Part shown: positions 1 to 32,569 of the stretch, piece by piece
How positions within the stretch are numbered: the stretch's first letter is position 1
How the letters are laid out: the number at the start of each line of letters is the position of its first letter
Source of the DNA: Thermostichus sp. DRC_bins_24
Lineage (GTDB): Bacteria; Cyanobacteriota; Cyanobacteriia; Thermostichales; Thermostichaceae
Direction of reading: 5' to 3'
Length of the DNA stretch: 32,569 nt
NCBI GenBank assembly: GCA_039794845.1
Contig: JAUQVK010000026.1
Location: 1-32,569 of the forward strand
Position numbers and translations under genes: made by a program
Notes under the pieces: generated by a model
Databases searched by the model: none
What the model was told of the DNA's origin: nothing
Seen by the model: only the letters and a program-made list of their open reading frames with translations

Positions 1-30
1 GCCAAACTGGAGCGGAGACTGAAACCATGA
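1..30 (+). CDS. 3' end of an unidentified upstream gene (partial)
   Basis: Frame 1 reads AKLERRLKP-TGA. The stop overlaps the next ATG (ATGA at 27-30), typical of translational coupling. Confidence 0.4.
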   Translation, partial: AKLERRLKP

Positions 31-272
31 CCACTAAGACTCGCTACACACTGAGCCATTTACAGCGACACTTGCGGGAGTATCGTCCTCAATTAGAACG
101 GGCATTAAAGGCTATTCAAGTCTTAGAGCAGGCAGATCCTGAGTCAGAAGCTTTCAGCGATGCCCTGGCAGAGCTACATGTTTGTGGCACGATTTTAGAG
201 CCGTATTCCGAGGGGATGGTGGCAGCCATTGATGCGTACACCGAAGATAGTGAAGTGCAGAAAAACACCTAA
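27..272 (+). CDS. Hypothetical 81-aa helical protein
   Basis: ORF with protein-like composition, a GGAG upstream and an ATGA overlap. No family recognised. Confidence 0.6.
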   Translation: MTTKTRYTLSHLQRHLREYRPQLERALKAIQVLEQADPESEAFSDALAELHVCGTILEPYSEGMVAAIDAYTEDSEVQKNT

Positions 273-307
273 AGACTCCAGCGAGTTTGAGATGTACGGA
301 GATAGCG

Positions 308-525
308 ATGATGCAGAAGATTATTGAGCCGCCAGATGAGATGAGATGTCGGCTTTGTTGCAAGCAGTGGCAGCGGAACGTCAGCAGCCGGAATCTGTCG
401 TTATCCAAGAGGCTATTGAAGACTATCTTCACAAGTATCGCCCCCGGTCAGTAGGTCTGGGATCCAGTGGCCGAGGGGATCTGCTGTCAGAACGGGTTGA
501 TGAGCTGCTGTGGTCAGAGTCGTGA
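308..525 (+). pseudogene. CopG/RHH-type VapB-like antitoxin, frameshifted near its N-terminus
   Basis: Frame 346-525 reads MSALLQAVAAERQQPESVVIQEAIEDYLHKYRPRSVGLGSSGRGDLLSERVDELLW. Removing one 5-bp GATGA duplication (335-348 region) joins it to MMQKIIEPPDE from 308. The stop overlaps the GTG of the PIN gene (GTGA 522-525). Confidence 0.6.
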
Positions 526-737
526 TTTTGGCCGATACCAGGGGGATTGTGGCTTTGTTGGATAGAGATGACCGCCACCACTTGGCCGTTAGCGATAGTG
601 TCAAAACTACTCGCATTGGGATCCCAGTTACGATTTTGCCAGAAGTGGATTATATGGTGACGAAGTACTTGGGCGAAGCTGTGGCACGAGCTTTTGTGTA
701 AGATTTGCTCCAAGGGGCATTTTCCCTACAGGATCCC
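522..737 (+). pseudogene. PIN-domain VapC-like toxin, truncated
   Basis: ILADTRGIVALLDRDDRHH...ILPEVDY is a PIN N-terminus. Premature TAA at 699-701, after which the frame briefly continues (DLLQGAF). The C-terminal half is missing. Confidence 0.7.
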
Positions 738-804
738 ATTTGTCACGAGCGAGCTGGAGTCAGTAGCTCTAGTGAGTCCGTCGGCTCCAATGACGTGGAA
801 TTCC

Positions 805-1470
805 TCACGACAGCTTGGATGGCACCCCGATGTGAGTCAGTGCCAACGCCAAAGACGTAGCCGCCACAATCGGATCCACCACCGGGATCCCCAAACGGCC
901 CGAAAGGGTTTGGGCCAATCCTGTCATGCCCGCACAGCCCAGCACCAAGACATTTGGGCGTAGATTGTGCAAGGTTTGGATGGCCACTTGTTCCAATTTC
1001 TCGGTGGATCCCTGGGGATCCCGTTCAAACTCCAGTACCCCGATGCCGCTGGCCAGCACCCCAACACAGCGACTCCCCAGACCCCATTTTTGGATATTGT
1101 CCTCCAGCACCGGTACCGAAATCAGACGGGTGGTGACCACGGCAAAGCGACGACCCAAAAGGCTAGCCGCATGAAAACTGGCCTGACCGATGCCGATCAC
1201 CGGAACGGAGCAAACTTCCTGAGCGGCCTCTAGAGCAGTGTCATCGAAGCAGCCGATGATCGCTGCGTCATATTGTTCTTCGGCGAGAATATGCAGTACC
1301 CCTGGCCCCGCCAGTACCCCATCCCGGGATCCCTCAATGGCGGCTGGCCCCGTCCGGTTGGTGCGCAGGAGAATCTCTGCTTGCTCCCCGACCACAGCCC
1401 GGGCAGTGCGCCCCATCCGCTCGGTCATGGCAACGGTGCTGTTCGGATTGAGGAGTAACAAGTGGAGCAT
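805..1470 (-). CDS. Asp/Glu/hydantoin racemase family protein (allantoin/hydantoin racemase-like)
   Basis: N-terminal LNPNS..MT, GP.AIEG, and the two catalytic Cys motifs IIGCFDD and VLGCAGM. Confidence 0.88.
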   Translation of the reverse strand: MLHLLLLNPNSTVAMTERMGRTARAVVGEQAEILLRTNRTGPAAIEGSRDGVLAGPGVLHILAEEQYDAAIIGCFDDTALEAAQEVCSVPVIGIGQASFHAASLLGRRFAVVTTRLISVPVLEDNIQKWGLGSRCVGVLASGIGVLEFERDPQGSTEKLEQVAIQTLHNLRPNVLVLGCAGMTGLAQTLSGRLGIPVVDPIVAATSLALALTHIGVPSKLS

Positions 1471-1474
1471 GATT

Positions 1475-1620
1475 TGAGGGGTTCAATGTTCAACATGCGG
1501 CCCCACGGCCCTAGCCCCAGCCTAACGTCCTTTCACAACTTGGGAAGGAAGAACCGTAGCCTCCGTGCCCGGCCCTGCAGGTGAAATTCGACACACGGCT
1601 AACCGCCGCCGAGAGTTTGG
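1475..1620 (-). ncRNA. Structured RNA, candidate 6S RNA (SsrS/SsaA)
   Basis: GC-rich intergenic segment folding into a long interrupted rod (cacgg/ccgtg, ggcc/ggcc, ttca/tgaa, apical tcctt/aagga). The minus strand has TTCACCTG...CCGGGCACGGAGG and a 3' TTGAACC, resembling cyanobacterial 6S RNA as I recall it. Boundaries and strand are approximate. Confidence 0.5.
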
Positions 1621-1668
1621 AGTTGCGGAGCAAAAGCTTAGCTTTCCGATATTCTCCCTCCTGTGTCG

Positions 1669-3603
1669 CTAAGCTTGGCCGGTGCCGTTCTTGCCGTCCG
1701 GGGAATGGGCGGCCTCTGCAAGAGCCGCTTGGATGGAATCGGCATCCGGTAGGGCGTGGGATCCACCATTTTTGCTGGGGGGAACGAATCCTTCCAGGCT
1801 GCGGATATAAACATCTTGCTGAGGGAAGGGGATGCGGATCCCACGCCGCCGAAACTCCGCCTCGATCAAAAAGTTCAACTCGCTAATGAGGACAAATTGA
1901 TCTTGGGGGCGGTTGATCCACACCAACAGCTCGAAATTAAGGGCAGATGGGCCAAAGGACTTGAGCCATACCTGGGGGGCCGGGCTACTGAGCACCCGCG
2001 AATTTTCTTTGGCCACGCTGAGCAGGGCTTCCGTGACCAGGGCGGTATCCGAGCCGTAGGCCACGCCCACAGGGATGTGAATACGGCAACGGGGATCCCG
2101 GTAGCTCCAGTTCACCACCTTCGACTCGGTAAAGCGGGAGTTAGGCACCACCACAAAAATGCGATCGAGGGTACGCAGTACCGTCGCCCTTGGACCAATG
2201 CGCTCCACGGTACCCAACAGGTCATCCACTTGCACCAGATCCCCAATTTGAATTGGGCGCTCCAGCAGGATGGCCACATAGCTGATGTAGTTGTTGGAAA
2301 GGTTCTGTAAGCCAAAGCCAATGCCCAAACCCACGGCCCCGGCGATGACCGTGAGGGAGCTGAGGTTAAGGCCACTGAAGGGCAAAACCAGCAGGATCCC
2401 GAGCAGGGTCAGGAGGTATTTGAAAATGGCGGCTGAGGACTCCTGGGTGCCCAGATCCAGCCCCAGGCGGCTGAGAAACCGCTGCTTAAGGCCAACGCTG
2501 AGGTAATGGGCGCCCGTGAAGACCAGGATCGAGAGGGCAATGAATACCAGCAAACTGGCGATGGAAAGACTGGAATTGGGCAGCGGCTGGGTCAAAACTC
2601 CGAGGGCGGTGCCAATCAGCCGGCTCAACCCCAGGTAAAACGAGCGTTGAAAAGGACGCAGGGCAGGCACCAGGCTGATACCCCGATCCAAGGAGATGCC
2701 GACGATTAAAATCGCCCCCACCCCTCGCAACAGCACCCCACCGATATCGATCCAGGTATGCCAAGCTTCTCCCGCCTTGGTTTCCAACAAACTCTGCAAA
2801 CGTCCCAAACTGCGGTTGAACAGCCGCCAAAGGAAAAAGCCCACCACCAGGGTGGCAATCCCTGCCAAGATGGTCAGAACCAGCACGCGCGGATCTTGAG
2901 CCCGTTGCAAAGCCAGCAGATCTTCGCGGTAATCGACGATGGCTTGTTCCAGTCGCCGTGCCCAGCTGTTGGCCACCAGACGCACTTCATTCAGGCCCAC
3001 CTGACCCAAAGCAGCCCGTCGCTCTGCAGCTGCATCGGCGTAGGTGACGGTGAACAGATACCGTTGGGTGCGTTCAAAGCGGCCCCTTTCCCCCAGGCGC
3101 AAAATATATTGCCCGTTCGGGTCTTGGGCCACCCGTACTTCCGGCTCCGGCAACTGACCCTCTTCCAAAAAGCGTTCAATCACCGCGCGAACGTTATCAG
3201 CCCGCACATCACTGGGGTACTCTGCCGTCTGCAAGCGAAACACGGGGATGTTCCCCACCAATAGCTCTGTGCCCTCTTGTCCGGTAAACGGGATCCCGGT
3301 TGGGCTAGGGCTGGGAGGCGGGGAAGGGGATCCCTCGGGGGTGGGTGCTTCAGCCGGCGTGGGGCTGGGGTTGGTGAGGAAGAAGTTGGGATCCCGGAAA
3401 TCCAGGGCCTGGGCCAAGGGGATCCCGGCAGGCGGAAGAGGGCTGGCATGGGACGGCAAGAGCCAAAAACACAGCGCAAGTCCGACCACAAGCGCTAAGA
3501 GGGTGGGCCGGGTTTTGGCCCACAAGGTTTGTCTGACGCGAACGCCCGTCATGGCTAGGATCCCTGGGATGCTACCCTGCAAGCTCATGGTGGCATACTC
3601 CAC
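1669..3603 (-). CDS. Large mechanosensitive channel, MscS family, with N-terminal signal/periplasmic extension
   Basis: GAVGLGIGFGLQN, ERPIQIGD, VVPNSRF, VVNWS, IPVGVAYGSD and IPFPQQDV motifs. N-terminal hydrophobic segment followed by a Pro-rich linker. The true start may be a downstream Met. Confidence 0.92.
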   Translation of the reverse strand: MEYATMSLQGSIPGILAMTGVRVRQTLWAKTRPTLLALVVGLALCFWLLPSHASPLPPAGIPLAQALDFRDPNFFLTNPSPTPAEAPTPEGSPSPPPSPSPTGIPFTGQEGTELLVGNIPVFRLQTAEYPSDVRADNVRAVIERFLEEGQLPEPEVRVAQDPNGQYILRLGERGRFERTQRYLFTVTYADAAAERRAALGQVGLNEVRLVANSWARRLEQAIVDYREDLLALQRAQDPRVLVLTILAGIATLVVGFFLWRLFNRSLGRLQSLLETKAGEAWHTWIDIGGVLLRGVGAILIVGISLDRGISLVPALRPFQRSFYLGLSRLIGTALGVLTQPLPNSSLSIASLLVFIALSILVFTGAHYLSVGLKQRFLSRLGLDLGTQESSAAIFKYLLTLLGILLVLPFSGLNLSSLTVIAGAVGLGIGFGLQNLSNNYISYVAILLERPIQIGDLVQVDDLLGTVERIGPRATVLRTLDRIFVVVPNSRFTESKVVNWSYRDPRCRIHIPVGVAYGSDTALVTEALLSVAKENSRVLSSPAPQVWLKSFGPSALNFELLVWINRPQDQFVLISELNFLIEAEFRRRGIRIPFPQQDVYIRSLEGFVPPSKNGGSHALPDADSIQAALAEAAHSPDGKNGTGQA

Positions 3604-3667
3604 CCCGTCATTTGGGCTAGATTGGGTGGTGCACGGAAGTCTGATCGAAGTGCTAGTTCACGTGCAT

Positions 3668-5755
3668 TCAAGTGCCCTGATGGTTACCCAAAAGCCTTTG
3701 CCGCAGTTTTTTGATCTTGTCTCGCAGCTCGGCAGCTTCTTCAAACTCCAGGTTTTTGGCTGCTGTTTTCATTTTTAGTTCCAGTTGGCTGATCAATTCT
3801 GGGATTTCCGAAAGGGGGATCTCTTCGGAGGCTTGAAAAGCTCTTTCCAGATCTTGATCGTTGAGTTTACGAGAAATAGCCAAAAAAGAAAGGATGGCGT
3901 TGCTAGATTTTTTGACGATAGGCTTGGGGGTAATGTTGTTTTGTCGGTTATATTCCAACTGAATTTGCCGTCGCCGTTCCGTTTCAGCAATCGCTCGGGC
4001 CATGCTTCCGGTCATGTTATCGGCATACATCACCACCGTTCCCCGGACATTGCGGGCGGCCCGCCCGATCATCTGGATCAGGGATCGTTCTGCTCGCAAA
4101 AAGCCCTCTTTATCTGCATCCAAAATTGCCACCAAAGACACTTCCGGTAGATCCAAACCCTCCCGCAGTAGGTTTACCCCCACCAACACATCAAAGGCTC
4201 CCTCCCGAAAGTCTTGTAGGATTTCAATCCGCTCAATCGAGGTGATCTCAGAATGCAAATAACGGACGCGGATCCCACGCTCTTGTAGATATTCCGTCAG
4301 ATCTTCCGCCATGCGCTTGGTCAGGGTGGTCACGATCACCCGCTCCGCTAGGCCTTTTTGGGAGCGTTCTAGGCGTTCGTAAATTTCCCCCATCAAATCA
4401 TCCACCTGGCCGGCGGTGGGGCGCACATGCACTTCCGGGTCCACCACGCCCGTAGGCCGAATCACCTGTTCGACCACTCGTCCACTCCCCGGTAGATAAA
4501 GAGTGAGTTCTTTGCCATTTTCGACGAGGGTTTCAAACTGAGCCCCAGATTGTTCCAACTCCCAGTTGCCGGGTGTGGCGGAAACAAACACACATTGGTG
4601 TACTTTTGCCCAAAATTCTTCTGCTTTGAGGGGGCGATTATCAAGGGCACTGGGCAGACGAAAGCCATGATCTACCAACACCTGCTTTCGGGCGCGGTCA
4701 CCGTTGTACATACCGCGAATTTGGGGCACAGTTACGTGGGATTCATCGAGCACCAGCAGCCAATCATTGGCCTTGAAATAATCCACCAAGCAAGAGGGAG
4801 GCTCCCCTTCCTTTCGGCCTGTCAAGTGTCTGGAGTAGTTTTCTACCCCGTTGCAATAGCCCACTTCCCGCAGCATTTCTAAGTCGTAGCGGGTGCGCTG
4901 TTCTAAACGTTGGGCTTCTAAGAGTTTGCCTTCTTTTTGAAACCGAGCCAGTTGATCTTCCAGTTCTTGCTCAATGTTGATCAGGGCTTGCTCTAGCTGT
5001 TCTTCCGGGGTGACAAAGTGGCGGGCGGGGTAAACCCTGAGGGCGCTAAGGCTATTCAAAATTTCCCCGGTCACCGGATCAATCAAGCGAATGGCATCGA
5101 TCTCATCCCCAAAAAATTCGATGCGAATCACGCGATCTTCGTAAGCCGGGACAATCTCGAGCACATCTCCCTTAAGGCGGAAGCGCCCCCGAATCAGATC
5201 CAAATCATTGCGCTCGTACTGGATACCGGCCAGATCCCGCAACAGATCCCGTTGGTTGACTTCCTGCCCCACCTTGAAGGGAATTGAAGCCTTGAGATAT
5301 TCCTCCGGCATTCCCAAGCCGTAAATGCAACTGACGGAAGCCACCACAATCACATCTCTTCGCTCAAATAAGGAGCGTGTGGCGGAGTGCCGCAGCATAT
5401 CAATTTCATCGTTAATGGAAGAGGACTTAGCAATATAGGTATCTGTGCTGGGGACGTAGGCTTCGGGTTGGTAGTAGTCATAATAGCTGATGAAATATTC
5501 GACAGCGTTGTGGGGGAAAAGTTCTCGTAATTCATTGCACAGTTGTGCGGCCAGGGTTTTATTGTGGGCCATCACCAAGGTTGGTTTTCCCACCTGTTGA
5601 ATGGTATGGGCTATGGTAAAGGTTTTGCCGGTACCCGTTGCCCCCAAAAGGGTTTGAAAGCGGTGACCTGCAGCGATGGACTCGACCAAACCAGCAATGG
5701 CTTTGGGCTGATCGCCAGTGGGCTGATAGGGAGAAACCAGTTGAAATTCTGACAT
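3668..5755 (-). CDS. uvrB: Excinuclease ABC subunit B
   Basis: [49 protein letters not shown] and a C-terminal UVR domain (FEEAAELRD). Confidence 0.98.
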
Positions 5756-5802
5756 GGCGAGTTGGGGATCCCAGAGCGAAGGTTCAAAGGAGAAGGGTGA
5801 AC

Positions 5803-6438
5803 TTAGTGAATACTCTTTTCTAGATCTGTGGATTGCAAGGATGCTATGCAGATAGACAAAATTTGATCCGCTTCATCGGGGTAGGGGTAGGTGCGGGGAT
5901 CCAAGTAAATGCCTTGGGTGGATCGATCCAACAAGGCAAATTGCCACAGTTCCCCGGAAGTGATGGCTCCAACAAGAACATTTTGATCGCGGCTAAGCCA
6001 CTGATCGAGGGCGATCATCTCTACAGACAGTTGTGTTAATCCTTGGGTAAGATCTGCTTTTTTAGCCTCGACAATCAGCAAAGATTGGTCTGTGTAAAGG
6101 TAATAATCTAAAGTGCCTTTTAGTTTGTCGTTGACTTGGATGGCATACTCAATCCGCATTTGGGCTTGTGTATGTTGCACCACCTTGAATAGGAGGGGGG
6201 CGATGAGGATTTCTCGGCGAGCTGTTTCACTTTTCAAGCTAACGTAGGGCAGCAGTTGCTCCACATTGGTTTTTAGATCTTGGCTGTCTGGGATCCGTTC
6301 CGCCTTCGGCCAATCTATTTTTCGTCGCTGAAAGGTGTAGCCAAACTCTGGTAAAACATCTTCTGGCTCGAAGGGAAGTTCAAAGTAGCTACTGAAGGTA
6401 TAAGCCTGATCCGGCTTCAGCAAAGGAACTCTCGGCAT
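5803..6438 (-). CDS. Conserved cyanobacterial hypothetical protein, PD-(D/E)XK nuclease-like fold
   Basis: [15 protein letters not shown]...IVEAKK (D...ExK) and [11 protein letters not shown]. Start placed at MPRVPLL (6438); the ORF track starts at 6459. Confidence 0.7.
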
Positions 6439-6491
6439 AGGGATCCAGGCAAACCCCATCTCTCAACTGGGCTTACTCTAGCATCGGGCCT

Positions 6492-6737
6492 ATGAAGTGG
6501 TGCTGGGTGAGTGGGTTTGGATCCCCCAGGGGATCCCGTTACGCTGGAGGCATGTTCACCTCCCCAAGCGATGCAGGTACAAGGCCAGACCCTTTCCCTG
6601 TCCACCGCCATAAGTTATGCTATTTCGGCCCGGAGGGCGAGTTGATCTCCACACCCGCTGAAGCAGCCCTACAGGAGCGACAAAAGGCCGAACGGCTAGC
6701 TGCTCATCTGTATTCTTTGCGGGCCGATCCCGATTAA
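6492..6737 (+). pseudogene. Uma2-family endonuclease remnant (C-terminal tail)
   Basis: [33 protein letters not shown]...DPD matches the typical C-terminal tail of cyanobacterial Uma2 proteins. The catalytic core is absent. Confidence 0.6.
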
Positions 6738-6745
6738 CTCTTGTC

Positions 6746-7681
6746 ATGAGTCGAAAGCAACCCCTTTGGGATCCGGGATCCCTGACGGAAAGCCCGAATC
6801 CTGCCACTGCCGAGCTAGATGACCTCAGCACGCTGGAGTTGGTTCTGCGGATCAATGCTGAAGATCACCGCGTACCGGAAGCGGTTGCTCACCAAGCCGA
6901 GCGGATTGCCGCAGCCATTGATGCCATTGCCGAACGGATGCAACGGGGAGGACGTCTGATCTACCTCGGAGCCGGAACTTCGGGCCGTTTGGGGGTTTTG
7001 GATGCGGCTGAGTGTCCTCCCACCTTTGGTACCGCTCCCGGACAGGTGCTGGGTTTGATCGCAGGGGGGGAAAAAGCCCTGACTCAGGCGGTGGAAGGCG
7101 CAGAGGATGATGGGGTGGCTGGCGGAGTTGCCCTAAAACAGGTGCAGCTTCAGCCTCAAGATAGTGTGGTGGGTATTGCCGCCAGTGGCCGCACCCCCTT
7201 CGTGTTGGGTGGGATCCAGATGGCCAGAGCGGTCGGTGCCCTCACGATTGGCCTGGCCTGCAATCATCCCTCTCCGTTAACCGAGCAGGTGGAAATTGCC
7301 ATCACGCCTTTGGTGGGGCCGGAGGTGATCCTGGGATCCACACGCCTGAAGGCAGGAACCGCCCAGAAGTTGGTCCTGAACACGATCTCGACGGGTGTGA
7401 TGGTGCGCCTGGGCAAGACCTACGGCAACTTGATGGTGGATCTGCAGGCCAGCAATGCCAAGCTCAAACGGCGGGCCGAACGGATGGTGGCTTTGGCCTG
7501 TGATTTGGAGGCAGCCGCTGCCGCCCAACTGCTACAAGCGTGTGGGGGCGAGGTGAAAACCGCGATCCTCGTCGCCCTCCTGGGGTGTTCCGCCCAAGAG
7601 GCTCGTCAACACCTGCAACAGGCAAACGGCAGGATTCGACAGGTGCTACATTCAGCTTTATCCAATTCCTTGAAGCCATGA
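6746..7681 (+). CDS. murQ: N-acetylmuramic acid 6-phosphate etherase
   Basis: [56 protein letters not shown]. Confidence 0.97.
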
Positions 7682-7703
7682 TTCATCCTTCGGTTATTGG
7701 TTT

Positions 7704-8993
7704 ATGAGTGTTTGTGGCTACCTCTACACTCCCTCTCATGCGGCTTTAGATAGCCAGGAGTTGGCATGGCTCAAAGCTCAAGGGGCCGATCCGGTTCTGC
7801 AGGATTGGGGATCCCGAGCCTATTTGGAAGACCTGTTTCAGCGCATTACGGCTGGGTCGGTGCAGGAGGTGCTGCTCTTGCGTCTGTCGGATCTGGGGGA
7901 TCGGGTGGATGAAATTCACGAGCGGCTGCTGCAAATTCAACAGGCTGGGATCCGACTCAGCTTGGTCAATGCATCCGGGGTACAAACACCCGCCAACCCT
8001 GAAGCCTGGATCCCACTTCTGGCAGAAATTCCCCATCAGTTGCAAAGCCGTCGCCTCTCTCGCCGCCAGGCCCAGAACCGTCTGGCCGGCAAGCCTCCCC
8101 CCGGCCCCGCTCCCTTTGGGTACCGCCGCGAAGGGGATCGCTATGTGCCGGATCGCAAGCAGGCCAGCATCGTTGAGGCTTTTTTCCAGCACTTTTTGCT
8201 GTACGGATCCCTGCGACAGGCGGTGCGCTTCATCGAGGAAAAACACCACAAACACATTTCGGTTGCCACCGGACGCAACTGGCTGCTCAACCCCGTCTAC
8301 CGAGGTGATTTGGCTTACACCGACGGCACCACCCTGCGAGATACCCACCCGGCCCTGCTCAGCCGCACCGAAGCTGCCCAGATTGATCGCTGGCTCAAAC
8401 GCAACCAAGGGATCCCCCGCCGTAGCGCCAGTGCCCCCCGTTCTTTGGCGGGCTTAGGGCGATGCCGTTCTTGTGGGAGCCCCCTGCGCATTGTGCAAAC
8501 CACCCCCCGTCGGGGCAGCAAGAAAAGCACCCCATCCTATCTGTATCTGCGCTGCCAAACCTGTCGCTACAGCCTTAACTACTCCGAGGTTTTGGAGGAG
8601 GTGATCCGCCAAGTTTGTGAGCAACTGCCCCAACGCGCCCAACAACTGGATGAAGATCCGCTCGCTCAGGCCCGCCAAGGGATCCAAGCGCAAATTCAGG
8701 CCAACACAGGCATCCTCCATCAGCTCGAAGCCCTGGAGGAATCCGGGTTGATGGACGAGCCCTCGCTGGCCCAGCGCCGCTACCAACTGCGAGCCGAAAA
8801 TGCCTTCTTGGCCCAAAAGCTGGAGCAACTGCCCCCCACCAATTTGTCCCAGATCGCCCAAACCCTTTCCATTCAGCCCTTCTGGCAGGATCTCACCGAA
8901 ACCGAACGGCGCGCCTACCTGCGAGAATTTCTGCGCAGCATCGAGGTGGATGCCAACGGCCAGGTACGGGTGGTTTTTGTATTTGATCCCTAG
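7704..8993 (+). CDS. Large serine-recombinase-like protein (degenerate resolvase domain + recombinase + Zn ribbon + coiled coil)
   Basis: RLSDLG, G.PPPG.APFGY, WLLNPVYRG, H.ALLS, CRSC...CQTC and a C-terminal coiled coil. The N-terminus reads GYLYTPS rather than YxRxS. Confidence 0.85.
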   Translation: MSVCGYLYTPSHAALDSQELAWLKAQGADPVLQDWGSRAYLEDLFQRITAGSVQEVLLLRLSDLGDRVDEIHERLLQIQQAGIRLSLVNASGVQTPANPEAWIPLLAEIPHQLQSRRLSRRQAQNRLAGKPPPGPAPFGYRREGDRYVPDRKQASIVEAFFQHFLLYGSLRQAVRFIEEKHHKHISVATGRNWLLNPVYRGDLAYTDGTTLRDTHPALLSRTEAAQIDRWLKRNQGIPRRSASAPRSLAGLGRCRSCGSPLRIVQTTPRRGSKKSTPSYLYLRCQTCRYSLNYSEVLEEVIRQVCEQLPQRAQQLDEDPLAQARQGIQAQIQANTGILHQLEALEESGLMDEPSLAQRRYQLRAENAFLAQKLEQLPPTNLSQIAQTLSIQPFWQDLTETERRAYLREFLRSIEVDANGQVRVVFVFDP

Positions 8994-9042
8994 GGGTAGA
9001 GGGTGCGGCCTTTGAATCCTTCCCAGTTGCGCTGTCGAGCAG

Positions 9043-9202
9043 TACAGCCCTTACGCGGGTCTTCCAGGACAAGGCTTGTGCTTCCTGCTCCCGCTTTCGC
9101 GGGGCCCGGAGGGCTAGCCCTCCAGAGGTTAGAACTCAACTTCCATAGTTGTTACACATGACTAGCGGTCACGCCGGTGTGCCCTGGGCGTAAAGGGCTG
9201 TA
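9043..9202. mobile_element. MITE family A, copy 1 (~160 bp)
   Basis: Terminal inverted repeats TACAGCCCTTACGC ... GCGTAAAGGGCTGTA. Homologous to 27909-28065 and 32140-32275. Confidence 0.85.
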
Positions 9203-9279
9203 TTGGTTTTGTGTAGCAGCTTTGATGCAGATGTGCCCTGAGGCTACACTCAAACCATCTCCCCTAAAAACTGCGGCAG

Positions 9280-9657
9280 ATGTCGGATCTTAATCAAGAG
9301 CTCAAGGATTTAATCCTAGCTTTGGACAAGAAGCTGGATGGTTTCGATCGCAAATTCGAGGCTCAAATTACCGAACTCAAAAACGAAGTTCGATTGGTGA
9401 GAACTGAGCTAGAAGCCAAGATTGACCTCAGCCGGAGTGAGCTAGAAGCCAAGATTGACCTCAGCCGGAGTGAGCTAGAAGCCAAGATTGACCTCGGCCG
9501 GAGTGAACTGGAGGTCAAGATCGCGGAACTCAGTGGCAAAATGGACGGCTATAGCAAACGCTTAGACCAACAAGAGTTTGTCAGTCGGGGGGCCATTCTT
9601 GCCCTAGTTGTCGGAGTCGCCTCAGGATTTATCAAGTACCTCTTTTTCACCGGCTAA
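9280..9657 (+). CDS. Small coiled-coil protein with 11-aa repeats and a C-terminal membrane anchor (CCDC90/DUF1640-like)
   Basis: Three copies of ELEAKIDL(S/G)RS and a hydrophobic C-terminus (GAILALVVGVASGFIKYLFF). Confidence 0.8.
   Translation: MSDLNQELKDLILALDKKLDGFDRKFEAQITELKNEVRLVRTELEAKIDLSRSELEAKIDLSRSELEAKIDLGRSELEVKIAELSGKMDGYSKRLDQQEFVSRGAILALVVGVASGFIKYLFFTG
9406..9504 (+). repeat. 33-bp tandem repeat x3 (in-frame)
   Basis: GAGCTAGAAGCCAAGATTGACCTCAGCCGGAGT at 9406, 9439 and 9472, with one A>G change in copy 3. Confidence 0.95.
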
Positions 9658-9911
9658 TCCGGAAGCTGGATAGCTTCGCTACAGCCCTCTGTCATGTACG
9701 CCTTGAGGATACTCCTAAGGCATCCCGAACAGAAGAGAGGTTTTCCGCCTTTTGGCCCAACTGAGATAATTCTTGATAATGCCCTCTCCATCGGTTTGAT
9801 GGTGGGGATCTCCAGGGTGTCCCGTGGGCTGTCTGCCTCAACAACGCGGTCTGGATCCCTTTTCCGTCAAGGAAAGCTTCGAGAAAATTTAGTTTTCTTT
9901 TGATCAGAGTA

Positions 9912-9932
9912 TTTATAAATATAATTTATAAA
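9912..9932. promoter_or_regulatory. Perfect AT-rich inverted repeat upstream of chlL (candidate operator)
   Basis: TTTATAAAT-ATA-ATTTATAAA, about 180 bp upstream of the chlL GTG. Confidence 0.4.
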
Positions 9933-10111
9933 AATTAGATTTTTTAGTTAAATAAGGCTTTAAGTCGCTTGAGACCCATTCTGTAAACCTCAATTAACCC
10001 AAGAAACTCTTTTTCTCTTTGAGTCGCCTCCCTTTGTACTCCGTAACAGTTCTCAAGCAAGGGATCCCCTGCTGATAATGGCCGTTGGAAGCCCCCATTG
10101 AGGAACGCGCT

Positions 10112-10978
10112 GTGAAACTGGCAGTTTATGGAAAAGGTGGTATCGGCAAATCCACCACGAGTTGCAATATTTCGGTGGCCTTGGCCAAGCGGGGCAAAAA
10201 GGTCTTGCAGATCGGCTGCGATCCCAAGCACGACAGCACCTTTACCCTGACGGGCTTTCTCATTCCCACCATCATCGACACCCTAGAGTCCAAGGGTTAC
10301 CACTACGAGGATGTTTACGCGGAGGATGTGATCTATCCCGGCTACGGCGGTGTGGACTGTGTGGAAGCGGGTGGCCCGCCGGCGGGTGCAGGTTGTGGTG
10401 GCTATGTGGTCGGGGAAACCGTCAAGCTGCTCAAGGAACTGAACGCTTTCGATGAATACGATGTCATCCTCTTCGATGTGCTGGGGGATGTGGTGTGCGG
10501 TGGCTTTGCCGCCCCCCTCAACTACGCCGATTACTGCCTGATCGTCACCGACAATGGCTTTGATGCCCTGTTTGCCGCCAATCGCATTGCTGCCTCGGTG
10601 CGAGAAAAAGCCAAAACCCGCAAATTACGGCTGGCCGGATTGATCGGCAATCGCACCAGCAAGCGGGATCTAATCGACAAGTATGTTTCGGCAGTACCCA
10701 TGCCCGTGATCGAGGTGCTGCCCCTCATCGAAGATATTCGCGTTTCACGGGTGAAGGGTAAAACCATCTTCGAGATGGCCGAAACCGATCCCGATTTGGA
10801 ACCCGTCTGTCAGTACTACCTGAATATTGCCGATGAGCTGCTGGCGCGCCCGGAAGGGATTGTGCCCAAAGATGCCCAAGATCGAGACTTGTTTACCTTG
10901 CTCTCGGACTTTTACAACCTTCCCACTCAAAGCCCCGCCGTTCCTGCAGCGCCTGCACGGGAACCGACTCTGGTGTAA
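10112..10978 (+). CDS. chlL: Dark-operative protochlorophyllide reductase Fe protein
   Basis: [44 protein letters not shown] start at 10112 follows a GAGGA RBS. Confidence 0.97.
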
Positions 10979-11061
10979 GGGATCCCGATATTTCCAAAAT
11001 TTAAGAAACCCTGCGGAAAAGCATCTCAAACCTTATCAATTCGTAGCCACGTCTGATTTAG

Positions 11062-12141
<1,080 letters not shown>

Positions 12142-12157
12142 CAGCTAGTTAGATCTG

Positions 12158-12196
12158 AGGGAGGAGAGAAAAAGCCGAAAAGCCCCTTTCCTCCCG
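12158..12196 (+). terminator. Imperfect stem-loop between por and chlN
   Basis: GGGAGGAGAG...CCCTTTCCTCCC complementary arms. No U-tract. Confidence 0.3.
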
Positions 12197-12333
12197 AATA
12201 GATCAGCCGGATAAAGCAGGATGTTGCCAGACTCAATTTATCCATGCAAATCGTATAACCGATGTACTGTAAAATTGTTGTTCAATAGTTTCGTTGATTC
12301 CGCTTGAGATTCGATAAGACTTGCTTGCTTTAG

Positions 12334-13973
<1,640 letters not shown>

Positions 13974-14154
13974 GGCAACGGATCCCGTGGGAAAGGGCCA
14001 CTAAAGGCTGTTGCTGCTGGAAACAGGATATCAGGTCGTCTCCCAGCTGCGCAGAAGGCTGGCTGGAGTTCATTTTCTGCTGAAAATTAGGTGGAAATTA
14101 GGATTTACAATGGGGGTTCTTGTATCCTCAATAACCAGTCACTCTCGGTACACG

Positions 14155-16281
14155 ATGACGGATCCCACCGATACCCTCTGGGTTTTGGTCTGTGCTGCCT
14201 TGGTGTTCATCATGCAGCCCGGCTTCATGTGTTTGGAGTCGGGGTTAACCCGCAGTAAGAACAGCATCAACGTTGCCGCCAAGAACTTTGCCGATTTTGC
14301 CCTGTCCTCCGGGCTGTTTTGGCTGGTGGGATTTGGCCTCATGTTTGGCCCCAGTTGGCTGGGGATCTTCGGGTACGGGGGGTTTGCCCTTGATCTGAAT
14401 GGGGTGGGATCCCTCGCCGCTTTTTTTCTGTTTCAGGCCATGTTCTGCGGTACGGCCACCACGATTGTCTCTGGGGCGGTGGCGGAGCGGGTGCGCTTCG
14501 GGGCTTATGGCCTGATCAGCTGTTTGATCTCCGGGTTGATCTACCCCATCTACGGCCATTGGGTTTGGCATGGGCTGGATCAGGGGCAGGCCACCGGTTG
14601 GTTGGGGCAGCTGGGGTTTGTTGATTTTGCCGGTTCCACCGTGGTCCACAGCGTGGGGGGCTGGGTGGCCTTGGCGGGGCTGATGGTGATTGGGCCGCGG
14701 GCCGGTCGTTTCGATGCCCAGGGTCGCCCGAAAAAGCTGCTCGGTTCCAGTTTGCCCCTGTCGGTCTTGGGGGGGATGTTGCTCTGGTTTGGCTGGTTTG
14801 GCTTTAACGGCGGCAGTGCCTTGGGGCTGGGGCCGGAGGTGCCGCGCATTCTCACCAACACCCTCATGGGTGGAGTCAGCGGGTTGATCGGCGGACTGGG
14901 GATTGCTTTGCTCTACTTGCGGCGAGCGGAAGTGGACTGGATGATCAATGGCTGTTTGGCCGGGTTGGTGGCGATTACGGCGGGCTGTCATTTGGTGTCG
15001 ACGGCTGAGGCAGTCTGGATTGGGGCAATCGGCGCTTCGGTGGCCATTTGGGTCAGCCTGGGCATGGAGCGTTGGCGGCTGGATGATGCGGTGGGGGCGG
15101 TGCCGGTGCATCTGGGGGCAGGGGCCTGGGGGACTCTGGCGGTGGCCTTCTTTGGGGATCCCGACCAATTGCCCTTGCCGGTGTTGCCGCAGTTGGGGAT
15201 CCAGCTGTTGGGGGTAGCGGCGGCGGGGATCTGGGCCTTTGGGCTGGCCTACGCGGTTTTGCGGGGGACGGATCCCTTTTGGCCGTTGCGGGTTACCTCG
15301 GAGGCAGAAGAGCTGGGCCTGAACATTGTCGAACATGGGGCGAAAACGGAAGCCTACGACCTGATCCAGGTGATGACGGCCCATTCCCATCGGCGGGATT
15401 TGCACCGGCGGGTGCCGGTGGAGCCCTTCTCAGAGCTGGGGTATGTGGGATCCCGTTACAACCAGGTGATGGATGCCCTGGCCTCGGCCCAAGAAGAAAT
15501 TCAACAACTCAACCTCAAGCTCGAGGCGGAAAACCAGCGCATGGGATCCGAACTGGAACTGACCCGACGGCTGCAACAGTTGATCCTGCCCAAGGATCGG
15601 GAATTGCAACAGATCCCGGGGTTGGATATTGCGGGCTTTATGGAACCGGCCACGGAAGTGGGGGGCGACTACTACGATGTGTTGGAGCACAACGGCCTGG
15701 TGCGCATTGGTATCGGCGATGTGACGGGGCATGGCCTGGAGAGCGGCATGTTGATGCTCATGGCCCAAACGGCGGTGCGCACCCTAGCCATCCAGCAAGA
15801 ACGGGATCCGGGGCGGGTGCTGGAGATCCTCAACCAGGTGATCTACGAAAATGCCCAGCGCATGAACTCTGACCGAAACATGACCCTGATGTTGCTCGAT
15901 TACCACGATGGCATTCTGCGCTTCAGCGGCCAGCATGAGCAGATCATCGTCGTGCGCAAAGAGGGATCCATCGAACGGGTGGATACCCTCGACCTGGGTT
16001 TTCCCATTGGGTTGGAGGCGGATATCCGCCAATTTATCGCCCAGGCGGAAGTTCACCTTTCCCCGGGGGATGTGGTGGTGCTCTACACCGATGGCATTAC
16101 CGAAGCCGAGAACGAATCCCGAGAGCTGTTCGGGTTGGAGCGGTTGTGTCAAGTGGTGCAACACTATTGCCAAGCTTCTGCACGCCAGATCTGCAAAGCG
16201 ATCATCACGGAAGTACGGCAGTTTATTCAGGGGAACCCGATTTTTGATGATCTCACCCTCGTGGTGATCAAGAAAACCTAA
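14155..16281 (+). CDS. amt: Ammonium transporter fused to a HAMP-like/coiled-coil linker and a PP2C/SpoIIE-type phosphatase
   Basis: Amt part: MQPGF..LESG, FQAMF, SGAVAER, DFAGSTVVH, GWFGFNGGS, DDAVGAVPVH. PP2C part: VGGDYYD, GDVTGHG, YTDG, DDLT. Start is probably ATG 14155; the ORF is open from 14011. Confidence 0.93.
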   Translation: MTDPTDTLWVLVCAALVFIMQPGFMCLESGLTRSKNSINVAAKNFADFALSSGLFWLVGFGLMFGPSWLGIFGYGGFALDLNGVGSLAAFFLFQAMFCGTATTIVSGAVAERVRFGAYGLISCLISGLIYPIYGHWVWHGLDQGQATGWLGQLGFVDFAGSTVVHSVGGWVALAGLMVIGPRAGRFDAQGRPKKLLGSSLPLSVLGGMLLWFGWFGFNGGSALGLGPEVPRILTNTLMGGVSGLIGGLGIALLYLRRAEVDWMINGCLAGLVAITAGCHLVSTAEAVWIGAIGASVAIWVSLGMERWRLDDAVGAVPVHLGAGAWGTLAVAFFGDPDQLPLPVLPQLGIQLLGVAAAGIWAFGLAYAVLRGTDPFWPLRVTSEAEELGLNIVEHGAKTEAYDLIQVMTAHSHRRDLHRRVPVEPFSELGYVGSRYNQVMDALASAQEEIQQLNLKLEAENQRMGSELELTRRLQQLILPKDRELQQIPGLDIAGFMEPATEVGGDYYDVLEHNGLVRIGIGDVTGHGLESGMLMLMAQTAVRTLAIQQERDPGRVLEILNQVIYENAQRMNSDRNMTLMLLDYHDGILRFSGQHEQIIVVRKEGSIERVDTLDLGFPIGLEADIRQFIAQAEVHLSPGDVVVLYTDGITEAENESRELFGLERLCQVVQHYCQASARQICKAIITEVRQFIQGNPIFDDLTLVVIKKT

Positions 16282-16298
16282 GAAAACCTAGAGCCTGC

Positions 16299-17609
16299 TC
16301 AAAGGGCACCCAGCACCTGTCGCGCCGCCGCCAAGGTTTGCTCCACGTCGGCCTCGGTGTGGGCCAAGGAGGTAAAGCCCGCCTCGAATTGGGAGGGCGC
16401 CAGATACACCCCCTGCTCTAACATGCCACGATGGAAACGGGCAAACTTCTGCAGATCAGATGCCTTGGCGTCTTCGTAGTTGTGGACGGGCCCGGCGGTG
16501 AAAAAGAAGCCGAACATACCCGGCAGATAACCTCCGCAGGCGGCATGGCCGGTTTCTTGGGCCACCCGTAGCATGCCTGTGGCGAGCTTTTCCGTGATCC
16601 GCTCCAGATACTCGTAGGTGCCGGGGCGACGCAAAATGTCCAGCGTGTGGATCCCTGCGGTCATGGCCAAGGGGTTTCCAGAAAGAGTGCCTGCCTGATA
16701 CATCGGCCCCGCCGGAGCCACCATTTCCATAATCTCCCGCCGACCGCCATAGGCCCCCACGGGCAAGCCGCCCCCGATCACCTTGCCTAGGGTGGTTAAA
16801 TCGGGGATGACACCGAACTTGGCCTGCACACCGCCGTAGCTGATGCGAAAGCCCGTCATCACTTCGTCGAACACCAGCAGGGCACCGTATTGTTGGGTCA
16901 GATCCCGCAGCCCCTGCAAAAAGCCCGGCTGTGGGGGAATAAACCCGGCATTGCCCACCACCGGCTCCAGAATCACCCCGGCGATGGAGTCGGGATGTTG
17001 CTCAAACAGGGCCTTGACCGCCTCCAGATCGTTGTAGGGTGCGGTGAGGGTGGCGCTGGTGGCCGCCTTGGGAACTCCGGGGGAATCCGGCAACCCCAGA
17101 GTGGCCACCCCGGATCCCGCTTTCACCAAAAACATATCCGCATGGCCGTGGTAGCAGCCCTCGAATTTGATCACCTTTTCCCGCCCGGTGTAGGCCCGCA
17201 TCAGGCGCAGCACCGCCATACAGGCTTCGGTGCCGGAATTGACGAAGCGCACCATCTCCACGCTGGGCACCGCCTCGATCACCCGTTCCGCCAGTTGATT
17301 TTCTAGGGCACAGGGGGCGCCAAAACTGGTGCCTTTGCTCAGGGCCTTTTGCAGCGCTTCGATCACCTCGGGGTGGGCATGACCGACGATCGCGGGCCCC
17401 CAACTGCCGATGTAGTCGATGTATTGGTTGCCATCCACATCCCAGGCGTAGGCTCCGGAGACACGGTCGAACACAACGGGATCCCCGCCCACCGACTTAA
17501 AGGCCCGCACGGGAGAACTAACCCCTCCCGGCATCAGCCCTTGTGCCTGGGCAAAAATCTGTTTGGAGCGGGTGGTGTTAAAAGAGGTGGAGTGGAGAGT
17601 GCCGGTCAT
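16299..17609 (-). CDS. hemL: Glutamate-1-semialdehyde 2,1-aminomutase
   Basis: [59 protein letters not shown]. Confidence 0.98.
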
Positions 17610-17723
17610 AACGAGAGCGATTCAGCTATTCAACGCATTACTCAGGCTAGCAGGCAACAGAACCTGCTAGTGGGTTGCCTCCGCCCCAGGGGAAACCTTT
17701 AATAATCCGCAACTTTTGGACCT

Positions 17724-20600
17724 TTAGCGGCCGGGCAGCAACGCTTCCACCTGGGCGAGCAGTTCATACTCTAGGCAGGGCTTGGTGAGGTAAGCCTCTG
17801 CCCCCAGTCGCATGGCCAGATGGCGGTGCTTTTGGCTGCCACGAGAGGTGAGCATCACCACAGGGATCCCGGCCAAATGGGGGGCTTTACGCCGCTGGTT
17901 CAAAAACTCAAAGCCGTTCATGCGGGGCATTTCCACATCACAGAGGATCAGGTTAACAGGCTGTTGATGTTCCAGATGGGTGAGGGCCTCCTGTCCATCG
18001 CGGGCTTGAGCGACTTCGTAGCCGGCGCGTTCCAACTGGCGGGCCAAGGTTTGCCGCATCATGGCCGAATCGTCGATCACCAACAGGCGCAGCTTTTGAT
18101 GGGGGATAACCGGGCAACGGAGTGTACCTTCTGCGGGCATGGCATTCCCCAGCTGCCCCAAGGCCCAGCCATCCAAAATCGGGATCAACATTCCCGTTGC
18201 CCCTACTGTGCAGCCAAAAAAGTAAGCCGGAGCCACCAGCTCGGATCCCAGCGGCTTAACGGCCAGCTCCTGCTGTGCCACCAACCGATCCACAGCAATG
18301 GCGACGGCGGTTCCATCCCGTTCGCAGATCAGCACCGTCTGGATGTCTTCTGGTGTGAGGGTTCCCTGATGCAGTTGCCCCGCCGCCACTCCGTAGCGCA
18401 ACAGGTGTAGCAACGGTTGGATGCGTAAGGATTGCCCCTGCCACTCCAGACTGGGGGTGTTGAGCGGCACCTGCAGAATCTCGGCGACGGTATCCACCGG
18501 AAGGGCATAGGTGAATCGCCCGGCTTCACAAAGGATCAGTTGTGTGAGGCCCAGCGTCAACGGGATCCGCAGCGTGAAGGTGGTGCCGACTCCGGGGGTG
18601 GACTGTACCGAAACCGTGCCGCGAACCGCTGCCAATTCTGCCCGGACACTATCCAGGCCAACCCCGCGCCCCGACACCTCGCTCACTTGCCGAGCGGTGG
18701 AAAACCCTGGCGCAAAAATAAAATTGAGAAGGGCCGTATCTTCGAGGGTGTTGAGATCGCCTGGTTTGCACAGCCCTTGCTCCACTGCCCGCTTGCCGAC
18801 TGCCGCTCGGTCAATGCCGCGCCCATCATCCCGCACCTGGATCACCACCTGACCCCCCTGGCGAAAGGCAGAAATCAGCAGAACTCCCGTTCTGGCTTTG
18901 CCTCGCAACTGACGTTCTTGGGGAGGTTCTAGGCCATGATCCACCGCATTGCGCACCAGATGCACCAGCGGCGTGTAGAGCTGATCCAGCACCGGCTTGT
19001 CCACCAGCACCTCGGATCCCTCCAGTTGCACCTGAACCTGTTTGCGCTGGGCCAAGGCCAGATCCCGCACCACCCTCGGCAGCCGCTCCAACACCCGACT
19101 GATGGGTAACATGCGGGCGGAAACCAGCTCTTCGTTCAGTTCTGTCAGCCCTTTGGCATGCAGGCGTAGGGTTTGTTCGGATTGGCCCAGATAGAGGTTG
19201 AGGTCTTCTAGGGTTTCTTCAATTTGGGCGCTTTCTTCCAGCACCTCTTGAATGATGAGATTCAGACTGCTGTAGCGATCCAGCTCCAGGGCATCAAAGT
19301 TGGTATGCCACTCAGGGGTGCTCTCGAGCACGGGATCCTTTGCCGTCGGGGTTAGGGGAGTGGCGACCCCAGACACAATCAATTGGTCGGCAATGCGCTC
19401 CAGTTGGGCACTGTGGTTGCGCAGGGTTTTCAGTCGCCGCTTCAGGCTGGCTGCTGTCTGCCGCACCAGATCCTGCTGCATTTGCAACTGGTTGCGGGAA
19501 ATGGAGAGTTCCCCCACTTGAGCGCTGATTTTATCCAGCCGCTGCAGCTCCACCCGTACGGTCACATCTGGGGTGGGGGCGGTGGGGGGAAGCCTTGCTT
19601 CGATGGGATCCCTAGCCGCCACTGCGACGGGCTCCAGGATCGTTGTCGGGGTAGGCTCCGGTTCTGGGCTGAGATCGAGCTCTTCTAGGCTGCTGACCAG
19701 GGTGGTAAAGAGGTCCGGGTCTGGGGAGAGATCTGGGCCGGTGGCGCTAGAGGGGGATCCCCATTCAAAGTCGGGCTCTAGGGGTTCGACTTCAAGGGTG
19801 GGTGGGGTTGGGGTGGCTGGGGGTGCGCCTATCCAGGCGGCCAGGTCTGGGAACGCCTCTGGGGGTGGGGGATCCCCTCCTGACACAATCGTCTCTTGGG
19901 CTTGGCGCCAGGCAGAGAGAGCCCATTCTCCCAGAGAGATAACCGCTTCGGGTTGTGCCTCCAGAGCCTGCAAAACCCCATTGGAAAGGGCCGTAAAGTT
20001 GGGTAACTCCAACATCTGGCCCAAATCCGCGAAAGCTTGTGCCTGGGTTTTCAGGTGTTGGGTGAGAGCGGAGGGATCCCCTTGTGCCAGGATGTTGGCC
20101 AGCTCTTCTAGGCTGCGGGCCACATCAATCTCGAACAGGGATTGCCGCAGGTCGATGCCGAAATCGGAGGTGCTGGGCAACACAAAGTCATCCACCTCCA
20201 CATGGGCCAGTTGGGCTTCCAGATGGGCGTAGATCGCTTCGGTTTGAGCAGGGGTGGCGAAGATGCCGCTTCGGATCCCGGCCTGGATCGTATCCCGCAG
20301 ACAATCGCTGGCCGCCAGAAAACTGGACTCCAATTCCGGCGTGATCTGCAGACTGTCCGAGTGGAGCGCCTTGACCGCACTTTCCAGGCGATGGGCCAAC
20401 TCCTTAACCGAATCCAACCCCAGGCTGGCGGCATTTCCCTTGAGGGAGTGGGTGGTGCGCATCAAGGTGTGAATATCGGAGGGGTTACGCTCCTGGGAAA
20501 GGGTCAGCAGAATCGACTCGATGGTTTGCAGCAGTTCTGGGGCTTCCTGCACAAACAGCTGGTAAGCGTAATCCCGAATGTCGGCATCGATCAGAGACAT
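17724..20600 (-). CDS. CheA-like hybrid kinase (Hpt-HATPase-CheW-REC; PilL/PixL type)
   Basis: Hpt MRTTHSLKG; HLVRNAVDHG, DDGRGID, GFST, SGRGVGL; CheW domain; C-terminal REC (IDDS, CDVEMP, YLTKP). Confidence 0.95.
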   Translation of the reverse strand: MSLIDADIRDYAYQLFVQEAPELLQTIESILLTLSQERNPSDIHTLMRTTHSLKGNAASLGLDSVKELAHRLESAVKALHSDSLQITPELESSFLAASDCLRDTIQAGIRSGIFATPAQTEAIYAHLEAQLAHVEVDDFVLPSTSDFGIDLRQSLFEIDVARSLEELANILAQGDPSALTQHLKTQAQAFADLGQMLELPNFTALSNGVLQALEAQPEAVISLGEWALSAWRQAQETIVSGGDPPPPEAFPDLAAWIGAPPATPTPPTLEVEPLEPDFEWGSPSSATGPDLSPDPDLFTTLVSSLEELDLSPEPEPTPTTILEPVAVAARDPIEARLPPTAPTPDVTVRVELQRLDKISAQVGELSISRNQLQMQQDLVRQTAASLKRRLKTLRNHSAQLERIADQLIVSGVATPLTPTAKDPVLESTPEWHTNFDALELDRYSSLNLIIQEVLEESAQIEETLEDLNLYLGQSEQTLRLHAKGLTELNEELVSARMLPISRVLERLPRVVRDLALAQRKQVQVQLEGSEVLVDKPVLDQLYTPLVHLVRNAVDHGLEPPQERQLRGKARTGVLLISAFRQGGQVVIQVRDDGRGIDRAAVGKRAVEQGLCKPGDLNTLEDTALLNFIFAPGFSTARQVSEVSGRGVGLDSVRAELAAVRGTVSVQSTPGVGTTFTLRIPLTLGLTQLILCEAGRFTYALPVDTVAEILQVPLNTPSLEWQGQSLRIQPLLHLLRYGVAAGQLHQGTLTPEDIQTVLICERDGTAVAIAVDRLVAQQELAVKPLGSELVAPAYFFGCTVGATGMLIPILDGWALGQLGNAMPAEGTLRCPVIPHQKLRLLVIDDSAMMRQTLARQLERAGYEVAQARDGQEALTHLEHQQPVNLILCDVEMPRMNGFEFLNQRRKAPHLAGIPVVMLTSRGSQKHRHLAMRLGAEAYLTKPCLEYELLAQVEALLPGR

Positions 20601-20606
20601 TGCAGA

Positions 20607-22418
20607 TCACTCAACCTTGAATTGTTCGACACTCTGGAGCAGCGATTGGGCGATGGTTTGCAACTCTTTGATGGCTTGCAGCACTTTGTTGGCCTCTGTA
20701 GAGGTGCGGTTCGACACCAGCGTCACCTCTGCCATCGCCCTAGTCATGGCCGAAGACTCCTGTGCTTGTCGCTCAGCTGCCTCCGCAATTTGATTCACCA
20801 ACCGGTTGACTTCTGCACCGGCAGCGGCGATTTTTTCCAAACTGAGGCGAGTGGCTTCCACCAAGTTGGTGCCCTCTACCACCTGCTCAGTACCGGCTTC
20901 CATGGCGGTGATCGCTTCATGGGTACCGGACTGGATCTCCGCCACCAACAGTTCGATCTCACTGGTGGCTTCTGCCGACTGTTTCGCCAACGATCGCACC
21001 TCTTCTGCCACCACCGCAAACCCTCGTCCTGCTTCTCCAGCTCGAGAAGCCTCGATGGAAGCATTGAAAGCCAGTAGGTTGGTTTGGTTGGCAAAGCCGC
21101 TGATCAACTGCACCACCCGGGCGATCTTTTGGGAGGATTCCCCCAAGCGCTTGACCTTTTTGGCGGTTTCGGAAACCGATTCGCGGATCGTGGCAAAGCC
21201 CTCCACCGTGCGGTTCATCGCCATTTGGCCGGAACCGATGGCCATTTCCGTTTGCGCCACAATGCGGGTGGCCTCTTGGGCGTTTTTGGCCACTCCCTGA
21301 ACGGAGGTTTCGATTTCCTTTAACCGTTCCAAAGCCCCCTGAATCATCTTGGCTTCCGCAACCGCCCCCTGGGCCAGTCGCTTCACCGATATATTGCTCA
21401 TCTCAGTGGCCTGACCCACCTTTTGTGCGGCCTCCAGCACTTGGATAACCAGCTTGCGCAGGTTGAAGATGGTGGCGTTGTAGGAGTCGGCGATGGTGCC
21501 CACCTGGTCTTCGGTGACGGCGGCCCGTACCGTCAAATCTCCACGGCTCACCGGCTGCACCTGCATCAGCAACTCCATTACCCGCCGCTCCAGAAACTCC
21601 TTGGCTTGACGAGCTTCTTCGTTGCTCATCTCCATTTGAGTTGCCAGCCGCCGATCCACAAAGGAGGTCATCAACACAAAGCCCAAGATCACCAAGGTCG
21701 CCACCCCAATGGCGATCGCCATCCCCGCCAAAAAGCCATCTCCGGTGGGATCCGCTTCCGCAAGGGCTGGGTTCAGTACCAAAAATTGGGCCGCAGCCAT
21801 ACCTGTGTAGTGCATCCCAGCAATGGCAATTCCCATGACGATGGCACTGCCGATTTTCAGAAAAAAGCCTCTTTGGGAAAATTGACCCCGCAGTTGAAAG
21901 GCGATCCACAAAGCGGCCAGCGAGGCACCGGTGGCAATCACTATCGAGAGGAAAAACAGCAGCGGATCGTATCGGAGTTGGGCCTCCATTTCCATGGCGG
22001 CCATGCCCGTGTAGTGCATCACCGCGATCCCCAAGCCCATGAGGATGGCGCCCCCCAACAACTGCATAAAACCGACGGTTTGCCGGCTCACCAGCACCAG
22101 AGCAATCGCGGAGGACAAAATGGCAAAGACCATCGACAGGCCAACAATGAAGACGTTGTAGTTCACGTCGATGGGTAGGCTAAAGGCCAACATGCCCACA
22201 AAGTGCATGGACCAAATGCCCAGGCCCATGGCGATGGCCCCACCCAATAGCCAAAAGGACTTAAGGCGGCCCACCGTAGCTGCCACCCGACCGGCCAAAT
22301 CCAAAGCGGTGTAGGAGGCGATCATCGCCACAAAGACGGAGAGTGAAACCAGCCAGCCATCGTAGGTGCTGTTGAGGAGGTACAGGGATCCGGATCCCGA
22401 AACAAAGAAATCGCCCAT
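20607..22418 (-). CDS. Methyl-accepting chemotaxis protein with an N-terminal MHYT membrane sensor domain
   Basis: [15 protein letters not shown] and GMHYTGM in hydrophobic helices; HAMP-like [16 protein letters not shown]; signalling tip [31 protein letters not shown]. Confidence 0.93.
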
Positions 22419-22522
22419 CGCTGATTCTGTCCTTGCTGAACGTGGAATGCATCAAGTAAGTGGGATTGACTCGTGAAAGAGGGGAAGCAGTTCAAACAAT
22501 TGACAAACTGGATCGAGGTGGC

Positions 22523-23053
22523 CTACGAGGAAGCTGGAGGCTTCAGAGCACGTAAAATCGACAGACCATCCAAGATCCACAAGGATCCGCCTGCAGCTGA
22601 TCTGGGCCAAAGGGAACGAATGTAGGGCTTGAGAACATCGGGTATGGGTTCGCCGGAGGCTGGAGCAATTTCCGTGGAGCTGACCTCCAGGATGTCTTCT
22701 AGGTGCTCAATCACCAGCCCTAACCCTCGGGGTTGCCCCTCAAAGATCAGCTCCAGAGTGACGACCGTAGCGTGGGTTTTGGTTTCCCAAGCTCCTCCTG
22801 GGTTGATTTTGAAAAGGGTGGCCAAATCCACCAGCCACAACAACTTTCCTTGGAACCGACAAACCCCCAAAACCGCATCGGGCATATCGGGAATGGGCAG
22901 AATGGTCTCTTTGGGGATCTGCAAGACCTGGCGGGTTTGTCGAACAGGGATCCCGAGAGAGAGCGCCTCCCCAACCCGCACGCCCAGCAGTTCGATCCCC
23001 TGTTGGGGGGCCGCAGAGGGGGCTACTGTCGCTCGCAGGTGGGGAGATGCCAC
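22523..23053 (-). CDS. CheW-like coupling protein (PilI/PixI type)
   Basis: ILPIPDMPDAVLGV..FQGKLLWLVDL and GLVIE, plus its position in the operon. Confidence 0.88.
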   Translation of the reverse strand: MASPHLRATVAPSAAPQQGIELLGVRVGEALSLGIPVRQTRQVLQIPKETILPIPDMPDAVLGVCRFQGKLLWLVDLATLFKINPGGAWETKTHATVVTLELIFEGQPRGLGLVIEHLEDILEVSSTEIAPASGEPIPDVLKPYIRSLWPRSAAGGSLWILDGLSILRALKPPASS

Positions 23054-23055
23054 GA

Positions 23056-23442
23056 TTATTTCCCTCGGCTGACGGGTTGTTTTCTGAGCAGATCCTCCAC
23101 CGTTTGGGTGAGCTCCGCTTGGTTGACGGGCTTAGCCAGGTAAGCATCTGCCCCTTGGGCACGCCCCCAGAACTTATCGGTATCGCTACCTTTGGTGGAG
23201 CAAATCACAATCGGAACGTCTCGGGTGGCTTTTTCTGCTTTCAGTTCCCGGCACAGTTCAAACCCACTCAGGCCGGGCAACACGACATCAATGACCATCA
23301 AATCGGGCAATTTTTGACGGATGACTTCTAGGGCTTCTTCGGCACTCTTGGTTTTCAGGACGAAGTGCCCTGCCCGTTGCAAACATTCACTGATGATGGC
23401 AGATTCTACAGGAGAGTCTTCGACGATGAGAATGGTGTACAT
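23056..23442 (-). CDS. CheY-like single-domain response regulator (PilH/PixH type)
   Basis: ILIVEDS, DVVLPGLSGFELCR, CSTK..DKFWG..QGADAYLAKP. Confidence 0.93.
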   Translation of the reverse strand: MYTILIVEDSPVESAIISECLQRAGHFVLKTKSAEEALEVIRQKLPDLMVIDVVLPGLSGFELCRELKAEKATRDVPIVICSTKGSDTDKFWGRAQGADAYLAKPVNQAELTQTVEDLLRKQPVSRGK

Positions 23443-23511
23443 GGTTGCCTAGGTTGAAATGATCATGAAAGGACAGATTTTGTTCGGTTTTGAGCCAAAA
23501 ACCTTCTCATT

Positions 23512-24723
23512 TTAAGCAGAATGCTTGACCGATAGGTATGTCTGAATCGTTTGCAGAAGCTCCTCCTTTTGTATGGGTTTGTTCATGAAATGGGTGGATC
23601 CCACCAGTTTGGCCCGCATTCGGTCGATAATGCCATCGTTACCGGTGAGGATGATGATCGGGGTTTCTCGGAAGCGCGGTACTTTGCGCAGTTGGGTGCA
23701 AATTTCGTAGCCATTGCTGGAGGGCATCACCAAATCCAAAAAGATCAGATCCGGTGGTTGGCTCAACACTTGAGCGATGGCTCGCAAGGGATCCTGAATA
23801 CCCAGAAAACGGTACCCTTCGGGGATGAGGATGCGCTTGATCGTTTCACAGACAATTTCGCTGTCGTCAATACAGGCGATAAGGGGTTTCGTGGCCAAGT
23901 CCTCGCCGGGGGGATCCTCAACCCATGGGGATTGCACCTCGGGTACCGGTTGCATGGAGACAATGCCCTGACGCAACAATGGCATCAACAACCGTCCGAT
24001 TTCAGCGGGCTTTTTGCCGAGTGTGACAGCCAGTTCGCGCAAGGTTTGTTGGCTCTGGAAAATCTTTTGCCATTGGACAAAGATGGGCTTCGACACCTGC
24101 CTTTCCAAGACTTCCGGCAAATCTAGGTGTGGCCTTTGATCCAAATAGGCCGGTTTTAAGCTGAGGGTTTGCCAAAGAGCCAATTCGCTGTGGATGCCAT
24201 CCAACAACTCCGAGATACTGAGAATGGTTAGACGTGGAGTCAGGGATCCCGTTTGGTTTAGGTGAAACTGCAGATGGTTGGCACGGGCAATATCAAACAA
24301 GACTTCTGTGCAAAGGTTACGGATGACCGTTTGGGTTTGTTCTCGATTGAGGATCCCTCGCTTAGCCAGCAAACAGATGAATTGATAATGAGGGCAAGAG
24401 GCACCTTCTGGGAATAACTCCCTTAGCATTTCAATCGAAACACTTTCCAGTTCTTGCTCTAGGGAAGGACAAAACCGCTTCAGATGGTGTTGCCAGCGAC
24501 GAACGGAGTGATGCCCTCCAGCCGCGTACAGGATGCGACCAAGATACAGGTAGAGTGTCCAAACTTGGTCGGGAGACTCAATAGTGAGGATGCCAGAGAG
24601 TTGTTCCTGCTTGATTTTCAGCAGCTCTTTCACCATATCGTCGCCACTTAGCCCTTCCTTGGTCGGTTGCTCTGGGGAAGTCAGAAGGGGTCGATGCTCG
24701 TCTGCCATGACTAAGGTTTTCAT
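23512..24723 (-). CDS. PatA-family response regulator (PATAN/DUF4388 + REC; PixG/PilG type)
   Basis: SGILTI..W.LYLYLGRILYA.G N-terminal PATAN region; C-terminal IACIDDS, PDLIFLDLVMP, GIIDRMRAKLVG. Confidence 0.92.
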   Translation of the reverse strand: MKTLVMADEHRPLLTSPEQPTKEGLSGDDMVKELLKIKQEQLSGILTIESPDQVWTLYLYLGRILYAAGGHHSVRRWQHHLKRFCPSLEQELESVSIEMLRELFPEGASCPHYQFICLLAKRGILNREQTQTVIRNLCTEVLFDIARANHLQFHLNQTGSLTPRLTILSISELLDGIHSELALWQTLSLKPAYLDQRPHLDLPEVLERQVSKPIFVQWQKIFQSQQTLRELAVTLGKKPAEIGRLLMPLLRQGIVSMQPVPEVQSPWVEDPPGEDLATKPLIACIDDSEIVCETIKRILIPEGYRFLGIQDPLRAIAQVLSQPPDLIFLDLVMPSSNGYEICTQLRKVPRFRETPIIILTGNDGIIDRMRAKLVGSTHFMNKPIQKEELLQTIQTYLSVKHSA

Positions 24724-25156
24724 AAATAAGCGATAAGGTTGTGAAATGGGCTGTAGCTGTAGAGCGCAAACCTTACATCGGTGCCCATTCGCAGATGTGC
24801 AGTAGGCACCCTCAAACCGTCGGTTTCCGTGTCGAGTCGCCGACGCTTCAGTTGTGATTTATACTGTTGCCTCAACGCTTCAATTCTAGAGAAAACCTGG
24901 GAAAATGAAAGACTAATTGTGATGAATTCTTGACAATTCTCTTGCTTGGTATTGTTTCTTCAACGAGGTTCAGTGTATTTTCGTAGATGCTAACCCCTAT
25001 TTCTGAAAGTTTCTGCCCTGCTCTGGATTTTCTCGCAACCGCTGCTGGACAAGGGACAGAGGTTTGTGGGACGCCTCGCACAACAACCTGCCGGAGCAAC
25101 GGCTCCGTCCTGCGGGGTGTAACGCTGGACTAGTTTGTACTGGGAATTCCCAGATA

Positions 25157-25283
25157 TAGTCATTGCAATTGAGGCTGAAGCAGATCCCTCACCCCCTTCG
25201 CGCAGCGTGGCACCGGCCGTAGCCCCTCTTCTAGAGCGGGAAAGGGGAGCCAAAAAGTGTATCGTTTTTATTTGGAGTGACCA
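25157..25283. repeat. MITE-like/dispersed repeat family B, copy 1
   Basis: Imperfect TIRs TAGTCATTGCAATT ... ATTTGGAGTGACCA with an internal CCCCTCT..AGGGG hairpin. The left half matches 30933-30994 and the right half matches 26672-26733. Confidence 0.65.
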
Positions 25284-25814
25284 CAGTTGAAGTGGTTTCT
25301 ATCTCAAACCTAAGGCAAACTTGGAGCTTTGGGAGTGAATAACCTAGGCTTAGCCGTACCAGATTGACCGCACAAACAAAGGCTTTTCCCCGGACAAAGG
25401 TTGGAAAAGACCGTATCGGTGTTATTCAACTATTCAACCAAAGTGTATTCCCCTCAGTTCCCCGCCCGCACTAACCAATGATCGGGTTTAGAAATCAATA
25501 TTCGGATCCACAGATCTCGGCGAGCAGATTGTGCAGCAAAGTCCTTACCGCCCTTGCTGCTGTGTGCATCCTTGCCAGTTGGCGCCAGGACGTGTTTGTG
25601 TCTCTTTTGCCAGCCCAGATCATCTCCTAAGTGACCACTTACCGTAGTCTGGGATTTAGGACCGGTCAGCCATTGAGTCTGAGGCAGGGTGAGCGAACGG
25701 TACCGTCTAACCTTGATGCTCTAACCTTGATGCGTGTCATCAACCACTGCCACGAAGCTAACCTGCAAAGTTTGGATCCAGCCCTCTTGCTCCTATCTCC
25801 TGAAGATTCTCGGT

Positions 25815-26309
25815 CTAGGCCACTTGAGTCTTCGCTAACATTTGGCTCAGGATCCGCTGGACAATTTGGAAGCCAGTTATCGCTTGCCAACCCAAAATTC
25901 CTAAAATCACCACATTCAGAGTAACGTGCAAATTACGTGCCCATAACTTGTCAGCATCCTTCATCAAGGGTACCAAAGCCGCTGAACAAGCGACCAAAGC
26001 CACTATCCCTAATCCCGCCAGCAAATGAGGGCCAACAAACAATTTGCCATTGTTCAAGTAGGTTACGGCCATGCCACCGATTGCACCGAAAACCATCAAT
26101 AGCATGAACAAGGATCCCATCAAAAAGTGACGTTGCCCAAATTTACCTTTAACTAACTGTTTGCGGACTTCCGGTTCAGCACTGCGAATCCGGCGGGCTT
26201 GGATCCCTAGGTACAAGGCGTAAAGAGCTAGACCGAAAGCAAGAATCATCAACACGGGATGGAAAAAAGGCAGGGACAATTCCAGCCAATGGGGTAATGG
26301 GTAAGCCAT
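25815..26309 (-). CDS. DUF4079-family membrane protein
   Basis: FFHPVLM, QRHFLMGS, GKLFVGPHLLAG, RNLHVTLN: four TM helices with conserved His residues. Confidence 0.85.
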   Translation of the reverse strand: MAYPLPHWLELSLPFFHPVLMILAFGLALYALYLGIQARRIRSAEPEVRKQLVKGKFGQRHFLMGSLFMLLMVFGAIGGMAVTYLNNGKLFVGPHLLAGLGIVALVACSAALVPLMKDADKLWARNLHVTLNVVILGILGWQAITGFQIVQRILSQMLAKTQVA

Positions 26310-26623
26310 AGGACGTGTGCAATGGAGGGTTGGCTTTAACGTAACATAAATTCAAACTTACTGGTCAGACTTGCTGGGCCTATCACCCCGAGCAAACCTG
26401 AGGAAGCCGGGGATCCCTGCCAAGAGTGTGGGTTTTGGGTGGATGAGATTTTGTAAAATCGCGGTCACCGACGACGACGAGCCAAATGAGGCCGAATGAT
26501 GAGCATGGCGCCTGGAAGACCGGCTCGGATCCCAACGCCGGCAAGTATTTTCAAGGCAGTCCTGCACAGGACGGGTAGACAGCTCTGGGATAGTCGGTTG
26601 GATCCCCTGGACAGTACACCCTA

Positions 26624-26733
26624 TGGTTATTCCAGATTAGTAAAGAGATGTTTAAACCCCTCTCCCGCTCTGGGAGAGGGGAGTCGGAACGTGTATCGTT
26701 CTTATTTGGACTTAGACTTATTTGGAGTGACTG
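26624..26733. repeat. Dispersed repeat family B, copy 2 (diverged)
   Basis: CCCCTCTCCC-GCTCT-GGGAGAGGGG hairpin followed by GTGTATCGTTCTTATTTGGA...GGAGTGAC, as in 25240-25283. Confidence 0.6.
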
Positions 26734-26755
26734 TGGTTCTGATGGCTGTTGATAA

Positions 26756-27823
26756 CTAGGGAATGGCTACCGAGATGCGGCGGTTTTGCAGAAAGGATCC
26801 CCGCAGTTGTCCACAGGCGGCATTGCCATCCAAGCCCCGGGTTTGGCGCACACTGGCCTGCACATGGTGCTGTTCGAGCTGTTTGACAAACTCCTCAACT
26901 CGTGTTGGGCGAGGGCGTTGGTAGTCGGCCTCAGAGATAGGGTTGTAAGGGATCAGGTTCACGTGCAGTTGCACTCCTGACCGGCTGGCCGAACGCAACA
27001 ATTCCGCCAATTGCCGGGCATGAATGGGCAAATCGTTTACCCCCCCCAGCAGCGTGTATTCAAAGCTAACGCGCCTGCCGCTCTTGAGCATGTAGTCTCG
27101 GCAATCCTGAATTAAAGACTCCAGTGGATAGTGGGTGGCAGACGGGATCAACTGTTGCCGCAGATCTTGATTGGGAGCATGCAGGCTAACGGCCAAGGTG
27201 ATTTGTAGATCCTGCTGCGCCAACCAGGGAATTTGCCGGGGCACTCCCACCGTGGAAAGGGTGATATGCCGCTGGCTGATGCCGATATCTGTGTTCATGC
27301 TGCGAATGGCGGCCACCACCGTATCGCGGTTGAGCAGCGGTTCTCCCATGCCCATGAACACAATGTGACTGACGCGGCGGCCAAAATCCTCCTGAACAGT
27401 CAACACTTGGTCGAGAATTTCGTGCAGTTCCAGGTTACGACGGTAGCCCATTTTGCCGGTGGCACAGAAATCACAGGCCATGGGGCAGCCCACCTGAGAA
27501 GACACACAGACCGTCAGGCGTTTGCTAGTCGGGATCCCAACTGTTTCGATCAACTGACCATCCGCCAGCCCCAGCAGAAACTTGACCGTGCCATCTCTGG
27601 CCTCAGTCCGCTGCACAATCTGTGAGCGCCCCACCGGGTAGTCCTGCAGTTCTTGTCGCCAAGCTTTGGGAAACACCGTTACCTGTTCTAGGGAGCGGAT
27701 CCCTTTTTGGTAGATCCAATTGTGCAGTTGTTGCCCGCGGTAGGTTGGTTGCCCCTGAGCTACAGCCCACTCTTTGAGAGCCGATAAGGATTGCCCGAGT
27801 AGGGGAATAGACGGGGCCAACAT
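26756..27823 (-). CDS. rlmN: Dual-specificity 23S rRNA/tRNA m2A methyltransferase (radical SAM)
   Basis: [44 protein letters not shown]. Confidence 0.97.
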
Positions 27824-27908
27824 TGATTCAGAAACGATGGGCTTAGCTTCTCTACTCTAGCTCGGCTCTCTTGTGGTGGAGTCAGTTTATTCAATACAGT
27901 TCATTCAA

Positions 27909-28065
27909 TACAGCCCTTGCGCGGGTGTTCTACAGCAGGGATTGTGATTCCTGTTCTTGCTCCGCGAGGTGCGGAGCACTAGCCCTGGGGAGTGGATCTC
28001 AACTTCCACGGTTGTTACAGGTGACTAGCGGTCACGCCGGTGGGCCCTGGGCGTAAAGGGCTGTA
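27909..28065. mobile_element. MITE family A, copy 2
   Basis: TACAGCCCTTGCGC ... GCGTAAAGGGCTGTA, lying in the divergent rlmN/glgP intergenic region. Confidence 0.85.
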
Positions 28066-28293
28066 CTCTTAAGGGCCTTACCCTGTCAGGGGTTGATATC
28101 AAGGTCCTCGTAATGGTGCCACTATACAAAACAAATACCCGATAAATACCCGAGGTGACCCAGGCTCTAGGTCGCAAGGCCCTTCGTAAAGTCGGAAAAG
28201 GCTGTATGACAAATCAGCATTCAAGCTAAAAAGCTCGGGGATTTGACGGAGGCCAAGGTAGCTTGGCAGTGGCAACGCTCTTCCCGGATTCCT

Positions 28294-30894
28294 ATGAAGC
28301 CGTTACGCACGTTTAAGGTCACCCCCTACCTGCCCGCTGCCCTGGAAAGTCTGCGTTTTTTGGCCTACAACCTCCATTTCAGCTGGAATGTCGAAACCCG
28401 CAATTTGTTTCGTCGCATGGATCCCGATCTTTGGGATGCCTGTGCCCACAACCCGATTGCCCTTCTAGGCCAAATCCGGCAGGAACGGCTGGATGAATTG
28501 GCGGAGGATCCCGGCTTTTTGGCCCAACTGGAACGAGCTCATCAACAGCTCCACACCTATCTCAAAGGAGACACCTGGTACCGCAAACATCGCTCCACCC
28601 AAGCCGTAGAAGGGGAGTGCTACGCCTATTTCTCCGCCGAGTTTGGTTTGGCGGATTGCCTGCCCATCTACTCCGGAGGTCTAGGGGTTTTGGCGGGGGA
28701 TCACCTGAAAGCCGCCAGCGACCTGGGCTTGCCCTTGGTAGGGGTGGGTCTACTCTACCAGAAGGGGTATTTTCGCCAGTACTTAAACCCCGATGGTTGG
28801 CAGCAGGAGTGCTACCCGATCAACGAGTTTTTCAACATGCCCTTGGAGTTGCAAAAAGATGCCGAGGGTCGGGAGATCCGTATTGAAGTGGATTATCCCA
28901 ACCGCAAGGTGTTCGCCCGCATCTGGAAAGTGAACGTGGGACGGGTGCCCCTTTACCTTTTGGATACCAACATCGAGCCCAACAACCAGTACGACCAAGA
29001 CATTACTGATGAACTGTACGGCGGCGATCAGGATCTGCGCATTCACCAGGAAATCATGCTGGGGGTGGGCGGGGTGCGAGCGCTGCGGGCCCTCGGGATC
29101 CGGCCCACCGTTTACCACATGAACGAAGGGCACTCGGCCTTCCTGGCGGTGGAACGAATTCGTCTTTTCATGGCTGAGCAGGGGCTGAGCTTTGAAGAAG
29201 CCTGGCAGGTGGCCAAATCTAGCCAAATGTTCACTACCCACACGCCGGTACCCGCCGGGATCGACCTGTTTCCCCCGGACAAAATTGACTACTACCTCGG
29301 CGCCTACTACAGCCAACTCGGCCTGACTCGGGAGCGATTTCTGGCCTTGGGCCGTGAAAACACCGGCGATTTTCAGTCGCCGTTCAGCATGGCGGTACTG
29401 GCCATCAACATGGCTTCTTTCGTCAACGGGGTGAGCAAGCTCCACGGGGCGGTCTCCCGTAAGATGTTCAGTCAGTTGTGGATGGGGATCCCTTTGGAGG
29501 AAGTGCCAATCACCTCTATCACCAATGGGGTGCATGCCCGCACCTGGGTGGGAGAAGAGAACCAAGCCCTCTACGATCGCTACCTAGGGCCCGATTGGCC
29601 GGAAGCCCCTCCCTCTGACCGGCTCTGGCAGAAGGTGGATCGGATCCCGGATAGCGAACTGTGGCGTACCCACGAGCGGAGCCGCTCCCGCCTGGTCAGC
29701 TTTACCCGCGAGCGTCTGATGGCGCAGCTACACAAACGGGCGGCCTCGACCATCGAAATTCAGCGAGCCTCCGAAGCCCTCAATCCCGAGGTGCTCACGG
29801 TTGGGTTTGCCCGACGCTTTGCCACCTACAAACGCGCCACCCTTCTGTTCCGGGATCCCGAACGCTTCAAAGCCCTGGTGACCAACTCAAAGTACCCGAT
29901 GCAGTTCATCTTCGCGGGTAAGGCCCACCCCCGCGATACTCCGGGCAAGGAGCTGATTCGGCAGATTGTGCAGTTGTCCCGCCAGCCGGAGCTCCGCCCT
30001 CACCTGGTTTTTATCGAAGACTACGACATGCACGTCACCGCCATGATGGTGGCCGGTGTGGATGTCTGGCTGAACACTCCGCTGCGCCCGCGTGAGGCCA
30101 GTGGCACCAGCGGTATGAAGGCAGCCATGAATGGTGGACAGAACTTGAGCATCTTGGATGGATGGTGGGATGAGGCCGACTACTACCAAACCGGCTGGCC
30201 CATCGGTCGCGGCGAGGAATACGAGGATCGGGCCTACCAAGACGAGGTGGAGTCGAACGCCCTTTACGATTTGCTGGAAAAAGAAGTGGCCCCCACGTTT
30301 TATCAACGCACCAGCGATGGTCTACCCCACCAATGGATCCAGCGCATGAAGCAGTCGATTCGCCTCAATGCCCCTCTTTTCAGCACCCAGCGCATGGTGC
30401 AAGAATACGCCGAGCGGGCCTATATCCCCCTGAGTGACTACTACGCCCGTATGCGCACCGATGATTTTGAATCTGCCCGACGCTTCACCCGTTGGCAAAA
30501 CCATGTGCAGGAGAATTGGTACGGCATTCAGGTGCTGAGTGTCCACGTTGAAACTCAGCCCCTGTCCCCAGTCCCTACTGTCCCCACTGAGCAGGATGGT
30601 AGCACCGTGATGGCCCGAGACCCCCTGACCGTGACCGCTGAGCTCCGCCTGGGATCCCTGCAGCCGCAGGATGTGATTTTGCAAGCCTACCAGGGGCCAG
30701 TGGACGATACCGGCCATATTCAGCAGGGGCGCGCCACTCCGATGCACTACGTGGAGATGGCGGGGGATCGAGCGGTCTTCTCAGGGCAAATTAGCTATGC
30801 GGCCAGTGGCCTTCAGGGGTTGGCACTGCGGGTGATCCCCTTCCACCCCGATATGCACGATCCCTACGAGTTGCGGCTGATGCTCTGGGCCTAG
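28294..30894 (+). CDS. glgP: Alpha-glucan (glycogen) phosphorylase
   Basis: YFSAEFG, YSGGLGVLAGDH, NEGH, FARRFATYKR, PLP site EASGTSGMK. Start is probably ATG 28294. Confidence 0.95.
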   Translation: MKPLRTFKVTPYLPAALESLRFLAYNLHFSWNVETRNLFRRMDPDLWDACAHNPIALLGQIRQERLDELAEDPGFLAQLERAHQQLHTYLKGDTWYRKHRSTQAVEGECYAYFSAEFGLADCLPIYSGGLGVLAGDHLKAASDLGLPLVGVGLLYQKGYFRQYLNPDGWQQECYPINEFFNMPLELQKDAEGREIRIEVDYPNRKVFARIWKVNVGRVPLYLLDTNIEPNNQYDQDITDELYGGDQDLRIHQEIMLGVGGVRALRALGIRPTVYHMNEGHSAFLAVERIRLFMAEQGLSFEEAWQVAKSSQMFTTHTPVPAGIDLFPPDKIDYYLGAYYSQLGLTRERFLALGRENTGDFQSPFSMAVLAINMASFVNGVSKLHGAVSRKMFSQLWMGIPLEEVPITSITNGVHARTWVGEENQALYDRYLGPDWPEAPPSDRLWQKVDRIPDSELWRTHERSRSRLVSFTRERLMAQLHKRAASTIEIQRASEALNPEVLTVGFARRFATYKRATLLFRDPERFKALVTNSKYPMQFIFAGKAHPRDTPGKELIRQIVQLSRQPELRPHLVFIEDYDMHVTAMMVAGVDVWLNTPLRPREASGTSGMKAAMNGGQNLSILDGWWDEADYYQTGWPIGRGEEYEDRAYQDEVESNALYDLLEKEVAPTFYQRTSDGLPHQWIQRMKQSIRLNAPLFSTQRMVQEYAERAYIPLSDYYARMRTDDFESARRFTRWQNHVQENWYGIQVLSVHVETQPLSPVPTVPTEQDGSTVMARDPLTVTAELRLGSLQPQDVILQAYQGPVDDTGHIQQGRATPMHYVEMAGDRAVFSGQISYAASGLQGLALRVIPFHPDMHDPYELRLMLWA

Positions 30895-30932
30895 AACCTT
30901 GGTAGGGATCCCCGTATAGAGGAGAGGGTACA

Positions 30933-30994
30933 CAGTCATTGCCATTAAAGCTGAAACAGCTCCCTCCCCCCCTTCACAGCGTGGCACCGGCCGT
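30933..30994. repeat. Dispersed repeat family B, copy 3 (left half only)
   Basis: CAGTCATTGCCATTAAAGCTGAAACAGCTCCCTC...CAGCGTGGCACCGGCCGT aligns with 25157-25220. Confidence 0.7.
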
Positions 30995-31070
30995 GGAGAA
31001 GTGAGGATGGAGAAGTGAGGAGTGAGGGGGAGGATTCATTACTCACTTCTCGTTTCTCGTTTCTCTTTCC
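30995..31070. repeat. STRR-like heptamer arrays in inverted orientation
   Basis: GAGAAGT/GAGGATG/GAGAAGT/GAGGAGT, followed by CTCACTT/CTCGTTT/CTCGTTT/CTCTTTC. Confidence 0.6.
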
Positions 31071-31091
31071 TACATCGCATCTCTATATCGC

Positions 31092-31347
31092 TTTTATGGG
31101 GGGACAGGACTGAAGCAGAGGGTGTAGGCTCAGCCTTAGGACCGGGAGGCAGGGTGGGAGACGACCATGTATCGCGTGACACTTGATGTCCACCAACATA
31201 TCGACTCGCCCCACCCTGTGCTTCTCTCGATAACAAATCCTCAGAGGACGGTGCGACTACACCTTCCATCATCTTTCTTCCATAATCTTTTCGCCTGAGC
31301 AGAAGCAGTCCCGGTTGCATCACCAACTGTAGTTCGAGAATAACATC
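31092..31347 (+). ncRNA. IS110 left non-coding end, candidate bridge RNA
   Basis: Nested stems: 31107-31112/31306-31311, 31118-31127/31257-31266, 31150-31158/31210-31218, 31158-31164/31201-31207, with an internal loop and apical hairpin. Lies directly upstream of an IS110 recombinase start. Confidence 0.55.
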
Positions 31348-31600
31348 ATGAATCAGAACGTGTACGCTGCCTACATTGGGTATTGATTGGTCTGACCGCA
31401 AACACGACAGTTATCTTGACGATTGCACCACAGGTGAAATAGGAGAGTCTGTCGTTGGTACATAACCGGATGCCCTTGCTGCTTGGGTCAAGGGATGACG
31501 AGAGCGATACGGCAATGCTTTGTTGGCAGTGTGCTTAGAACAGAAGCGTGGCCCACTGATTTATGCGCTCTGCCAGTATGAAAACTTGGTGCTTTATCCC
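31348..31600 (+). pseudogene. IS110-family DEDD (RuvC-fold) recombinase, N-terminal fragment
   Basis: MNQNVYAAYIG, +1 frameshift at about 31380, then IDWSDRKHD...AVCLEQKRGPLIYALCQYENLVLYP. Two in-frame stops; truncated at 31600. Confidence 0.8.
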
Positions 31601-31614
31601 TGAAGGGGTGACAA

Positions 31615-32497
31615 TCACAGGTAGGATGCTTGTAGGATCAGCCTCATAGCCCTCTGACCTCTCTGGTAATGCTTTGTTTTGTTGCGTCTGAGTCGCATTA
31701 GCTCCTCGACTTCTGACCCGTCAACTCCCTATGAATTGACCCATAGCTGACCATATAAGCCAACATAAAAACGGCTGTGTCGACGTTCTCTGGGCTTTGG
31801 CTCCTGGATTTTACCCACATACTGCTGCAGACCTTTGTGCTTGATGACTGCTCCTGTAAAGGTAGAGCTTGTATGGGCAATTGCAATCAGTAAGACCGTT
31901 CTGATGAACCGTTCATGGCAGACATGAGTACCTTAGGGGTAAGATGAGCGATCATGCCGCCGTCTGCTCGTCATAGTTGCTACTCCCCTGCTTGTCTGCC
32001 AGTAAACCGGAAACGCTCGACCCTCCCAGACTGACCATCAGTAAGTTGATGTATCTCCACTGAGTTCGGTCTATGACTAGATACAGGATGTCTCCTGGAT
32101 GTCTCCTGGTGAGAAGCGAGTTGCTAAACAAGCAGTCAGTACAGCCCTTGCGTGGGTTTTCTACAGCAGGGCTTGTGCTTCCTTTTCTCGCGCTCCGCGA
32201 GGTGCGGAGCACTAGTCGTCTAGAAAGTGGATCCTAACTCCCACATTGTTATACGTGACTAGCGAAAGGGTTGTAACGGAAACCAAAGGTTGCTCAGACT
32301 GAGTTTGTCCAGAGACAGCAATCTTTGTATTTTTTTCGGCGACTCTCAAAAAGAATCGGAATCGGCAAGGCTGTTGCCAGGGTTTCCAGGGTGACTCGTC
32401 TGAGGACTTGCCCAAGCTGAACCAGGAGACTGAGCAGCCAATACTCGGCTGGATTGAGTTGACGATGCAGGACTGTTTGGTAGACCGGGGGGAGCAT
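31615..32497 (-). pseudogene. IS4-family DDE transposase pseudogene
   Basis: MLPPVYQ...LPIPILFESRRKK / LYLVIDRTQW..NLLMVSL / RRHSRFYVGLYGQLW..MRLRRNK..YQRG.RAM. Contains frameshifts, a MITE insertion, an 11-bp duplication and a large central deletion near 31935. Confidence 0.82.
32140..32275. mobile_element. MITE family A, copy 3 (internal deletion), inserted in the IS4 transposase
   Basis: TACAGCCCTTGCGT ... GCGAAAGGGTTGTA. Excision leaving one TA restores the frame W-F-P-L-L-T-A. Confidence 0.88.
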
Positions 32498-32569
32498 TTT
32501 TGTTAAGGTAGGCCTTGTTGACAATGAAGGGCCTACTTTTTTTACCACAATAAGGTCAATCCCTTGTCT

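Follow-up and report, generated by a model that had tools for sequence, protein, structure and literature searches.

Within the window, by which we mean the whole 32,569-nucleotide stretch of Thermostichus sp. DRC_bins_24 contig JAUQVK010000026.1 that was analyzed, positions 17724-24723 hold an intact patA-cheY-cheW-mcp-cheA operon of five co-oriented open reading frames on the minus strand (Table 1). From patA to cheA, the genes are separated by 69, 2, 104, and 6 bases. The reading frames and their Pfam domains agree with an earlier note on this DNA, which had described the gene order as that of the cyanobacterial Pix/Pil (tax) systems. The PatA-type regulator combines a REC domain with DUF4388 (51 bits against a cut-off of 25), which we take to be the PATAN domain, and the motifs of CheA are intact: Hpt His51, the N, G1, F, and G2 boxes of the ATPase, and Asp888 of the C-terminal REC domain. 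Judged by these gene products, the operon is a complete PATAN-type chemosensory pathway with an MHYT membrane domain on its receptor, and its gene set fits that of a cyanobacterial system of the type IV pilus class. PatA is the predicted output to the pilus motor, and the single-domain CheY is predicted to act as a phosphate sink or antagonist.

Table 1. Position and basis of the features at the locus, in window coordinates.
Feature	Position	Strand	Basis or detail
PatA-type response regulator, 403 aa	23512..24723	-	Pfam DUF4388 (N-terminal) + REC; acceptor Asp330
Single-domain CheY, 128 aa	23056..23442	-	Pfam REC; Asp52
CheW adaptor, 176 aa, GTG start	22523..23053	-	Pfam CheW, 62 bits
MHYT-HAMP-like-MCP chemoreceptor, 603 aa	20607..22418	-	Pfam MHYT 166 bits, MCPsignal 140 bits
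MHYT sensor domain, residues about 15-258	21645..22376	-	Pfam; AlphaFold model; conservation; dN/dS
HAMP-like segment, residues about 276-325	21444..21593	-	Between helix 7 and signalling domain
MCP signalling hairpin, tip Glu462, 141 residues tip-to-end	20610..21455	-	MCPsignal 140 bits; alignment
Hybrid CheA, 958 aa	17724..20600	-	Pfam Hpt + H-kinase_dim + HATPase_c + CheW + REC
hemL (glutamate-1-semialdehyde aminomutase)	16299..17609	-	NCBIfam hemL over cut-off; 114 bases downstream of operon

The downstream gene hemL served as a synteny anchor and is not counted as a member of the system. It adjoins the operon locus in genomes G010, G004, and G008, and does not in G017. Because the operon of a sister genus has other neighbours, a functional tie to hemL or to the chlL-por-chlN cluster is unsupported. 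A promoter scan of the operon gave 1 site where 3.6 were expected by chance, no regulator motif could be read from the upstream alignment, and one run aligned in a look for RNA yielded only stray conserved pieces that are uninformative on expression.

A domain search finds both MHYT and MCPsignal in the receptor. The N-terminus scores well above threshold as MHYT (PF03707; 166 bits against a cut-off of 21, in three stretches), which upholds the earlier description of this protein as an MHYT sensor with three Met-His motifs and an MCP tip. The motifs MHFVG, MHYTG, and MHYTG begin at residues 71, 134, and 202. In an alignment-based AlphaFold model (pLDDT 93.5, pTM 0.88), which superseded a poor single-sequence model (pLDDT 53.6), the sensor is predicted to consist of seven membrane helices (residues 21-47, 51-78, 89-111, 117-140, 152-176, 182-209, and 228-278), the last of which extends into the cytoplasm. 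Met71-His72, Met134-His135, and Met202-His203 lie near the C-terminal ends of predicted helices 2, 4, and 6. A PDB sequence search returned no solved MHYT relative, and in fold searches Foldseek gave no match at E 0.001 and a wide aligner reached a best Z of 6.4, results that neither prove nor exclude a new fold.

The six motif residues are strongly conserved. Across 146 aligned MHYT rows, His135 and His203 are present in all and His72 in 145, while all six Met/His residues are kept in 136, the window protein included. The sensor has a dN/dS of 0.041 against G010 and of 0.086 against G017, the latter at a dS of 1.8, near saturation; the value for hemL is 0.052. The MHYT sensor is therefore under strong purifying selection. 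Third-position GC content is 0.72 in the sensor, 0.66 in the signalling domain, and 0.56-0.74 in the neighbours, and gives no support to the idea that the sensor was recently acquired from a foreign source.

The receptor has no Pfam match to GAF, PAS, or Cache, as the earlier note had stated for GAF photoreceptor domains, and the MHYT domain, the linker, and the MCP region account for its length of 603 residues. The linker, which joins helix 7 to the signalling domain, had been called HAMP-like. From residue 277 onward it aligns with the HAMP-MCP chimera of PDB 3zx6, but against the HAMP family (PF00672) itself it reaches no more than 14 bits (E 0.06), where the Pfam cut-off is 25. The segment also aligns with the same region of related cyanobacterial MCPs, which is not an independent observation. 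In the MCP hairpin, the methylation-site consensus pattern that was used gave no match. A separate atlas search returned MCP clusters only.

In the genome, which is 99.9% complete, no match to CheR (PF01739) or CheB (PF01339) was found, in keeping with the lack of cheR and cheB noted previously for the operon. Each family was matched in 6 of 14 control genomes. Three PilB/PilT-family ATPases are present, as are nifH and heme oxygenase. The large subunit of CO dehydrogenase (CoxL) is missing over cut-off, the best score being 333 against 991 bits; CO as a substrate was rejected on this basis. A link to nitrogen fixation was likewise rejected, as nifH scores over cut-off in 6 of 12 genomes of the genus, three of which have no trace of the operon.

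Within the genus, the operon is intact in 2 of the 12 genomes and partly deleted in two others, and an intact copy also occurs in one sister genus; family-wide it is found in 3 of 23 genomes. The earlier note had regarded the pathway as useful for vertical migration in hot-spring mats. The hot-spring setting fits, PatA being 95% identical to a Thermostichus-named PatA, but with 10 of the 12 genomes lacking an intact copy the operon cannot be how the genus at large migrates within mats, and its narrow range in the family limits its ecological weight. The two partial deletions differ: G004 has lost the equivalent of window positions 18015-22973, and all that G008 retains of the operon is the final 330 bases of cheA. 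Such losses in close relatives raise the question of whether the operon is a relic, being lost and without current function in its own genome as well. This we consider very improbable, given that all five frames are open with their catalytic residues present, that dN/dS against G010 is 0.03-0.23 for the five genes, and that the receptor's cluster, drawn at an identity of at least 90%, has six members. CheY is 96% identical in G010 and G004.

The signalling domain has 133 close relatives, of which 106 carry GAF, and MHYT occurs only in the window receptor's own cluster. In trees that contained no named PixJ or PtxD sequences, the receptor falls within a GAF-rich clade; the 64-row tree was a quick tree. 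When GAF receptors from two clades were searched against the PDB, the results neither separated the clades nor assigned a named system, and a sister relationship to receptors of the same family, suggested by FastTree, failed in the likelihood trees. From its domain content and placement, the receptor looks like a sensor swap in which MHYT has taken the position of a light-sensing domain. The MHYT domain itself may share ancestry with the MHYT of Nostocales receptors (AU p 0.48) or with stand-alone MHYT proteins (p 0.32), neither of which was rejected. The stand-alone gene lies directly after patA in 8 of the 9 genomes that have it. A wider proposition would combine these observations: a gas receptor that uses copper and feeds directly into a type IV pilus chemosensory array would guide movement by O2 or CO without light, and MHYT would have been recruited in three ways, as a sole sensor, in orphan receptors stacked with GAF and PAS, and as a stand-alone seven-helix protein in tax operons that signals through a separate two-helix receptor, as a sensory rhodopsin does through its transducer. 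As a whole, this proposition is doubtful, though arguable.

As to what the receptor might sense, the one MHYT protein with a demonstrated gas response found in the literature is CoxC, in which CO sensing requires the MHYT domain and Cu2+ and is reversed by O2 as a competitor (PMC11347149). By analogy, our tentative preference, which we rate at slightly under an even chance, is that the window receptor is a copper-dependent O2/CO sensor that gates type IV pilus activity or polarity by gas level. As in CoxC, copper would be bound by the Met/His residues close to the outer face of the membrane, and O2 and CO would compete there. If general chemoreceptor architecture applies, gas binding would shift helix 7 and, through the HAMP-like segment, the hairpin tip, altering CheA autophosphorylation through CheW. 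As in Synechocystis Tax1, CheA would then phosphorylate PatA and CheY, phospho-PatA would bind PilB/PilC and bias the site of pilus extension, and CheY would drain phosphate. Passages of PMC11181946 describe PATAN regulators as binding PilB1/PilC and CheY as a sink. Without methylation, the signal would follow the gas level of the moment, and motility, or the sign of phototaxis, would switch as O2 in the mat rises and falls. We infer the control of pili from systems of other clades. Against this preferred reading stand the absence of the intact operon from most of the genus and the failure of nifH to track it.

The identity of the natural signal is a guess, with O2 first and CO, which is made by heme oxygenase, second; CO is not an obvious substrate because no CoxL scores over cut-off. 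The earlier note had also offered NO. CoxC, with its copper-dependent CO sensing and O2 as competitor, puts a gas ligand on firmer ground than the note had, but the case for NO, drawn from NbdA and MucR, is weak: the nbdA mutant still disperses with NO in a later study.

Findings on other MHYT proteins leave room for a signal other than a diatomic gas. The second motif of MucR has been tied to nitrate and the MHYT domain of CdgB to membrane localisation (PMC11347149), what NbdA senses is given as unknown, and a 2022 review called MHYT activity unknown. Furthermore, overproduction of NbdA variants that contain MHYT impairs twitching whether or not the enzyme is active, and a pull-down recovered NbdA together with PilB. 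The sensor might accordingly respond to copper or another metal, nitrate or nitrite, ethylene, membrane energisation, or surface contact, or might anchor or localise the array, with pilus control still as the output. We regard this as unlikely, since every Met/His residue of the proposed copper site is kept under strong selection, and the only directly tested MHYT protein answers CO and O2 via copper.

A further question is whether the pathway gates motility or steers it along a gradient. The earlier note had proposed a non-light taxis pathway; the receptor has no photoreceptor domain, and taxis itself is less likely than gas-gated motility because no CheR or CheB was found and no methylation consensus was matched. 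In true gas taxis, an O2, CO, or NO gradient in the mat would be read across the cell length or over time, independently of light. A full pathway devoted to this receptor, kinase and regulators included, would suit such a role, and spatial gradient sensing has been reported for Pseudomonas pili. Mats have steep gradients, and their diel migration is attributed to light, pH, or oxygen in the relevant passages of PMC11804611. However, without CheR/CheB and the methylation consensus there is no known memory for temporal sensing, the absence of adaptation in such systems is explained by directional light sensing (PMC11181946), and most members of the genus lack the operon. Gas taxis is distinctly unlikely in our judgement.

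Gas sensing might instead control aggregation, polysaccharide secretion, pilus assembly, or gene expression rather than directional motility. According to passages of PMC12288463, pilus assembly and aggregation are further processes under the control of chemotaxis-like systems in cyanobacteria, and the stimuli of tax2 and tax3 are uncharacterised (PMC5812497), which leaves room for such roles. Yet the operon encodes no output domain other than the PATAN type, and every tested PATAN regulator of Synechocystis that PMC11181946 describes in the corresponding passages acts at the pilus motor, making a non-motility output improbable.

Should the receptor be the sensor of our preferred reading, O2 or CO would gate cell movement. 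Among the pilus chemosensory systems of cyanobacteria, nearly all that are understood have light-sensing receptors, and the signals of the others are stated to be unknown (PMC5812497, and parts of PMC12288463); no cyanobacterial O2 receptor for motility was found in the literature searched. The locus combines a receptor that has one sensor only, a kinase and regulators dedicated to it, three histidines as mutation targets, and relatives in the genus with natural deletions, and whether mat cyanobacteria steer by O2 or CO is therefore directly testable here. The MHYT domain, with one demonstrated ligand case so far and no solved structure found, would gain a thermophilic example with a kinase read-out. 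The earlier view that no such receptor has been characterised holds insofar as no characterised MHYT chemoreceptor was found in the literature, though earlier surveys and papers on chemoreceptors, ptx, MHYT, and HmpF may mention them; MHYT chemoreceptors as such are already listed in a published census, where MHYT is a rare sensor that makes up 0.05% of sensor domains (PMC8547431).

Several known systems resemble the window receptor in part. Ethylene modulates cyanobacterial phototaxis, a precedent for a gas cue (PMC6682694), and its Synechocystis membrane receptor SynEtr1/UirS is alike in being a gas receptor; unlike the window protein, it is a classical histidine kinase with ethylene-binding and photoreceptor domains and has neither MHYT nor MCP. 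NbdA and MucR of Pseudomonas aeruginosa (MHYT-GGDEF-EAL) share the triple-motif MHYT, and NbdA is linked to type IV pili, but their output is c-di-GMP and they are not chemoreceptors. CoxC of Afipia carboxidovorans (MHYT-LytTR) is described with the layout found here, a seven-helix MHYT domain in which TM2, TM4, and TM6 each end in one of the three motifs (PMC11347149). It is, however, a one-component repressor of CO-oxidation genes, and in the window's genome no CoxL scores over cut-off, whereas the window receptor would signal via its MCP hairpin to CheA.

Another partial resemblance is to the MHYT-GAF-PAS-MCP receptors of Scytonema, Nostoc, and relatives, which are listed in supplement 4 of the chemoreceptor census (PMC8547431); no characterised one was found in the literature. 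They carry an N-terminal MHYT on a cyanobacterial MCP, with a sensor 50-60% identical to that of the window, but add GAF and PAS, have no cheA within the flanks examined at any of 6 loci (one flank set spanning only 3.3 kb), and place their signalling domain in another clade (AU p 1.8e-7). The locus on contig C95, with a TPR-HAMP-MCP and a long CheA, is presumably of the Hmp/Tax3 type; its receptor and kinase form a clade separate from those of the window at 100/100, and an Hmp/Tax3 (pilus assembly) identity was rejected for the window operon. The nearest match in gene set and order is to Tax1 of Synechocystis PCC 6803 (PixG-PixH-PixI-PixJ-PixL) and Ptx of Nostoc punctiforme, which share with the window operon a PATAN-REC regulator, a single CheY, a hybrid CheA with a C-terminal REC domain, and the lack of CheR and CheB. 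The difference lies in the receptor, in which the bilin-binding GAF domains of Tax1 and Ptx give way to MHYT alone.

The five ORFs of the operon are separated by gaps of 69, 2, 104 and 6 bases and lie on the minus strand; their positions and Pfam domains (Table) agree with the arrangement patA-cheY-cheW-mcp-cheA read in the earlier note. CheA retains His51, the N, G1, F and G2 boxes and Asp888, and the phospho-acceptors Asp330 of PatA and Asp52 of CheY are present. That note saw no cheR or cheB in the operon, and in the 99.9% complete genome (G000) neither CheR nor CheB was found, each family being matched in 6 of 14 control genomes. The receptor hairpin, for its part, gave no match to one methylation-site consensus pattern. 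True gradient taxis, the rival on which this complement bears, is considered improbable. In its testable features the operon agrees with a cyanobacterial PATAN-type chemosensory system. Since a PatA 95% identical to that of the window is named Thermostichus by its source, a hot-spring setting is supported. Upstream lies an AT-rich block conserved in G000, in genus members G010 and G004, and partly in G017 of the sister genus; it is a likely promoter region, and no motif was assigned within it. A repeat of about 135 bases, also upstream of the operon, has 58 BLAST matches in G000, itself included, and none among the matches listed in 11 other genus genomes; it is MITE- or REP-like.

Features of the window and of compared loci (window positions unless a locus is named)
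Feature	Coordinates	Strand	Pfam
patA		minus	DUF4388, REC
cheY		minus	REC
cheW		minus	CheW
mcp (receptor)	20607-22418	minus	MHYT, MCPsignal
cheA		minus	Hpt, dimerisation, ATPase, CheW, REC
AT-rich block	24790-24960		
~135-base repeat	25155-25290		
Tetrapyrrole cluster	10085-13758; 16299-17609		
Ammonium transporter fusion	14011-16281		SpoIIE/PP2C
429-aa ORF	7704-8993		Recombinase (PF07508)
Remnant patA, G004	L063:6420-7720		
GAF-bearing receptor, G000 contig C25	L201:4838-7126		
cheA fragment, G000 contig C12	L203:5519-7771		
Stand-alone MHYT, family f19	L095:8474-9220		
Stand-alone MHYT, family f19	L097:9369-10112		
Stand-alone MHYT, family f19	L098:9107-9850		
Stand-alone MHYT, family f19	L292-L295		
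Stand-alone MHYT, listed outside f19	L099:9540-10280		

The N-terminus of the receptor, as had been proposed, scores as MHYT (166 bits against a Pfam cut-off of 21), with Met-His motifs at residues 71, 134 and 202. An alignment of 146 rows yielded a structure model of this sensor with high confidence (pLDDT 93.5, pTM 0.88). It comprises seven helices, the last continuing to residue 278, and each motif sits close to the C-terminal end of a helix (2, 4 and 6 in turn); sequence searches turned up no MHYT relative of solved structure. Among these 146 rows, picked for likeness to this domain, His135 and His203 are invariant, His72 is kept in 145, and all six Met/His residues in 136. The HAMP-like segment lies under the Pfam cut-off (E 0.06) and can be aligned to a HAMP-MCP chimera. 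From tip to end the MCP hairpin measures 141 residues, which we take to be the 40-heptad class. The receptor displays the testable features of the MHYT family.

Comparison with G010 by a simple counting method gave dN/dS values of 0.041 for the sensor and 0.040 for the signalling domain, within a range of 0.03-0.23 for the operon's five genes and beside 0.052 for hemL; against G017 the sensor value is 0.086, at near-saturated dS. The MHYT sensor is maintained by selection, and that the operon is a relic appears very improbable, even with the broken copies found in its kin.

MHYT occurs in 3 of 23 family genomes, every time within this receptor and an intact operon. The whole operon is present in two of the 12 genus genomes (G000 and G010), and an intact copy is also found in G017. 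In G004 the start of cheW is joined to the end of cheA, the equivalent of window 18015-22973 being lost, and in G008 all that is left is the final 330 bases of cheA; because each remnant retains DNA missing from the other, separate deletions are likely. In the remaining eight, hemL has no operon next to it, and their DNA gave no match to the operon. A hemL tree of 17 rows groups seven genomes without the operon in one clade (support 100/99) and G010, G004, G008 and G003 in a second. Given the intact G017 copy, presence in the genus ancestor followed by repeated loss is the simplest reading, with transfer between lineages a possible alternative. Carriers of the operon or a remnant have genomes of 3.3-3.7 Mb, versus 2.2-3.0 Mb for those without, kin not being independent. 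The remnant patA of G004 is split by a frameshift, and the nifH of this genome is split as well, so both may be assembly errors.

Elsewhere in the window, chlL-like, short-chain reductase (presumably protochlorophyllide reductase) and chlN-like genes lie near hemL, and in several genus genomes without the operon hemL and chlN are likewise neighbours. The ammonium transporter fused to a phosphatase domain is a possible ammonium-sensing phosphatase, and a further ORF matches a serine-recombinase-type domain.

A search with the signalling domain covered 1.84 billion representatives. Among the best 150 matches, 133 share at least 47% identity over 250 residues; by local profiles, GAF is present in 106 of these 133, and MHYT only in the receptor's own cluster. 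Related operons that were inspected carry dCache, GAF or unnamed periplasmic sensors, and in the CheA tree the window kinase falls in the same broad clade as the signalling domain. The receptor therefore looks like the product of a sensor swap, by which MHYT would have entered a GAF-rich group. G000 has two more complete chemosensory systems, on contigs C25 (GAF without cysteine) and C95 (TPR-HAMP). The C25 receptor is the only GAF-bearing one found in G000 and, because the cysteine is absent, probably cannot attach bilin. A cheA fragment at the end of contig C12 shares 72% identity with the kinase that belongs to a three-GAF system in G004; the assembly yielded neither the N-terminal part of this fragment nor its receptor and patA.

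When residues 1-330 were searched, 80 of the best 120 relatives possessed an MCP domain; GAF accompanied it in 66 and was lacking in 14. The MHYT-GAF-PAS receptors (named sources Scytonema, Nostoc and relatives) had no cheA nearby in six fetched loci, one of only 3.3 kb. Their signalling domains form no clade with that of the window (AU p 1.8e-7; 31 rows hand-picked from 183), and a shared ancestor of the MHYT domains gave p 0.48, so these domains may share one. Ten metagenomic MHYT-MCP proteins lack GAF (P0073, P0075, P0079-P0081, P0087, P0088, P0233, P0044, P0070) and have distant signalling domains, at 27-32% identity in the three measured. Across the phylum, 41 of 401 genomes carry MHYT; 29 loci inspected comprised two MCP fusions, two stand-alone genes beside taxis genes and 25 others that showed no MCP. 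Nine of the 20 genomes of family f19 carry a stand-alone MHYT gene, in eight of them immediately after patA in a tax operon, and the same nine score highest for one receptor orthologue, which suggests a possible split sensor-transducer pair. The stand-alone proteins have 245-248 residues, and those checked retain each of the three His. In G032 such a gene follows a GAF-MCP. An MHYT histidine kinase gene is broken at the same place in G217 (L068) and G377 (L074), and whole in their relatives G245 and G271.

Built on the observed anatomy and selection, the reading we prefer, tentatively and with somewhat less than even confidence, proposes a metal, a ligand and an output: the MHYT sensor would be copper-dependent and read O2/CO, and gas level would act through CheA and PatA to gate pilus polarity. 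CoxC of Afipia carboxidovorans is reported to sense CO through MHYT, with Cu2+ required and O2 competing (PMC11347149). A non-gas signal or an anchoring role for MHYT is unlikely, though far from negligible; a study of NbdA gives its signal as unknown, a NO role as not upheld and a link to pili (bioRxiv 10.64898/2026.03.20.713172), and a 2022 review describes MHYT activity as unknown (PMC8846402). As for output, PATAN binds PilB1/PilC and CheY acts as a sink, according to PMC11181946, and an output other than motility is judged quite improbable. Three results lower the ecological weight of the operon: most genus genomes lack it, nifH presence does not track it, and no CoxL scored over its cut-off.

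The earlier note knew of no characterised example, and in the literature searched, whose coverage takes in few subscription journals, no characterised MHYT chemoreceptor was found. The pairing itself is not new: a chemoreceptor census, which counts each repeat, has 36 MHYT entries in a total of 72,480 sensor domains; at least four of its MHYT proteins, all four among the entries listed, are MHYT-GAF-PAS-MCP, and other architectures could occur beyond these (PMC8547431). MHYT is absent from the supplements of PMC7390727; further sources are given here by accession (PMC12288463, PMC5812497, PMC11804611, PMC9953108, PMC6682694). As far as found, then, the MHYT-MCP pairing is catalogued yet unstudied, and an operon with MHYT as its only sensor is undescribed in the literature searched. 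Unlike the Pix/Ptx photosensory systems, the window system lacks their GAF feature. CoxC is described as having the same layout of helices and motifs as the sensor of the window receptor, with the motifs at the outer membrane face (PMC11347149).

Follow-up and report, generated by a model that had tools for sequence, protein, structure and literature searches.

The remnant and its truncated recombinase gene

The locus described here lies at positions 31094..31600 on the plus strand of the window, by which we mean the whole 32,569-nt stretch of DNA that was analysed, and comprises the first 507 nt of an IS110-family element of ~1736 nt, as delimited with blastn. It consists of a non-coding left end of 254 nt (31094-31347) and the beginning of a recombinase pseudogene (31348..31600, plus strand), and is bordered on its left by host DNA. 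The neighbouring phosphorylase has been found to be 94% identical to that of a Thermostichus sp. MAG, in line with the thermophile-lineage host that had been supposed in an earlier reading made without database searches (hereafter the sequence-only reading). An IS110-group insertion would have taken place ~200 bp downstream of the alpha-glucan phosphorylase gene of a Thermostichus-like cyanobacterium, and decay would have followed afterwards. We regard it as highly probable that 31094-31600 represents a decayed IS110-group element with a tandem-arm bridge RNA of the IS621 kind, whose guide matches the element's own flank. The remnant does not represent a new system but can be recognised as belonging to a known one.

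The extent of the remnant has been determined from its close cyanobacterial relatives, which comprise the recombinase P0002 of Thermocoleostomius sinensis and the elements of an Oculatellaceae MAG (L036), Elainella saxicola E1 (L059), Oculatella sp. LEGE 06141 (L001) and a Thermosynechococcaceae MAG (L002). These share 78-81% DNA identity with the window over 31094-31600 as well as the left-end layout, the loop frames and the single target arm, but differ from it in having ~1736 nt, a right end, an open reading frame, a distinct 8-nt guide block in each lineage, no 14-nt duplication, and G instead of A at a base-stem position of the donor arm. In blastn, the elements L036 (1-494) and L001 (1-492) align to 31094-31600 and to no other place in the window; L001 is a contig of 1736 nt, equal to the whole element, and starts with the same bases as the window element. 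The alignment starts at 31093/31094 in five cyanobacterial relatives, and since their homology begins exactly at 31094, the element boundary as placed in the sequence-only reading is correct. No second copy of the element has been detected within the window (covariance model R1 and blastn), a blastn search of a plasmid collection with 31094-31600 gave no match, and NCBIfam applied to the remnant and three downstream ORFs returned only a weak IS4 hint (E = 0.077).

The pseudogene, which corresponds to a DEDD/RuvC-like N-terminus, covers codons 1-84 of ~418. A tblastn search with P0002 places residues 1-11 on 31348-80 and residues 10-84 on 31376-31600 in a different frame. The recombinase start MNQNVYAAYIG is read from 31348, an additional G is located near 31379, and the second frame (31379-31600) reads GIDWSD...CLEQ...LVLYP and is interrupted by the stops TAA (31463) and TGA (31496). 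Thus, the frameshifted recombinase start that had been noticed from the letters has been recovered with one frameshift and two in-frame stops. The fragment is 88% identical to P0002, a protein of 418 aa named 'IS110 family RNA-guided transposase' by NCBI, and yields 222 protein matches at E <= 0.001; full-length protein matches carry PF01548 and PF02371, and the GIDWSD and CLEQ motifs are found in the window fragment. Its assignment as an IS110-family remnant, proposed before, is further in accordance with Pfam PF01548 (DEDD_Tnp_IS110, E = 0.0015), whose score is 18.8 bits and, with just 74 residues left, does not reach the 29-bit cut-off. The C-terminal Tnp domain (PF02371) and a complete frame are absent, and homology ends at residue 84, at window position 31600. 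Homology ending at this residue, together with the frameshift and the two stops, identifies the locus as a remnant and not an element.

A tandem-arm bridge RNA in the left end

Covariance model R1 identifies in the left end a bridge RNA of the IS621 type, in which a 5' stem-loop is followed by a target arm and a donor arm in tandem. The model has full-length matches in 38 sources at E <= 4e-9 and scores 170 bits in the window, and 28 of its 37 pairs show changes on both sides among the 38 homologues in alignment A6, which was fitted to the structure under test; the earlier proposal that the non-coding end is a bridge RNA is thereby upheld. Pairing in A6 amounts to 91.7% of cells, as compared to 69.2% for shuffles and 36-49% with a slid partner, and covariation is 0.545 vs. 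0.165, with 0 of 500 shuffles as high under a scheme that leaves kinship unmodelled. As A6 was fitted to the structure under test, these pairing figures are inflated. The covariance model had been chosen after plain MAFFT with RNAalifold failed on the variable stems, which were missed because they were misaligned, and the resulting bias was accepted. From the unfitted combination of MAFFT and RNAalifold, 12 pairs have been obtained, 6 of them compensatory, which make up both distal hairpins and the CGAA/UUCG stem.

In an Rfam search of 30800-32569 at E <= 10, no bridge-RNA family was matched, and on 31094-31347 no model of any kind, so membership among the bridge RNAs rests on the model built here. 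The Rfam matches obtained are microRNA and snoRNA models on the neighbouring hairpin 30993-31082, and we consider them noise. The fold of the whole region is not unusual on either strand when compared with shuffles (z = -0.83 and -0.30); for the 265 nt of the window between 31084 and 31348 (z = -0.83), 38 of 200 shuffles were equally stable. L059, an intact relative, folds better than its shuffles, with z = -3.0 for the complete sequence and z = -3.0, -3.1 and -2.7 for the single arms.

The 5' stem-loop (31105..31144, plus strand) is degraded in the window, where its 3' arm reads GCCTTAG and z is -0.32, as compared to the 7-bp helix CUGAAGC/GCUUCAG with an additional CAG/CUG in L059 (z = -3.0). 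The 5' stem is invariant in the close relatives and therefore provides no covariation evidence. The target-binding arm (TBL, 31150..31218, plus strand) is built from a basal stem (31150-31164/31201-31218), an internal loop and a distal hairpin; its helices 1-8 are 74-99% paired, compensatory changes have been found in all of helices 1-6, and in the window the arm reaches a z of -2.93. Its distal hairpin GACA CTTGA TGTC (31178..31190, plus strand), which corresponds to helix 8 and is among the stems returned by RNAalifold on the plain MAFFT alignment, is 99.3% paired, and pair 41-53 occurs as UA in 17, AU in 7 and GC in 2 cases (RNAalifold).

The donor-binding arm (DBL, 31220..31306, plus strand) comprises an outer stem (31220-28/31297-31306), a base stem, an internal loop and a distal hairpin, and is described by helices 9-13, in which 7 of 7 pairs of the outer stem and 4 of 4 of the distal hairpin are compensatory. 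The donor arm of L059 folds into exactly this shape (z = -2.69). In the window the 5' half of the base stem reads CAAA (31234..31237, plus strand; CGAA in the family) opposite TTCG at 31290-93, as position 31235 is A here and G in all 37 other members; this CGAA/UUCG stem (helix 12), 98.6% paired in the family, is gone from the window fold. The distal hairpin GGTG CGACTA CACC (31250..31263, plus strand; stem 31250-53/31260-63, helix 13) has likewise been obtained with RNAalifold on plain MAFFT.

Guides, flank and core

The 5' strand of the target loop carries the left target guide (LTG) TGTATCGCGT at 31168..31177, and the host DNA directly outside the homology boundary, at 31084..31093, carries the left target (LT) TATATCGCTT, both on the plus strand. 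Over eight positions, TGTATCGC (31168-31175) and TATATCGC (31084-31091) are identical at seven, and the extended comparison of 31168-77 with 31084-93 gives 8 of 10; of the two mismatches, one (RNA G vs. top-strand A) would pair with the bottom strand as a G-T wobble. The loop strand singled out in the sequence-only reading is the LTG and matches the abutting flank. The LTG is the sole hypervariable block in the alignment of the close relatives, and its information content is 0.59 bit per column as compared to 1.5-1.7 in the remaining loop strands. According to excerpts of PMC11208160, the two loop strands of IS621 bind opposite DNA strands, the 5' one pairing with the bottom and the 3' one with the top strand; the sense of the LTG is that of the left flank, and the geometry fits this rule.

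Could the match be a coincidence, so that 31168-77 does not specify the insertion site? We consider this very improbable. The number of matches by itself speaks for such a reading, as 10-mers with at most two mismatches occur 13 times in the window (12 without the query) where 13.7 are expected, and a similar flank copy, ACATCGCAT, lies at 31072-80, 13 nt farther upstream, so that such motifs recur locally. What is not random is the place: the guide-matching 10-mer lies on the same strand and against the homology-defined element end, and both place and strand had been set beforehand by homology, as 10 nt abutting 31094 were compared with the sole hypervariable block. With 12 other matches over ~65 kb (both strands together), we estimate a probability of ~0.001 that one would fall by chance no more than 2 nt from this place. 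Across 27 element-site pairs, the mean match to the own flank is 6.04 of 9 positions vs. 5.14 for the flanks of other elements, and 0 of 10,000 permutations reach the observed sum, a figure that leaves the relatedness of the 27 pairs uncontrolled; the question whether the loop follows the flanking target across homologues is answered positively by this result. The family-wide excess over the background is modest at ~0.9 of 9 positions, with register shifts of 0-2 nt between elements and 5 of 9 in L059. In addition, one guide column that is C in all 37 others is U solely in the window, and this coincides with a T that is unique to its flank, the other 26 flanks having C in an alignment made by eye. 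With the geometry as published, we retain the reading in which guide and target are a pair, and both are still readable from the fossil copy.

The position of the core has been approached from two copies of one IS that are 99.6% identical and reside in one Leptothermofonsia genome (L003 and L049), which have exactly TTATGG...CTATGTT in common and differ outside. TT precedes ATGG in 26 of 27 left junctions and is present at both junctions in the relatives; the window lacks a right junction. From these junctions we infer a TT core, which would correspond to 31094..31095 (plus strand) in the window. The 3' strand of the target loop, CACCAACATA (31191..31200, plus strand), can be read as right target guide, AA and CAUA, with AA as the putative complement of the core and CAUA as the putative handshake guide, following the handshake rule given in excerpts of PMC11208158 (Hiraizumi et al., 2024). 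The corresponding strand of the relatives is CUACUAACAUA, in which UAACAUA is reverse-complementary to the right junction TATG-TT-A; right ends read TATGTT in 20 of 20 cases, the next base is A in 18 of 20, and the base after it, as judged by eye, is often G. The pairing of the right target guide in the relatives accordingly spans just 3-4 nt, TTA(G). The window strand deviates at 31191, which is T in 37 of 37 others, and at 31194, and its right target is missing. AA is found in both 3' loop strands (CUACUAACAUA and UUCCAUAA), and in the window, as in most relatives, the LTG stops short of TT.

In the donor loop, the 3' strand of the family contains UUCCAUAA, which is complementary to TTATGG and near-invariant; a search pattern that demanded this motif recovered 20 loci. 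The window carries a 14-nt tandem duplication here (31263..31290, plus strand; repeat D6), an insertion that is missing in L036, L059, L001, L002 and L046, and with it two copies of the right donor guide (RDG), the mutated TTCCATCA (31264-71) and TTCCATAA (31278-85); position 31270 is C in the window and A in 37 of 37 others. TTCCATAA is the reverse complement of TTATGGAA and, set against the element start TTATGGGG (31094-31101), gives 6 Watson-Crick and 2 G-U pairs. For the left donor guide (LDG), the candidate is CTCAGAGG (31240..31247, plus strand), of which 7-8 nt recur in the same sense within the right ends of relatives, at a distance of 6 nt from the core. Its sixth base is A in 3 and G in 17 elements, and in all 20 of them the left and right ends agree on it; this agreement amounts to a single evolutionary event, and the LDG call is tentative. 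A contiguous LDG matching CTATG-TT was sought and is not in the donor loop, where the displaced CTCAGRG block alone matches. A handshake of UC(U) beside the RDG with the last left-target bases was also considered and discarded, as flanks compared by eye gave no consistent match.

Decay of the copy, its relatives and known systems

For the intact relatives, a mode of action like that of IS621 can be proposed. The variable 5' guide of the target loop would read in the same sense as the DNA on the left side of the insertion point, whereas the conserved 3' strand, CUACU-AA-CAUA, would be complementary to the core TT with the first 1-2 bases of the right flank and also, as the handshake, to the last four bases of the right end. 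In the donor loop, UUCCAUAA would be complementary to TT and the first left-end bases, and CUCAGRGG would have the sense of the right-end block. L036 and L016 were scanned for promoters, and in both of them the right end carries a promoter-like site (TTGACC, 17 nt, TATGTT), a consensus match that lies at its very end and points outward; such a site would read into the left end only in a circular element, and the circular form may thus let it drive the left-end RNA. The present data demonstrate the homology and its boundary, the lesions, the link between guide and flank and the covarying tandem fold; the pairing registers, the role of the promoter and the making of the RNA as such we infer.

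The window copy has departed from this state, at 7 columns that are invariant in the family vs. 0-2 in the five closest relatives. Lost are the right end with its promoter-like site, four fifths of the recombinase and the reading frame; damaged are the base stem of the donor arm and, by the 14-nt duplication, the spacing of the donor loop; preserved are the target arm and the guide, which still matches the adjoining flank. The impression of an intact-looking end has accordingly proved right for the target arm (z = -2.9), but not for the damaged 5' stem-loop (z = -0.3) and donor arm. One may ask whether the remnant RNA is made by read-through from the phosphorylase gene and acts in trans with the recombinase of intact genomic copies, as the target arm of the window is intact and assays in E. 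coli have shown that a bridge RNA is able to function in trans (excerpts of PMC11208160). We consider this very improbable as well, given that no promoter-like site was found in 30850-31400, that a long imperfect hairpin separates the phosphorylase gene from the remnant, and that no other element copy occurs within the window, besides the broken base stem, the duplication and the altered invariant columns. The copy in the window is a fossil and not a working RNA.

The nested, multibranch fold put forward in the sequence-only reading as a new architecture, in which stems 31118-27/31257-66 and 31107-12/31306-11 enclose the target loop, has hardly any credibility left: all 16 long-range pairs form in the window, the MFE of 31084-31348 uses them, L046 retains 14 of 16, and multi-loop donor sites have been reported in many IS1111-group RNAs (Durrant et al., excerpts of PMC11208160), yet 0 of the 16 pairs are compensatory, 6 vary by breaking only, 11 of 16 are kept in L036, L059 and L001 with losses through uncompensated left-arm G-to-A changes, and the 3' arm of the 10-bp stem overlaps the local donor hairpin with its 4 of 4 covarying pairs, immediately 5' of the guide UUCCAUAA. 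Moreover, most relatives at 62-70% protein identity have the 5' partner region swapped for another target-loop module, and the MFE containing the long-range stems is no better than shuffles (z = -0.83). The four stems listed in that reading are all present in the window (10/10, 6/6, 9/9 and 5/6 pairs); the two inner ones are real, being the basal stem of the TBL, whereas the two outer ones show no compensatory change among homologues, with 11/16 to 14/16 pairs kept. They have been rejected for this reason and for the clash of one of them with the covarying hairpin, and the ordinary tandem two-arm fold takes the place of the nested one.

A further feature concerns the relatives and not the window copy. 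The clade of the window has the form with one target loop, and it is possible, though on balance unlikely, that its sisters (62-70% protein identity), with two target-loop modules and one donor arm, and hence three modules in all, hold perhaps two alternative target specificities. Between the two Leptothermofonsia copies, the flank of L003 matches module 2 (7/9) and that of L049 module 1 (6/9); over 20 two-module element-site pairs, tracking of the own flank was equalled in 0 of 10,000 permutations for module 1 and 254 of 10,000 for module 2. The full-text literature searched yielded no description of two target-binding loops in one bridge RNA; several donor-binding loops in one locus are mentioned in the portion seen of a 2026 preprint (10.64898/2026.08.14.744561). 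If true, two modules would constitute a natural design in which one recombinase serves two target classes, of interest for the engineering of bridge recombinases.

The window itself matters little, as the piece of mobile element in it is dead and of a known kind, and the new fold proposed for it fails. As a worked example, in which guide and target are legible in a fossil, it may aid the annotation of IS110 remnants overlooked by gene callers. The comparative set apparently represents a so far undescribed cyanobacterial, partly thermophilic lineage of bridge recombinases, marked by its putative TT core, nearly fixed right target guide and putative 4-nt handshake, and in some members by two target-loop modules.

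Compared with IS621 of E. coli, as described in excerpts of PMC11208160 (Durrant et al., 2024) and PMC11208158, the RNA likewise derives from the left end, upstream of the DEDD recombinase gene, and begins with a 5' stem-loop, after which come two arms in tandem; each arm has an internal loop, variable in the first (target) and conserved in the second (donor). Here too, the 5' loop strands have top-strand sense and the 3' loop strands would be complementary to the top strand, with a putative dinucleotide core that is repeated at both junctions in the relatives, and putative handshake bases beside the right target guide. In contrast to IS621 as described there, the putative core is TT instead of CT, the LTG stops at the core and does not cover it, the right target guide hardly varies and in effect recognises just TTA(G), the handshake would have 4 nt (CAUA vs. 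TATG) instead of 2 nt, the candidate LDG lies 6 nt in from the core, and both promoter-like hexamers lie in the right end. In IS621 the RE-LE junction of the circle encodes a promoter (excerpts of PMC11208160), whereas the outward site here is a consensus match only; the window copy is moreover truncated and mutated and has no sequence similarity detectable by Rfam. The IS1111 group, with its seekRNA (a name taken from an excerpt of PMC13604230), shares the recombinase family and the RNA-guided choice of target, but carries its RNA on the downstream side of the gene, within the right end, and, according to the same excerpts of PMC11208160, donor sites that often lie in multi-loops. With its RNA upstream of the gene and simple internal loops, the element therefore belongs to the IS110 group and not to IS1111.

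Extent and setting of the element

A search of genome contigs has yielded 78 loci with homologous IS110 recombinases (handles of the type L001), and 23 full-length recombinase homologues have been aligned. Five loci are close to the window at the DNA level, with 77-81% identity (L036, Oculatellaceae MAG; L059, Elainella saxicola E1; L001, Oculatella sp. LEGE 06141; L002, Thermosynechococcaceae MAG; L046), and wherever the contig permits, their similarity starts at 31093/31094; in their alignment the flanks are unrelated as far as TTATGGGG and conserved downstream of it. The L036 element aligns to the window at 31094-31600 only, and L001 is a 1736-nt contig, identical in extent to the entire element, that opens with the same bases as the remnant. 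The remnant is thus the first 507 of about 1736 nt of an IS110 element, and the boundary presumed earlier from the sequence has proved correct. Two 99.6% identical copies of one IS in a Leptothermofonsia genome (L003 and L049) share TTATGG...CTATGTT and differ outside it. Of 27 left junctions, 26 have TT ahead of ATGG, and TATGTT is terminal in all 20 right ends; taking the CT core of IS621 as a model, we infer TT as the core dinucleotide, the window itself having no right junction.

From 31348 onward on the plus strand, the recombinase reading begins with MNQNVYAAYIG and is then shifted by one surplus G near 31379 into a frame (GIDWSDRKHD...AVCLEQKRGPLIYALCQYENLVLYP) that runs to 31600 and contains stops at 31463 (TAA) and 31496 (TGA). 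The 74-residue read-through matches Pfam DEDD_Tnp_IS110 weakly (E = 0.0015, 18.8 bits, cut-off 29) and is 88% identical to a 418-aa Thermocoleostomius sinensis protein, named 'IS110 family RNA-guided transposase' by NCBI; of this protein, tblastn locates residues 1-84 in the window and no later part. A search of longer proteins has returned 222 matches at E <= 0.001 among 301 candidates, with PF01548 and PF02371 on the full-length members. Based on this identity, the frameshift and stops, and homology ending at residue 84, the gene is best described as a broken, truncated IS110-family recombinase gene, and the frameshifted start proposed in the sequence-only reading is borne out.

The gene upstream of the remnant (28243-30894) is an alpha-glucan phosphorylase, 94% identical to one of a Thermostichus sp. 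MAG, Thermostichus being a genus of the order Thermostichales; on organism names alone, this relative and the thermophile-named hosts of the closest IS relatives fit the thermophile lineage considered probable before. Between this gene and the remnant, a long imperfect inverted repeat (30993-31075; 30-nt arms, 77% complementary) is composed of a tandem 14-mer, TGGAGAAGTGAGGA, present twice, and its complement; Rfam has given only sub-threshold microRNA-like matches to it, and a simple scan no terminator-like features. Beyond 31600, the sequence no longer has any relation to the IS110 element. There, a minus-strand ORF running off the window edge (32294-32569) has matches in 28 records and, among the 8 matches listed, shows 52-63% identity to annotated IS4-family transposases of cyanobacterial plasmids, and a second minus-strand ORF (31952-32212) carries a weak IS4 NCBIfam hint (E = 0.077). 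This second mobile-element remnant (31601-32569) may be related to the truncation at 31600, and the surroundings resemble a small graveyard of insertion sequences. Elsewhere, the flanks of L037, L038 and L039 (Candidatus Azotimanducaceae MAG) hold many copies of a ~80-130-nt repeat that also matches the element start, which points to either arrayed solo left-end fragments or a miniature derivative.

Fold of the left end

For the non-coding left end, a bridge RNA with a nested or multibranch fold had been proposed, and all four of its stems are present in the window (10/10, 6/6, 9/9 and 5/6 pairs formed). The fold of the whole 265-nt region is matched by shuffled sequence (z = -0.83), and the two long-range stems are kept in part only among relatives: 11 of their 16 pairs are kept in L036, L059 and L001, and 14 in L046. 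Compensatory changes have been found in none of the 16, six of which vary solely by breaking, and the nested fold has thus failed the comparison among homologues that the sequence-only reading itself had named as the test.

The comparison favours a tandem layout, in which a 5' stem-loop (31105-31144) is followed by the target arm (31150-31218; basal stem, internal loop and hairpin GACA-CTTGA-TGTC) and the donor arm (31220-31306; outer stem, CGAA/UUCG base stem, internal loop and hairpin GGTG-CGACTA-CACC). A covariance model of this layout, built from five close sequences, has been run on 62 of the 79 sources, leaving out 17 loci that are duplicate copies or lack the 5' region (L004, L013, L015, L018, L028, L034, L038, L039, L045, L049, L051, L055, L060, L064, L065, L071, L075). 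It has given 74 matches at E <= 0.01, including weaker full-length ones in non-cyanobacterial relatives and additional partial ones that are second target-loop modules; for the pair counts the cut-off is E <= 4e-9, which retains 38 matches, every one of them full-length, and drops the other 36. In these, 91.7% of cells are paired, as against 69.2% after shuffling and 36-49% after sliding the partner, both sides have changed in 28 of 37 pairs, and the covariation score of 0.545 (vs 0.165) is reached in 0 of 500 shuffles, figures that lean towards the model since the alignment was fitted to it, and for which kinship is uncontrolled. An unfitted analysis (MAFFT and RNAalifold, 26 sequences) recovers both distal hairpins and the CGAA/UUCG stem, with 12 pairs, 6 of them compensatory. 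The donor-arm distal hairpin covaries in 4/4 pairs and occupies bases of the 10-bp long-range stem, so that the tandem and nested models are mutually exclusive and the nested one is not borne out. In the intact relative L059, the whole RNA folds significantly (z = -3.0), and arm by arm exactly into the tandem shapes (z = -3.0, -3.1 and -2.7).

Target and donor guides

According to PMC11208160, the first loop of a bridge RNA is the variable, target-binding one; the 5' loop strand pairs with the bottom strand, and the 3' loop strand forms 4-7 nt of pairing with the top strand. Among the close relatives, the left end is 75-100% conserved except for a single hypervariable block, the 8 nt that follow CCATG in the 5' strand of the target loop; over 37 distinct sequences, the six most variable guide columns hold 0.59 bit each and the other loop strands 1.5-1.7 bits. 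The window guide block TGTATCGCGT (31168-77) has the same sense as the element-abutting TATATCGCTT (31084-93) and is identical to it at 8/10 positions, which upholds the loop-flank match noticed before. With up to 2 mismatches, the guide 10-mer occurs 13 times in the window (12 besides the query; 13.7 expected), and the match counts through its place, a single position and strand fixed beforehand by homology, not through rarity. Regular expressions for element start and loop module have provided 27 scored element-site pairs (26 loci and the window), in which guides agree with their own flank at 6.04 of 9 positions on average and with other elements' flanks at 5.14; the observed sum is reached in 0/10,000 permutations, so the tracking of the insertion site by the loop, formerly suggested as a check, is observed. 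The fit is loose, with only 5/9 in L059 and a register varying by 0-2 nt among elements. One guide column has U in the window only and C in 37/37 others, and in a by-eye alignment the window flank has a unique T in place of the C of the other 26 flanks; the coincidence of these two unique states supports a guide function.

In its 3' strand, the target loop has the conserved sequence CUACUAACAUA, within which UAACAUA is reverse-complementary to the right junction TATG-TT-A; A follows the terminal TATGTT in 18/20 right junctions. Under the handshake rule (Hiraizumi et al., PMC11208158), this strand may be read as a short right target guide followed by the complement of the core and by 4 nt that would handshake with the final bases of the donor.

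Two 9-mers of similar sequence, ACATCGCAT (31072-80) and ATATCGCTT (31085-93), also occur in the left flank of the element in the window, at a spacing of 13 nt. The former, which could be a host local repeat or a former target, would pair perfectly, two G-T wobbles included, with GCAUCGCGU, the window guide after restoring the family-invariant C. Insertion sites in different genomes resemble each other beyond the guide match, e.g., in GGTCGGTGTGCA or GTCCGCTGCA within the 15-45 nt preceding the element (extra common sequence in L012, L036, L046, L018, L021, L064, L019, L060, L014 and L059), and those of L012 and L036 are preceded by a hairpin-capable CAGCGG...CCGCTG. REP-like host repeats have been described as targets of other IS110 elements, and the targets here may likewise be a repeated, REP-like host element.

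The donor loop sequence UUCCAUAA is complementary to TT plus the opening bases of the left end. A further donor-loop stretch, CUCAGRGG, repeats a right-end block, with an equal A/G state in 20/20 elements; we assign it only tentatively as the left donor guide, because 6 nt separate the block from the core and the common state reflects a single evolutionary event. Both right ends scanned (L036, 4465-4493; L016, 4530-4558) contain an outward-facing promoter-like TTGACC-17-TATGTT, which stops one base short of the element end and overlaps the donor's left half. It would serve transcription across the circle junction, and in an integrated copy would also read into adjoining host DNA.

In most relatives with 62-70% protein identity, two target-loop modules stand in tandem ahead of the donor arm, at distances of about 305-320 and about 180-195 nt from the downstream recombinase gene (L003, L049, L012-L014, L016-L018, L020-L022, L047, L053, L054, L058, L060, L063, L066, L073). 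The flank of L003 matches module 2 at 7/9 and that of L049, the same IS, module 1 at 6/9; over 20 two-module element-site pairs, own-flank tracking gives 0/10,000 permutations for module 1 and 254/10,000 for module 2, with kinship uncontrolled and the two guides of one element often alike. Both modules may be in use, and these relatives, as distinct from the window, may possess a bridge RNA with two target specificities. Our full-text literature search has found no report of two target-binding loops; loci with more than one donor-binding loop are mentioned in a preprint (10.64898/2026.08.14.744561).

Decay of the window copy and relation to known bridge RNAs

The description of the window's RNA as intact-looking has held for the target loop only. 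Its target arm is undamaged (z = -2.93), mutations have affected the 3' arm of the 5' stem-loop (z = -0.32), and the base stem of the donor arm is broken by A at 31235, where 37/37 others have G. A 14-nt tandem duplication (31263-76 and 31277-90, the first copy mutated at 31270) has doubled the right donor guide and lengthened the donor loop. Seven columns invariant in the 37 other sequences are violated by the window, compared with 0-2 by its five closest relatives, and of the seven departures, that at 31170 may reflect altered specificity and not decay. The remnant lacks the right end, and no promoter-like site has been found in 30850-31400. Judged by these lesions, the IS110 bridge RNA of the window is present only as a fossil.

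No Rfam model covers this RNA, and, judged by titles and opening abstract lines, neither of the two papers returned by the full-text literature search describes a cyanobacterial IS110 bridge RNA of such kind. The supplements of PMC11208160 list predicted bridge RNAs, which may include relatives of this lineage. The same paper places the RNA of the IS1111 type in the right end, often with multi-loops, unlike that of the window. By working principle and layout, as predicted here, the window RNA belongs with the IS621-type bridge RNAs of the IS110 group. Relative to IS621, the sequences of the window lineage point to a TT instead of a CT core, a left guide that would end before the core, a right guide that hardly varies, a handshake of greater length and a displaced left donor guide.
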